A DNA stretch of 64,000 nucleotides from an uncultured Gemmataceae bacterium. Lineage in GTDB: Bacteria > Planctomycetota > Planctomycetia > Gemmatales > Gemmataceae. Of this stretch, positions 1-64,000 are shown in pieces; the stretch's first letter is position 1, and every line of letters begins with the position of its first letter. The stretch covers positions 448,001-512,000 of the forward strand of contig CAVVPN010000011.1 of the NCBI GenBank assembly GCA_963750165.1, in the 5' to 3' direction. A program made the translations under genes and the position numbers. Under the pieces are notes generated by a model that saw nothing but the letters and a program-made list of their open reading frames with translations, was not told the origin of the DNA and did no database searches.

Positions 1-22
1 CGCCAGCGGCAGGGGCCTGGTA

Positions 23-52
23 ACTAATGACTAATGACTAATGACTAATGAC
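23..52. repeat. Heptamer tandem repeat (ACTAATG)x4
   Basis: actaatgactaatgactaatgactaatgac lies just past the stop codon of the 55..237 ORF. Confidence 0.85.
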
Positions 53-54
53 GA

Positions 55-237
55 TTAGTAATGACACGGCACCGACTTGATGGCGGAGATAACCTCCTCG
101 TCGGTGACCTCGTCGGCAGTGCCGGCGAAGGTCGTGGTGCGCCGGTCCATGAGGATGGCGCGGTCGCTCTCGGCGTTGCCGCGCAAGGCGCTGATGAGCT
201 GGCGGCGCTCCACGTCGTTGAGGGGACGAAAATCCAT
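55..237 (-). CDS. Small hypothetical protein (60 aa)
   Basis: ATG at 237 preceded by GGAAGGGAG; follows the JAB gene on the same strand. Confidence 0.6.
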   Translation of the reverse strand: MDFRPLNDVERRQLISALRGNAESDRAILMDRRTTTFAGTADEVTDEEVISAIKSVPCHY

Positions 238-283
238 GGCCTTGCTCCCTTCCAAGAAAAAAGAAACCAGACAACCGAAACCG

Positions 284-1246
284 CTAACTCTGTCCCGCGA
301 GTTCCGCGAGCAGCAGGTACACGCCACGATCCAACCGCTCCTGTTCAGGGTCCACGCTCAGTAAATCATCTCCCCGCAGCAGGAAATAGGCAACCCCCTT
401 CTTGTCGAGCATCAGCCGCAGCTGCTCGCCCGGCGCGGCCAGGGGAAACGTCACGGACAGCGCTGGACCGCTCGGCCCCGCCACCACGTCGAAGACCACG
501 CGGGCCTGTTGCCGACACAGCCGGTCCAGTTGCTCCGCATACGTTTCCAGCACCGGCCACAACACATGCAACGGCCGTGCCAGATCCGGCCCCAATGTCA
601 GCGTCACACCCAACGGACGGTAATGGCGGTCGCCGTCGCCCAGGCCGTACCACGAAAAACATAGCTCGCCCAGGCACTGCATGTGCGGCTGCGGCTGATG
701 GGCGACCGTGGCATCACCGCGCGGCGGTTTGACATCGGCGGTGCCGATGCCGAACACGCCCTCCCCGCCCCGCAGCCGGCCGATCCATTGACTGTCGCCG
801 TGGTAGTCGCCGTCGCTGGGGTGGCGCAGGCTGCCGGGGTGCGTGTGGACCACGCCGAGCATGGTCAGCCGGCGGTCCCACTGACGGACGACGCGGCTGG
901 CCAGGGCCTGGCCGTCGCTGTTGAAGCGGACGTGGGCGACTCCCGCGTTGCGACCGGCGCCGGCCGGCAGCGTCGCCAGCACCACCGCCTCGTGGAGGTC
1001 GCGGACGCCGAGAAGCACCCAGCCGGTTTCCTCGTCGCCGCGCTGGCCAGTGCGGTGGGCAGTGAATTCGTCAAAGAGCGTCCGCGACACCTCATCGGTC
1101 AGGATGACGCGGTCGAGCCGTTCATACTTCCGCGGCCCAGTGGGCGGGGCCTCCAGCACCTCCGGGGCGGGAAGGCGATTGCGATACCACGCCCGGTACA
1201 GGTCGTTCAGCAGTCGGCTGGTGGTGCTGACCAGGGCTTGCAACAT
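284..1246 (-). CDS. JAB/MPN (Mov34) domain metallopeptidase
   Basis: EETGWVLLG plus JAMM motif HTHPGSLRHPSDGD. Confidence 0.85.
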   Translation of the reverse strand: MLQALVSTTSRLLNDLYRAWYRNRLPAPEVLEAPPTGPRKYERLDRVILTDEVSRTLFDEFTAHRTGQRGDEETGWVLLGVRDLHEAVVLATLPAGAGRNAGVAHVRFNSDGQALASRVVRQWDRRLTMLGVVHTHPGSLRHPSDGDYHGDSQWIGRLRGGEGVFGIGTADVKPPRGDATVAHQPQPHMQCLGELCFSWYGLGDGDRHYRPLGVTLTLGPDLARPLHVLWPVLETYAEQLDRLCRQQARVVFDVVAGPSGPALSVTFPLAAPGEQLRLMLDKKGVAYFLLRGDDLLSVDPEQERLDRGVYLLLAELAGQS

Positions 1247-1611
1247 GCGCCTTGGCGTCTCCCAACGGAAGGCGAGCCACGGAGGGGCGGCCCAGAGAAC
1301 TGACAAGGGTGGCCCGTGGCCGGGCTCGACTTCCGTGCCGACAGCGTTCCCATCGCCACCTCATCATAGCGACGGGGGAAAGTGGTGTCAAAGACCAGTT
1401 CCCCCCGAGCGTGTCGTGTCGCGCCCGCGGGGGAGTTTCCGCGCCCTGCCGACCTGGGAGACCACGGGCCGTTTGTTGTAAAATACCATCATCCGGCGGC
1501 CGATTTTTCAACCCCCGGAAGACATTCTACGATACTGAAGAGGAAAAAAGCGCGGATTCGGCAGGGAACCACACGGCGGAGGGAACCGCGTCGCGCCTGA
1601 GGAGGTTTTTC

Positions 1612-1977
1612 ATGGTGCTGACCCAACCCCACCAGACCGTTGAGGACGAGGCCACGTTCGTCGGCCTGGTGACGTTGCTGCCCGGCCCGGATCGCAAGCG
1701 GCAGCCGAAGTCATATTTATATCGGTTGATCTATCGCAACCCGGTGCCGGGCGGTGTCGGCTGCGTCTCGACGTGGGAGGTCGAGGGCGGCCGTCTGGTG
1801 TACCAGGTGTCCCTGGAGCGGCAGGAGACGGGCCAGTTGCGCTGGCACTGCAGTTGCGCCGACGCCATCTATCGCGGTGAGGACGAGGGCCGGCCGTGCA
1901 AGCATGTGATCGGCATCATGAAGGCCAGCGCCGAGGTGCCGACGTGGGCTGGCCAGGACGTGCGGCGCACGGCGTGA
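1612..1977 (+). CDS. SWIM zinc-finger protein
   Basis: WHCSC...PCKH motif; GGAGG RBS before ATG 1612. Confidence 0.75.
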   Translation: MVLTQPHQTVEDEATFVGLVTLLPGPDRKRQPKSYLYRLIYRNPVPGGVGCVSTWEVEGGRLVYQVSLERQETGQLRWHCSCADAIYRGEDEGRPCKHVIGIMKASAEVPTWAGQDVRRTA

Positions 1978-2097
1978 GCGGCGGGTTGTTCTGAGGAAGG
2001 AAAGGAGGAGAACGATGGCGACGAGGCAACCACGGTGCAGCCTGGAAGAGGCCGACCGGCGCGGCACCGCGCGGTACGAGCAGAAGGGCCGTCTCCC

Positions 2098-3071
2098 CTA
2101 CGCACTCCGCCGCAGCGGTTCGCCAACCCGGCCCGCCACTGCCCCTTCCTCCGCCTTCTCCCCCATGTACCGCCGCAACCGCAACTCCTGGTCAATCTCC
2201 TGCAAGCGCGGCACCAGGCCGCGGCCGTTGGCGATCTGGATGGCCAGCCCCGGCCGTGCGTTCGCCTCCAGCAGCATTGGCCCGTCCGCCTCATCGACGA
2301 CGATGTCAACGCCGACGTAGCCCAGGCCCACCGCCCGCGCCACCCGCCGCGACATCTCCAGCACCTGCTCCCAGTACGGCACCTGCATACCGACCACCGG
2401 CACGCCCGTGTCAGGGTGCTTCTCCACGAAATGGTTCTTGCGCACCGCGTGACAGGTGACGCCCGTGGCCAGATCGACGCCGGCGCCGATGCCGCCCTGG
2501 TGCAGGTTCGCGCGACCGCCAGACTCCTTCGTCGGCAGCCGCAGCATCGCCATCGCCGGTTCGTTGCGGTACAGGATGACGCGGATGTCCGGGATGCCCT
2601 TGAAGCTGATCGGCGTGAACGCCGCGTGCAACCGCACCCGCTGCTGCACAATCGCCTGGTCCGCATGGCCGCCCAGCGAATACATCCCCGAGAGGATGTC
2701 GGACAAATGCTGTCGCAATTCCTCCAGTTTCATCAACTCGCCGTTGTGGCGGACGTAGCGGCGGCCGTCGCGGCGCAGCACAACCAGGACGCCGCGGCCG
2801 GCGGAGCCGTGGTTCGGCTTCACCACAAAATCGCCGCGGCCGCCGAGGATGTCCGACAGCCGGCCGAGTTCGGAGTGGTAGCGCACCGCGGCGTAGACGC
2901 GCGGCGTCGGCACGCCGATCTGCTCGCACAGATCGCGCATGCGCAGCTTGTCGTCCACGATGGGGTACAGGCGCGCGGGTTGTGATCGAGGATGCAGGCG
3001 GCGTTGCGGCAGTTCATGCCGAGAATGCCGAGTTCGCGCAGGCGGCGGGCGGCGCGGAACAACCAGAGCAT
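2098..3071 (-). CDS. Alpha-L-glutamate ligase-like ATP-grasp protein (RimK-related), frameshift near 2975
   Basis: GILGMNCRN, VDDKL, VVKPNHGSAGRG, ANLHQGGIGAGVD, LEANARPGLAIQIAN across two frames. Confidence 0.9.
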
Positions 3072-3095
3072 GGGCTTCTCCAATAAAGAGAGGAG

Positions 3096-3176
3096 GATCC
3101 ACAGATGACACAGATAACACAGATAAAGACAAACCAATTCTGTCTTTATCTGTGCTATCTGTGTCATCTGTGGATC
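3096..3176. repeat. Hairpin of 9-nt-periodic CACAGA units, 36-bp arms
   Basis: gatccacagatgacacagataacacagataaagaca and its reverse complement, 1 mismatch. Confidence 0.9.
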
Positions 3177-3177
3177 G

Positions 3178-4845
3178 TTATTTTGCCGTCACCGCCTCGT
3201 CGTTGCGGACGATGTGCAGGTTCAGCGCAATGCGCTCGGCGCTGACGTGCGGCGGCGGCGGCTTCAGGAAGTCGCGGAAGCGGAGCAGTTCGGACAGCCG
3301 GTAGCCGGTATAGCGGCCGATCAGCAGCATGCCCGCCATGGCCAACCCCAGCGTTTCGGGGTAGCGGAACAGATGCAGCACCAGCGCGGGGATGCTCAGC
3401 ACCAGGCTGATGGTCGCCGCGATCACCATCGTGCCGAACAGCGTCTTGAACGACGCCGCGGTGCCGTCCTCCGTCTCCAGCGTCCAGAAGCGTTCGATCA
3501 TGCCGGCGAGAATCACCATCGGAAACAGCGAGAAATAGCGCGTCACCGCCAGATCCTGGAAGTTCGCTGCCACGATGGCCATGAGCAGCACGAGCACCAC
3601 CAGCGTCAACAACAGAGCGTGCCGCGGCACCTGGAGCAGGTGGTAGCGGTCCAGCACGCGGCGCAGGCCCCAGCCGATCAGCACAATGGACACGAACACC
3701 AGGATGCCCGGCAGGCTGCGCAGGTCGCGGAACGCCAGGCCGACCAGCGCCGGCGCGAAGGTGCCGAAGCCGTGGATGCCGATGATGTTTCGGTAGACGC
3801 AGATGATGAGCGCCGCGATCGGCAGCAGCAGCAGAAACTCCGCCAGGTGGCGCTCGGCCGGCGGCAGCGCGTTCAGCGACGTGCGCATGAGGAACCCCCG
3901 CAGTCCGGACGGCTCGGCGGTTTGGCCGGGGGTGACCTTGTTCTCGACCAGGAAGGCGAAGTCGAGGTTGCGTGTCTGGTGGCCGCCGCGCACCAGCGGG
4001 AAGTCGCCGAAGCCGAAGACCAGGTACGTCGTCGGCACGCGGCCGCAGTAGCGATGGAAGGGGCACATCGGCATCCAGTAGTCGCCGACCCACGTCTCGA
4101 CCCAGACGTGGCCCTTCTGCTCGTTGCGTTTGCCGAGCGTCAGGCCGGTGACCAGACGGGCGGGAAGGCCGCGGTTGCGGCACAGCGCCACCAGCAGCCG
4201 GCTCTGCGCCGCCGCGCCGCCGCGGCGGTCGTGCAGGCACTCCACGGCACTGCGGCCGGCGGCAGTCGGGCCTGGCTCGTTGTCGATCTGCTCGTCCACC
4301 CAGCGGTACAGCGCCCGCGCCTGGTCCGTGGGCGCCGTCAACCCCTGGGTCAGTTCCATTGCCAGCTCGGTGATCTCCTCGTCGGCGGCGTCGATACGCG
4401 GCTCGCTCTGGACGTACTCGCCCGGCTTCGGCGCGGCGTACAGCGCTTCGCCCAGGCGGCGCATGGGCGAGGACGGGTGGCGCACGTCCACGCGGCAGAA
4501 GAACTCGTAGCGCGCCTGAATCGGCCCCTTCGGCGTGCCGACGCGCTGCACCCATTGCACCTGGCGGCGGTCGGACTGGCGGCCCTCGACGGCCCTGGCG
4601 ATCAGCTCCAGGCTGTCGTATTTTTCCTGGAAAATATGCTGCCGCTGGAAGTCGAGCGGGCAGGCCGTGACCAGCTTGGCGTCGCCGGTGCTCTTGCCGG
4701 TCACGACCATCGTGACCTTGTACGTGTTGGGGCCAGCGGGCGCTTGCAGGTCGTTGCCCAGCGCCTGCTGCCGCAGCAGCATCACCCCCACCGACAGCAC
4801 CGCCAGGACCGCGGCCGTCAGCACACACAGCGTCGTCCGTGACAT
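3178..4845 (-). CDS. Inactive transglutaminase-like domain fused to 7TM domain
   Basis: ALCRNRGLPARLVTG and GHVWVE transglutaminase core lacking the catalytic Cys; C-terminal FGTFAPAL, LFPMVIL, GRYTGYRLSEL; adjacent to the ATP-grasp gene. Confidence 0.85.
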   Translation of the reverse strand: MSRTTLCVLTAAVLAVLSVGVMLLRQQALGNDLQAPAGPNTYKVTMVVTGKSTGDAKLVTACPLDFQRQHIFQEKYDSLELIARAVEGRQSDRRQVQWVQRVGTPKGPIQARYEFFCRVDVRHPSSPMRRLGEALYAAPKPGEYVQSEPRIDAADEEITELAMELTQGLTAPTDQARALYRWVDEQIDNEPGPTAAGRSAVECLHDRRGGAAAQSRLLVALCRNRGLPARLVTGLTLGKRNEQKGHVWVETWVGDYWMPMCPFHRYCGRVPTTYLVFGFGDFPLVRGGHQTRNLDFAFLVENKVTPGQTAEPSGLRGFLMRTSLNALPPAERHLAEFLLLLPIAALIICVYRNIIGIHGFGTFAPALVGLAFRDLRSLPGILVFVSIVLIGWGLRRVLDRYHLLQVPRHALLLTLVVLVLLMAIVAANFQDLAVTRYFSLFPMVILAGMIERFWTLETEDGTAASFKTLFGTMVIAATISLVLSIPALVLHLFRYPETLGLAMAGMLLIGRYTGYRLSELLRFRDFLKPPPPHVSAERIALNLHIVRNDEAVTAK

Positions 4846-4883
4846 GGATGGGCCTCTCATCCGTTGGGAAAGGATCGCTCTTT

Positions 4884-4949
4884 TCGTGGGGCAGACATTC
4901 CTGTCTGCCATCGTTGAAAGGTCGGCAGACAGGAATGTCTGCCCCACGA
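4884..4949. repeat. REP-like inverted pair GTGGGGCAGACATTCCTGTCTGCC
   Basis: Two inverted 26-bp copies, each internally palindromic. Confidence 0.9.
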
Positions 4950-4957
4950 CAGGATGG

Positions 4958-6952
4958 TCAGTTCCACGCCACCTGGAAGCGCAGTTCGCCGCGTTCCCGG
5001 TCGGCGGCGCGCGGCACCGCCAGCAAATAGCCGCACCGCCGCCGGGCGTCCCACAGGAACGTCCAGTTGCGGCCCGGCAGACTGCCGCGCAGCCGCGGCG
5101 TCCGATCCGCCGGCGCCTGCGGCAAGTGAACTTCCACGAACACGAACTGCGTCAGTGCGTGCCGCTCCTCGTCGTCGGTTTCCTTGCTGCGCAGGCCCGC
5201 CAGGCGGCCGTTGGGCAGCATCGCCGTCTGATACTTGCTCGTCTTCACCTGCGGATAGTTCGACGGCAGCGTCACGGTGAGCCTCTTGCCGTCCACGACC
5301 TGCGACCGCACCGCCGGCAGCGCGTCCGCGGGCGCCGTGGCTCGCGGCAGGTGCAGCGTCGGGTCGCCCCAGAGCGTGAAGGCCCACGCGGAGCGCACGT
5401 TGGCGCCGCCCAGCTTCGCCTCGGTGCCGAGTCGCTTTTCCTTGAGCTGCGCGAACGCCAGCAGGAAATTCTTGGACTGGCGCAGCGACCCGCCCAGCGA
5501 CTGCTGCTCATACAGCAGAGCGTCGAAGAATGCCAGGGCCAGCGCTCCGCCGGAGCCGGAGTACGTCCGCGTCGAGGAGCCAATGACCGCGACGGCGCCG
5601 CACTCCAGGAACGGCTGCGCCTCCGGCGCCGCCAGGGCCATGCAGCTCTGCAGGAAGACCAGCGACGGTTGTAGCGTCTCCTTCCATTTGTGGATGCCGT
5701 ATTCGCGGGCGAGCGTGGTGTGGTGGCCCTCCCACAGAAAGATTGTCTGCTGGGGCAGCAGCCGGCGAATCGTCGCCTGGTTCACCTGACGGCCGAAGAA
5801 GGCGTTGGTTTCGTAGCCCGCGTTGCTGAACTCGCGGCTGGTGTTGCGGGCGAACATCTCCAGCAGCGGCAGGCCGCCGCCGGGATTGCTGACGATCAGC
5901 GCCTTCGGTGTTCCGGTCTGGGTGGCGAGCAGCCGCTGCCGGGCGAGCATCAGCATGACGAGGCCGCGGTCCGCGTGGAACAGCCGGCCGACGGCGAAAC
6001 TGAATGGCTCGCCGCCGCGCGGCGTCAGCGGCTCCATCTCAATGAAGCGATCCGCGCCGCCGACGACCGGGTTGGGCCGCTTCTCCACGGGGATCGCCTT
6101 CAGGTTGGCGAGCAGGATCACCGCGTCACAACCGGCCAGATCGGGGTTTTTCAGGGCGTCCTGCACGAGGGAGCGCACGTCGTCGCCAGCGTCGTTGGTC
6201 AGCAGCAGCGCGGCGCGGCGCTGCAGCGCCAGCCAGGGCGCCAGCGCCGACAGGCGGCCGTGTTTGTCGTCGGCGGGATTGGCAACCACGAACGTCTCGA
6301 TCGGTCCCTGCTTGCGTAGATGGCGGATGTGCTCGGCTTGCACGGCCTGCTCGTCCGGCAGCGGCACCACGGCCGCTTTGGTCAGGCCGAGGCAGTGCTC
6401 CGCGCCGGCGCCGACGGCCAGGATTTCTTTCGTGTGCCAGGCCAGCAGGCGGCGCTTCAGGTCAGCGCGTTCCGCCGGGGCGCCGTTGGTGACCACGAGC
6501 GGCACCCGCAGCACACCGGCCAAGCACGCGGCCTGGAGCAGCAGCCGCCGCGGTTGCGCCGGACAGACGACCGCGCGGCGGGCCAGCGGATATAGCGCGC
6601 GCTCCAGTGCCTTTGGCGGGCCGCGCTGCCAGGCGCGACGCGGCGCTGTCTTGAGGCCCAACCGCTCCTCCATGTCCGCCACCGATTCCGGGAACTCGCC
6701 GACGGGCACGAGCTGGTCGGGCTGGAACGCCTGCAGGAAGGCCCGGGTGGTTTTGGCAGCGGCGGGCGAATCGAGCAGGACGACGCCAGGATTCGGGCTG
6801 GCGGCGACGGCGGTGGTGAACGCGATCAACTCCTCGTCGGACATCTGGCCAGCGAGGAAGATGGTGCGTTCGCCGTGAGCGGCGGCCGGCGTCGGGGCGG
6901 CGAACAGACCGGCGACAACGACGAACAACGTCACGGTGGCTCGGTGGAGCAC
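4958..6952 (-). CDS. Secreted C25 (gingipain-like) cysteine peptidase domain protein
   Basis: Signal peptide; AVGRL, FLWEGH, VFLQSC His/Cys dyad, FTLWGDP. Confidence 0.7.
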   Translation of the reverse strand: MLHRATVTLFVVVAGLFAAPTPAAAHGERTIFLAGQMSDEELIAFTTAVAASPNPGVVLLDSPAAAKTTRAFLQAFQPDQLVPVGEFPESVADMEERLGLKTAPRRAWQRGPPKALERALYPLARRAVVCPAQPRRLLLQAACLAGVLRVPLVVTNGAPAERADLKRRLLAWHTKEILAVGAGAEHCLGLTKAAVVPLPDEQAVQAEHIRHLRKQGPIETFVVANPADDKHGRLSALAPWLALQRRAALLLTNDAGDDVRSLVQDALKNPDLAGCDAVILLANLKAIPVEKRPNPVVGGADRFIEMEPLTPRGGEPFSFAVGRLFHADRGLVMLMLARQRLLATQTGTPKALIVSNPGGGLPLLEMFARNTSREFSNAGYETNAFFGRQVNQATIRRLLPQQTIFLWEGHHTTLAREYGIHKWKETLQPSLVFLQSCMALAAPEAQPFLECGAVAVIGSSTRTYSGSGGALALAFFDALLYEQQSLGGSLRQSKNFLLAFAQLKEKRLGTEAKLGGANVRSAWAFTLWGDPTLHLPRATAPADALPAVRSQVVDGKRLTVTLPSNYPQVKTSKYQTAMLPNGRLAGLRSKETDDEERHALTQFVFVEVHLPQAPADRTPRLRGSLPGRNWTFLWDARRRCGYLLAVPRAADRERGELRFQVAWN

Positions 6953-7179
6953 AGTGAAGACCTCTGGTCACGATTGGCTGGCGGGGTTCCGAGGCCCGGC
7001 CGACGAAAAACGTGCGGCGAAGAAGTGCCGTCGCGCTGCGGGGGTATTAGTGCGCCAAAGCGTCGAAAGATGCTAGAGGAGCTGCCGCCGGGGTCACGGG
7101 CGGGGAGGCTGGATAGGCCGCGCAAGACGCGCGAACTGATGGGACAGCGACGGTGGCCCGGCACTGCCGCCCGTCTTTC

Positions 7180-7198
7180 TGCCGCTTGCGGCTTAGCG
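7180..7198. repeat. Single REP-like arm GCCGCTTGCGGCTTAGCG
   Basis: Identical to the left arm at 29456-29473. Confidence 0.7.
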
Positions 7199-7332
7199 CG
7201 CTCCCCCCTCCCGTGACAGAATCCGCCGTTCGGCTGCACTGCTTCAGCCACAATGACATCGACCGTTCTAGAGATGTCGGCGGGGGCTTTTCCGTAGTTC
7301 GGCGTGCCACTTGCATTCCGGCTGCGTGGCGA

Positions 7333-7382
7333 TTACTCTCCTAGCGGGCGCTGGCGCAGCGCGGCGCCCGCTAGGAGAGTAA
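7333..7382. repeat. Perfect 19-bp inverted repeat
   Basis: ttactctcctagcgggcgc ... gcgcccgctaggagagtaa. Confidence 0.85.
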
Positions 7383-7436
7383 AATCGGGAACCGCAACCC
7401 TGTTAGGCGCACGGCGCCCTAATCATCTGGTTCGGC
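7379..7436 (+). other. attI-like recombination site, copy 1
   Basis: GTAAAA-N17-GTTAGG...GCCCTAA-tcatctg-GTTCGGC; homologous to 7535-7595; upstream of the attC array. Confidence 0.5.
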
Positions 7437-7488
7437 GGGTGTCGGCATGCCCTCCCCGGGCATTTCCGATAAAAAAAGTGCGCGCTTA

Positions 7489-7517
7489 TTGACTTTCGAG
7501 ATTCGACCGGTTACGCT
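7489..7517 (+). promoter_or_regulatory. Sigma70-like promoter (candidate cassette promoter Pc)
   Basis: TTGACT-17 nt-TACGCT pointing into the array. Confidence 0.55.
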
Positions 7518-7534
7518 CCGCTCCGCTGGTGAAC

Positions 7535-7595
7535 GTAAAACCTGAAACAGTGACCTTGTTAGGGCGCACGGCGCGCCCTAATCACCTGGTTCGGG
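7535..7595 (+). other. attI-like recombination site, copy 2
   Basis: GCCCTAA-tcacctg-GTTCGGG; GTTCGGGC (7589-7596) is the exact reverse complement of the first attC R'' box GCCCGAAC. Confidence 0.6.
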
Positions 7596-7614
7596 CACAA
7601 AGGGAGGCTGGAGC

Positions 7615-8730
7615 ATGTTCAAGGAGCGTTCCATGCGAATTTCCCCGACGATGGGTCTGGCTTTGGTGCTATTGCTAACGACAGCAGTCACCGCCACAGG
7701 GGCACTGAGCGCCACCGCACCGGCACAGAAGACTGATGTCGTGGCCGAAGAAAAAGCGGCCGCCGCCATTGACAAATCGGGGGGGAAATTGTCAGAGATG
7801 AGAAACTCAATGGCGCGGTCGTGTGGGTGAGGTTCAGAATCAACTCAGGAACCGATGAGGAGTTGGCGCCCTTGCGGGCGTTTTCCAAATTACGCCAGCC
7901 TGCATCTCAGCTTCTCCAAGGTGACGGGGGCGGGACTGGTTCACCTGAAGGGGTTGACCGAATTGGAAGTGCTGGAGTTGGGGCACAGCAAGGTCTCAGA
8001 CGACGGGTTGGACTACCTCAAGGGGTTGACGAAACTGAGGTTCCTCTCCCTGTCTGGGACGCAGGTCACGGACAAGGGGTTGGAGCGGCTGAAGGGCTTG
8101 GTCGGACTGGACGGGTTAGAACTCCAGCATACGCAGGTCACGGACGAAGGGTTGGTTTACCTCAGCGGCCTGAGAAAACTTGAGAGCCTGAGTCTGTCCG
8201 GGAAGGCGGTGACAGACAAGGGGCTTGCTCGTCTGAAGCATCTGACCGCATTGCGTTGGTTATCCCTGCCGCAAACTCAGGTGACAGATGAGGGACTGGT
8301 GCACCTCCAGGACATGACCAACCTTCAGTCGTTGGACCTGGCGTTTACTCCGCTGAAAGGCAAAGGTTTGACCCACCTGAAAAAAATGGTAAAACTTGAG
8401 GGTTTGAACCTCGGTGACACGCAGGTGACGGATGAAGGGTTGATCCACCTGAAGGGATTGAAAAACTTGCGGAGGTTAAGCCTCAGCGGCACCAGGGTGA
8501 CGGACAAGGGGCTGACTCATCTCGCAGAATTGACGGCGCTTGAGAGCTTGTCGCTCGTCCTGACGAGGGTAACGGATACGGGAGTGAAGAGCCTGAAACA
8601 GGCGCTACCCGAAGTTGCGCGTCAACTGAGAAACCGTGCCGCTCGGAAAGAGGAAAAGGGTCGGGTTAAGTTTTCTGAAATGAATTGCCAGACAAGCAAG
8701 GAAACAGCCCGAACCAGGTGTTGCACGTGA
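7615..8730 (+). CDS. Secreted leucine-rich repeat protein (cassette 1), two frameshifts near 7785 and 7895
   Basis: Signal peptide followed by 24-aa LxLxxTQVTDxGLxxLxxLxxL repeats. Confidence 0.85.
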
Positions 8731-8797
8731 CGGGCCAACTGAGATCAATCGGATGCGCCCAGGTCATTCGGCCCGCGCGTGAACTGGGTTGTTCGGC
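8707..8797 (+). other. attC site 1
   Basis: GCCCGAAC...GTTCGGC ends; inner stem gttGcacgtgAcgggcc / ggcccgcgcgtgaac with two unpaired bases. Confidence 0.8.
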
Positions 8798-8838
8798 GGA
8801 TTTAAGGCGGAACTGCTGAGCACGACCGGGAGAATGCG

Positions 8839-9321
8839 ATGACAGTGAAACCCAATAGCACGAACCGTACGCCGGAGGCCCAGCTCCGGGCCTACATCGA
8901 CAAGCTTGATCCGAAGATTCAGAAGCTCTTTCGATCGGTCCGGGCTGCTGTGCGTAAGCGATTCCCGACCGCCAACGAACTGGCGTACGACTACAGTCAC
9001 GCCCTCGTCATCGGCTATTCGCCGGCGGACCGAGGGATCGATGCCATCGTGGCGATCCGCGCCTGTGCCACCGGTGTGTCTCTGTACTTCAGTCAGGGAC
9101 CTCAGCTGCCCGACCCGAAGCGGCTTCTGCGGGGATCGGGAAAGCAGACTCGCTTCATCCAGGTGGAGGCGGCCAGCCAGTTGGCACATCCAGACGTGGA
9201 AGCGCTGATCGCCGCTACGATTGATCAGGCGAGGATTCCGTTGCCATCCAGGGGAAAGGGCAGTCTCATCATCAAGTCGGATGGTGCGAAGAAGCCGCCA
9301 CGCCGGAAGCCGACGAAGTGA
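8839..9321 (+). CDS. DUF1801 (YdhG-like) protein (cassette 2)
   Basis: LFRSVRAAVRKRFP, VSLYFSQGPQLPDPKRLLRGSGKQTRFI. Confidence 0.75.
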   Translation: MTVKPNSTNRTPEAQLRAYIDKLDPKIQKLFRSVRAAVRKRFPTANELAYDYSHALVIGYSPADRGIDAIVAIRACATGVSLYFSQGPQLPDPKRLLRGSGKQTRFIQVEAASQLAHPDVEALIAATIDQARIPLPSRGKGSLIIKSDGAKKPPRRKPTK

Positions 9322-9427
9322 CGGCGGGCGTTGCTGAGGCAACGTGTCCCAGACGAGCATGGGTGGGGGTCTCGTCCGCGTGAGCGAGGTGCCGGGAAAG
9401 AAAAAGGGGTCAGGTTTATTTAATCCG

Positions 9428-9517
9428 GCCCGAACCAGTTGTTGCACGTGACGGGCCAACTGAGGTTGCAGCTGAGCATTGAGTCGAGTGGCCCGCACGT
9501 GAACTGAGTTGTTCGGC
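9428..9517 (+). other. attC site 2
   Basis: GCCCGAAC...GTTCGGC; stem gttGcacgtgAcgggcca / tggcccgcacgtgaac. Confidence 0.85.
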
Positions 9518-9637
9518 CACAGAGGCTTCACGGATGGCGGCACTCCCGAGTCACCCCCAATTGAGCAAACCGGGCGGAGGCAATGAGGGAGTTCGTCCAC
9601 GGACACGCGGTAGGTCGTTCCGGGAGATACACCCGAT

Positions 9638-10056
9638 ATGTGGCTGCTGCACGGAACGACGCGCGCCGGGCGGAGAGCATCGATCAACTCGGCCCCGATG
9701 TCAATTTCGTCGAGCCGGGAGGGGTAGGCATCGCGGAGAACTTCTCGTTCACCGTCGAGGGCACGCCGTCTGCTGTCGGTGATTCACTCACCTACGCCCG
9801 AGGTAAGGCGGCCGCCTTCTCGAACGAGCGCGGCCCGGCGGTCATCGCGGTCGATGTGCCTGAAGAGGTGGTACGGATCGCGGCGGTCGAACATCTCTCC
9901 CTGTTCGGGGGCCTGATCGAGTACGATGAAGGGGCGGACGTGGCCGAACTCGTCGCTCTCTGTGGCGGGGTCATCCAGTTCGACCCAGGGCCGGCGTTGG
10001 ACAGCCTGTTGGCTATGTGGGGAACTCTCGCGAAAGAGATCCGAGGTGTGCCGTGA
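9638..10056 (+). CDS. Hypothetical protein with N-terminal LLHGTT motif (possible ADP-ribosyltransferase fold), frameshift near 9667
   Basis: ATG 9638 gives MWLLHGTTRA, which joins RAESIDQLGPD in the ORF-track frame. Confidence 0.5.
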
Positions 10057-10529
10057 TCCCGTCCGGGACGGTCTATGATCGCTTGCAACGCGCCTTCAGG
10101 CCGACGCAACGCGGCGTCGTAGGGTTAACCGAGCAGTTGCTCGGGGCCTGCGTCGGAGGCGATGTTGAGTTCGAACGGGTTGGGGACCGGTGCGTTTATC
10201 GTTGGACCGAAGGTGGGCATACCCAAGAGGCCCCGGTGCCTTTCTCGCCTGCGGCCTTCCGGACAATCCTGGCCCGTGTCGCCACGCTGTGCAACGAGCG
10301 GTCCCCTGGGTCGGTCTCGCCTTACGGCGGTGAGGGTAAGCTGGTCGTCGGGACGGCTGAGGCTTTCGTGAAGTTCGTTAACACGGCTCACGCGCAGAAA
10401 TTGGAAGTGAAGAGCGATGCGAGCTCAAACCCCGTTCCTCAGCCGGAACCGGCCAAGGAGGGCACGGCGATTGCAGGCTCGAAACCGCCTAACGTTTCTC
10501 AGCAAATTGATCCCGCGAAATACGATTAA
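10053..10529 (+). CDS. Hypothetical protein, translationally coupled to the upstream gene
   Basis: GTGA start/stop overlap; the same frame continues past the TAA to about 10890. Confidence 0.65.
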   Translation: MIPSGTVYDRLQRAFRPTQRGVVGLTEQLLGACVGGDVEFERVGDRCVYRWTEGGHTQEAPVPFSPAAFRTILARVATLCNERSPGSVSPYGGEGKLVVGTAEAFVKFVNTAHAQKLEVKSDASSNPVPQPEPAKEGTAIAGSKPPNVSQQIDPAKYD

Positions 10530-10902
10530 TCTGACTCTGAACTTCAGATCCTCGGTTCGCTCTTGGACGCGATGCTGCGCGGAGGCCAGGCCTTGCTCCT
10601 GACTGAAGACATATTAGACCCCGACGAAAGCAGTATCGACCTGGAACAGTACGCCGACGCGCTTGAGATGGCCATTGGTGTCCGACCGCGACAACTCAAT
10701 GTCGCGGTCATTCGAAGGTTGATGGGTGCTGTGATCGACCATTGGATCAAGTTGAAGGTCTCCTTGGGCCTAATCGCTATTGATGACATGGGGATTGCAA
10801 TCCATCATGCGGCAGAAAATTTGCCAACGCCTATCCGTTCGGTAGAGAGGGGGCTGGCCAGAGGCCGAAGGACGCGGAGAAGGAGCCGGCGTAGCAAATC
10901 GC

Positions 10903-10999
10903 GCCGAACAAGGGCGCTGCAGCAGACCGGGGCCGCATTTCGGTCTTTCGTGACACAGTGTCCAGCCAGCGGCCCCGGCTGCTGAGCTGGTCGTTCGGT
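10903..10999 (+). other. attC site 3
   Basis: GCCGAAC...GTTCGGT; stem gctGcagcagAccggggccgc / gcggccccggctgctgagc. Confidence 0.9.
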
Positions 11000-11011
11000 G
11001 GCGCCGGAAGG

Positions 11012-11647
11012 ATGACGCGAATGGAGGCAGTGCGCGGCGACGAGTTCTTGCGGTGGGCGGTTGAGGTCGGCATCGGGTTCGACCCGCGCTACCCCGATGC
11101 CCGCTGCCTAAGCCTCCTGCCACCGAGCAGCCACGCGCGTTTCTGGGTGTTACCGCGCGACCCGGCGACGTGGCCTCTCTTCGTCACCTCGCTGCTGTTC
11201 GGGTTGGATGAGTGGGCCACCGGGCTACTGTGGCCGCGCTGCGGGGCCTGGCCCGACACCGGCCAGTCCCGATCGCTCAACGAGAGCGTGCGGGGGGTCG
11301 TGCTGCGCGGCGCGGGCATCCCAAGCGGCTGGGCCGGGGCGGTCCGGTTCCACCGGGATGAGGAGGACGTGCTCGCCACGGTGCTGTTCGCCTTCCTGAC
11401 GTTCAGCTGGAGCGTGGTCGATGACCTGTTCTTCATCCCCGACCACGGCCGACAGTTGGTCCAGACGGACCACCATGACGTGATCCACGCCGAGTGCGCG
11501 TCGGAAGGCCGGGTCCGGCAGTTGGTCGAGGTCATGGCCGAGGCGGGCTACGAGCTGCCCACCGAGCCACCGGACTGGACGTTCAAGCGTCCGGCCTGGA
11601 TGGTCAGCGCCAGTCCGGGCGAACCACCGTCCTCCGGTGGCGGATAA
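11012..11647 (+). CDS. Hypothetical protein (cassette 4)
   Basis: ATG about 13 nt after attC3; open frame of about 211 aa. Confidence 0.7.
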   Translation: MTRMEAVRGDEFLRWAVEVGIGFDPRYPDARCLSLLPPSSHARFWVLPRDPATWPLFVTSLLFGLDEWATGLLWPRCGAWPDTGQSRSLNESVRGVVLRGAGIPSGWAGAVRFHRDEEDVLATVLFAFLTFSWSVVDDLFFIPDHGRQLVQTDHHDVIHAECASEGRVRQLVEVMAEAGYELPTEPPDWTFKRPAWMVSASPGEPPSSGGG

Positions 11648-11862
11648 GTTGTGCCATACCGGCTGCTGTGGCCAGCCCTTGAGGTCACGAAGAAGACAAG
11701 AGGACGCAGCTCGAATCGGCTTCTGGACAGGGCGGGGAAACCGGGACGGGTGGGGATGGGGAAAGAGGGCCGAACCCGCCAGGAGGTGGCACTCATGTCC
11801 CCTCTCGCGCCGGCAGGGCGGTCGCCGTTCTGCAAGTAATTCGTGGGCTGGTTTCGGAATCC

Positions 11863-11914
11863 GACACGTGAAAAAGTTGGCATTCTTGGCATTCTTGGCA
11901 TCCTTGCTGTGACA
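11863..11914 (+). repeat. Dispersed TGAAAAAG(TTGGCNNNC)3TTGCTGTG element, copy 1
   Basis: Matches copies at 36253, 36360 and 50249. Confidence 0.85.
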
Positions 11915-12085
11915 GCCGGCGCAAACGTGTGTCCCGCCAGGACCCTTCCGGGTGACGCCGCCACCGCCTGCCAGCGCCGCGCCGGCGCTGATTGCAAGGA
12001 ATGTGCGCGGAGAAGATAAGAGGACGCTGCCAGGGGGCGACTCCAGCAGACGCCCTCAAATTAGGATCAGGCGGCAAAGAAACAG

Positions 12086-13012
12086 TCACTTCGCCGCCCG
12101 CTGCAGCACCACACGCCACGGCGGCTTCGCCTTGACCACCTGCCACGCCGCCGTCGCGGCGAAGTCCTTGTGCCGGCCCTCCGCTACCTTCGCATCCACC
12201 GCCCGCGCATGGATGTGCAAGCCGTAGCGCAACCGCAGCGGGTGGGCGCGCTCCAGCTGGTAGGCGTCACGCAGGCAGAACGCCGCGGACATCCAGCCGT
12301 CGTCGCGGACGTGCCAGGACGTGGGATACCGTGGGTTGCCCGGGTGGTCGAACCAGGTGACGCCCTCCACCGCCTTGTCCGTGATGGGGCCGCTGTAGTC
12401 GCACCAGCGCGCCGGCCGGCCGAAAATCGCCTTTTCGCCGGCGGCCCCCTCGCTGCTGGTCAGCCGACCGCCGCCGTAGTGGGCGCTCAGGCTCGCCGCC
12501 ACACGCAGCCCCAGGAAGCCGAAATTCGTTCGCGCCAGCTGCAGTTTCTCCAGCACCGGTGTGAACGTCGTCTGCAACTCCAGCCAGCCCTCGCCGCCAG
12601 TCAGCGGCCGGTAGACCGCGATCAATTCCTGCTGCAGCAGCCGTACCTTGTGGGCGTCCCACCAGCCGAGACGCACAACCATGCCCGCCTCGTCGGCGCC
12701 GTCCTGGTAGTGGACCCACGCCTCCTGGCGGACCTGCTGACTGCCGCCGCGCTCCTCCCAGAAGTTGACGCCGGCAACGTTTTGATGGCCCCACCACAGC
12801 GACCGATGATGATCGTGGTCCGGCGCCGCCGGGTGGCCCATGCGCGTCAGTGACCGGCCGCTCGGGCCAAGCAACGGGAAGAAGAACGGCCGCGGCGCCC
12901 GGCTGCTGTGGTTCCAGCGCAGCCGCTCCTGGCCGTCCACCTGAAACGACACCTGCTCGTCCGCCTGCGGCACCACCTGCACCCGCGGCAAACGGTAACC
13001 CTGGGCTGCCAT
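12086..13012 (-). CDS. PmoA-family/DUF6807-like protein
   Basis: RPFFFPL, DHDHHRSLWWGH, FGFLGLRVA, DHPGNPRYPTSWHVRDDG. Confidence 0.7.
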   Translation of the reverse strand: MAAQGYRLPRVQVVPQADEQVSFQVDGQERLRWNHSSRAPRPFFFPLLGPSGRSLTRMGHPAAPDHDHHRSLWWGHQNVAGVNFWEERGGSQQVRQEAWVHYQDGADEAGMVVRLGWWDAHKVRLLQQELIAVYRPLTGGEGWLELQTTFTPVLEKLQLARTNFGFLGLRVAASLSAHYGGGRLTSSEGAAGEKAIFGRPARWCDYSGPITDKAVEGVTWFDHPGNPRYPTSWHVRDDGWMSAAFCLRDAYQLERAHPLRLRYGLHIHARAVDAKVAEGRHKDFAATAAWQVVKAKPPWRVVLQRAAK

Positions 13013-13045
13013 GAGACCTCCCGGTTGAAAAAAAGGCGAAGGCAG

Positions 13046-13135
13046 TTTTTTTACGCCGAAGCCGTTGTATCTCAAAGCCTGGGGTTGCGGCAGCGCACCC
13101 CAGGCTTTGAGATACAACGCTTCGGCTTAAAAAAA
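13046..13135. repeat. Long REP-like hairpin
   Basis: cgttgtatctcaaagcctgggg ... ccccaggctttgagatacaacg with T/A-tract ends. Confidence 0.85.
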
Positions 13136-13169
13136 GAGACCAGGCAATCCAGTCAGCGTGCGGCCCCGG

Positions 13170-13548
13170 CTGATTTGCCGACGCTGCCCGATTATGAGAT
13201 CCTGGGCACGCTGGGCCGCGGCGGCATGGGCGTGGTTTACAAGGCCCGGCAGAAGGGTCTGAACCGCCTCGTGGCCCTGAAGATGATCCTGGCCAGGGAG
13301 CACGCCGGGCCGGCGCAGGTGGCCCGCTTCCGCGTTGAGGCCGAAGCCATCGCCAAACTGCAACACCCGAATATCGTCCAGATTTATGAAATCGGCGAGG
13401 CCGGTGGCCACCCATTCTTTTCCCTGGAATACGTGGACGGCGGCACCCTGTCCCGGCAATTCAACGGCACCCCCCAGCCCCCGCCGCCACGCCGCCGAAC
13501 TGATCCGCACCCTGGCAAACGCCCTCCAGGCCGCCCATCAGGCCAACA
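13170..13548 (+). pseudogene. Ser/Thr protein kinase fragment
   Basis: LGRGGMGVVYKA, VALKMI, HPNIVQIYE present; no clear start; ends before the HRD motif. Confidence 0.8.
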
Positions 13549-13837
13549 ATGAAACCTCGCGATTGCCCCGGAACATGCCCCTCGACGGCCATCTCGGCAT
13601 TCAAATTGCAGATCAGAAAGCAAATTGCAGATCAGAAAGAATGAGAGGCCCAGGTGATGCTTCCTCCTGGCTGGCTCCCACCGGTCATCGACCTACGGCA
13701 TCTCGGCTGGCTTACGATTTCGCCATCCCTGGCTGGTCAAGAGCGAAGAAGGTTTCACATCCCTGGGGATCGCCCGACGAACGAAGAAAGGCTGCCGACG
13801 GTGACATCCGCGCGGCAGATGGAGCCTAGAGATCAGC

Positions 13838-14077
13838 ATGAACGATCAATTCGAGAAAGACACGGCGACGTGCGAGCGTCTGGCCCACATCGAAGAGCGC
13901 GTCCGGCGGCGACTGATCCTGCTCGTGCGCGACTTCCAACTCGACATTCGCGATAACGGGCTTGTCCTGCACGGCCAGGCGCGCAGTTACTACGCGAAGC
14001 AACTGGCCCAGCAGGCGGTCATGGAGGCCGCGGAACTGCCCATCCGCGCCAACGAGATCGAAGTGTGCAGAGGGTAG
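13838..14077 (+). CDS. Small BON-like protein
   Basis: LVLHGQARSYYAKQLAQ...NEIEV. Confidence 0.6.
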   Translation: MNDQFEKDTATCERLAHIEERVRRRLILLVRDFQLDIRDNGLVLHGQARSYYAKQLAQQAVMEAAELPIRANEIEVCRG

Positions 14078-14142
14078 CGCACGGGCCGGCGACTGGGAAA
14101 AAGCACCCTTGAGTACCTCTTTCAAGTGAAAGGAGAAGGTCC

Positions 14143-14931
14143 ATGAGAAAGGCACTGTTCACGCTCGCGTTCCTGGCCCTGGGAGTCAACGGCGCTGCGG
14201 CGCAAGGAAACAAACTTCCCACGAAAAAGCAAGCCCCTGCCAGCACGCACCAGGCAGGGCAGAAGCAGGCTTACCTGGGCGTGGGCGTCGAGGCGCTCCC
14301 GGCCGCGCTGTCGAGTCAGATGTCCATCATCCCCAGGGGAGAAGGAGTGCTGGTCGAGCAGGTGGCCAAGGATTCGCCGGCCGCAAAAGCGGGCCTGCAA
14401 CCCCATGACATCCTGCTGAACTACGGCGGCAAGAAGCTCCACTCCCCCGAAGAGTTGGTAAAGCTGGTGCGCGCCGACAAGTCCGGCCAGGCAGTCGCCC
14501 TGAGCTACGTTCGCGGCGGTAAGCTGGCGACCTGCAAGGTCACCCTGGCGGAGCGCGAGACGCCCCCCGTGCCGGAACACGTGCGCGTGTTCCGCCTCCG
14601 GCCAGATGAACGGCTGCGGGAGGTGTTCGAGGAGTTCGAGTCCAAAAATGGCAAAACGATGTGGGAATCCTTCGACGCCATGAAACTGGCCCGCATCGAT
14701 GACCAGCACTGGCGTGCGGAGATTGACTACCGTTCCAGCGGCGGAAAAAAGGAGCACAAGGCCTTTGAAGGAACGCGCGACGAGATCCGCAAGGCCATCC
14801 GGGCCGAGAAGGATCTGCCGGCCAACGAGCGCACCCACCTGCTCCGGGCCCTGAACCTGGACGAGCCGGTGTTCCACTTTCATTTTCCGTCCTTTGACAA
14901 CATGAGGAAGGATTTTTGGGACCAACCCTGA
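14143..14931 (+). CDS. Secreted PDZ-domain protein
   Basis: Signal peptide; AYLGV, VAKDSPAAKAGLQPHDIL. Confidence 0.8.
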   Translation: MRKALFTLAFLALGVNGAAAQGNKLPTKKQAPASTHQAGQKQAYLGVGVEALPAALSSQMSIIPRGEGVLVEQVAKDSPAAKAGLQPHDILLNYGGKKLHSPEELVKLVRADKSGQAVALSYVRGGKLATCKVTLAERETPPVPEHVRVFRLRPDERLREVFEEFESKNGKTMWESFDAMKLARIDDQHWRAEIDYRSSGGKKEHKAFEGTRDEIRKAIRAEKDLPANERTHLLRALNLDEPVFHFHFPSFDNMRKDFWDQP

Positions 14932-15087
14932 ACGGAGCCGGTCAGCCCGGAATCGACACCGAGCCGAACGGGAAGGGGCGATCTGATAGCGAAGCGGTGC
15001 GCGGCAGCCGTCGGCCCTGGACGTTTTGGACCGACGGCTGGCCGCCAGCCTACCGACCCGCCAGAGATTTTGGAGATCTGAGGCCCG

Positions 15088-16053
15088 ATGAGTGACGAGC
15101 GCCGGGAAGTTGTGTATCGTTCCTTGATGGTGCCGCTGGACGGCTCTACCTTTGCGGAGTACGCTCTGTCAATCGCGCTGGGCATCGCTCGACGCAGCGG
15201 CGCCAGCGTGCAAGTGGTGACGGTAGCTCCACACCCTGCATTGTTCTCCGGCCGATCAACCGCAGAGCTGGTTAGCACCTGGCACGACTATTTGCACGGT
15301 GTTGTCGAGCGCGCACAGAGTGTGGCCGGGCCGGGCGTCAGCCTGAGCAGCCAGGTTCTGCAAGACACGGATGTCGCGGCCACCCTCTGTGCGCACACCA
15401 GGGACGCCGCCATCGATCTCGTCGTCATGAGTACCCACGGTCGCGGGACTCTGGGACGCTTCTGGTTCGGGAGTGTTGCCTACAAGGTTCTCCATCGTTG
15501 TTCGGTGCCGATCCTGTACGTAAAGCCTGGCACCAGCGTCGCCGAGCAGCCGCAGGAACTCGCCCTGCAACACCTGCTCGTAATGCTGGACGGCACCCCG
15601 CAGGCCGAGCGCGTGCTCACACCGGCTCTCGCCTTCGGCGCCCTGATGGGCGCCGACTATTCCCTGTTGCGTGTCGTCCCGGATGTCGCTTACGGCGGCA
15701 GCCCGGAACTCGATTCAAACAGCCTCTGCTCAGCGACGCTGGAACTGCTCGATGAGATCCATTCCGTCCAGGAGCGACTGCGGAAAGAGGCCCAGGATTA
15801 TCTCGACGGCGTTGCCGTTCGACTGCGCTCCCGAGGACTGCAAGTCCAGGCCCAGGTGATGGTGGACAGAGATCTTGGAACCGCCATCCTGGACGCGCTC
15901 GCGGCAACGGGCATCGACCTGGTGGCTCTGGAGACGCACGGTCTCCCCGACCCGACCGGCCACCTGGGGAACGTGGCACGCAAGGTGATCCACGGCACGA
16001 GCAAACCGGTGTTCGTGCATTCGGTCGGGGCAGAGCGGTCGAACAACCCCTGA
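15088..16053 (+). CDS. Universal stress protein, two Usp domains
   Basis: LMVPLDGS, DLVVMSTHGRG...GSVA, second LVMLDGT unit. Confidence 0.9.
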   Translation: MSDERREVVYRSLMVPLDGSTFAEYALSIALGIARRSGASVQVVTVAPHPALFSGRSTAELVSTWHDYLHGVVERAQSVAGPGVSLSSQVLQDTDVAATLCAHTRDAAIDLVVMSTHGRGTLGRFWFGSVAYKVLHRCSVPILYVKPGTSVAEQPQELALQHLLVMLDGTPQAERVLTPALAFGALMGADYSLLRVVPDVAYGGSPELDSNSLCSATLELLDEIHSVQERLRKEAQDYLDGVAVRLRSRGLQVQAQVMVDRDLGTAILDALAATGIDLVALETHGLPDPTGHLGNVARKVIHGTSKPVFVHSVGAERSNNP

Positions 16054-16306
16054 AATTTGCTATGCTTTCCAACGAACGGACCCCAACCGTCCTGGATGTA
16101 CTCACCGTGGTGGTCAATCAAGGTGTTGTTGATGGGGATGATACCGTGCTCACTGTAGCGCATCGGGGGTTCCTGTTGGAGGGAGTCAAGGCTATGCTGA
16201 CCACGGCGTGCCGGACTCGCCGGCCGCCAACACGGGCACGGGAGTCGGCCCAGCCAGCCTGGGATAAAATGGGCAAGTCCATGAGGTTTGTCAGCGAGGA
16301 AGTGCC

Positions 16307-17227
16307 GTGGGTGATGTCATCGGTGTCGGCCGGCCGGGAGAGGAAGGGGGCGAGGTGCCGGAGCCCCTGCGGCTCCTGGCAAACGCTCTGGGGCGTGCCG
16401 ACACGGTCGAGCAGGTGTCCGAGGCCCTGGTGAACCACGGGCTGCCGGCTCTGGGGGGCTGCGTGGCCGTGCTCGCCCTGCTGAACGAAGACGGCTCCCA
16501 GTTCTACTGCCCGCGGATCGTCGGCTACCCCCAGGAGGTGGCCGACGCCTGGCGGCGATTCTCCGCCGACGCCCCCGTGCCCATCGCCGTGGCGGTGCGG
16601 CAGGGCGGGCCGGTCCTGCTGGAGACCCTGGAGCGGCGGGTGGCCTTCTACCCACCGGGCTACCCCCTGCCGGAGCCTCGTGTCGGCCGTGCGCTCGCCG
16701 CGGTGCCGATGCGGTGGGGCGAGATCGTCGGCGGCCTGGGCTTCACCTTCCCCGATGACCGGGCCTTCGACGCAGGGGAGCAGGCGGCCTTGCTGGCTGT
16801 GGCGGGACTGTGTGCGATGGCCCTGGGCCGGGTGCGGCGTGGTGGGCTGGGCCTGGAGGTGCTGGTGGTGGAGGACGAGTCGGCCGTGCTGGCCATGCTG
16901 GATTTCGCCCTGAAGTGCCACGGCTTCGCGGTGCGGCGGGCAACCGGCGGCGAGGCAGCGGTGCGCTTCTACCAGCGGCACCGGGGCACGGTGGACGTGG
17001 TCCTGCTGGACGTGCAGATGCCCGGCATGGACGGGCTACAAACGCTGTCCGCCCTCTGTGAGATCGACCCGGGCGTCCGTTGCGTGTTCATGACCGGGCA
17101 CGCCGGGCGGTACACGACCGAGGAACTGCTGGAGGCGGGGGCCGCCTGTGTCCTCGCCAAGCCGTTCGCCAGCCTGGAGGGCCTCGTCCAGACCCTCCGG
17201 GAGGTCACTGGCGGCGGGGGCGGGTAG
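16307..17227 (+). CDS. GAF plus receiver domain protein
   Basis: GAF-like N-terminus; VLVVEDE, LLDVQMPGMDG, AKPF. Confidence 0.8.
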   Translation: MGDVIGVGRPGEEGGEVPEPLRLLANALGRADTVEQVSEALVNHGLPALGGCVAVLALLNEDGSQFYCPRIVGYPQEVADAWRRFSADAPVPIAVAVRQGGPVLLETLERRVAFYPPGYPLPEPRVGRALAAVPMRWGEIVGGLGFTFPDDRAFDAGEQAALLAVAGLCAMALGRVRRGGLGLEVLVVEDESAVLAMLDFALKCHGFAVRRATGGEAAVRFYQRHRGTVDVVLLDVQMPGMDGLQTLSALCEIDPGVRCVFMTGHAGRYTTEELLEAGAACVLAKPFASLEGLVQTLREVTGGGGG

Positions 17228-17386
17228 GGGCTCGATTCCCTCCCCGTCGTCCCGCCCGGGCTCCTCGTTGCGGGGCGGCCAGTTCCTGTCCAGGCCCTCC
17301 TGCCTTGACAGGCCGCTCGCGCCGCCGCAAACTGGACAGTGGCCCTCCGTGATCGACGAGCGAACGCTGCGAGACCCGAACCTTTC

Positions 17387-18256
17387 ATGCTCACCAAGCG
17401 CATCATCCCGTGTCTGGACGTGGACCGCGGTCGCGTGGTCAAGGGTGTCAACTTCGTGAACCTGCGTGACGCTGGCGACCCCGTGGAGGTTGTGCGCCGT
17501 TACGAGGAGCAGGGGGCCGACGAACTGGTGTTCCTCGACATCAGCGCCAGCCACGAGGGTCGGCAAATTATGCTCGACGTGGTGCGCCGCGTCTCCGAGG
17601 AGATTTTCATGCCGTTCACCGTCGGCGGCGGTATTCGCACGCTGGAGGACGCCATCCGGCTCATCCAGGCCGGCGCCGAGAAGGTCAGCATCAACTCCGC
17701 CGCGGTCAAGACGCCTGAATTAATCCGTGAAGTGTCCGGCAAGTTCGGCCGCTGCGCCACGGTGGTCAACATCGACCCGCGCCGCGTCCGAAGTCAGAAG
17801 TCAGAGGACAGAAGTCAGAAGTCAGAAGTCAGGGAGGCAGGTCGTTTTGGTTCTACTCTGACTTCTGACTTCTGTCCTCTGACTTCTGACGAATGGTGGG
17901 AAGTCCACATCAACGGCGGCCGGGTGCCGACCGGACTGGAGGCGGTGGCCTGGGCGCGGCGCGTCGAGGCACTCGGCGCCGGCGAGATCGTGCTGACCTC
18001 GATGGACGCCGACGGCACCAAGGCGGGCTACGATCTGGCCATGACGCGGGCCGTCGCCGAGGCCGTGTCGATCCCGGTGGTCGCCAGTGGCGGCGCCGGC
18101 AGTGCCGAGCATTTGTTTCAGGTGCTCACCGCGGGCAAGGCGGACGCGGCGCTGGCGGCGAGCATTTTTCACTACAATGAGACCAGTATCGCCCAGACGA
18201 AAGCCTACCTGGCCGCGCGCGGCGTGCCGGTGCGGCTGCTCGAACCGGCCGCGTAG
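17387..18256 (+). CDS. hisF: Imidazole glycerol phosphate synthase subunit HisF with in-frame insertion
   Basis: [45 protein letters not shown]. Confidence 0.97.
17786..17890. repeat. GTCAGAA heptamer hairpin inside hisF
   Basis: 17793-17826 is the perfect reverse complement of 17857-17890. Confidence 0.92.
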
Positions 18257-18290
18257 ATTCCTTTGACCCATCTCCACAGAGGTTTTCCTC

Positions 18291-19652
18291 ATGGCGACCG
18301 CCGACGTTACGCCGAACAAAACCGACGACACCCCGCCGCCCGCCAAGGACGAGGCCCGCATGGCCGCCGAGGCTCGGGCCCGCGCCGCCGCCGTCGCGGC
18401 GAAAAAGGAGCGAGACGCCCGCGCCGCCGCCGCCGCCGAAAAGGCCGAGAAGCACGAGAAAGTCGAGGCCGCCGAGAAGAAGGACGACGGCGACGGCAAG
18501 AAGGACGGCGCCGCCGAGGTTGCGGTGAAAAAGGACGCCCCGCGCCCCGCGGCAGAGCCGCGCAAGGAGCCGGAGGTCAACAAACTCTTCCGCAAGGTCA
18601 TGGAACTGGAAGCGTCCGACCTGCACCTGAAGGTCGGCCAACCGCCGATGGTGCGCATGCGCGGCGACATCAAGCGCCTGGAGATGCGGCCGCTGACGCA
18701 GGAGGACATGGAGCGGCTGCTGTTGACGCAGCTGAGCCCCAAGCACCGCAAGATCCTCGACGAGGAAGGCGGCGTGGACTTTTCCTATGTCATCGGCCAG
18801 GACGAGTGCCGCTTCCGCGTCAGTTTGTTCAAGCAGCGCGGCCGGCTGTCGCTGGTGTCCCGGCGCGTCAACAACGTCATCCCTAACTTCAAGGACCTGG
18901 GACTGCCCGAGACCATCGAGAAGTTGTGCAACTTCTCCGAAGGGTTGGTGATCCTGGCGGGCGTGACCGGTAGCGGTAAGAGCACGACCATCGCGTCCAT
19001 GATCGACTATGTGAACTCCCGCGAGGCGCTGCACATCCTGACGGTCGAGGACCCGATCGAGTTCACGTTCACGGACAAGATGTCGTACATCAATCAGCGC
19101 GAGATCGGCCTGGACAGCAAGGACTGGCACAAGGCGCTCAAGGACGCAGTGCGGCAGGATCCCGACGTGATCCTCGTCGGCGAGTTGCGCGACATCGAGA
19201 CGTTTGAGGCGGCGGTCCACGCGGCCGAAACGGGCCACCTGGTGTTCGGCACCATCCACGCCTCCAGCGCGGCGACAACGATCAACCGTATCATGGACCT
19301 GTTCCCGCCGGAGAAGCACCCGGCCATCCGTCAGGCGCTGGCGAACAACCTCAAGGCGGTGGTGGCCCAGAAGCTCATCAAGGGCATCAAGAAGGGCCGC
19401 GTACCGACCAACGAGATCATGATCGTCAACCCAATCGTGCGCAAGCTGATCGGCCAGGCGAACGACAGCAAGATCCCCGACGCGATCCGCATGTGCTTCG
19501 AGGAAGGCATGGTGGACTTCACGGAGAATCTGCGGCAGCTGGTGGATCGCGGCGACGTGACCAAGGAGGTGGCCCTGGAGGTGGCGCCGAACCCGGACCA
19601 GCTCAAGATGGTGCTCAAGGGCATCAAGGTGGCGGCGCCGGGCATTCTGTAG
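18291..19652 (+). CDS. pilT: PilT/PilU family type IV pilus ATPase
   Basis: ASDLHL, GVTGSGKST, TVEDPIE, RQDPDVILVGELRD, GHLVFGTIH. Confidence 0.9.
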   Translation: MATADVTPNKTDDTPPPAKDEARMAAEARARAAAVAAKKERDARAAAAAEKAEKHEKVEAAEKKDDGDGKKDGAAEVAVKKDAPRPAAEPRKEPEVNKLFRKVMELEASDLHLKVGQPPMVRMRGDIKRLEMRPLTQEDMERLLLTQLSPKHRKILDEEGGVDFSYVIGQDECRFRVSLFKQRGRLSLVSRRVNNVIPNFKDLGLPETIEKLCNFSEGLVILAGVTGSGKSTTIASMIDYVNSREALHILTVEDPIEFTFTDKMSYINQREIGLDSKDWHKALKDAVRQDPDVILVGELRDIETFEAAVHAAETGHLVFGTIHASSAATTINRIMDLFPPEKHPAIRQALANNLKAVVAQKLIKGIKKGRVPTNEIMIVNPIVRKLIGQANDSKIPDAIRMCFEEGMVDFTENLRQLVDRGDVTKEVALEVAPNPDQLKMVLKGIKVAAPGIL

Positions 19653-19753
19653 TCGCTCGGGCGGGTTGAAATCAATCCCTGGAGCGAGCCGGCGCCCGCG
19701 GGCGCCGGGTCGCTCCTTGAAGGGAGCGCGGGGAGCAGTTTCAGGAGCAATCC

Positions 19754-20060
19754 ATGAGCACGGCACCCAACTCCTACAAGTATCTGGTGCCGAAACCGGG
19801 TTCATCCTACAAGCAACTGTTTGTGAAGGACCGCTGGATTTCGGCACGGACGCTCGCGAAGACGAACCGATGACCCCGGAGGAGATCGCAACTGACTACG
19901 ACTTGCCGCTGCAAGCCGTTCTGGAGTCCATCGCCTACTGCGAGTCGAACTCTCCGGAATTGCTGGCGGATTTCGACATGGAAGAAGCGGCGCTGGAAGC
20001 CCGGGGCATGAACGACCCGAATTACAAGTACAATGCCAGGCCCCGGTTGCTGGCCGCCCA
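19754..20060 (+). pseudogene. DUF433-like antitoxin remnant
   Basis: MSTAPNSYKYL...ISARTL then frameshift to MTPEEIATDYDLPLQAVLESIAY; runs into a hairpin without its own stop. Confidence 0.5.
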
Positions 20061-20086
20061 CCCGCAAAACCCTGAACCGAAGCGCC

Positions 20087-20149
20087 CTGACCGATTTATC
20101 GGTTCGCGCTCATGCCTGGAGCACGAACGCGAACCGATAAATCGGTCAG
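20087..20149. repeat. REP-like hairpin CTGACCGATTTATCGGTTCGCG
   Basis: 22-bp perfect inverted arms. Confidence 0.85.
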
Positions 20150-20163
20150 CAGCAATCGGACCG

Positions 20164-23100
20164 TCAGCGGCGCCCCGCGATCCCGTCAAGGAAGTAGCGC
20201 AGCGGCTCCTGTCCCAGCAGCGGCAGCGGCTGCACCTGAATGGTCGGCTGTCGCACGGTGCCGGTCACGTGCATGTGCAGCAGGCGCACCGCGAACAGCT
20301 GCCGTAGCACCGCCAGCGGCCGCGGCCCCAGTTCGCCCATGACCGGTACGCCCAGCTGCCGCAGCAGCCCGACCGTCAGGCCCGCCCGGCCCGTATTCGC
20401 CGTCACGTCCAGCCCGAGCCGGCCCTGCGTCGTCACCGTGCCGGTCGCGTACAGCTGCACCAGGCTTGAGTCCAGCGACAACCGCTCGATGCGGACCACC
20501 TCACCGGCCAGCCGCGCCCGCACTGTCCCCCTGCGGAACGTCTCTGATGGCGCCACGCCCACCAGCGCCAGCACCTGCTTGAACACCGGCAGGTCCAGCG
20601 ACTTCGTCTGCTCCAGGGTCGCGTCCAGCTGGCCGGTCAGGTTGCTGGCGCTGCGCAGATCCTCCGAGACGAATTCGACCTTGCCGCTCACCTTGCCACC
20701 GCCCAGCGGGGCGCCGTCCACGTGGCCGCCCAGCACCGGCCCCAGATCGACGTTGGTGAACTGCATCTTGCCTTGCAGCTGCACCGCCCCGTCCACCGTC
20801 AGGGTCGCCGAGCCGGTGGCGCGGCCGCCGCCCAGGTAGACGCTGGTCTCGGAGGTCTTGACCCGGACCCGGCCCGTCTCCGGCGCGAACGCCCAGGTCA
20901 CCGGCAGCCGCCATTCGCTGACCTCGGCGCCCAGTACCTTGCCGCCCTGCAGCCGCGCCTCCGCCGTGCCCTGCCAGGTGCGACCCAGCTTGCCGTCGAT
21001 CTGCAACCCCAGCGGGCCCTGCAGCCGACCCGCGGCGGACGGCCACGGGCTCAATAGTTTCGCCGCCTCCACGTGGTTCAGCGTCAGCTGGAACCAGCGC
21101 CGCTCCGGCTGCTGGTAGTGCCAGCCCAGCTTGGCGCAGCGTCCCGTCCGCCAGCTCGCCGCTCACCTCGCGCACCAGCAACTCTTCCTTCAACAACTGC
21201 AAATCGCCGCGGACCTCGCCGCGCAGGTCGCCGTCGCCGATACCCAGCCGCGTCACCGCGAATCGGCCCACGCCCAGCGGACCGCCGCCGTTGTGCTCGA
21301 ACGGCAGGTCTACTTCCAGCCGGCCGTGCAGGATCGGCTCGCCCAGCTGGTTGCGGAACGCGCCGCTGAGCCGGGACAGCGACATCTTTTCCACGCGCAG
21401 CCGCCCCGAGCCGGTGACCTTCGCGCCGGTCTCCAGCTGGCCGTCGAGGTGCAGCAGACCGCCGGCGGCCCGGCCGTCGAGGTGGTACGTCACGAGCGGC
21501 TGCCGCCAGTCGAGCGTCCCTTGCAACTGCTCCACCGCCACGCCCTCCACGCGCAGCGTCGCCTTCGGCAGCTCCACCGTCAGCTTGCCGGCACGCCGGC
21601 CGTCCTCCTCCGGGGCCAGCGTCGCGGTCACGACACCGCTGAGCCGGCCAGCCAGCGCGACGGGCGGCTGCTCCCACAGGGATCGCCCCAGAGCCGCCGC
21701 GTCCACGTCCTGCACCTGGAGATCAACCCGCCCCGCCACCGCGCCGCGCAGCGGCAGTAACGCGGAGCCCGTCACTCGGCCCTGCGCCAGCGTACCGTCC
21801 AGGTCGTCCACGGAGAGCCGGTCGCCGTCGCTGCGCCAGCGCAGCGCCACCCGCGGCGCCCGCAGTTTCACGTACTCCAGGTCGATGGCGGCCGCGCGGC
21901 CGTTGGTCTGCAGCAGCCACGGCCGCAGGGAACCCTTCACGTCCGCAAACACGCTGAGCCGGCCGCCGACGAGCTGCGGTGGTCGCCACGCCGCCGGCAG
22001 GCGCCGCAGAAGCGCCAGGTTCGCCGCACGCACCTCCAGCTTGCCCTGCAACGGATAGGGCTCGGTCAACTCGACCCGACCCGACGCCACCACGTCCGCG
22101 TCTTCGATGCTAGCGCGAGCTTCGGTAAGCGTTAGCCGGCCGCCGCGCAGCTCCGCCCGCGCTGCCCCTTGACGCACGGTCAACTCGCCAAACTCCGCCC
22201 GCGGCACGGACAGCGCCGCGTCGCCGTGCCAGGCGTCGATCTTGTCCCAGCGCTTGACGGGGACGCGCGCGCCCAGCGTGCCGTTGACAGCCCCGCGCAG
22301 CGGCTCCGGCGTCTTCAGATACTCGCCCAGCGCCGCCAGGTTCAACCGCCGCAACGTCAGGTCCAGCCGCAGATCGCCCGCCGGCGCCAGCGCCACCTCG
22401 GCGGCGCCCGTCAGGCTCACGTCCGCACCCTCGGTGCTGATGCCAGCGACCCGCAGGTTGCCGTCCCGGTACGCCACCTCCGCCCGCAGCCGGTCGAGGG
22501 ATACCGTCTCCAGCCGCGCCTGCGCGATCTCCACGGTGCCGCCGCCGCGGTAAGTCGCGGGGTCGCCGATTGTGTCCAGCGGCAGCACCAGTTGTCCCTG
22601 CGCCGCCAGCCGACCGGACAGCGCCACCTTCGGCCGCTCCGCCAGCTGCGCCGCCAGTTCCGCGAGGCTCAGGCCCTGCACGCGGCCCTCGACCAGCAGC
22701 GTGGGCGGCTCCTTGCCGTCGGCGGAGCGATCGCGCAGCGTCAGCCGCACCGGCTCCGGAATCGATACCCCGGCCACGCGCAGGTCGCGCAACTGGCCCG
22801 TGCCGGTGCCGCGGCCGCGCACCTTGCCGTCCGCGTTGTCCAGGTGCGCCGCCACCTCGGCGGCCAACCTCCCCGTCAGGTCGCGCGGCAGGCCCCAGCT
22901 GCGGGGCAGCCGTTCCAGCGCCACGCCGTCGGCCTGCAGGCGGGCGATGTCCAGGTGCGTCACTGCGCCGCCGAAGTCCAGCGCCGCCTCGGTTGCCACA
23001 CGGCCGCCGCCGACCAGGCCGGTTACGTCGTGCAGCCGGACCACCGTGTCGTCGATGACCAGCCGGCCGCTGATGTCGTCAATGTCAAGGTCGATGGCGC

Positions 23101-23892
23101 GGACGTGGACGTGCGTGTGCCGCGGCTCCAGCTCGATGCGGTAGTGCAGTGGCGGCCGCGCCGGGTCGAAGGTCAGCGTGATTGTGCCCGGCGTGTCGCC
23201 GTTGACCTGCACCTCACGCCAGACGCTCTCCGGCACGAACGGCAGGTCGCGCAGCATCTGTTGCGTGACCGGAACGCGGCCGGCGCTGGTCAGCCGGGCC
23301 TCCACGCGGCCGTGGTCGGCGCTGCCGCTGACCGTCCACTCCCCCCAGCGCGGGCGCGGAAGTCACCGGTCAGCCGATATTGCTCGTCGCCGACACGCTC
23401 CAGGGTGGCGTTGACGTGTGGCACCACCAGCTCGGAGCCGTCCGTGCGCCGGAAGCGGAGTTGACTGTCGTGCAGGTCCACCCGGGGCAGTGCGAAGCCT
23501 CCCACGCTGCCGGAGCCGGGCGTCGGCCAGCGCGTCAGCAACTGGCCCTCCTTGTCGAAGCGCAGCGTCATGTCCGCCCGGTCCAGGCGCAGTTCGCTTG
23601 GCCGCACCTGGCCGCGCAGAGCGTCCGCGAGGTTGACATCCGTCCGGAGTTGATCGACCTGCAGCCACGGCCGGCCATGCGGGTCATCCGGCTCGAACAG
23701 TTCGAGGCCGAAGAGGGTGGTGCCGTGCAGCCCCATCTGGGCGCCCTTCAGACGCACCGGCCCGTTATAGGCCTTGCTCAGCTCCGCCACGACCTGCTCG
23801 GTCACGTGGCGGCCGAGCCACTGCTGCAACAGACCGAACGCCACCACCAGGGCCGCGACGAGCAACAACGTCAGGTTCACGAAGCGTCGCAT
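20164..23892 (-). CDS. AsmA/TamB-like large envelope protein, split by frameshifts near 23320 and 21135
   Basis: N-terminal TM anchor, long Gly/Leu beta-strand repeats, C-terminal VTGTVRQP; three consecutive ORFs. Confidence 0.75.
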
Positions 23893-24100
23893 GATACGAC
23901 CAGAGTGCAGGTTCTGTACCGGCGGCGGGACTGTCTCGCCTCACAAGGGAATCGCCCCACCCGCTCACGGCTTGTGAAGAAATCCGCCCCGGCGCCCCAG
24001 GAAATTATACAGGCGATGACGACGGTATGAATTTTGCCGATAATAACGAGCGCTGGAGTGAATGACGACGTGACCGCTATCCCTTTGCCAAGGAGATGCC

Positions 24101-24544
24101 ATGCGACGCGCGAACTGGTGGTGCCTGGTTGGTCTGACGGCCGTGGTGTTGTGTCTGCAGAGCCCGGCGGCCCCCGCTGGCGATAAAAAACAGGATGCGC
24201 ATGCGGCCCATCTCGATGCGTGTGCCAGGGCGTGCAGCGACTGCCAGCGCGAGTGCAGTCACTGCGCCACCCACTGCGCTGTGCTGACGGCCGCGGGCAA
24301 GAAGGAGCATCTGGTGACGCTCGGCACCTGCGCGGACTGCGCAAGTTTTTGCGCAACCGCGTCTCAGATCATTTCCCGCCGTGGTCCGATGTCGGTGCTG
24401 ATCTGTGAGTCCTGCGCGAAGGCGTGTGCCGTCTGCGCAGCGGCGTGCGAGAAGTATCCCAGTGACCAGCACATGAAGCGCTGTGCTCAGGAGTGCCGGC
24501 GCTGCGAGAAGTCGTGCCAGGAGATGGTCCAGCACCTCAAATAG
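24101..24544 (+). CDS. Cys-rich four-helix-bundle copper storage protein (Csp/DUF326-like) with signal peptide
   Basis: Repeated CxxxC/CxxC helices; MRR plus hydrophobic leader. Confidence 0.85.
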   Translation: MRRANWWCLVGLTAVVLCLQSPAAPAGDKKQDAHAAHLDACARACSDCQRECSHCATHCAVLTAAGKKEHLVTLGTCADCASFCATASQIISRRGPMSVLICESCAKACAVCAAACEKYPSDQHMKRCAQECRRCEKSCQEMVQHLK

Positions 24545-24573
24545 AGCGGTTCGCAAGCGCGTGGACTACAAAC

Positions 24574-24633
24574 CGTGGCACGGCTCTCCAGAGCCGTGGT
24601 GGAAACCGCACGGCTCTGGAGAGCCGTGCCACG
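24574..24633. repeat. REP pair GTGGCACGGCTCTCCAGAGCCGTG
   Basis: Inverted pair; same family as 43535-43594. Confidence 0.9.
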
Positions 24634-24789
24634 TCGTGTGCGCCTGCCATTCGCGAACCGCTCGGGCTCGGACAGCGCTCGGGCTCGGATAGACAGCAGG
24701 GACGCCACGGTCCCCAATGGCGGCGCAGCTGCCGGCGCGGTACAACTACACCAGCCGCCCTGGTTGCCACCCGCCTGGAGTGTCCGCGC

Positions 24790-27231
24790 ATGCGTCCGCT
24801 GTACATCCTCGCGCCCCTCGTGCTGGTTGGCGTCTCCCTGGCCGCCGCCCCGGAACCGCCCACGCTGGACCTGGCCGGCAAGCCCTACGGCCTGGCGAAA
24901 CGTCTGCCGCTGACGACCTCGAAGGTGCTCGGTTTGCCCGAACCACCGCCGCCGTTCCGCGTCCGCCGCACCTTCGCCAAGATCAAGCTCGCCTGTCCCA
25001 TCGGCGTGACCCGCGAACCCGGCAGCGACCGCCTCATCCTCATCCACCAGCATTGGCCCTGGGGCGGCAGCGGCCGTCTGATCGGCATCCAGGACGACCC
25101 GAACACGGACAGGATGCACGTGCTGCTCGAATCCGAGGACATCCTCTACGGCGTCGCCTTCCACCCGAAGTTCGCGGAAAACGGTTACCTCTACGTCGGC
25201 AGCAACGGCCCGGCGAAGGCGGCGCCGCGGCAGACGCGCGTAACGCGCTACACGATGGCTCGCAAGGCCCCATTCCAACTCGACCCGAAGTCGGCAAAGG
25301 TCATCATCGCCTGGAACTCCGACGGCCACAACGGCGGCGACGTGGCCTTCGGCAAAGACGGCATGCTCTACGTGACCTCCGGCGACGGCACCTCCGATTC
25401 GGACACCAACGTCGTCGGCCAGGATATGACCAGGTTGCTGGCCAAGGTGCTGCGCCTCGACGTGGACGGCGCACCACCGGGCAAGGGCTACGCGGTGCCG
25501 AAGGACAACCCCTTCGTCGGCCTCAAGGGAGCGCGGCCGGAAATCTGGGCGTATGGCCTGCGCAACCCGTGGCGGATCACCTGCGATCCGAAAACCGGCG
25601 ACCTCTGGGTCGGCAACAACGGCCAGGACCTGTGGGAGCAAGCGTATCTGCTGGAGCGCGGCGCCAACTATGGCTGGAGCGTAATGGAGGGCGGCCATCC
25701 GTTTTACCTGAACCGCAAACCGGGGCCGACGCCGTTCGTCAAGCCGTTTGTCGAGCACCACCACACAGAGGCGCGGTCGCTGACCGGTGGCGTCGTCTAC
25801 CACGGTGATCGCTTCCCGGAGATGCGCGGGGCGTACATCTATGGCGACTGGTCCACGGGCAAAATCTGGGGCGTCAAGCACCAGGGCCGCAAGAAAACCT
25901 GGCACCGGGAGCTGGCCACGACGACGCTGCAAATCACTGGTTTCGGCATTGACGCGCGCGGCGAATTGCTGATCGCGGACCACGGCGGCGGCTTTTACCA
26001 GCTGGAACCGACGCCGCCGGAGTTGCAAAAAACGTCGTTCCCCAAAACGCTGAGCGAAACCGGCCTGTTCGCGTCCGTGAAGGACCATCGAGTGCAGCCG
26101 GCGCTGATTCCCTACGACGTGGTAGCGCCGCTGTGGGCGGACGACACGTACAAGGAGCGGTTCATCGCCATTCCGGACTACGGCCAAATCGAGTTCTCGA
26201 CGCAGGGCGGCTGGACCTTCCCGGAGGGGACGGTGCTGGTCAAGACGTTCCTGCTGGACCTGGAGGAGAAGAACCCGGCGTCCCGGCGACGGCTGGAAAC
26301 GCGACTGCTCACGAAACAATGGGGCCAGTGGGCTGGCTACACCTACCGCTGGAACGACGCTCAGACCGAGGCGTACCTGGTGGAGGCCGGCGGCCGCGAT
26401 GAGACGTTCACCGTCCGCAACGCGGCTGGCGGCACGCGCAAGCAGACGTGGCATTACCCCGGCCGTACCGAGTGCATGGTCTGCCACAGCCGGGCCGCGC
26501 GGTTCGTGCTCGGCGTGAGCATGGTGCAGATGAACAAGCTGCACGCTTACGGCAAGGTGATGGACCAGCAGTTGCGAACGCTGGAGCACCTGGGCCTGTT
26601 CCACGTCAACGTGGCGGAGCACGTGCAGGAGCGCAAGGAGCGGCGCGACCCGGCGCTGAGCGATTACCACCGCCTGCTGGAGGCGCCGCTGCTGGCGCGG
26701 ACGGACCTGCTGCGGACGGAGCTGCCACCAGCGTGGACCGTCCTCGGTGTGCGCGATCCGTGGCGGCCGGACCCTAACGTGCCAAAGCAGGCGAAGCAGA
26801 AGCCCGCCGAGTGGTTGGAGCGGCAGTTGCGTGAGCGGCCGCGCTTCACCTCGTATTTGCCGAAGCAGCCGCACCAGTATCCGAAGCTGGTCGATCCGTA
26901 TGACCCGCGCGAAAAGCTGGAGGAGCGGGCGCGGTCGTACCTGCACGCCAACTGTGCCCACTGCCATCAGCTGGCCGGCGGCGGCAACGCCATGATCGAC
27001 CTGGAATTCTTCACGCCGCCGGAGCGCCGCAAGCTCATCAACGCGCCGCCGCAGCACGACCGGTTCGGCGTCCCGGACGCCAAAATAATTGTGCCGGGGC
27101 ATCCGGAGAAGTCGGTGCTGTACCTGCGCATGGCCCGCCGCGGCCCGGGGCAGATGCCGCCGCTGGCGACGCATCATGTGGACCGGCCGGCGCTGGCGCT
27201 GCTGCATGAGTGGATCGTGAAGATGAAGTGA
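24790..27231 (+). CDS. PQQ-dependent glucose/sorbosone dehydrogenase-like protein with two haem c motifs
   Basis: HNGG, GLRNPWR, NYGW; CMVCH and CAHCH. Confidence 0.88.
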   Translation: MRPLYILAPLVLVGVSLAAAPEPPTLDLAGKPYGLAKRLPLTTSKVLGLPEPPPPFRVRRTFAKIKLACPIGVTREPGSDRLILIHQHWPWGGSGRLIGIQDDPNTDRMHVLLESEDILYGVAFHPKFAENGYLYVGSNGPAKAAPRQTRVTRYTMARKAPFQLDPKSAKVIIAWNSDGHNGGDVAFGKDGMLYVTSGDGTSDSDTNVVGQDMTRLLAKVLRLDVDGAPPGKGYAVPKDNPFVGLKGARPEIWAYGLRNPWRITCDPKTGDLWVGNNGQDLWEQAYLLERGANYGWSVMEGGHPFYLNRKPGPTPFVKPFVEHHHTEARSLTGGVVYHGDRFPEMRGAYIYGDWSTGKIWGVKHQGRKKTWHRELATTTLQITGFGIDARGELLIADHGGGFYQLEPTPPELQKTSFPKTLSETGLFASVKDHRVQPALIPYDVVAPLWADDTYKERFIAIPDYGQIEFSTQGGWTFPEGTVLVKTFLLDLEEKNPASRRRLETRLLTKQWGQWAGYTYRWNDAQTEAYLVEAGGRDETFTVRNAAGGTRKQTWHYPGRTECMVCHSRAARFVLGVSMVQMNKLHAYGKVMDQQLRTLEHLGLFHVNVAEHVQERKERRDPALSDYHRLLEAPLLARTDLLRTELPPAWTVLGVRDPWRPDPNVPKQAKQKPAEWLERQLRERPRFTSYLPKQPHQYPKLVDPYDPREKLEERARSYLHANCAHCHQLAGGGNAMIDLEFFTPPERRKLINAPPQHDRFGVPDAKIIVPGHPEKSVLYLRMARRGPGQMPPLATHHVDRPALALLHEWIVKMK

Positions 27232-27292
27232 TTCCGAAGCTACCCTACCTTGCCCTTGTCCGTGAGCTAAAGTGTCCATTAGGATGCCGCGA

Positions 27293-27365
27293 GGGCCTGT
27301 AGCTCAATGGTCAGAGCAGGGGACTCATAATCCCTTGGTTCCTGGTTCGAGTCCAGGCGGGCCCA
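27293..27365 (+). tRNA. tRNA with CAT anticodon, most likely tRNA-Ile2 (lysidine); CCA not encoded
   Basis: Cloverleaf GGGCCTG/CGGGCCC, CTCATAA loop, GGTTCGAGTCC; resembles ileX-type tRNAs. Confidence 0.9.
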
Positions 27366-27439
27366 ATCGACAACCCCGTTGCGGCTTTGCGCGAAGAGCG
27401 CGCAGTCCCAACGGGGTTGCGTTATTTCCGGTACCGGTC

Positions 27440-27847
27440 TCACGGTTTGCGGCCGCCCTTGGTTTGCTTCGGCAAATCCTTGGCCGCGGTCGCCGGCACG
27501 TCGAACCGCTGGATGGAGGGCTCCTTCGGCAGATCGACCGTCACCGTGTATTCCCGGAACAATGGGCTGCCCATCACGGCGGCGTTGGCGTCCTTGTTGC
27601 CGTCGTAGCCCTGGATGACGACGACCGTCGGGCCGCCGAACGCCGCTTTGCCGCCCTTGCGCGTATCGAATTTGCCGTCGTGGATCTCGGCGTAGCCCTG
27701 CGGCCCGTCGTTCCCTCTGGTCGTGTCCGGGGTGAAATAAATCCGGCCCGCGGGCAGAGGCTTGCCGTCAAAGGTCACCTCGCCCTCGACGTGCGGGGCC
27801 GCCGAGCCCCCGCACCCCAGCGCCATTCCACAGGCGACGAACGCCAC
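27440..27847 (-). CDS. DUF1559-associated lipoprotein (true start may be about 27869 across a frameshift)
   Basis: ALGCGG lipobox; VEGEVTFDGKPLPAGRIYF. Confidence 0.8.
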   Translation of the reverse strand: MAFVACGMALGCGGSAAPHVEGEVTFDGKPLPAGRIYFTPDTTRGNDGPQGYAEIHDGKFDTRKGGKAAFGGPTVVVIQGYDGNKDANAAVMGSPLFREYTVTVDLPKEPSIQRFDVPATAAKDLPKQTKGGRKP

Positions 27848-27878
27848 CCACCAGCCCGCGCATGGCCATCGCTCTCGG

Positions 27879-28790
27879 TTAGAAGTCGCCCACGGTTTCG
27901 CCGCCGTTGTAGCTGGCGATGCTCAGGTACGTCCCCATCGTGATGCTGCCATTGATGAAGCGCACCGAGCCGTCGGCCAGGACGAAGTTCGCCCCGTTGC
28001 CGGTGTGATTGCTGCCGAAGCTGGTGTTGTTGGCGTTGTCGGCACCGTCATACGGCGTCGAATTCATGGCGTTGGCGACGTTGCGGCAGCAGGTGGTGTC
28101 GCGGTCCTGGCCGTCGTCGTAGGTGCCGCGCGACCAGACGCGGTAATAGTTGGCGTTGTCCCAGGACATCTCGCCGACCATGAGCGTGTTGGATGTACCG
28201 TCGCGGATGTCAGTCAGGCGGATCCGGCTGCCCATGCCCAGCACGCCCTGCAAGGACTCATTGCCCTGGTTGGTGATGAGCATCTTGTAGGCGGCCCCGG
28301 TGGCCGGGTTGGTGCCGAGCGGCCCCGCCACGCCGTAGTAGTGCGTCGTGTAGGTCATCTGGCCGTTCGACCATTCCCCCGAGCCGTACTGCGTGTACAG
28401 CTGGTTCGCGTCGGGGCACTGGTACGCGGGGACCAGCACCAGGCCGAGGGCCAGGTTGGCTGCGTTGTCGTACGGCACGTTGAAGTTGAATTTGGCGTAC
28501 AGGGTGTCCAGTTCCATGTACGGCAGGATGGTGACGTGGAACGACAGGAGGTTGTTGGTCGATCCGGTCTGGACGCCGGTTGGCAACACCCGGAACAGGC
28601 TGTGGTAGTTGTGCAGCGCGACGCCGATCTGGTGCAGGTTGTTCTTGCACCGCGTCTGGTTGGCGGCCTCGCGCACCTTCTGGACGGCGGGCAGGAGCAG
28701 GCCGATCAGGATGGCGATGATCGCAATCACCACCAGCAACTCGATCAGCGTGAACGCAAGTCGTCTTCGCGGAAGTGGCGGGAGAGGCAT
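27879..28790 (-). CDS. DUF1559 prepilin-type N-terminal cleavage/methylation protein
   Basis: [36 protein letters not shown]...[10 protein letters not shown]. Confidence 0.95.
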
Positions 28791-28996
28791 GGCAGCAAGC
28801 TCCGTCGAGAACATGAGTGTAAAGAATGTTCTTACAAAGACCGGTGTTTGTAGCATCCCTGAACTGAGGGGGTGCGTCAAGCGAAAAACGACAGGGCCGT
28901 TGGAATCGATTCGGGGCAAACTGCCCTCCCGCAAAACCGCGGTTGCTTTATAATGCCCGGCCGGTGGCACGGAAGCCGTCCCGAGAGGATCGCGGC

Positions 28997-30705
28997 ATGA
29001 GCGGGCTCCTGCAACAGCGTGTCGGTGCGTATCTGGTGCTGCTCGGCAGTGGCGCGGTGCTATTCCTGGTGAACCTCGGCGGCCCCAGTCTGTGGGACGT
29101 GGACGAGGGCCGCAACGCCACCGCGGCGCTGGAAATGCTCGAGTCCGGCAACTGGGTCGTGCCCACCTTCAACGGCGAATTCCGCTGCCACAAACCCATC
29201 CTGCTCTACTGGCTACAGGCGGCAGCCTACGGCACCTTCGGCGTCAACGAGTTCGCCGCCCGGCTGCCGTCGGCGCTGGCGGCGCTGCTGACGTTGCTGC
29301 TCGTGTACGAACTCGGCCGCCGCCTGTTCGACCACGCCACCGGCCTGCTGGGCGGCCTGGTGCTGGCCAGCTGTCCGCAGTTCCTGGTCGCCGGCCATTT
29401 CGCCAACCCGGACGCCCTGTTGACGTGCGCTGTCGTGCTGACGCTGTACTGTTCCGCCGCTTGCGGCTTAGCGCTCCCCGCCAAACCACAAACGGCAGCA
29501 CAGCAGGGGTGCGGTTGGTTCATCCTGCTTGGCGTCGCGGTGGGGTTGGCGGTGCTCGCCAAGGGGCCGGTCGGCCTCGTGGTGCCGGCGCTGGCGCTGA
29601 TCCTGTGGCTGGCCTGGTCCGGCCGGTTGCGCTGGCCGGGGCGGCGCCTCGGCTGGGCGGCGCTGGCGTTCGCCGTGGTGGCGCTGCCGTGGTACATCTG
29701 GGTGGGTGTCGATACTCGCGGCCAGTTCTGGCGCGAATTCCTGGGCACACACAACGTCCAGCGTGCCCTGGAGCCGATGGAGAGCCATGCGGGTTCGCCG
29801 CTGTACTACCCGCTCGTACTGCTGGTCGGCCTGGCTCCGTGGTCGGTCTTCATTGGTCTGACGTGCTGGTACACCGGCTGGTCCGCCGTGCGCCGGCCCT
29901 GGCAGCGCTGGCAACCGCACTGGGATGCGGCCCACGACGCCGAGCGGCCCGCGGACGGCTACCGTCTGCTGGTGTGCTGGGTCATGGCGTTCGTGGTCGT
30001 GTTCACCGCCGCCGCGACCAAGCTGCCCAACTACGTGCTGCCGACGACGCCACCGCTGACCCTGCTGACCGCCCGCTTCCTGATCCGCTGGTGGCGCGGC
30101 GTCGTCACGCCGCCCGTGTGGCTCGTGCGCACCGCTTTGGCCCTGTTGCTGCTGATCGGCGTTGCGGCGGCCTTCGGTCTGGTCGCTGTGGCCGGGGCGC
30201 TGCCGGTGCCGCTGGTCCGCAGTCACCGGACATTGCCGGGCCTGGAATGGTGGGCGGTCCTGGGCCTGGTGCCAGTGGCTGCGGCGCTGGCGGCGTGGGG
30301 CTTCGTGGAGCGACGACGTGGGCGGCTGGTCGGCGGCGTGACCGCGGCGGCGCTGCTGTTCACAGGGCCGTTCGTGGTTCTGGGCGCGAACGCCTTCGAC
30401 GCCCACAAGGCGCCGCGGCCGCTGGTGGCGGCGGCGGGCCTGAATCGCGGCGAGGAGTTGCGCGTCGGCGGTTACCAGGTCGATCATTTGCCGAGCCTCA
30501 ATTTCTATGTGCAGCGCCCCGTCAAGCATTGTTTCTGTGACGCGGACGCGCTGGCGTTCCTGGCGACGCGCGTGCGGGTGTTGCTGTTCGTGTCCGTCGA
30601 GGCCTGGGACGGCCTGCGGGCGCGGTGCCGGCCAACGTCCGCGTCCTGGGCCGGCACCGCGACTTCTACCGCGGCGCGGACGTGCTCGTCGTCACCAATC
30701 GCTGA
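28997..30705 (+). CDS. ArnT/PMT-family glycosyltransferase, frameshift near 30625
   Basis: [37 protein letters not shown]. Confidence 0.88.
29456..29496. repeat. REP-like hairpin in frame within the ArnT gene
   Basis: gccgcttgcggcttagcg / cgccaaaccacaaacggc encoding [14 protein letters not shown]. Confidence 0.75.
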
Positions 30706-30777
30706 CCCTGTCCAGGTCGCGGCCGGCTTGCTACAATCCACTTTTTGAAGCAGACAATGCACACCAGGGGGTGAACG

Positions 30778-31029
30778 ATGGGAGCACGCCGAATTCGCCG
30801 CGAACAGCGCGCCGCCGACATGAAGCAGTCGCGGCTGATCAACGGCTTTCTGAAGGTCAAGGAGCGCAAGCGCCGTCGCGAGCGCATCCTCGGCATCCTC
30901 AAGCAGGGCGGCCAGCTGCCCTACGCCCCGTTCGTCATGAGCTGGCTCAGCCAGGAACTCGACAAACCGAGCCGTCTCATCACCGCCGAGGATGTCAAGA
31001 AGGTGGTCGAGCCGGCCAGCGCCAAGTGA
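30778..31029 (+). CDS. Small basic hypothetical protein
   Basis: Clean ORF with strongly biased codon use; GTGA overlap with the next gene. Confidence 0.7.
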   Translation: MGARRIRREQRAADMKQSRLINGFLKVKERKRRRERILGILKQGGQLPYAPFVMSWLSQELDKPSRLITAEDVKKVVEPASAK

Positions 31030-31529
31030 CCGCGCCAGACGACGCCGACCCCGCCGACGTGGAGGTCTGGTGGGGCGGCTACTCGGGCGCGACCATGCTG
31101 CCAGGCTGGTTGGTGTGCTCGGCCCTGGCGGCGCTGCTGGCGTACCTGACCTGGGAAGCAACCCGGGCCACCGGCTACGGCCATCCCCTGGCGCTGGCGG
31201 TGGCCGCCGGCATTGGCCTGACGCAACTGCTCCGCTGGGGCGCCCGCTTCTTCGGCCGCAACTACCGCTTGACGAATCGACGGCTGATCCTGGAGCGCGG
31301 CGTCGTCCGGCTCACGGTGCTGTCAGTGGACCTGACCCAGCTGACCGCCGTGGAAATGCGGGCGGACTGGCTTGAGGGGCGGTTGGGAGTCGGTCGAGTG
31401 CTGGTGTTCGCCGCGGGCGGCCGGCTCGGGCCACTGGTCCTGGAGGGCGTGCGCTGCCCCGGACAGGTCGCCGAGCTGCTCCGCCGCACGATTCAGGCAG
31501 CCAAAACAACGAGCCCTGCGGGTTGCTGA
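31026..31529 (+). CDS. Membrane protein with bacterial PH domain
   Basis: Two TM segments, YRLTNRRLILERGV, RLGVGRV. Confidence 0.75.
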   Translation: MTAPDDADPADVEVWWGGYSGATMLPGWLVCSALAALLAYLTWEATRATGYGHPLALAVAAGIGLTQLLRWGARFFGRNYRLTNRRLILERGVVRLTVLSVDLTQLTAVEMRADWLEGRLGVGRVLVFAAGGRLGPLVLEGVRCPGQVAELLRRTIQAAKTTSPAGC

Positions 31530-31560
31530 CTCACCCGCGGGGCTCTCTGGTTTTCGGTCG

Positions 31561-31620
31561 GTTCGAGCCCGAGCGCCAGCGCGGGGTCTACGTTGCCCCG
31601 CGCGGCGCTCGGGCTCGGAC
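31561..31620. repeat. REP hairpin AGCCCGAGCGCCAGCG family
   Basis: Related copies at 24658-24689, 48399-48446 and 60201-60247. Confidence 0.8.
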
Positions 31621-31631
31621 CAGGAACAAGC

Positions 31632-32672
31632 TCAGAACGGGAAGTGCGGCATACGCGGTTCGCGGTGGATATCGGACGGCCGGCACTCCATGGTGTCCAC
31701 GTTCGCCGGGCCGCTGGGATCCTGGACGAGCGACATCAGGCGCTGCCAGAACGACATCTGGCTCTCGCCGCAGCCGCGCCGCGGCTTGCGCGTGGGCTTC
31801 GCCTCGGGCGCCGGTGCCGGCGTTGGCACGGGCGTCGTCACCGGCGGCGTGTAAACCGGCGGCGTGTAGGCGTGCGGATAGGGGCAGCCCGAGTAGGGGC
31901 AGCCGTGGTAGTGATAGCGGTGGTAGTCCGGGTCGCGCATCGGCATCTCTTCCGTCGCCTCCTCGCTGGCGGGCATCGGCTCGCTCTCGGTCATCGGCTG
32001 TTCCGCCGACTCGTCCATCAGCCGGCCGAAGCCGAGCAGACGCAGCAGCCAACCGCAGTCGTCCTCGTCACCGGACGCGCAGGCGTCCTCGCCGTGGCAC
32101 CGCAACAGTTTGAGCAGGTCGCGCACGGTGCCGACGCCGATCATCTCGATGGACCAAATCGCCTCGCTGGACGTGCCGGCCTCGGGCTCCTGCATGGGCA
32201 CGCACAGTTGCAGCGGATACGACTCCTCGGTTCCCGACGCGCTGTTCTCCTCCGTGCCCTCCTCCGTGCCGACCTCCGGCATCACCGGCGACTCGGAGTC
32301 GTCGTACCATTGCTCCCATTCTTTATCGATGGCGTACTCCTCGGGAACGTCGAGCCGGGCGCCGGGCTCGATGTTGATGACTTCCTCGGCCTCGTGAACC
32401 GGTGGGAATTCCTCGGCGTCCGGCACGGGAGGCAATACTTCTTTTTCGTCGCCGGGCTTGGCCAGCTCGCCCACCTGCAGGGCGTCGCAGGGGACGCCCT
32501 GCAGGTTGCGGACGGCTTCGACGGGGTTGCCGGTCAGGCCAAAGGTGGCGGCGGCGGTGGCGCAGCGGCCGAGCACCGACATGGGGTGCTGGCGCGCGTG
32601 GTCGTAGGCCACGTAGACGGCGACGGCGCCGACGACCAGCGCGGCGACGCCACTCCAGAGCAACTTGCGCAT
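31632..32672 (-). CDS. Hypothetical acidic membrane-anchored protein
   Basis: MRKLLW plus TM segment; Glu/Pro-rich; C-terminal VDTMECRPSD. Confidence 0.7.
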   Translation of the reverse strand: MRKLLWSGVAALVVGAVAVYVAYDHARQHPMSVLGRCATAAATFGLTGNPVEAVRNLQGVPCDALQVGELAKPGDEKEVLPPVPDAEEFPPVHEAEEVINIEPGARLDVPEEYAIDKEWEQWYDDSESPVMPEVGTEEGTEENSASGTEESYPLQLCVPMQEPEAGTSSEAIWSIEMIGVGTVRDLLKLLRCHGEDACASGDEDDCGWLLRLLGFGRLMDESAEQPMTESEPMPASEEATEEMPMRDPDYHRYHYHGCPYSGCPYPHAYTPPVYTPPVTTPVPTPAPAPEAKPTRKPRRGCGESQMSFWQRLMSLVQDPSGPANVDTMECRPSDIHREPRMPHFPF

Positions 32673-32826
32673 GAAACTACACCTGTTCCTTGAAGAGAGA
32701 GGGACGACATGAGTCGGCGCGGCGGCCGGGGAGTCCAACCCGACCGCCACCACGCGGGCCGCTCTATAGCGGACAGGGGCGGCGCGGAAAAGAGCAATTG
32801 GCGGCCTGGGTGTGCCGCTGGATTTT

Positions 32827-32894
32827 GGCGAGCGGCGCGGCGTCAGCCCGCCGGTGCTGTGTGTCACCGGCGGGCTGACGCCGCGCCGCTCGCC
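32827..32894. repeat. REP hairpin GAGCGGCGCGGCGTCAGCCCGCCGGTG
   Basis: 30-bp perfect arms; related to 54096-54153. Confidence 0.88.
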
Positions 32895-32976
32895 TGAAAA
32901 TGCCAAAATGTAGCGACACACCCTGGCGGCCCAAACCCCTCTTTCTGCTGCAAGCGGCAGAAAGCGGGTCCTGGCG

Positions 32977-33996
32977 TCAGGCGTAGCGTTTGCGGATGCT
33001 GGGGAAGAGGTATTCGTGAAACGCCCGGTCCAGGTCGTAGCGTGGTGCGAAGCCCCAGTCGCGGCGGGCGGCGCTGTCGTCCACGTCCGCGGGCCAGCTG
33101 TCCACGATGCCCTGCCGCTTGGCATCGACCTGCGTGCTGATGCGGGCGTCGGGGAATTCGCGCAGCACCAGCTGGCGGACCTCCTCCGCGGATGGGTTGA
33201 AGGCGCCGATGTTGTAGACAGTGCGCGTCAACTGTTCGCGCGGCGCCGCCACCAGTTTCAGCAGTGCGTCCACGCTGTCCGGCATGGCCATGAAGGGGAT
33301 GCGCGTGTCGGGCCGCACGAAGCAGGCGTAGGGCTGGCCGCGTGCCGCCGCGTGGATCATCTCCGGCGCGAAGTCCGAGGTGCCGCCCGAGGGCACCGTG
33401 TCCGCGGAGATCAGCCCCGGGAAGCGCAGGCAGCGGAAATCGACCTTGCCCGAGAGCGTCTCGTGAGCCAGCTGCTTGTAGTGCCGGGCGTAGTAGCGGC
33501 CGATCTGTTCGCAGTACAGCTTGTTGCAGCCGTACATCGTCGTCGGCTTGGTGAATTCGTCCTCGCGCACCTTGCCGGCCTGGCGCTTGGCCTCCAGGCT
33601 CGGCAGACCGTAGGCGGCGATGGACGACGGATACAGGAAAACCACCGGCCGGCCGTGCGACTCGCCCTGGCGCTGGGCGAACTCCAGCATGGCCATCGTG
33701 CCCTCGACGTTGACGCGGTGCGCCATCATCGGCGCGAACTCGCTGCGCGTCGAGAGCAGCGCCGCCAGGTGGAAGACCAGATCGATCTCGTACTCCGCCA
33801 GAATACGGTCGAGCAACTGGCCATCGAGGATCGAGCCGGTGTAGTGCTGCCGCACCAGCGGCGCCAGGTCCGCGGCCAACGGGTTGAGGTCGAGGGTGAT
33901 GACCGGCCGGCTGCGGTCCTGGCCGAGGTGGGCGATCAGGCCGTGGCCGATCTCGCCGCTGGCGCCGGTGATGAACACGACGGGTAGACGCAACAT
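32977..33996 (-). CDS. NAD-dependent epimerase/dehydratase (threonine 3-dehydrogenase-like SDR)
   Basis: ITGASGEIG, HLAALLS, YGCNK, GGTSDFA. Confidence 0.85.
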   Translation of the reverse strand: MLRLPVVFITGASGEIGHGLIAHLGQDRSRPVITLDLNPLAADLAPLVRQHYTGSILDGQLLDRILAEYEIDLVFHLAALLSTRSEFAPMMAHRVNVEGTMAMLEFAQRQGESHGRPVVFLYPSSIAAYGLPSLEAKRQAGKVREDEFTKPTTMYGCNKLYCEQIGRYYARHYKQLAHETLSGKVDFRCLRFPGLISADTVPSGGTSDFAPEMIHAAARGQPYACFVRPDTRIPFMAMPDSVDALLKLVAAPREQLTRTVYNIGAFNPSAEEVRQLVLREFPDARISTQVDAKRQGIVDSWPADVDDSAARRDWGFAPRYDLDRAFHEYLFPSIRKRYA

Positions 33997-34152
33997 GGGG
34001 TCCTTTCCAGGGTCGGCGGCCGGCGGCGAAAAACGGTTGCCGGCGGCCGGGCCGCATGGGACAATAATGCGTATGCATGGTGCCGCTGATCGTGTGGCAC
34101 TGCAAGCGCAATTTGAACGAACACCTCTTCCTCTGAGCGGAGGGCTCCGGGC

Positions 34153-36156
34153 ATGCACGGCGTGAAGGCGGTGGCGGCGCTATTGCTGATCGGCCTGCTA
34201 GTGGCGACCGGCACGGCGGATTACGTCATCCTGAAGGTGGACAAGGCGAAGCCCACGGAAGACCCCGCCGACGGCAAGACCGGCCCCGGCGGCAGGGTTG
34301 GCCCCGGCGGTATCCCGGGCGGCGGGCAGGCACAGGGCGACACCGGCAAGCGGTCTCCGGCGCCCGACCAGCCGATGGGCAGCTTCTTTTACGTGGTGGT
34401 TGAGGTGAAAAAGCTGCCGGAGGAGAAAGATAAATACCGCTACTACATTATGGAAGGAGTGAACCTGGTGCGGGCCAGTGGCGAGTTGCGGGTGCCCTCG
34501 CACCAGCTGGTGATCGAGAAATTCACCGCCATGTCGAGCCCGGGCCAGCGTTTCGCCAGCCTGCACAAGAAAATGTTGAAGGACGGCAAAACGCCGGAGC
34601 GGTTGTTGATCCTGATCGACTGGGCGTTGCGGCACGGCCTCGTCCGCGAGCGGCTGCCGGAGAAAAAGACCCAGAAACTCGACGCCTTCCACGCCACGAT
34701 GGAGGAACTCCGCGAGGAAATCGCCAACCTCAACAAGGAGAAGAAAACCGCCCCGGGGCTGGAGCGGGCCAAAACGACCCTGGCCGCCCTCGACAAGGTC
34801 AAGGACGCATTCTTCAAGCACCCCCCGAAGGACGACGACCCGCGCGTGACCCGCAAGGGCCCGAACGGCGAGCCGTCGCTGCTCGACTCCTACCTCAACG
34901 ACGCCAGCGCCAAACTGAAGTTCCGCAGGGTCCAGCGCCCCCACTACACCGTGGTGACCAACGTGTCGAGCAACACCGCCGCGCAGAAGGGCGTGGACGA
35001 GCGGTTGGACATCCTGGAGAAGACGTACCTGAGTTACTTTTACTGGTTCGCGCTCCAGGGCCGGCCGCAGGAAATGCCGAAACACCGCCTGGTCGCCGTG
35101 CTCATCGGCACCACCGCCTCCAGGGCGGATCGGTACGAGGCCAACGTGGAGAACTTCAACGCTGGGCCTCTGGCGGGCGACGGCTTCTTTGCCCGGAACG
35201 ACAACATGATCGTTCTGGCCTCCAGCCCCCAGGATCCGGACTACACGGATTTCGTCACCAACAACCTGGCGGAGTGGAGCAGCAAGGAATTCAAGGTGAA
35301 GTACGAGGACATGCTGGACCCGGCCTTCTGGAAGGGCAAGGAGATGAAGCGGACCGTTCACTTCCAGGAGCGGAAGTGTTTTTACGTCATCGCCTACCAG
35401 TCCCGCGCCCTGGCCCAGAAATATTTGGAAGAAGAGTCGCTATGGGAGGCGACCACGAGCCAGGCCGCCCGCCAGTTGGCGACCGCCACCGGCCTGGTGC
35501 CGCGCGGCGTCACCGCGCCGGAGTGGATTCAATACGGCTGGGGCACCTTCTTCCAGGTGCCCAACCAGGCAATGCCCGGGATCGCCCGGCCCAACTGGGT
35601 GCAGCTGGCCCACTACCGTTTCCTGGAAGAAAACAAGGTTATCAACGAGGCCAACTGCAAGGACGTGCTGCTCAACGTCGTCAGCGACCGCTACTTCCGC
35701 CAGGCGCTGAGGTCCGCCGAGCAGGTGGCCTACCTGCACGCCGAACTCAAGAAGCTGAAAAGCTCCGACTCGGACAGGCAGGCCGAGTTGACCAGGCGGC
35801 TGAAAAAAGTACAGGCGCAGAACACGAAGGATCTGCGCGTGGCCCGCTCGATGTCCTGGGCGCTGACCTACTTCCTGGCCCGGAAGAAGCTGGACGTGCT
35901 CCTGCGTTACCGTGACGAGCTGAACCGGCTGCCGCGCGAGCTGGAGTTCGGCGCGGAGGCGCTGGAGCAGTGCTTCACGCGGGCGATGCAAGGCGGCTCG
36001 GCGGCGAACCTGGCCCGGGAATGGTATCAGTACATGGGCGGCGCCGATGTCGTGGCGGACCTGCCGAACTTCAACAGCCTGCTGCTCGACGACCTGCGCG
36101 CCGAGGGCCGGCCGCCGGCGCCCAAGAAGAAGGACGATACCGACAAGAAATATTGA
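34153..36156 (+). CDS. Secreted DUF1570-like protein
   Basis: Signal peptide; QLATATGL..PEWIQYG, SWALTYFL. Confidence 0.55.
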   Translation: MHGVKAVAALLLIGLLVATGTADYVILKVDKAKPTEDPADGKTGPGGRVGPGGIPGGGQAQGDTGKRSPAPDQPMGSFFYVVVEVKKLPEEKDKYRYYIMEGVNLVRASGELRVPSHQLVIEKFTAMSSPGQRFASLHKKMLKDGKTPERLLILIDWALRHGLVRERLPEKKTQKLDAFHATMEELREEIANLNKEKKTAPGLERAKTTLAALDKVKDAFFKHPPKDDDPRVTRKGPNGEPSLLDSYLNDASAKLKFRRVQRPHYTVVTNVSSNTAAQKGVDERLDILEKTYLSYFYWFALQGRPQEMPKHRLVAVLIGTTASRADRYEANVENFNAGPLAGDGFFARNDNMIVLASSPQDPDYTDFVTNNLAEWSSKEFKVKYEDMLDPAFWKGKEMKRTVHFQERKCFYVIAYQSRALAQKYLEEESLWEATTSQAARQLATATGLVPRGVTAPEWIQYGWGTFFQVPNQAMPGIARPNWVQLAHYRFLEENKVINEANCKDVLLNVVSDRYFRQALRSAEQVAYLHAELKKLKSSDSDRQAELTRRLKKVQAQNTKDLRVARSMSWALTYFLARKKLDVLLRYRDELNRLPRELEFGAEALEQCFTRAMQGGSAANLAREWYQYMGGADVVADLPNFNSLLLDDLRAEGRPPAPKKKDDTDKKY

Positions 36157-36252
36157 GCGACCACGAAGGAGGCGCGGCGGCGGAGGACCAGCGCGGTTCG
36201 CAGTCGCGTGGCCCACAAACGGCAGGCCGGCGCTGCCAGGCGCCGCATCTCC

Positions 36253-36410
36253 ACGTATGAAAAAGTTGGCGTTCTTGGCGTTCTTGGCGTCCTTGCTGTG
36301 ACAACCGCCGCCGCTGGTCGCGCCGTGCCAGCCGCACGGGGCCAGGGCGCCGATTCTCGACGTGTGAAAAAGTTGGCCCCCTTGGCCCCCTTGGCCCCCT
36401 TGCTGTGGCA
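36253..36410 (+). repeat. Two tandem copies of the TGAAAAAG(TTGGCNNNC)3 element
   Basis: 36253-36303 and 36360-36410. Confidence 0.88.
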
Positions 36411-36496
36411 GTACAGGCCCCTGCTGGTCAAGCTGTGCCCGCCGTCCCACCCCGGGCGCGATCCGCGTGCGAACCGCTCTAGCGCCCCGGGCAAGG

Positions 36497-38160
36497 TCAC
36501 GGCGGGTTCTGCCGGTCGTTGGCGCGGCGGATGGCCAGCACCAACCGCACGCCCATCAGCAGCGACACACCGTAGCCGAGTACACCCGGGATCGACATCC
36601 CGAACAACACCGGCGGCGCCGCGGCGCTCCACAGCGCCGCCGAGCCCAGACATAGCGCCGCCGTCAACAGCCCCATGACCAGCCGGTTCACCGTCTCCTC
36701 CAGGCGACGGTGCTCCATACGGACCTCCAGGGTGCCGCTGCGCACGCGCTGCAAAATCTCCGCCAGGTCGCGCGGCAACATCTCCAGCAGCCGGTCCCAG
36801 TCGCGCACCGCCCGTTGCAGTCTGCCGAGCCAGCGCTTCGGCGAGAAGCGGCGCCGCAGCGTCTTCGTCGCGAACGGCTGGATCAGCTCCGCCAGGCTGA
36901 AGTCCGGGTGCAGCGCCGCGCGGTGCCGTCCAGCATCACCAGCGTCTTCAGCAGCAGCGAGCCCGACGGCGGCAGCACGATGCGAAAACGGTGGATGATG
37001 TCGCGCATGCGGTTGAGCGCCTCACTCAGGTTCAGGTCATGCACCGACTGGTTCGTGTACTCCGCCAGGAACGCGCTGACCTCGCTGCGCAGCGCCTCGC
37101 GGTCCAGGTCCTGCGGCGTGGCGCCGAGCCGCATGACGACGCCGGCCAGTTCCTGCGTGTCGTTCATGAGGATGGCCAGCAGGATGTTTTCGATCTCCTC
37201 GCGCAACCGATCATCGATGCGGCCGACCATGCCACAGTCGAGCACGCCGACGACGCCGCCCGGCAGCAGCATCAGGTTGCCCGGGTGCGGGTCCGCGTGG
37301 TAGAAGCCGTGGCGAAAAATCATCTCCAGGTACATGTTGGCACCGCGCCGCGCGAACTCGTTCAGGTTGGCGCCGGTCGCCTGCAGGGCCGGCACGTCCT
37401 CGGCACTGACGCCGCGGAAGCGCTCCATCGTCAGTACGCGCCGGCTGCACAGCGCCGGGTACACGGCCGGGAACCGCACCATGCGGTTGTCGCGGAAATT
37501 GCGGAGGAATTCCTCCAGGTTGCGGCGCTCGGAGGAGAAGTCCAGTTCCTGCATAAGCAGGCGGCGGAACTCGCGCACCAGCGCCACTGGCTGGTACGGC
37601 CGCACTGGCGAAACGTGCTTGTGCGCCAGTTCGGCCAGGCCGCCCATGATGTCGAGGTCTTGCAGAATCTTGGTCTCGATGGCGGCGTGTTGCACCTTGA
37701 CCACCACGGACTGACCGCCGTGCAGCGTCGCGACGTGGACCTGGCCGATGGACGCCGACGCCAGCGGCCGGTCATCGAAGGTGGCGAACAGCTCTTCGAC
37801 GGATTTGCCCAGGTCTGCCTGGATGGTGGCGCGCACGGCGGCCGGCGCGTCGGGCGGCGTCTGCGAGCACAGCCGGGTCAGTTCCTGGGCCAGGGCCGGC
37901 CCGACGAGGTCGGCGCGGGTGCTGAGCATCTGGCCGAGTTTGATGAAGGTCGGCCCCAGATCGGTCAGCGCCAGGCGAATACGGCCCTCGTGCGTTAGCT
38001 TGCCGAGTCGCTCGCCGTCGAAGCTCACGAGGCGGCCCTGCAACCATTCGTACTTCAGGCCGCTGAGCCAGTCCGCCAGGCCATACTTGCCCAGGATAGC
38101 CAGGATTTCCGCCAGCCGGCGGGCGTTGCGTTCCGTGCGCGCGAGGACCGAAAGACGCAT
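36497..38160 (-). CDS. ABC1/UbiB atypical kinase, frameshift near 36915
   Basis: LGPTFIKLGQMLSTR, ASASIGQVH, HADPHPGN; C-terminal TM segments. Confidence 0.9.
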
Positions 38161-38179
38161 GGCGAAGGCCCTGTGCCGG

Positions 38180-38836
38180 CTACCGTTGAGGCCCCGTGCC
38201 GGAGAGCCGTTTGCCGGCCTCCTGCAGCCCGCGGCCGATGGTGTCGAACAGCGCCCCCAGCGCTTGCCGTGAAAGCGTCAGGCCCGCCCCGACCGACTCC
38301 TTGCCGAGCTGCAGCGGATGCTGCTGCGCGGCGCTGACGGCGGCTTCGAGGCCGGGCTGGATGCGCTGGACTGTCGCCGTGGCGTGCTCGCGCAGCGCCC
38401 CGAGCTGGGCCGCCGTCACGGAGCGAAATTTGTTAGCGTACTCCGAAACGGTGTCCACGAACTTCGTGCCGACGGCGCGCAGGTCGGTGTGGAATTTGGT
38501 CAGATCCTCCGCGGCGAAGGTCTTGCGCTGGGCGTTGGCCTCCTCCACAGCCAGGCGGGCGGCCAGGGCCAGCGTGGCCAGGCCGTCACCCAGGCCGTCC
38601 ACGACCTGGCGCAGAACGCTCTCAGGCTGGGGCGGCACGGCCCGGTTCACGGCCGCCGCGGCGCCGTCCAGCACCGAGCGGGCCAGGCCGAGCAGGCCCT
38701 CCGGCTTCAGGCAGCACTTCTCGGCGGCCCGGGACACCAACTGGGAGACCCGGCCGCGCACGTCCTGGCCCTGAGTGACGATGACCTCGGCCTGCTCCTG
38801 GACCTCGGTTGGAGTGATTTCCGGTGGTTCGCTCAT
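38180..38836 (-). CDS. Helical hypothetical protein (phasin-like/DUF6781-like)
   Basis: Ala-rich helical ORF directly upstream of the ubiB-like gene. Confidence 0.6.
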   Translation of the reverse strand: MSEPPEITPTEVQEQAEVIVTQGQDVRGRVSQLVSRAAEKCCLKPEGLLGLARSVLDGAAAAVNRAVPPQPESVLRQVVDGLGDGLATLALAARLAVEEANAQRKTFAAEDLTKFHTDLRAVGTKFVDTVSEYANKFRSVTAAQLGALREHATATVQRIQPGLEAAVSAAQQHPLQLGKESVGAGLTLSRQALGALFDTIGRGLQEAGKRLSGTGPQR

Positions 38837-39348
38837 GTTGGCAACCCTTTCCCGCGCACGCTGGTGCGCGCATGCTCCCCCTGCCTGCCCATATTCTCGC
38901 CGCGGCGCCCGGGCTTGGGAATAGCAAGTTCGACCGTGGCAAACCGTGCAGGGCGGCGCGGTGGGCGAAACGGGGGAATTCAGGCCGGCCAACTTCCGCA
39001 AGCCCGACTCGGCAGGCGGCGGCGACCTGCGCAGGGACTGGGCCTGATAGGCTGGGGAGACCTGGCAAGCGCCGGCAGGTCAGCGATGGGCCTTTCGCAG
39101 AAACGCATTCTTGTATAAACTATGCGTGATTTGTGAAGCGGCCGACGAGCCCAAACGCACGGATGCGGACCCGGCTCAGACGTTCCTCTCCCAGATGCTA
39201 CCCACTCTGAAGCAGTGTCTCGCTTCGCCCCCCGCATCGTGAAAATAGCTATGGTTGCTTGCCCCCGGCGCCGCCGGGCAGGGTTCGTTCGGAACGGCCG
39301 AAGATGGCACTGGTTTGGGAGGCGAGCGTGTTTCGCAATAGCTCCGCC

Positions 39349-40086
39349 ATGTTCAAGCGCATCAAACAAGAGTCGGGGGTAGTGTTGAAGCTGATCTTCC
39401 CACATGGGCCGTGCGCCCGTCCGTTGCCCGTCCCGAGGTGGCGCGTGATGCGGGACTCGACCTGGTATCCCGCCGGCAAGGTGGCCCTGGACTTCGTGGC
39501 CGCGGTCGTCCTGCTGGTGCTGCTGACGCCGGTGATCCTGCTGGCGATGCTGCTCGTCAAGCTGACCTCGCGCGGCCCGGCGATCTACACGCAGACGCGC
39601 ATGGGCCTGAACGGTAAGCCGTTCACGATCTTCAAACTGCGGACGATGGTTTACCGGTGTGAGCGTCTCACGGGCGCTACCTGGTCGCGGCCCGGTGACC
39701 CGCGCGTGACGCCGGTCGGCCGCTTCCTGCGCAAGACGCACCTGGACGAGTTGCCGCAGCTGATTAACGTCATCCTCGGCCAGATGAGTCTGGTCGGGCC
39801 GCGGCCGGAGCGGCCGGAGTTCCTGCCGCAGCTGGAGCAGGAGATCCCGCACTACCGCGAGCGGCTACAGGTGCGGCCGGGCGTCACGGGCCTGGCCCAG
39901 GTGCAGCTGCCGCCGGACACCGACCTTGACAGTGTGCGGCTGAAGCTGGCCTACGACCTGTATTACGTGCAGCAAGCCAGCTTCTGGCTGGACGTGCGCA
40001 TCATCCTGAGCACAGCGCTGAAGATGGCTGGCCTATCGTTCGCGCTGTTGCGGCGGCTGTTCCGCATCCCGGCGCGAGACGATTGA
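39349..40086 (+). CDS. Bacterial sugar transferase (phosphoglycosyl transferase); start uncertain
   Basis: [37 protein letters not shown]. Confidence 0.92.
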
Positions 40087-40173
40087 GTCGGCCTACCGCA
40101 GCCTGAGCCCGGAGCCGTGTCCGGCCCAGGCCCGCCTGCGGACGGCGTGACGGTCGGGGGTAGTGAAGCACCC

Positions 40174-40547
40174 TCAGTCGCCATTCCCGAACCACCGCGG
40201 CAAGGCGGTCGGCAGTTCTTCCACGAACTTGCTGCGCGGCAGCACCAGGTCGCAACCGGCTTCGCGCGCCGCCCGCAGCCCCGCGGCGTCCACGTGCGAA
40301 CCGTAGGCGACGACGAACGGCGGCGCCGGCCCGGCCTGCAACCGGCCCAGCAACGCGGCCACGTCCAGTCCCGGGTTGTCCAGGTCCACGACCACGCACG
40401 TCGGCGGCTCCTGCTCCGCCAGCGCCAGCAGCAGCGCCGAGGACCGCGCCGGCTTGATGAAGAGTCCGTGCGCCGCGCCGTTGCGGTGATGCGGCTGGTG
40501 AAGATCAGGTCGTCGGACAGCAGCAGGCCAGCGGCGTTGCTGGACAC
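40174..40547 (-). CDS. Receiver-like small protein, frameshift near 40475
   Basis: LLSDDLIFTSRI + VVVDL...AYGSHVD...AREAGCD. Confidence 0.65.
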
Positions 40548-40558
40548 GAGATGCTCCT

Positions 40559-40906
40559 TCAAATGGCCTCGGGGCCGCGCTCGCCGGTGCGGATGCGGAT
40601 GCAGTCGTCGAGCGGCAGGATGAAGATTTTGCCGTCGCCAATGCGGCCCTCCGGCCCGGTGCGGCCCGCCTCCATGATGGCGTTGACCGTCGGCTCCACG
40701 AAGTCCTCGTTGACCGCGACCTGCAACTGCACCTTGCGCAACAGATTCACCGTCAGTTCGTGGCCGCGGTAAACTTCCGAGTGGCCCTTCTGCCGGCCGA
40801 AGCCCTGCACGTCCACGATGGTCATGCGGAAGACCTCGACTTTACTGAGGGCCTCCTTGACGGCCTCTAGCTTCGACGGCTGGATGATGGCGAGGATGAG
40901 TTTCAT
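40559..40906 (-). CDS. glnB: Nitrogen regulatory protein P-II
   Basis: AIIQPSKL, GFGRQKG, YRG, IGDGKIF, IRIRTGE. Confidence 0.93.
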   Translation of the reverse strand: MKLILAIIQPSKLEAVKEALSKVEVFRMTIVDVQGFGRQKGHSEVYRGHELTVNLLRKVQLQVAVNEDFVEPTVNAIMEAGRTGPEGRIGDGKIFILPLDDCIRIRTGERGPEAI

Positions 40907-40928
40907 GCCCTATTCCCACAAAGGAAAC

Positions 40929-41510
40929 TCAGTTTAACAAGTCGGCACAGGCCACCGTCACGGTGGGGGCAGCCAGGGGACTGATGCGGTCGGCACTGGA
41001 ATGCACCGTTTTGCTTTGGTAGCCGTGACCATAATCCTGAGCAAGATCGGGGCACGGTTGTCGGTATACTTCTACTTGATTGTCCACCAAATTGATCACC
41101 CAGTAATCGGCGAGGCCGGCAGTCGCATACAAGCTCGCCTTGCGCGTGCGGTCGAAAGTCAGCGTGGTGTCACTCACTTCAACGATTAACAGGGCGGTGG
41201 TGGGATGGTCGGTGTAATCCTCGCGCCTGCCCGGCACGACAGACACGTCGGGTTCCGGGTCCGAGAATCGGCCCAGGTTCAACGGCAACTTCGCCCGCAC
41301 CCAGCACGCCGACCAGGCCCGGCGCAGCACCTCCGCCGCTCGGTCCACCGTGGACGCATGGGGCCAGTTTTGCGGGCTCAACACCATGATGTCGCCCTCG
41401 ATTAATTCGGCCCGCTGGCCCTGGAACATGCCCAACTCGGCCAGGCGGTAAAACTCCGCCCGCGTCCAGCGGCGCATCTGTGGTTCCGCGGTCCTGGTTG
41501 GGGAACTCAC
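40929..41510 (-). CDS. Uma2 family endonuclease
   Basis: ELIEG, PEPDV, LIVEVSD, KASLYA, YWVINL. Confidence 0.9.
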   Translation of the reverse strand: MSSPTRTAEPQMRRWTRAEFYRLAELGMFQGQRAELIEGDIMVLSPQNWPHASTVDRAAEVLRRAWSACWVRAKLPLNLGRFSDPEPDVSVVPGRREDYTDHPTTALLIVEVSDTTLTFDRTRKASLYATAGLADYWVINLVDNQVEVYRQPCPDLAQDYGHGYQSKTVHSSADRISPLAAPTVTVACADLLN

Positions 41511-41640
41511 GCTCTTTCCCTCCCCTCCCGGTAAACAGTCCTGGTTCGTGGCCCCACTTCAGGTGTGACCACGAACCAGGGATCGCTCTTGCCGATTTTA
41601 GCAAAACCATGGAGGAGGGACCGCGGCGCCGCGGGAGTTG

Positions 41641-42135
41641 CTACTTCTTGATCCGGAAGGAGTCGAGCCACCGCCGCACTTCCGGGTTCGACAGACGGCC
41701 CTGGTTGCCGCCGGCAATCAGGACGTACCAGCGGCCCTCATGGAGGCCCATGCGGCCCGCGATGTAGCCCTTGGGGTTCTTGGACTCCATTTCAAATTCC
41801 CAGAAGAGCTTCCCTTCCACGGCGACGTTTTTCCGGCTCAGGACCGTGGCCTTGTGGTGGCCGCACATGCCCTGCAACGCATGCTCCATACTGAAGGGCC
41901 GGCTAGAGGGGATGTTCACAAAAGCGACCATGTACGAGACGTTCGGGAGGTCGGCGCCATAGGCGGTCATGGTCATGTCCAGAATGGGCATGTCCTTGCG
42001 CCCGGGAAAGCCCGGCATGAGGATCGAGAACTTCCCTTCCTCCGACGAGAACTCGCGCCACTCCTTGCTGCACCCCGACAACAGCACCGGCGCCAGCAGC
42101 GCCGCCGCCAGCATCAACCGTCGCACCTTCCACAT
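41641..42135 (-). CDS. Putative lipoprotein
   Basis: LLSGC lipobox; WREFSSEEGKFSILMPG. Confidence 0.75.
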   Translation of the reverse strand: MWKVRRLMLAAALLAPVLLSGCSKEWREFSSEEGKFSILMPGFPGRKDMPILDMTMTAYGADLPNVSYMVAFVNIPSSRPFSMEHALQGMCGHHKATVLSRKNVAVEGKLFWEFEMESKNPKGYIAGRMGLHEGRWYVLIAGGNQGRLSNPEVRRWLDSFRIKK

Positions 42136-42196
42136 GTCCTGGGCACCTCCGGGGAAGCGAGAACCACTACCCGGGGCCTGGCAGCCACGGAGCACG

Positions 42197-42545
42197 TCAG
42201 TCGCAGGCGACCGCCATGCCGCCGTGGTCCAGGTGGCTCACGTCCACCGGGTAATTCGCGAACTGAATCGTGTAGTTCTCGAACCAGTGTTTGATGTCCG
42301 GCATCAACCCCGCGTCGAATGCCGGCGATACGTGCAGCGTCGGGCCGAAGACGTTCTTGCGAACCTCGCCCTGCTCCACGACGACCGCTCCCGCCTTGAG
42401 GACGAAACGCGGCAGTTCAAACATAGCTCACCGATCCGCTGACGGCAGGTAGATCGTGATGTCCGCGTCCGCCCCGACGCCGAGGTGCTCCCTGTGCTTC
42501 AGCATCCGCGCCGGGCCGGCGCGTGATGATCGCAATCTCATTCAG
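42197..42545 (-). pseudogene. fhcA: 3' remnant of formyltransferase/hydrolase (formylmethanofuran dehydrogenase) subunit A
   Basis: LNEIAIITR/AGPARML..HLGVGADADITIY..*AMFELPRFV..IQFANYPV, with an internal stop and frameshift. Confidence 0.75.
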
Positions 42546-42618
42546 TCTTGAGTTCGATCCAGAAGTGGGCCAGCGGGTTCCGAGCGGTCTTCTTCCAAAT
42601 CACTTTGAACAGGTTCAC
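42538..42618 (-). pseudogene. Truncated RelE/ParE-like toxin N-terminus
   Basis: MNLFKVIWKKTARNPLAHFW; GTGA overlap with the upstream small gene. Confidence 0.45.
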
Positions 42619-42721
42619 ATCCCTGCTTCCTGCTGGAGTCGCTGGTACAACGCCCACAGGTCGGCGTCACTCGTCCCCCGGTCGGCCGCTTCCGTAAGGG
42701 TGCGCATGTGAGTCTGAACCA

Positions 42722-43503
42722 CCTCGCCACCGCCCGGGCCTTGTGCGCCGACAGGTAATCCAGCACCACGATGTCGCCCGGCCGCAGACGCCGGAGCAAC
42801 ACCCGGTCGAGGTAAGTCCGGAAGGCCAGCGTATCGGTGGCGCCTGGGAACTCCAGGGCGCCGACCACGCCGTCGCGGCGGATGGCCGCCAGCAGCGTCG
42901 TCGTCTCCCAGTGCCCCTCCGGCACGCTCTCCAGCAGGCGCTGCCCGCGCGGGCGCGGCCATACAGGCGCGTCAGGGCGGTGTGCGCGCCGGTCTCGTCG
43001 AGGAAGACGAACCGCGCCGGGTCAATCCCCACGGCCCCGGCGCGGAAGGTGGCCCGCTGGTGCCGCACGTCGGGGCGGTCCTGCTCGGCGGCGTGCAGGT
43101 CTCTTTTTTACAGTCAGGCCGACGCGCGCCAGGGCGCGGTGGATGGTCGTGACGTGGACGCAGGCGCCGAGCCGGTCGCGGAGTTCGGCCAAGGTGGCGT
43201 CGGGTTGCTCGACGACCAGGGCCAGCAGTTGCCGGCGCTGGCCGTCGGCCAACTTGCGCGGAGCGCCGCCGGCGTGGGGCTTGGCGGCCACCGAGCCGGT
43301 CTGGCGGCGGCGCTGGAGCAGTCTGCGGATCCAGGCGGTGCTGACGTGGAAGAGGTCGGCGATCTGCGCACGAGTGCCGCGGCCCTCGTCGCAGGCGCGG
43401 ACGCCGCGCTCGCGGAGGTCCTGGGAGTAGGGTTTCATGAGCATTCATCCTTTCCTACTCCTATTCTGGGCGCGCCGCTACAACCAAACGCAATCTCCTC
43501 TAG
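42722..43503 (-). mobile_element. IS630-family element, 3'-truncated and frameshifted
   Basis: MKPYSQDLRER HTH ORF; AAAAAAG at about 43105; FVFLDETG, DIVVLDYLSAHK; 5' end at CTAG. Confidence 0.9.
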
Positions 43504-43630
43504 TTCTACTGTGCGAGGTGGAGTGGGATGAGGCGTAGGACGGCTCTCCAGAGCCGTCTGTGTCGAAGAAGACGGCTCTGGAGAGCCGTCCTACGCCTCG
43601 CTTTCCCCGCATCCCGCACAGTAGAACTAG
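43500..43630. mobile_element. 131-bp palindromic MITE/REPIN
   Basis: Terminal ctagttctactgtgcg / cgcacagtagaactag around a GTAGGACGGCTCTCCAGAGCCGTC pair. Confidence 0.8.
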
Positions 43631-43682
43631 TTTCGCCTGCTCTTGGCTCAACGTGATGACTGGCATGTGCAGCCCTCCTTTC

Positions 43683-45142
43683 GGTTCTTCCGTTTTTAGG
43701 TGCAAGCGCCTGAGAAAATGGCCCGGAAGCCCGCCACCAGTTCCCGAATGTGGGCGATGGTCTGCCGCACCAGATCCTTGCCTCGGTTTAGGTCCAGGAT
43801 CAACCGGCTCCACAGACTGTCCGCGGACTTCAGCCCGTAGGCACGCTTGACAATCACGCGCGCCTTGTTGTTGATCCCCTCCACTGGCCCACTCGTCTGC
43901 CGGCCCTCGAAGTAGTTCAGGATCTCGTCTTGCCAGGTCTCGAAGGTCACGATGAACTTCTCCATCGCCGGGAACTCCTCCAGGATGTCCAGCCACACCC
44001 CGGTCAGCCACCGTAGCGCCTGCCGCCGGTCCGTGGCCGTGTCGAAGATCTTCTGGAAGCGCACGCGGATCTCGTACAGCCGCCGCAGCCGGGGCAACTG
44101 CTCAAACAAGGCCTCCAGCTTCGCTTGCTCTGCCTTGGTCAGGTCCTTGGGGTTGCGGCGGAACTCCCACATCAACGAGCGAAATTCCTTCCGTTGCGCC
44201 TTCGTGAGCTTCTGCTTGTGGCCCCGCGTGATTTTTTTTCCGCGCCTGGTCCACGACCTCGTTGAACTTCTTGGCGACGTGGAAGCGGTCGATGACCGCC
44301 TGGGCGTTGGGCAGCAAGCCCCGACAAGCGGCGTGGAACGCCGGCCCCATGTCGGCCCGGTAGGTATGCACCTGCAGGCGCTGCGCCGCGGACAACTTCT
44401 CCAGGCACTGCTGCGCCGCCGCCGCGTCACGGCCTGCGGTCACCGCCAGCACTTCGGGCCGGTCGGGGTTGGTCAGGTCGGTCAGGATCGTCACGTAGAG
44501 CTTGTGCCGCTTCTTCAGGCTCAACTCGTCAATGCCCACGTCCTGGATCACGCGCTGGGGGTCGATCGTCTTGGCCTGGGTGTCGGCCAACTGGTTGCGG
44601 ACGATCAGGCCGACCGTCTCCGCCGAGATGCCCAGGCGGCGGGCCACCTCCTCCTCGTTACTGCCGATCAGCGCCCGCAAGACGTGCTGCTCGAAGCGGT
44701 AGGTGTAGCTCGTGTCCCGGCGCTTGAAGGGCGGGATCAGGTGTTGTCGGTGATGGCAGTGGGGGCAGCGGTGGAAAACCGGTTGGTAGATCCAGAAGCT
44801 CGGTTGGCCCCAGAGTTCCAGGTCGCGGACGACTTGCACCGTCTCCTTGAACTCCAGGTGCGCGTCCTCCTCGCGGCGGCAGCGGTCGCAGCGACAGCGG
44901 TTGGGCAAGGGCCAGGAGACTTCAAAGCCGTGGCCGTCGCCGTGGCGCTCGTAAGCCACGATGGTGACGCCTTCCGGGAGATCCACGTCGATAGTGATGG
45001 TGGCCATGACCGTCCCTGACGAGCAAGCATCGAGAACCCCAGGGCCGGCCGACGCACGGCACCTATTCAGAAATGTAAGCCCCGCACGCCGCCCAGAAAA
45101 GGCTCAAAAATCCAGGCACTCGCACTTTACCCCGGAAGAACC
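43683..45142 (-). mobile_element. ISL3-family insertion sequence (transposase 43696..45007, frameshift at A8 near 44235)
   Basis: IR GGTTCTTCCG at both ends; 8-bp target duplication CTCCTTTC (43675-82, 45143-50); IGIDE-like VGIDE, IDRFHV, TSGPVEGINNK. Confidence 0.95.
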
Positions 45143-45322
45143 CTCCTTTCCTTCCACAGTTTCACCAATCCGTATACCCCCGCAAAGCGTCGGCCTCGTG
45201 CCGCACTATTAGTTGGCCTGATCCTTGACGATCGCGCTCCCCACGACGACAATTCTCCCATCGGATGGAGCCGGTCTCGTTACGGCTCCGCTTCTCGCCA
45301 CGTCACTTCGGAGGACGCCAGC

Positions 45323-46811
45323 ATGGCCACCGCCACCACGCAAAAGCCCAAAACCGTCAAGCCGCCCCGGGTCAAGGACCAGCCGCTGTTCATCGGCGGC
45401 AAATGGCAAGACAGCGTGTCCAACAAGACGTTTGCGACCGTCAACCCCGCCACCGGCGAGGTCATCTGCCAGGTCGCTGAGGGCGACAAGGCCGACATCG
45501 ACCTGGCCGTCAAGGCCGCCCGCAAGGCGTTCGAGGACGGCCCCTGGCCGCGCATGGCCGCCGCCGAGCGCGGCCGTCTGATGAACAAGCTCGCCGACCT
45601 CATCGAGAAGAACCAGGAAGAACTCGCCGCCCTGGAAGCGCTGGACAACGGTAAGCCCTACCGCGACGCCCTGACCGCGGACCTGCCGCTGACGATCAAG
45701 TGCTACCGCTACTATGCCGGCTGGGCGGACAAGGTCCAGGGCAAGACCATCCCCGTTGAGGGATCGTTCTTTTGCTACACGCGGCACGAGCCGGTTGGCG
45801 TCGTCGGCCAGATCATCCCGTGGAACTTCCCGCTGCTGATGCAGGCGTGGAAGTGGGGCCCGGCCCTGGCGACCGGCTGCACGGTGGTGCTCAAGCCTGC
45901 CGAGCAGACGCCGTTGACCGCCCTGCGCGTCGCGGCCCTGGCCCAGGAAGCGGGCATCCCCGATGGCGTGCTCAACGTCGTGCCCGGCTTCGGCCCGACC
46001 GCCGGTGCCGCCCTGAGCGGCCACATGGACGTGGACAAGGTGGCATTCACCGGCGAGCACACCACCGGCCAGATCATTATGCGGGCCGCGGCCGAGAGCA
46101 ACCTGAAGCGCGTCAGCCTGGAGCTGGGCGGCAAGAGCCCCAACATCGTCTTCGCCGACGCCGACCTCGACGCCGCCGTGGAGGGCGCCCACCTCGGTCT
46201 GTTCTTCAACCAGGGCCAGTGCTGCTGTGCCGGCAGCCGGCTGTTCGTGCAGGAGTCCGTGTACGATCAGTTCGTGGAGAAGATGCTCAAGAAGGCGAAG
46301 TCGCAAAAGGTCGGCGACCCATTCGACCCGGACACGACGCAGGGGCCGCAGGTGTCGCAGGAGCAGTGCGACCGCATCATGGGCTACATCGACGCCGGCA
46401 AGAAGGAAGGCGCCAAACTGTTGACCGGCGGCAACCGAATTGGCAACAAGGGCTACTTCATCGAGCCGACCGTCTTCGCAGACGTGCGGGACGAGATGAA
46501 GATCGCTCGTGAGGAGATTTTCGGGCCGGTGATGAACATCCTGAAGTTCAAGGACGTGAACGAGGTGGTGCGGCGCGGCAACCAGACCTTCTACGGCCTG
46601 GCGGCGGCGGTGTGGACGCGCGACATCGGCAAGGCGCACCAGACTGGCGAACGGGCTGCGGGCGGGCACGGTCTGGGTGAACTGCTACGACGTGTTCGAC
46701 GCGGCGGCGCCGTTCGGCGGCTTCAAGATGAGCGGCATCGGCCGCGAACTCGGCGAATACGCCCTGCAACTGTACACCGAGGTCAAGACGGTGTACGTGA
46801 ACCTGGGATGA
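45323..46811 (+). CDS. Aldehyde dehydrogenase, frameshift near 46640
   Basis: [29 protein letters not shown]. Confidence 0.95.
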
Positions 46812-46815
46812 GAAG

Positions 46816-46915
46816 GAATTAGCCACAGAGAACACAGAGGGCACAGAGAGCAGAAGAGAGGTTATTAGTCCTCTCTTCTGCTCTCTGTGCCCTCTGTGTT
46901 CTCTGTGGCTAATTC
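46816..46915. repeat. 9-nt-periodic CACAGAG hairpin, 46-bp perfect arms
   Basis: Lies between convergent stop codons. Confidence 0.92.
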
Positions 46916-47383
46916 TTAATACCGGAAGTAACGCGGCGTGTAGTAATAGCTGTAGTACGCCGGGGACGCGTAGCTGGAGTAGGCCGGGACGGGGACGGCG
47001 TAGCCGGGCGTGTAGTACGTGGTGGTGCTGCTGTAGACACGCGGCCGGAACAGGCCCGGGCGATAATAATAGGTCGAACTGGTCACCACCGGCGTGGACA
47101 CGGCCGGCTGGTAGAACGAGTAGCGCGCCGGCGGCGCCACGTAGGCCACGGTCGGCGCCGAGTAGACCACGGCCGGCGCGGAGTAGGTCACGGCCGGCGC
47201 GGAGTAGGTCACGACCGGCGCGGAGTAGGTCACGACCGGCGCGGAGTAGACCACGGCCGGCGCCGGGTAGTAGGAGACGCTCGGCACCGTGGGGGTGTAG
47301 TACGTCGTCTGCGCCGCGGCGGGCGTCCCGGCGGCGGCAACGGCGGCCAGCGTCAAACTCAGCGTCGTCAGCAAGCGCTTCAT
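46916..47383 (-). CDS. Secreted Tyr/Pro-rich protein with YSAPxVx heptad repeats
   Basis: Signal peptide; 21-nt tandem repeats at about 47150-47270. Confidence 0.8.
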   Translation of the reverse strand: MKRLLTTLSLTLAAVAAAGTPAAAQTTYYTPTVPSVSYYPAPAVVYSAPVVTYSAPVVTYSAPAVTYSAPAVVYSAPTVAYVAPPARYSFYQPAVSTPVVTSSTYYYRPGLFRPRVYSSTTTYYTPGYAVPVPAYSSYASPAYYSYYYTPRYFRY

Positions 47384-47575
47384 GGCAGACTCTCCTTGTG
47401 GTAGACGAACGACCACCCTCCCTGGCCCGTGGTGAATTCCTTTCCTCTATGCTCTGTCAATCGCACACCGCTGTCAACCTGCAACGACCCTTTCGGCGCT
47501 ACCGGCTCTGCCGACCTTGCCGATTATAGCGACTGGGGACACTGGCGCGCGTCCGCTCGCGTTGTGCCGTCGGCT

Positions 47576-48364
47576 TCACTTGCCCAGGTTCACGTCCACG
47601 CCGTTTTTGGGGATGGGCAGGTGCAGCGTCCACAGAATCCCCTGCGTCACCAGGCGGCGGTACTCTGGCAGCTGCCAGTTCTCGTGGAAGTGCAGGCCGC
47701 TGAAGCCGAACGATCGGCCGCCGTCGGGCCGCTGCCACGCCCACGCCACCGTCTCGGCCTTGCCGTCGATGGTGACGCGCAGCACCGGCGTCAGTCCCTT
47801 GGCCGACTTCGGGAATTTCAGCGTGTAATAGAACTCGTCGCGCACCGGAAAGGGCTTTAATCCCGCCGCAACTGGGTGCGTCGGCTCAGCGACGGTCGCC
47901 TCGGTATTGAGCACCTTGTACTTGCGCTCCGGGCCGCCGTGGCAGCCGCCGAACAGCGCCACAAAGGCGTCGATGGGTTTGGCCTCGCGCGTGCCCATGC
48001 CCCAGTGCAGCACCACCAGGCCGCCGCCGCGTTTCGCCAGCTTCCGAAAGGCGGCCAGCCGGTCGGGGCTGTTGCCCAGCCACTTCGCTCCCTCGGACAG
48101 GAATACCACCACCGTATCCGCCTTGTCCAGCAAAGCCGGGCCGTCGCGCCACGGTTCGTCGGCGCGCGCGGTGGTCACCTCCAGGCCTGGCGTCTTCTTC
48201 AGCAGCGCCGCGACGATCTTCAGGCCGGCGACATACTCGTGCGTCTGCGGCGGGTGCCCGTCTGGTCCCTGGCCGAGCAATAGCACGCGCTTCGCCCCGC
48301 CCGCCCACACTGGGCCGGCCAGCCACAACGCCGCCACCACCGCCGCCAGCGTGCGCCAGAACAT
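47576..48364 (-). CDS. Secreted ThuA-domain protein
   Basis: GGGLVVLH, DEFYY, VAWAW, GRSFGFSGLH. Confidence 0.8.
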   Translation of the reverse strand: MFWRTLAAVVAALWLAGPVWAGGAKRVLLLGQGPDGHPPQTHEYVAGLKIVAALLKKTPGLEVTTARADEPWRDGPALLDKADTVVVFLSEGAKWLGNSPDRLAAFRKLAKRGGGLVVLHWGMGTREAKPIDAFVALFGGCHGGPERKYKVLNTEATVAEPTHPVAAGLKPFPVRDEFYYTLKFPKSAKGLTPVLRVTIDGKAETVAWAWQRPDGGRSFGFSGLHFHENWQLPEYRRLVTQGILWTLHLPIPKNGVDVNLGK

Positions 48365-48450
48365 GAGGCTCCTCACTTCGCGACACAGGCCAGATCCAGT
48401 CCGAGCCCGAGCGCCAGCGAGGGGCTCCTGGCTGGCGCTCGGGCTACAAC

Positions 48451-50096
48451 TCACCACCACTCCAGCCACGACAGCACCACCGCCGTCAAGGCGCCCAGCA
48501 CCAGGATCAGGCTGATCCCCAGTAGCAGCCACCAGCGCCATACCGGCGGCGCATCTTCCCGGGGCTCCGCGCGTCCGCTGACTGCCGCGGCGGGCCGCCG
48601 CTTCGGCAGCCGCTGCGCCTTGGCCACCGCCAGGCGGAACTCGTCGTAGCCGCTCAACGGCCGGAACTCGCCCTGCGGCTGGTGCGCCGCCTGTGCCTCG
48701 GCGCTCAGCACCCCCTCGCCAAGGCGCTGCAGCACCTGCCGCGTCGTCGCCCGCGCCTTGCACCACTGCCCCTTGCGATCGCGGTAGCGCAGGAACCACA
48801 CGTCCGGGTTGTCCAGGGTGCGCTCGGGCCGGGTGCCGACGGCGGGCACCTGCAAATCCGGCGAGGTCGGTTGCGCCGGCGCCGTCAACCGCTGCCGCAC
48901 CAGCGGATCCTTGAGCGCCAGGTCCGTGTCCACAAAACTCGGCACCGCCGCCGACAGGTTCGCGCGCTCCAGTTCGACGATGATCTCGCTGACGGTCTGG
49001 TAACGGTTGGGCGGGTCGCGCACCATCATGCGTTCGAGGATGTCGTCGAGGATCGGCGGCACCGCCGGGTTGACGCTGCTGGCCGGGGCGAAGAAGCCGA
49101 GGTCCTTCTTCGAGACGATCTCCAGGTGGTTGTCGCCGGTGAAGGGCACCTCGCCGGTGACCAGGTGGTAGAGGGTGGCGCCCAGGGCGTAGATGTCGCT
49201 GCGGGCGTCGGCGTACTTGGCGTTCATGGCCTGTTCGTAGGGCATGTAGTACGGTGTGCCGAACCCCTGACGGGCGGCGGTCAAATGGCTGGCCTCGTCG
49301 GTACGCTTGGCCAGGCCCATGTCCGCCAGCTTGGCGATACCGGACAGCGTCATGAGGATGTTGTCCGGCTTGATGTCGCGGTGGACGATGTTGCGTGAGT
49401 GGGCGTGCTCCAGGCCGCGGGCGATGTCGAGGATGATATGCACCGCGTCGCCGACCGAAAGCCGCTGATAGCGCTGCAAGAGTTGCAACGCGCTGGGGCC
49501 ATCGACGTATTCCATGACGAGGTAGTGCTTGCCGGTGACGCGGTCCAGCCCCGCGGCGAGGTTGCGGACGATGTTGGGGTGGTTGAGCAGGGTGCCGCTG
49601 CGGGCTTCGCGGTAGAAGCACTCGATACTCGGCGCGTGCTCGGACAGGTGATCGGCCAGCACCTTGACGGCGACGGGACGGTTCTCGTCCGTCGGGTATC
49701 CGAGGTAGACGGCTCCCATGCCGCCCTCGCCGAGGCGGCGCAGCAGCCGGTACTTGGCGATGGCCCGCAGCTCGGCGCCGTCGAGGACGGCGTTGTGCTC
49801 GTCGCCGGACGGGGGCGGGTCGAGCCTTGCTGGGGGCGGGATGGGCCTGGCCGTTGGTCTGAGCGCGGGCGGGGCTGTTGGCGTCGATGTGCGTGAGGTC
49901 CAGGGCCTGGCGCAGTTCGTCCGCCTGCGCGGGGGTGAGCAAGTGCTGCCGGACCAGGCTCTCCAGCAGATCCACCGGCTTGCCCTGCGCATGGGCCTGG
50001 AAGACCAGTTTATAAACCTGTTGCACGCGCACCGCGTCCGCCCCATACCGAGACACGGCCAGCTTGGCGGCGCAGCTTCTCGGACTCACGTAGCAT
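48451..50096 (-). CDS. Ser/Thr protein kinase with C-terminal TM, N-terminal frameshifts
   Basis: LGEGGMGAVY, HRDIKPDN, DMGLA, GTPYYMPYEQ. Confidence 0.9.
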
Positions 50097-50248
50097 GAGC
50101 CAGGACCTTTCCAGGTGTCATGGGGAGTCTGGAGCCATATAAGGGTTGGACACTACCATTACTGTATCGCGGCGACGGGCCGGGAGCAATTCGGAAATTT
50201 GGGTGGTTGCCTCGGGGATGACACTCAGAGGCACCAGGTGGCGCCGCT

Positions 50249-50320
50249 TGCCACAGCAAGGGGGCCAAGGAGGCCAAGGGGGCCAACTTTTTCACACGTC
50301 GAGAATTGGCACCCTTGCCC
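50249..50320 (-). repeat. TGAAAAAG(TTGGCNNNC)3 element, copy 4
   Basis: About 72 bp shared with 36338-36410. Confidence 0.88.
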
Positions 50321-51999
50321 TTACAGAAGACTGAGCGGCGGCACCGCCTGCAACCGCACTGCGCAGGCGCACCACATCTGTCTGCCGCCAGGCGAACTGC
50401 AACCACTCCGCGAACTCCTCAGCGCTGGGCAGCGCGTCGGGCGGCAGCACCAGGGCCGCGGTGCCCCCCTCCGCCAGCGCGTGCAACGCCCCGGCGGCGC
50501 GCAACTGGCCGCGCGGCGCCACCGCGGCGTCCCACGGCGTCAGTCCGGTCACGTCATCAAGGGGCGCCGCGGCGGGCGCTGGCGGCCCGTCCAGACAGGT
50601 ATCCAGCAGGGCGACGCGGCCGTCGGCGTGCAGCACGTTGCGCAGCTGCTGCAACAGCCGGCCGGTGAACTCCAGCGCTGGCTTGCTGTCACCCAGGCCG
50701 CGGCCCGTCACGCTGCGCACCGCCGCGTCGAGGCCGACCGGCACCACCACCACGCGCCCCGCTCCAGCAGGAAGCCGCGCATCAGCGCCGCGTCGGCGCC
50801 GCGCATCTGCAGGCGGACGAAGGCCCGCTTCTGCGCCGCGGCGCTGAGCGCCAGCCGCGCCAGGCTCGCCAGCTTTTTCAGCAGCAGTTCCTCGTCGCCG
50901 CGGACGCCCGGCAGTTCCAGCAGTCGCGGCAGGTGCAGGCCGACGTGCAGCAGTGTGGCCGGGTGCTTGCGGTTCAGGCCGACGCCCAGCGGCACGGGGC
51001 GGCGCGGCCGGTCGAAGGTGAACGCCAGCGGCGCCCCATCGGCGGCCCAGCGCGCCAGCCGCAACAACCGCTGCTGGCGATCCGCGTCGGCGCACGGCGC
51101 GAAATCCGCGTCGGACAGGTGCCAGTGGACCTCGCCCAGCGCCGCCGGGTCGAGCCGCCATTCCGCCAGCAGCGCGTCGATGAATTCCATACGGCGGTCG
51201 GCGGTTTCGGTTCGCGCCAGGTCGGCGAACAGCGGGCCGGCATGGTCCTCCGCCCACGGCGGCGGCGTGGTGCAATTCAGGTTGAGCGTCAAGCGGAGGT
51301 CGTCGCCATGCAGTCCGAGCCGCAACTGCCGGGCGAACGCCGCCGCGTCCTCGACGCCCGCCAGCGCCGCCAGGTGTTCGGGGCCGTCGAGCGCGACCGC
51401 CGTGCCGGCCAGCGCCGCGCCTGTTGCAGCGCTTCGATGATGGCGGTCGCACCACAGCCGGGAGGCGGCCCGGGCACCCAGCCCGCCAGTTCCAGCGGCG
51501 CGTCGAGGCCGCCGAGCGACAGCAGGCCGTCGCGGTGCGCCGACAGCAGATCGCGACTGAAGACGGCTTGCAGCGTGTACTCGCGGAGGCAGCCGCGCGC
51601 CACCGCGGCCGGGGCGTCCAGCGTCGAGAAGTGATACGCCACGTCGCCGACCGGCGGCCGCGGCGTTTCCTCGGCGTCGGTCGGCGCGGCGCCGGCGTCC
51701 GCGTGGCGCAGCTGCTCCGCGAGGACGTGGGCCAGTTCGGGCTGCCGCAGTTCGCGGACGACCTTGACGACGAGGTCGGCGAGCCAGGCGGTGGTGGGGA
51801 TGGGTTCGTCGCACTCCTCGGCGAGGAAGTGCAGGACGCCGTCGGTCAGTTCGCGGGCCAGGAAGGCGTCGGGCTGGCCGAGCGCCTCGGTGGCGGCGAA
51901 GAGGGCGTGGCTGATGCGGTCGGCCTCGAAGGGGGCGAGGCGGCCGTCGCGCTGGCGGACCCAGGAAGGCAGGCCGGGGCGGGGGCGGGATGCTTCCAT
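50321..51999 (-). CDS. ATP-cone protein with degenerate NrdD-like body, several frameshifts
   Basis: VRQRDGRLAPFEADRISHALFAA ATP cone; VFSRDLLSAHRDGLL; VGLHLPRL. Confidence 0.55.
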
Positions 52000-52028
52000 G
52001 CGACTTTCTCCTGCGTCCAAACAATTTG

Positions 52029-52817
52029 CTATAATTCGACAAACCCGGCCTGAGCAAAGCAGCGCTCAACTGCTTCTGCCGCAACGGTAACGAAATCTGC
52101 CATCCGGGAATCGACTGGATGGTAACGAAGGTCGATCAGGTCGATTCGCAAATAGGAAACACCTTTTTTCAAAGTGGACATCCGGGCGAGGCACTGGGTT
52201 ATTCCTTCGATTTCAGCGTTCAGGCAAACAAGCGGAGCGTCGTTCGACTTGTCCAGGCGATTTCGGAAAACAACGGATCGATTTTCGAGCATCGGTTCCA
52301 TGCTGAGCTTAACCACAGCGAAATGTCCCGGGCATCCTGTTTGGCGAATGAATCGAATCTCTGCTTGATGCGGACGATTTACCGTCAAGCAAACCTGCCA
52401 CTGCTCGGCGTGCGACAGTTTGATTTCCGTTTCGGCGAGCCAACTGTGGGGGAAGGCGAATGGCGAAAACAGGGCCTCTCGGATTTGAGGGTCAATGCCT
52501 TGAAAAACCTCAAGGGCGACTGGATCATTCTGCGGGAACCGATGAATAAACGATGCCCAAATGGCGCTTTGAACGAAAATGTCGCACTGCTCGTCCAGTT
52601 CGAGCAGTCGTTTCGTAAATCGAAAACACTTCACCACCGTGGGAACGTCGCGAGCATTGATCGCCTGGCTGGTATAGTCAAAAACCACGCGCATCAACCG
52701 ATGGGGATCGATAACCGCGCTTTCTCCGAACGAATCCTGTAAAAACGGGAACTCTGCGACGAGAAGCGATCGAAGCTCCTCGGCATGGATACTCGGATTC
52801 CGATGATGGATGGTCAT
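52029..52817 (-). CDS. Lower-GC hypothetical protein with EF-G domain IV-like C-terminus
   Basis: FIRQTGCPGHFAVVKLSMEP...YHPVDSRMADF. Confidence 0.65.
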   Translation of the reverse strand: MTIHHRNPSIHAEELRSLLVAEFPFLQDSFGESAVIDPHRLMRVVFDYTSQAINARDVPTVVKCFRFTKRLLELDEQCDIFVQSAIWASFIHRFPQNDPVALEVFQGIDPQIREALFSPFAFPHSWLAETEIKLSHAEQWQVCLTVNRPHQAEIRFIRQTGCPGHFAVVKLSMEPMLENRSVVFRNRLDKSNDAPLVCLNAEIEGITQCLARMSTLKKGVSYLRIDLIDLRYHPVDSRMADFVTVAAEAVERCFAQAGFVEL

Positions 52818-52882
52818 CTTGCCGTAGTTGTTAAATCGCCACAGAATCGGGTGTCACCACCCTGTCGAGCGGCGTCAGGTAC

Positions 52883-53154
52883 TCATACTGTTCCGCTTCG
52901 CGCATCTCGCTCGTACCGGATACGCTCATCCAGCCAACGCTTTATCAAAACTTGATGACTGATGCCGGCTCGGTCGGCAAACTCCTTAAGGATTGCCATC
53001 ATATGACAGGGGAGTTGGATAATGAGTGTGGTCGATTCCTTGCGCGCGGAACCGCATCCGGCGTATCCTTCCAGCCAGCAGGCGTCACTTGCCGGCTGTC
53101 CCAGCCCTTCGCCTCCTCAGCCAATTCTTCGTCAGTCGCTCGTTTTTCGATCAT
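52883..53154 (-). CDS. CopG/BrnA-like ribbon-helix-helix antitoxin, frameshift near 53040
   Basis: MIEKRATDEELAEEAKGWD + STTLIIQLP..LKEFADRAGISHQVLIKRWLDERI. Confidence 0.55.
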
Positions 53155-53162
53155 TTTACACC

Positions 53163-54062
53163 TTATTCAGATTCCGCCGCCCAGTCACGCGGCTTCAGGT
53201 ACTCGTACAGCTCCGCCTCGCGCGACCCCGGCTCCGGCCGGTAATCGTACAGGAAGCGCACCACCGGTGGCAGCGACATCAAAATCGACTCCGTCCGCCC
53301 GCCCGTCTTCAGGCCGAACAGCGTGCCGCGGTCGTAGATCAGGTTGAACTCCACGTAACGACCGCGGCGGAACTCCTGCCACGCCCGCTCGCGCTCGCCG
53401 TAGGACAGATCCTTGCGCCGCCGCGCGATCGGCAGGTACGACTCCAGAAAATGGTCGCCGCAGTCGCGCACGAACGCAAACAGCGCCTCCAGGTCGCCCT
53501 GCAGATAGTCGAAGAAGATGCCGCCGACGCCGCGCGGTTCGCCTCGGTGCTGCAGGAAGAAATACTCGTCGCACCACTGCTTCAACTTCGGATAATCGAC
53601 CACCGCCGTGTGCCGCTGACATACGTCGCGCCAGACACGATGGAAGTGGATCACGTCCTCGCGGAAGGGGTAGTACGGCGTCAGGTCGGCGCCGCCGCCG
53701 AACCAGCGGCGGTCGCCCTTTGTCAGAAAGCGCCAGTTGGCGTGGACGGTCGGCACCAGCGGGTTGCGCGGATGCAGCACCAGCGAGACGCCCGCGGCGG
53801 TGAAGTCGCGGCCCTCGCCCGGGACCTGCTTCGCGAACTCCTCGGACATGGTGCCGAAGACCTCGGAGAAGTTGACGCCCGCCTTCTCGAAGACGCCGCC
53901 GTCGGTCAGCACGCGCGACCGGCCGCCGCCGCCGCCCGGCCGCTGCCAGGCGTCCTCGCGGAAACGACCGCGGCCGTCCAGTTCCTCCAGGCCGGCGCAG
54001 ATGCGGTCCTGCAGGTCGCGGAGGTACTGGGCGGCGCGGGAGTTCAGGTCGTCGGTCGGCAT
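53163..54062 (-). CDS. hemF: Oxygen-dependent coproporphyrinogen III oxidase
   Basis: [42 protein letters not shown]. Confidence 0.97.
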
Positions 54063-54095
54063 TGTCAGCTACCATGCGGAAACGGCAATCATTAT

Positions 54096-54153
54096 CGAGC
54101 GGGGTTGCGTCAGCGCCCCGTGCGCGCACGGGGCGCTGACGCGACCCCGCTCG
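54096..54153. repeat. REP hairpin
   Basis: cgagcggggttgcgtcagcgccccgtgc and near-perfect inverse. Confidence 0.85.
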
Positions 54154-54257
54154 CCGGCAGGACAGCGGTAGTATACCAACGCCAGTTGCTCTAGGAAGCG
54201 ATTTCCCCAGACCGTACAATGCCCCGTCGGAACGCGCCGGTCCACGGAGGGATCGCC

Positions 54258-55271
54258 ATGCCCGAGAGTGCCAGCAATCTGGTCGTAGAAACCTACAAGC
54301 TGACCAAGATTTACCAGAATCGCCAGATCGCCCTGAACGATGTGACGCTGCGCCTCGAACCGGGTTGCGTCCTCGGCCTGCTCGGCGCCAACGGCGCCGG
54401 CAAGACCACCCTGCTGCGCCTCATCCTCGGCCTGCATCGTCCCACCGCCGGCTGGGTCAAGGTCTTCGACCAGAAGATGACGCCCAACGCCGCCCACCTG
54501 CGCTGCCGCATCGGCTACATCCCCACTAACCCGCAGTTCCCGCGCGGCATGACGCCGATCACGTACCTCGACTACATCGCCCGGCTGTTCGGCATCCCCG
54601 CCGGCGTGCGCAAGTCGCGGCTGGCGTCGCTGATCCGCGCCGTCGATCTGCTGCACGCCTCCGGCGACCGCATCGACGGCTTCTCCAACGGCATGACCGC
54701 CCGCCTGGCTGTGGCCACCAGCCTCATCAACGAGCCGGACCTGCTCATCTGGGACGAGCCGACGCACGGCCTCGACCCGGAAGCCCGACGGAGCATGCTC
54801 GAACTCATCAAGACGCTGGCGCGCGAAAAGACACTGATCGTCTCCAGCCACAACCTGGGCGACATCGACGAGGTGTGCAACCACGCCGCGGTGCTGAGTC
54901 GCGGCCACCTGATCTATTACGGCAGTTTGCAAGATTTGAAGGGCCGGATGCGCCGCAACCATTTCGAGCTGGACCTGGAAGGCGATCAGAAGTCGATCAC
55001 CAAGGCGGCGCAGACGATCAAGGGCATGGCAGAGTTCAAGTCGGTACTTGGCCGGCAGCGGCGGTTGGAGTTGGTGCTGCACGAGGAGGCGAACAACACC
55101 GCGGCGCTGGCGAACGTGTTCATGACGCTGGCGGACAACAAGATAACGCTGGTGAGCATCCGCAGCGTCGGCCAGCAGACGGAGCAGGCGTTCCTCGACC
55201 TGGTGGTCAAGGAGGAGTCGCGCGGTTTCGCCCGGGCGTACTCGGCGCCGACGGACTCGGAAGCGGCTTGA
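54258..55271 (+). CDS. ABC transporter ATP-binding protein
   Basis: GANGAGKTT, FSNGM, IWDEPTHGLDP. Confidence 0.92.
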   Translation: MPESASNLVVETYKLTKIYQNRQIALNDVTLRLEPGCVLGLLGANGAGKTTLLRLILGLHRPTAGWVKVFDQKMTPNAAHLRCRIGYIPTNPQFPRGMTPITYLDYIARLFGIPAGVRKSRLASLIRAVDLLHASGDRIDGFSNGMTARLAVATSLINEPDLLIWDEPTHGLDPEARRSMLELIKTLAREKTLIVSSHNLGDIDEVCNHAAVLSRGHLIYYGSLQDLKGRMRRNHFELDLEGDQKSITKAAQTIKGMAEFKSVLGRQRRLELVLHEEANNTAALANVFMTLADNKITLVSIRSVGQQTEQAFLDLVVKEESRGFARAYSAPTDSEAA

Positions 55272-55282
55272 TGAAAAAGGAT

Positions 55283-55377
55283 TTCACCACGGAGCACGCG
55301 GAGCGCGCGGAGAGAAGACAAAAGTTGTTTCAATTCTTTTGTCTTCTCTCCGCGCGCTCCGCGTGCTCCGTGGTGAA
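55283..55377. repeat. 9-nt-periodic CRCGGAG hairpin, 42-bp perfect arms
   Basis: Lies between the ABC ATPase and permease genes. Confidence 0.92.
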
Positions 55378-55395
55378 TATTATTTGGAGAATGGC

Positions 55396-56169
55396 ATGGA
55401 CGCCACCCCCGCGAAGCGCCTCCGCGTCAATCGCCTGCTGCCCTACTGGGCGGTCTTTCAGGCGGACTTCCGGCACACGCTCACCAGCTGGGTCTATCGC
55501 GTCTGGGTGCTGCTGTCGCTGTTCGCGGCGGTCGGCTGCCTGTTGTACCGCTTCGGCGCCTACCGCGTCGCCGGCATGGTGCAGCCCGCCTCAGAGCTGG
55601 TCAGCGACCTGATGCACTGGACCGTCCTCGGCAGCGTCACGCTCATCATCGTGCTGACGGGCGGCTGCATTTCGTCGGAGCGCGGCAACCTGGCCGACTC
55701 CATCCTCAGTCGCGGCATCAGTCGCCGGCAGTATTTCCTGGGCAAATGGCACGCCCGCCTGGCCGCGATCCTCGGCACGTTTTTCGTGCTCGGCGTCGCG
55801 GTGCTGGTCAGCAGCATGTTGCTGCTGCGCGATGAGAACCTCGACTGGAAAGGCAGTGCCCTGGCGCTGGCAACGGTGGCGGGACTGCTGGCCATCGTCA
55901 TCAGCTGCGGCGTGACCATCAGCGCCGTGTCCAACAGCACGGTGATGGGCATTGGTGCGCTGTGGCTGGTGATGTACGGCACGGGCTTTTTGCTGTCGCT
56001 GCTGCCGGCGGACTACCCGTCGCCGGACCGGGCCTTGCACAACCTGCCGCACATTCTGCGTGGGATGTACGATCCGTTCACGGTGGGCCGGCTGATTGTC
56101 GGGTCGGTGTCGGTGTCCGTGCTGGTCGCTGTCGTGGGGCTGGTGTGCTTTTCCCGGCGAGATGTCTGA
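55396..56169 (+). CDS. ABC-2 type permease
   Basis: About 6 TM segments; ISSERG..ILSRGISRRQYFLGK; ends FSRRDV. Confidence 0.88.
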   Translation: MDATPAKRLRVNRLLPYWAVFQADFRHTLTSWVYRVWVLLSLFAAVGCLLYRFGAYRVAGMVQPASELVSDLMHWTVLGSVTLIIVLTGGCISSERGNLADSILSRGISRRQYFLGKWHARLAAILGTFFVLGVAVLVSSMLLLRDENLDWKGSALALATVAGLLAIVISCGVTISAVSNSTVMGIGALWLVMYGTGFLLSLLPADYPSPDRALHNLPHILRGMYDPFTVGRLIVGSVSVSVLVAVVGLVCFSRRDV

Positions 56170-56187
56170 GGCAGGTCGTTGCGATTC

Positions 56188-56390
56188 TCAGGACTTTTGC
56201 TGACCGCTGCCCGGCTGATACACGCGGCGACCGTCCTGATAGCCGGTGATGTAGCCGTTGCCGTCCGTCTGGCCGTTGGCCAGGTCGCTCGCTTCCGGGC
56301 GCGGGCGCTCAGGGCACTGTACAGTTCCGATGTCTTCAGACCGGCCTTGCGACCGCGGTTGATGAGGGTTTGATAATCTGTGTGACTCAT
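56188..56390 (-). CDS. Small hypothetical protein, frameshift near 56300
   Basis: MSHTDYQTLINRGRKAGL + PEASD..DGNGY; GGAG RBS. Confidence 0.55.
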
Positions 56391-56657
56391 GGTGCGTTGC
56401 TCCCGGGCGATGCCTTGCCCCTGGTTGAATAATACTCTTTTTCGGGACAGAAAGGCGGGAAACTTGATCGCATTTCCCATGCCGCGACTTGAAGGAATCC
56501 GCGGATTCCCGACATCTTCTTTTATCTCCTTGCAAACAAAGCGGTTTGGTCGATTCCATCCGCAGTCGTGGGCGCACCGCGGCGCGCAACCGTTGCGGAA
56601 CTCTGCAACAGAGTGTTCATAAACCCTTACAGTTGCTGTACTTTTTTGGGACACCCG

Positions 56658-57578
56658 TCAGCCGAGGTGGTTCATGGGTGTGGCCTGGCGCAGTGCGGCG
56701 ATGCTGGCCCGTGTGGCCTGCTCGACGACGGCTTCCCAGTCGGGGTCGGCGGGTGCAAACGAGCCGATGATGCCACGGGAATTGTTGACGACCGCGCCAG
56801 TGCCGTCCGGGCGGAAGGCGGCGGCGGTGTCGGCGGCGCTGCCGCCCTGGGCGCCGTAACCCGGCACCAGGAAAAGCACGTCCGGCAGCAGTTGGCGCAC
56901 CACCGCCAGCTCCGCCGGGTGTGTAGCGCCGACGACGGCACCCACGTCCCCCAGACCGCAAGCGCCCCGGTGCTCCGCCGCCCAGGCGCCGACTGCCGCG
57001 GCGACGTGCTGGTAGAGCGGTTTGCCGTCGCAGAGCAAATCTTGAAAAAGACTGGCGCCGCGGTTGCTGGTGCGGACGAGGACGAAGACGCCGCGACCGT
57101 CCAGGCGGGCGCTGCGCAGAAAGGGCTCGACGGCATCGCGGCCAAGGTAGGGGTTGATGGTCAGGGCGTCAGCGTCCCAGACGGGCAGCGGGGGGCCGCC
57201 GTGGCGCACGCCAGCGAAGGCGGCGTCGGCATACGCGACTGCGGTGTCGGCGATGTCGTTGCGCTTGCCGTCGAGGATGGTGAGCACGCCTCGTGCGCGG
57301 GCTCGGCGCAGGACGCGCTGCAGCGCGGTCAGTCCGGCGGGGCCACACGCCTCGAAGAAGGCGCACTGCGGCTTCACCACCGGCACCAGCGGCGCGACCA
57401 CATCCAGGATGCGTAGTGCGAACTCCTCAAAGGCGGCGGCGACGGCATCCAGGGTGGCATTGCCGTGGCGGCGGCGCAGTTCGTCCGGCAACAGATCCCA
57501 GCGCGGGTCGAGGCCGACGCACAAAGCGTTGCCGCGCTGGCGGCTCAGGGCGGTCAGGCGGTCGGCGAAGTGGTCGAT
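56658..57578 (-). CDS. pyrF: Orotidine 5'-phosphate decarboxylase
   Basis: CVGLDP, KPQCAFFE, DGKRNDI, PGYGAQGG, NSRGI. Confidence 0.95.
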   Translation of the reverse strand: MDHFADRLTALSRQRGNALCVGLDPRWDLLPDELRRRHGNATLDAVAAAFEEFALRILDVVAPLVPVVKPQCAFFEACGPAGLTALQRVLRRARARGVLTILDGKRNDIADTAVAYADAAFAGVRHGGPPLPVWDADALTINPYLGRDAVEPFLRSARLDGRGVFVLVRTSNRGASLFQDLLCDGKPLYQHVAAAVGAWAAEHRGACGLGDVGAVVGATHPAELAVVRQLLPDVLFLVPGYGAQGGSAADTAAAFRPDGTGAVVNNSRGIIGSFAPADPDWEAVVEQATRASIAALRQATPMNHLG

Positions 57579-57839
57579 GGCAGACTCCTGACCAGACAGA
57601 AAGCGAAGGCGAACCGGACCTTCGGGCCAATTCCAGAAATAGTTTACCTGCCGTCGTCTGTGGCGTCCATGAGAGCGGTCCCAACGAACGTAGCGATGAC
57701 GGAGAGACCTGGTGATTTTGTGGAAGCGCTTGAACTATGTCTGAGAGGTGGGTAAAAAAACTGCCCGTCACGGATTGTGGGGCGGGCAGGTTTTTCGGCC
57801 CCGTCCCCGGTGCGCCGCAGGCTCCGTTGGAGAACCCCG

Positions 57840-58799
<960 letters not shown>

Positions 58800-59163
58800 C
58801 CCGGCCGCGGGCCCCGCACTTTTTTCACCCGACTCTCACCAGTTTCTCATTTTCTCGTATTACCATAAGTTTATATTTATTCAGGCACCCGCCCCGATCC
58901 CACTGCACCACTCCTCTCCACCCGGTTCGTCATCCAACCGCCCGAAGTCCACCACCCTGCCGCCCCACGCGAGGAGTCCGCCACATGGTTTCTCTGAGTT
59001 TTCTCATCCTCAACTCATCCGACTCTCATCTTCGGGCGTTAATATAAAACACAACTTATACTTCCCCAGACCTCTTTCTGGGGAGAATGTGCATCCCGAT
59101 GTTTCCGGGAATTATCCCGTCTGCATCCCTTGGTCGCGTGGAAGCACCTTGGAGTAACTGCTT

Positions 59164-60195
59164 ATGTCCATCCTCTGGATGGACCCCACCCTGGCTGTGC
59201 TCTGCACGGTCGGGATTGGTGGTTCCGCGCTCGGGTTGTTCGGATTGCTGCGTTCCAAACCTCTGGGCGGGTTCTGGCGCGTGGCGGCAGTCACGTTGGC
59301 GGTGCTGGCGGTTGGACTGGCCGCCCGGGCGGCATGGCTCGGACAGGCGGCCGGCTTCTGGGCGCCGCCGCTGGCCCTGGCCGGAGTGTGTCTGGCGTTT
59401 CGGTTCGTGCGCAGCGCGGCGGCTGGCCGGCTGGCCGGCTGGCTGGGCGTCGGCCTCCGCTCCCACCGCTGTCAGGCGACGGGCCTGCTGCTGGGCAGTT
59501 TCGCCTTCGCGGGCTGGTGGACCGTGTGGATCACGGACGTGCCGGAACCTCCTGGGCTCGAACAGGCTCTGGAACTGCTAACCGACGACTGGGGCCTCTC
59601 CCTGGAAGAATTGTCGCCGGGCCTGGCGTGGACCGACGAGGGCCGCCCGCTCCGCCTGCACGCCTCCAGGAACCCGCTGCCGGTCACCGAGGAGTTGCGC
59701 GCCAAGCAGAGCGCCATCCTGCGCCGCTTCAACCTTCAGGAGCGTGTCATCGCGCTGCCCAACGCGGACCAGAATTGCAACTGTCACGGCTGGGCGTTCA
59801 CCGGCGGCCGCTACTGGGTTTCTCCGGGCGACGTGGAACACCTGCTGCGCGACAACGGCTACCAGATCGTCTCGCAGCCCCAGGCCGGCGACCTGGTGGT
59901 TTACCGCGCGGCCGACGGCGGCAAGATCATCCACACTGGCGTGGTGCGCCTGGCAAACGAGGGCCTGCTGCTGGTCGAGAGCAAGTGGGGCGCCATGGGC
60001 CGCTTCCTGCACCCCCATGACGCTCATTGTTACGGCGAGCCCGAGTGTCAGTTCTATCGCAGCCGCCGCCCCGGCCACCTGGTCCGCGGCCTGCCCGGCA
60101 CCCCGGGCGCCACCGCCCCGGCCGTCGCCACCGCCCCCCAGAACCCCCCTGCTCAGTGGCAGACGCCGTCCGCCGTGGAGACCGCGACGGACTGA
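59164..60195 (+). CDS. Membrane protein with papain-like Cys/His domain
   Basis: About 4 TM segments, then NCHGWAF, GDLVVY, IIHTG, ESKWG. Confidence 0.65.
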   Translation: MSILWMDPTLAVLCTVGIGGSALGLFGLLRSKPLGGFWRVAAVTLAVLAVGLAARAAWLGQAAGFWAPPLALAGVCLAFRFVRSAAAGRLAGWLGVGLRSHRCQATGLLLGSFAFAGWWTVWITDVPEPPGLEQALELLTDDWGLSLEELSPGLAWTDEGRPLRLHASRNPLPVTEELRAKQSAILRRFNLQERVIALPNADQNCNCHGWAFTGGRYWVSPGDVEHLLRDNGYQIVSQPQAGDLVVYRAADGGKIIHTGVVRLANEGLLLVESKWGAMGRFLHPHDAHCYGEPECQFYRSRRPGHLVRGLPGTPGATAPAVATAPQNPPAQWQTPSAVETATD

Positions 60196-60267
60196 GTGCT
60201 GAGCCCGAAGCGCCAGCGCGGGATCTCGCGCTGGCGCCTCGGCCTTAAGGTTTTGTCCGCCGACTTC

Positions 60268-61188
60268 CTAGAACCGCACCCCGAAGTTGAACAGCAAGTT
60301 GATGCCCTGCACGTCGGCGTCGCTGCCCTGGAGGATGTCGCTCCAGGTGTAGTCCCACTCGGCCCGCACGCCGACGTAGTAGGTGCAGCAACCGCAGGGG
60401 ATTTCGAGGTCGGTGTGGACCGCCGCCCAGACGCCGGCGATCGTGTCGGTGCGGTGGCGGATCTCGTTGAAGTCGGCCATCTCGCTACCGTAGCGGCCGC
60501 CCCCGTCGAATCCCACCCGCCAGTTCAACGTGCCGCAGCCGGCGGAGCCACACAAATAATATTCGCGGCCGGCGCCCAGGTTCAGGAAGGTCCGGTTCAG
60601 GGAGCGGATGGTCACGCCCGGCAGGTTGCCGGTGCCGAAGTTGGCCCGCGTCGGGTTCGTCTGCCCCGCCGCCGGCGGCACCAGGATGCTCAGCGGCACC
60701 TGGATGTCCGGCTGCGACGCATGGTTCCAGGTGCTGCTGATGCCCAGCTCCAGCGTCCACGCCTGCGTGTTCTCCGGGTTGAAGAACAGGCTGCGGCCGC
60801 CCGCGCCCACCATGACGCCGGTTTGCAGCGACCGGGCCATGGGGCCACCGCCGAACGGGATCGCGGCGCCGACGCGGCCGAACAGCTCCCGCCGGATGGG
60901 GCCGTCGCCGCCGAACGGCCCCAGGCAGCAGGGCGCGAACGTGTGGCCCAGAATCCACTGCGACAGCGTCCCGGGCCGATCCAGCGTCGGCGGCTTCTGG
61001 CTCGGGTCATCCGCCGGGCCGAACTGGTTGTTCGGTTCGTCGAGTGGGTTGTTCGGTGTGTACGGCGGTTGGCCCATGCTCGGCCCGAAGTTCGGGGTCG
61101 TCGTCGAGTACGGCGCCTGGCCTCGGGCCACCCCGGAGCCCAGGACAGCCACCAGCAGCGCGGAGCACAGGACAGACTTGGCGCTCAT
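60268..61188 (-). CDS. Secreted, probably outer-membrane beta-barrel protein
   Basis: Signal peptide; alternating beta strands; C-terminal FGVRF. Confidence 0.65.
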   Translation of the reverse strand: MSAKSVLCSALLVAVLGSGVARGQAPYSTTTPNFGPSMGQPPYTPNNPLDEPNNQFGPADDPSQKPPTLDRPGTLSQWILGHTFAPCCLGPFGGDGPIRRELFGRVGAAIPFGGGPMARSLQTGVMVGAGGRSLFFNPENTQAWTLELGISSTWNHASQPDIQVPLSILVPPAAGQTNPTRANFGTGNLPGVTIRSLNRTFLNLGAGREYYLCGSAGCGTLNWRVGFDGGGRYGSEMADFNEIRHRTDTIAGVWAAVHTDLEIPCGCCTYYVGVRAEWDYTWSDILQGSDADVQGINLLFNFGVRF

Positions 61189-61390
61189 GGGTCCCTCATT
61201 TCGCAGGAACAGTTGCCCGGCTTGAACTCGCCGACAATGCGATGGGTCAATCTATTCTTCGGACAGCGACTGCATCGGGTTTAGCAAAAACGCCGACTGC
61301 ACCGATCCTGAGGGGGCTACGCTTTGCGCGGGCGACCCGGACAGGTATGCTGGGAAGGAGGGGAAAACAATTTCAAGCAGGGGAGCGCTC

Positions 61391-62835
61391 TTGACGCAAG
61401 CTGTGGAATTGCGGGACTCGGACCTGGCGCGGCGCTTTCTGCTGCAAGGGCTCTGGCTGCAGCGGGTGTTGCCGCCGAGACCGGAGCGACTGCGGCCGGT
61501 CCTTGACTGGGCGCTGGAGATCGCGGGTTCCGGCCAACCACTGCCGCCGGTCGGGCTGGTCGCCGACCTGGGCCACCGCGCCCTGCGGCTCGACGAGGGT
61601 TCTCGGACACCGGGCCGCGCCGACGAGGTGCCCGGTCTGCCGCACGCCCTGACGCGCATGTACGAGGATTACGTCCTGGGCAAGGCGTTCGCCGACAGTT
61701 CCTTCGAGCGCGCCGGCGACGCCCTGCGCCGCTACGCCGTGGGCCGCGAGCAGGCGCGTGGCCTGGCGTTCCTGGTGAACCAGTTCAGCGCGCGCGCCGA
61801 CTTCGGCGGCGTGCTGCTGAGCCCCAACGTCATCAAGGCGCTGCAGCGCGAGGCCGCCGAGGCGCTGCTGGCCGAGGGTCGCTGGCAACTGCAGAACGAC
61901 GGGCCGCTGCCGTTGCTGGTCGAGTTGTACGCGGCGCTGGGCACGGCGGCCCGCTGGCTGGCGGAGATGCTTGGGCCGGAGGACGTGTTTGAACTGGAGC
62001 ACCGCACCGCCCTGGACGACCTGGGCCAGCGTGTCGCGTTGCGGCAGGTGCTGCGAACCGCCGAGCGCCTGGAGACCGCCCTGCCGCGGCACCGGCCACG
62101 GCCGCGCCTCGGCCGCCAGGAGGTGCCGACGCGCGTGCTCGATGAAGACACTTACCCCGTTGGCGGTTTCTCATCGCTCTCGACGCGCGGCAGTGTCGAG
62201 AGCCTGCTGCACTCGCAGCTGGCGTTCATGGAACCGGAGCGGCCCGACCTGTTCGACATCAAGTATCTGCGCGACGAGTTGCTGTACTACGCCCGGGACG
62301 AGAACCAGTTCCTGCGACGGCGGCGCACGTTCGTGCTGGCGCTGTGCCCGGACCTGGTGAAGGCCCGCTTCAAGGGGCCGGACGCGCCCTATCAGGCGAT
62401 CATTCTGGTGCTGGCTCTGGTCGTTGTGGCGGTGCGCAAATTGACCGAATGGCTCAGCAGCGATGCGTTGACGTTCGAGGTGGTGTTCGTGGCGGCGGAG
62501 GCGCCGGGGCCGTTGCAGGACGAGCGGCGCCTGCTGGAGACGCTGCTGCGCGAGCCGATCGCCAACGGCACATTGGTGCTGCGCACGGCGACGACGCTGG
62601 CCGAGGTGGCGGCTCTGTGTGCCGGGCGAGCGCGGCGGAGTCTGTGTCACTGCCTGACGATCACCACCGACCGCGCCCCGCTCCAGCCCCCGGATACGTG
62701 GGTGGTGGAACTGCGCTGAACGGCCCGACGCCGACGCTGGTTGGCACCGAACAGGAGGCGCCGGCGGTGGAGACCAACGACGGACTGCAGGACTGGTACA
62801 CGGCGACATGGTCGTTGCTGGAAGGATGGCTGTGA
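61391..62835 (+). CDS. Conserved hypothetical protein (possible MoxR/vWA partner), frameshift near 62715
   Basis: Long ORF; GGFSSLSTRGSVESLLHSQL, ELLYYARDE. Confidence 0.55.
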
Positions 62836-62877
62836 GACAGAAACGCTTCTTTTTACCGCTTGCGGCAGGAAAAAATG

Positions 62878-62916
62878 CTCCGAGCCGAGGACCCTTGCGG
62901 GCCCCCGGCTCGGGAG
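62878..62916 (-). terminator. Putative terminator hairpin
   Basis: ctccgagccg / cggctcgggag stem followed by T6 on the minus strand, between convergent genes. Confidence 0.4.
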
Positions 62917-62960
62917 GTTACCGGCGGGGTTCCCGAAGAACCCCGAGCCGATGAGGACGG

Positions 62961-64000
62961 TTAGTTGCCGCGCACCGGGCTCGCCGGGATCGTCGTCGCG
63001 GCCGGGACGGGCGGCATCGCCGGCGGAGCCGTGGTCGTCGTGCCATAGCCGCCGTCACAGCAACCGCTGTTGCAGCAGCTGGTCGCACACGGGTCGCAGG
63101 CCATCCGGTGCCGGAACAACCGCTGCAGCAGGCCTTCCCGCGGGCAGGTGTCGCAACAGTTGGTCGGCGGGCAGCAGGTCGTTGTCGGGCAGCAGCTGGT
63201 CTCGCAGCAGTTCGACGACCGGTGGAAGAAGTTGAACCGGCTCAGGAAGCACGACCGCGTCTCGCAGCAGGCGTTGCTCGGGCAGCAGCCGCTCTGCGGG
63301 CAGCAGTTGCTCTGCGGGCAGCAGTTGCTGGGCGGGCAGGCCGGCGGGCACTCGTTGACCAGCACGGGCACCTGCCGGCACACCTTCACGGGCACACACA
63401 CCTGCACGCACTCCTTGACCGTCTTGCAGACGGTCGTCGGCACGCACTGGGTCACCGTGTACGGCACCTGGACGTTGACGGTGTACGGCACCTGCTTGCA
63501 GACGGTCACCGGCACCTGCTTGCAGACGGTGTAGGGCACCATCGTGCAGACCTGGTACGGCACCTTCTTGTGGCAAACTTCCGGGACCATCGTGCAGACG
63601 GTGTAGGGCACCTTCTTGCAGACGGTGTGCGGGACCATACGGCACACCTGGTACGGCACCTTCTTGACGCAGCACTCGGTCACGGTCTGCCAGGAGGTGT
63701 AGGGCACCTTCTTGACGCAGGTTTCCTGCACCATGCGGCAGCTCGTGGTCGTGATGGTGCGGCGGATCTGGCCGCCGCACTGGAACGACCGACCCGGGGC
63801 TTCGCAGTCGTGGCCGACGCCTGCGCTGTCCACCCAGGCGCCCTGGCAGGTACGGGTGACCTGGTAGGGCACCTTCTGGCAGACGGTCTCGTTGACCATG
63901 CGGCACACGGTGTACGGCACCTGCTTGGTGACCGTCTCCTGGACGTTGCGGGTGACCTGGTAGGGCACCTTCTGGACGACGGTGTAGGGCACCTGCTTGT
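62961..64000 (-). CDS. Cys-rich repetitive protein (5' end outside the window)
   Basis: KVPYxVCxMVxE repeats followed by xxCCP pentads. Confidence 0.8.
   Translation of the reverse strand, partial: KQVPYTVVQKVPYQVTRNVQETVTKQVPYTVCRMVNETVCQKVPYQVTRTCQGAWVDSAGVGHDCEAPGRSFQCGGQIRRTITTTSCRMVQETCVKKVPYTSWQTVTECCVKKVPYQVCRMVPHTVCKKVPYTVCTMVPEVCHKKVPYQVCTMVPYTVCKQVPVTVCKQVPYTVNVQVPYTVTQCVPTTVCKTVKECVQVCVPVKVCRQVPVLVNECPPACPPSNCCPQSNCCPQSGCCPSNACCETRSCFLSRFNFFHRSSNCCETSCCPTTTCCPPTNCCDTCPREGLLQRLFRHRMACDPCATSCCNSGCCDGGYGTTTTAPPAMPPVPAATTIPASPVRGN

Follow-up and report, generated by a model that had tools for sequence, protein, structure and literature searches.

In a window of 64,000 nucleotides from an uncultured Gemmataceae bacterium (assembly GCA_963750165.1, contig CAVVPN010000011.1), an array of three intact attC cassettes, with a decayed fourth at its end, stands behind two head modules that recur throughout the genome. 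We consider it probable that these modules are solo attI sites with a predicted promoter, and that the array is served in trans by the single full-length IntI of this genome, encoded on another contig (C4). The locus itself is a CALIN: an array of attC sites with no integrase of its own nearby. Arrays of this kind are known; the new feature is the putative attI/promoter platform at its head, which is dispersed over the genome.

The attC sites were recognized with a covariance model trained on 32 attC sites from the main array of the same genome, none of them from the window; it is distinct from the IntegronFinder model. All three were detected on the forward strand, with scores of 73.5, 73.2 and 71.5 bits (E about 1e-15; 4e-16 to 1.3e-15), the best score elsewhere in the window being 13 bits. 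A first-pass annotation of the sequence had described three attC-type hairpins with an unpaired G and A and had proposed such a model as a check; the hairpins are borne out, and both bases fall at unpaired positions of the model. The sites carry R'' (AAC) and R' (GTT) boxes, an L''/L' stem with extrahelical bases and an unpaired central spacer. Folded as bottom strands, attC2 and attC3 each show two single-base bulges and are more stable than shuffled sequences (z −5.1 and −4.6), whereas the fold of attC1 is no better than shuffles (z −1.2). In addition, attC2 shares 95% identity over 99 nt with one site in the array of the C4 integron.

The features of the locus are listed in Table 1. The first-pass annotation placed the start of the array at 7535, while the element begins at about 7228, and at its right end the last ORF ends in only a collapsed attC-like remnant (GGCGAAC at 11618, GTT at 11648), which is undetected by the attC model and folds no better than shuffles. 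Its picture of co-oriented ORFs separated by hairpins holds for the hairpins, but one cassette has several ORFs and the gene of another is broken, into a hydrophobic N-terminal part (7615-7830) and a leucine-rich-repeat (LRR) frame (7855-8730). Matches of the LRR protein to internalin and XopL are far under their cut-offs, and no protein family was found for the ORFs of cassettes 3 and 4. The exactly complementary ends reported for cassettes 1 (GTTCGGG 7589/CCCGAAC 8708) and 3 (GTTCGGC 9511/GCCGAAC 10903) are present; those of cassette 2 mismatch at the seventh base, so that two of the three window cassettes have complementary ends. Genome-wide, complementarity over at least 7 bases occurs in 41 of 61 attC-to-attC cassettes, against 16.4 in shuffles. 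Soil contigs of other organisms contain near-identical cassette 2 DNA that starts or breaks at 8791, and in one of them a different attC arm is joined to it at that position; cassette 2 is thus seen as a unit in other contexts. The C25 peptidase noted earlier upstream of the array is supported by a Peptidase_C25 match (27.5 bits, cut-off 23). At 11 loci of C25 orthologs, with 1.5-kb flanks and from genomes of other genera, neither attC sites nor a DUF6807 gene were found. Rfam yields a single tRNA over the whole window and nothing in the array region.

Table 1. Features of the cassette array, its head modules and the flanking gene (window coordinates).
Feature	Position	Strand	Description
Flanking chromosomal gene	4958..6952	-	Peptidase_C25 match; divergent from array, outside element
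Head module A	7228..7429	+	Own GTTCGG box at 7228; ends at G|TT 7430
Module A promoter-like motif	TTGCAT 7311-7316, 17 nt, TACTCT 7334-7339	+	-35-like/-10-like
Module A hairpin 1	Arms 7333-7351 and 7364-7382	+	First of two hairpins
Module A hairpin 2	7403-7422	+	Second of two hairpins
Head module B	7430..7588	+	Directly 3' of the G|TT of module A; predicted crossover G|TT 7589
Module B promoter-like motif	TTGACT 7489-7494, 17 nt, TACGCT 7512-7517	+	-35/-10-like
Module B hairpin 2	7559-7581	+	L-box-like CCCTAAT 7576-7582; hairpin 1 shortened
Cassette 1	7589..8790	+	Leucine-rich-repeat gene, frame-broken near 5' end
attC1	8708-8797	+	Covariance model; one stem change
Cassette 2	8791..9510	+	ORF 8839-9321, weak sub-cut-off DUF1801 match
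attC2	9429-9517	+	Covariance model
Cassette 3	9511..10992	+	Three ORFs: 9583-10056, 10053-10529, 10563-10985
attC3	10903-10999	+	Covariance model; first spacer 6 nt instead of 5 nt
Probable fourth cassette	10993..11654	+	ORF 11021-11647, ending in collapsed attC-like remnant

Which integrase could act on these sites? As annotated before, the window lacks a tyrosine recombinase: none of the 36 PF00589 matches of the genome lies in it, the closest are at 206 kb and 702 kb of the same contig, and there is none within about 240 kb of the array, so no intI adjoins an attI and the array as in a complete integron. The genome-wide intI search that had been suggested returned one full-length integron integrase, on the other contig (C4:1198586-1199911; TIGR02249 426 bits, cut-off 265), the sole one of 19 TIGR02249 matches above cut-off. 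It is 49% identical to IntI1 and contains the R-K-H-R-H-Y residues and the integron-specific insert, and the main array beside it holds 54 of the 96 attC matches of the genome. Service in trans is thus available to the window array, and we regard it as likely. The first-pass annotation had left open whether the array is a relic or served in trans; the full set of catalytic residues and the close match of attC2 favor the latter. As the assembly is 93% complete, a second intI may be missing from the data.

The head modules and their dispersed copies had no place in the first-pass annotation. A module is about 150-200 bp long and has 25 matches in the genome at E<0.01, 16 of them near full length, while the best match in the reversed genome has E=1.7. 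Module B is 59% identical to module A. Of the 28 attC clusters that are not part of the main array, 11 are preceded on the same strand by a module no more than 4 kb away, compared with 0.4% of random positions; 14 of the 28 have no recognized head. Conservation ends just past G|TT, where a cassette-type box follows. This box is complementary to the next R'' over at least 7 bases in 6 of the 7 solo heads that have an intact attC no more than 1.3 kb away, and 6 of all 12 solo heads tested match over 7 bases. No attC is detectable downstream of 7 of the 16 near-full copies, four of which are near-identical to each other; apart from these four, no neighbor gene is shared upstream of the heads.

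Several properties of the module suggest that it likely works alone as an attI, with a predicted promoter for the cassettes. Over roughly its last 20 nt it resembles both the intI-linked attI of C4 and attI1 of a class 1 integron, the likeness to the C4 attI, which has direct repeats and no hairpins, being limited to these final ~20 nt. Most copies have a TAAT-like box resembling an L box, 4-7 nt (mode 6) from the GTT; in attI1 and in the attI of C4 this distance is 5 nt. As in an attI, variable cassettes lie downstream of a fixed G|TT; unlike an attI, the module does not lie beside intI. The spacing of the -35 and -10 motifs (17 nt) is conserved across copies, and the motif matches 8 of 12 consensus positions, under the threshold of the sigma-70 scan. 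Hairpin 1 covaries strongly, with changes on both sides in 11 of 20 pairs. Reading the module as a degenerate attC was rejected (no extrahelical base, 9-nt first spacer), and an intI stump at its 5' end is unsupported, as the start codons in that stretch do not share a frame.

From the attC sites, the lack of a local recombinase, the intact IntI, the repeated module, its G|TT end and its link to attC clusters, all of which are observed, we infer the following. IntI would insert circular cassettes at the G|TT of the module (7589 in module B), new insertions would push older cassettes downstream, and the -35/-10 motif would drive the inserted cassettes. The repetition of predicted promoter and landing site at many places suggests that one integrase, encoded far away, probably supplies many small satellite arrays instead of only one. 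The module itself may move as a gene-less cassette. In the least certain step, it would be excised at its own 5' GTT and its attI end, spread as a circle without genes, and re-insert at chromosomal GTT sites or at the G|TT of another module; insertion of the latter kind would explain the tandem A–B pair. All three tandem second units directly follow the G|TT of the first unit with no cassette between, and the 5' junctions of modules are formed by unrelated sequences ending at G|TT. In 8 of 15 non-tandem copies, a GTTYR precedes the -35 motif by 83-91 nt, against a background of 5.6%, in a window chosen after seeing the data; the other 7 lack the 5' GTT. Across this GTT, identity rises from 0.45-0.49 to only 0.53-0.57 (random 0.49). 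That IntI excises a 160-220 bp gene-less circle carrying attI and promoter, with each copy inserted at a chromosomal GTT founding an expressed satellite array, is a tentative proposal, to which we give somewhat under an even chance.

The main rival explanation, which we think unlikely though to be taken seriously, is that the heads are the leftover attI/promoter regions of whole integrons that were duplicated or imported and lost intI; most of the arrays would then be inert relics, and the module would never have been mobile alone. Among the origins listed for CALINs is the loss of intI (PMC4889954), and the window array does show decay in the broken LRR gene, the altered attC1 and the collapsed fourth site. 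Relatives give this scenario weight as well: in five of them, intI or pieces of it occur in 12 of 40 stretches upstream of arrays, including an intI-like stump at one locus of G159 (L152) and a short intI end at one of G145 (L192), and in G128, G159 and G088 intI relics are found at many dispersed arrays. In the complete genome of G145, long copies of its own attI region have left flanks in common in pairs, so these moved inside larger segments. On the other side, 13 of the G145 copies reach the attI end, and 12 of them lead into an attC while only one is beside intI. In the genome under study, the 3 kb preceding each of 27 heads or candidates contain no intI relic, the left flanks of these heads are mostly unrelated, and the module was not beside intI at any of 20 examined intI loci of the family. 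Moreover, the B modules of the window and of a second locus on contig C12 are 91% identical, whereas the A modules of the same loci are only 65% identical. At a locus common to G145 and G164, where by DNA alignment only a short intI end remains, identity is 94% up to GTTCGGC and different first cassettes follow; since cassettes turn over there, heads without intI can stay in use.

Could the cassettes instead have inserted at an attG site, or split from the main array, the upstream repeat being an unrelated small RNA, miniature transposon or palindrome that offers a GTT? Insertion at attG needs only GWT and has been proposed for small CALINs (10.1101/2022.09.11.507474), the covariation of hairpin 1 could reflect a role apart from IntI or self-correction of a palindrome, and half of the clusters have no recognized head. 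Random GWT targeting nevertheless cannot yield so many clusters behind one module, the first cassette here follows a conserved 150-bp module rather than a target sharing GWT only, the 3' end of this module is attI-like, and neither an Rfam match in the region nor evident terminal inverted repeats in the module alignment were found, which makes this explanation improbable. We consider it slightly less probable still that the modules are docks for a different enzyme, which could be an IntI that the assembly lacks or the tyrosine recombinase encoded by an IS91-type element. For most of its length the module is unlike the attI of C4, the genome has many other PF00589 matches, and in G128 a unit of tyrosine recombinase and IS91 transposase, which recurs in G159 behind a different head, starts exactly at the G|TT of a homologous module. 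This unit, however, was not found in the source genome (recombinase matches are distant, 28-40%, and transposase matches absent), it looks like cargo as it occupies the place of a cassette, and the modules lead into attC sites of the C4 family. A model of the module matched 2 of 149 family genomes, and only the two copies in G128 held up; the match in G159 and most weaker ones are plain hairpins. A pattern search of 252 family genomes gave one further match, probably by chance, and 17 and 25 matches turned up in exact-pattern scans of genome and metagenome collections, from which records close to this genome may be absent; they are treated as chance because none had attC, IntI or a full module.

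How does a putative solo attI platform with predicted promoter compare with known systems? Like a CALIN, the window array has at least two co-oriented attC sites, no intI nearby and an IntI elsewhere in the genome, the last of these being true of half of the CALINs surveyed in 2016 (PMC4889954); it differs in its conserved attI- and promoter-like head, common to many loci. With sedentary chromosomal integrons it shares the attC family of the 54-site integron, a promoter motif, an L-box-like site and G|TT, but there is no intI beside the head, near-full copies number 16, and two hairpins stand where the resident attI has direct repeats. Delta-attI-type cassettes are bounded by GTT, end in attI instead of attC and are excised and inserted by IntI1, one of them retaining 244 nt of attI2 (Gonzales Machuca et al, 2026; PMC12901181); as described there, they bear genes and lie within class 1 and 2 arrays, whereas the present module is gene-less, has a promoter motif and heads dispersed chromosomal arrays. 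In Vibrio superintegrons, gene-less promoter cassettes (10.1101/2023.11.21.568050) are likewise predicted to drive downstream cassettes, but are presented as ordinary cassettes inside the array, while the module ends attI-like and not in attC. The attG insertions and SALINs of Loot et al (10.1101/2022.09.11.507474) similarly involve IntI acting away from the integron, at sites reported to share only GWT, in contrast to a conserved module that is used repeatedly. In the literature searched, we found no description of dispersed solo attI platforms.

The expression of CALIN genes is stated as unknown by the survey that defined them, which treated CALINs as lacking Pc and limited its attI search to classes 1-3 (PMC4889954). 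A conserved promoter–attI head on many CALINs would mean that these can be independent platforms of capture and expression, fed by one integrase, and would account for the many first cassette positions that a genome maintains. If attI and promoter are mobile, one integrase may run a distributed network of platforms, and many CALINs may be live satellites, not relics. The module is a feature invisible to exact-match attI searches for classes 1-3.

The array in the window is real. As the first-pass annotation had read it, it consists of attC sites without an integrase, which makes it a CALIN (an attC cluster without nearby intI) and not a complete integron. With a covariance model built from 32 attC sites on contig C4 of the same genome, three places in the window score 71–74 bits (see table), bearing out the three proposed hairpins, and no other place there exceeds 13 bits. 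None of the 36 PF00589 matches in the genome (9.6 Mb assembly, 66% G+C, 12 contigs, 93% complete) lies inside the window, which spans C11:448001-512000, in agreement with the earlier claim that no tyrosine recombinase is encoded there. We consider it probable that the window carries a genuine CALIN headed by an attI-like platform of dispersed occurrence, and that an integrase encoded elsewhere likely serves it in trans.

Positions of the attC sites in the window
Feature	Position	Basis
attC1	8708-8797	covariance model match
attC2	9429-9517	covariance model match
attC3	10903-10999	covariance model match

A weight-matrix scan yields 82 site pairs in the genome versus none in the reversed genome. 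The bottom-strand folds of attC2 and attC3 have two single-base bulges each; attC1 carries a stem change, and its fold is no better than shuffles. Cassette ends complementary to the cassette's own R'' box are a signature of circular intermediates. Such ends, claimed from the start for cassettes 1 and 3, held on sequence check, and in cassette 2 the complementarity is off by one base. Genome-wide, the match to the cassette's own R'' extends over at least 7 bases in 41 of the 61 attC-to-attC cassettes, versus 16.4 in shuffles (0 of 5000 shuffles reach 41). Near-identical DNA of cassette 2 is found in soil contigs, in pieces that start or break at 8791 in three runs; in one run the 58 bases ahead of 8791 form an arm of another attC. 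The contigs are from other organisms, and all they show is that cassette 2 circulates as a unit.

As for cargo, the gene in cassette 1 codes for an LRR protein, its 5′ part being split between reading frames, and cassette 2 gives a weak DUF1801 match. No family was found for any of the three ORFs of cassette 3, the first of which has 76 relatives, mostly of 139 aa. One cassette protein has mostly Planctomycetota among its Atlas neighbours. A fourth ORF (11021-11647), 3′ of attC3, terminates at a collapsed attC-like remnant.

Which integrase could serve the array? Only one of 19 TIGR02249 matches is above the cut-off, a 441-aa IntI at C4:1198586-1199911 that is 49% identical to IntI1, has the catalytic residues and the integron-specific insert, and carries a tandemly duplicated N-terminal SAM-like domain; several IntIs of the family likewise match both SAM-like parts. 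Beside this gene, about 49 kb hold the main array, with 54 of the 96 attC matches, one of them 95% identical to attC2 of the window. The attI region together with the 5′ part of intI recurs at 99.8% identity inside the main array (C4:1189739-1190724), at a distance of 8.6 kb from intact intI; this copy is truncated at a heptamer-arm hairpin.

The 360 bp 5′ of cassette 1 are two tandem copies (A and B) of a single module, which we call a head. It runs from a −35/17 nt/−10-like motif through hairpin 1, an A-rich linker and hairpin 2 to the crossover G|TT; hairpin 1 starts within the −10 motif, and the 3′ arm of hairpin 2 contains an L-box-like CCCTAAT. A module profile gives 25 matches at E<0.01, 16 of them near-full (best E in the reversed genome, 1.7), and 13 aligned copies share a mean pairwise identity of 66%. 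In hairpin 1, 11 of 20 pairs have changed on both sides, and none of 500 shuffles reaches the overall score. Since this covariation extends into the −10 motif, any structure would form in DNA, and we infer that palindrome self-correction could yield the covariation without selection. The final 20 nt resemble the C4 attI and attI1 (taken from plasmid sequence), the latter having a short inverted repeat ahead of its L box. In position and sequence the head resembles an attI, but it does not lie beside intI, and for that reason we call it attI-like.

Several variants were seen. At C11:694921-695848 one module copy is interrupted within hairpin 1 by inserted DNA with a HicA-family gene preceded by a partner, and at C10:254327-255223 an attC is followed by two small genes and a module's 3′ half. 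Four near-identical variants (C12:63804, C3:2668968, C3:2672865 and C3:2678136, the C3 trio within 10 kb) have their upstream flanks in common, and none is followed by an attC. Other head types occur at C3:2406643, C12:348573, C11:842920 and C11:1456951, of which two carry a TATATGGCGC-like palindrome and the other two direct repeats; one of the latter pair shares its promoter part with the main module. In an unrelated metagenome contig, a perfect palindrome (L124:59-109) has the same outer motif as hairpin 1, probably by chance.

Heads and arrays are linked. A module match lies within 4 kb upstream of 11 of 28 non-main attC clusters, versus 0.4% of random positions. Among the 10 clusters with at least two attC sites, five have this module, two a second related type and one a direct-repeat type; in two no head was found. 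Conversely, an attC follows within 4 kb in 9 of the 16 near-full copies; of the seven without one, four are near-identical to each other. Of 12 solo heads (heads without intI beside them) tested, an intact attC lies within 1.3 kb of seven, and six of the seven match it over 7–10 bases (27% expected). The other five were set aside and show no match: in three the next attC is 2.6–3.0 kb off and in two the first attC is damaged. The two intI-linked sites show no match either, their next R'' boxes being damaged or several bases off.

Relatives were compared within the family, in a set that contained no same-genus genome. IntI is present in 65 of 150 other family genomes, and the module was found in one (G128) of 149. 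The principle of solo heads is wider than this module's own distribution. In the relative G145, a single contig with one intI match, the genome's own attI region occurs 13 times in a form that reaches the crossover; 12 of these lead into an attC and one is beside intI. Another relative, G159, has two additional shared head types, and in G136 a head with direct repeats follows a chromosomal gene. Turnover in trans is best supported by a locus common to G145 and G164 (94% identity over 1666 bp, ending at GTTCGGC), where both have only a short intI end and different cassettes follow. Solo heads also arise when duplicated integrons decay: in five relatives, 12 of the 40 stretches 5′ of arrays contain intI or pieces of it, and the long attI-region copies of G145 have left flanks common to pairs. 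In the genome of the window, the stretches 5′ of 27 heads or candidates contain no intI relic and share no neighbouring gene.

That the module is itself a mobile platform is a tentative reading. A GTTYR box lies 83–91 nt upstream of the −35 motif, a range picked post hoc, in 8 of 15 non-tandem copies versus a 5.6% background (20 of 23 promoter-bearing copies entered the count, 18 anchored), six of the eight at 90–91 nt; in the G128 homolog, GTTCG lies at −84, counted by eye. Around GTTYR the left side is unrelated among copies, and identity on the right is only slightly higher. Each of the three tandem second units directly abuts the G|TT of the unit ahead of it, without an intervening cassette. 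The B units of the window and C12 are 91% identical and the A units ahead of them 65%, which fits separate insertions of B. In the main array, a relative of the module's promoter part lies directly behind an attC. Against mobility, 7 of the 15 non-tandem copies lack a 5′ GTT box.

Single ingredients have precedents in published reports, namely CALINs served in trans and intI loss (PMC4889954; PMC9668308; 10.1101/2025.06.18.660453), attG insertion (10.1101/2022.09.11.507474), cassettes ending in attI and moved by IntI1 (PMC12901181), and promoter cassettes without genes (10.1101/2023.11.21.568050). For a dispersed family of solo promoter-attI platforms, we found no description in the literature searched.

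Some further elements were observed. The G145 arrays (L138-L142) abound in repeat cassettes that are related and seem to be non-coding. The intI of G145 has the same orientation as the array, and attI comes after its stop codon. A tyrosine recombinase and IS91 transposase unit, starting with GTTGAACTAAACCGC, is located exactly at G|TT of two different heads, in G128 (L168:3904 onward) and G159 (L198); in L168 its end, GTTCAAC with GTT after it, is cassette-like. It may be an IS91-type element targeting attI sites. In the window, a tRNA gene (27293-27365) is the sole Rfam match, a perfect inverted repeat with 23-nt arms and an 11-nt loop lies at 13063-13119, and directly 3′ of the array a repeat with TTGGCATTC-like units (11857-11970) has many genomic copies.
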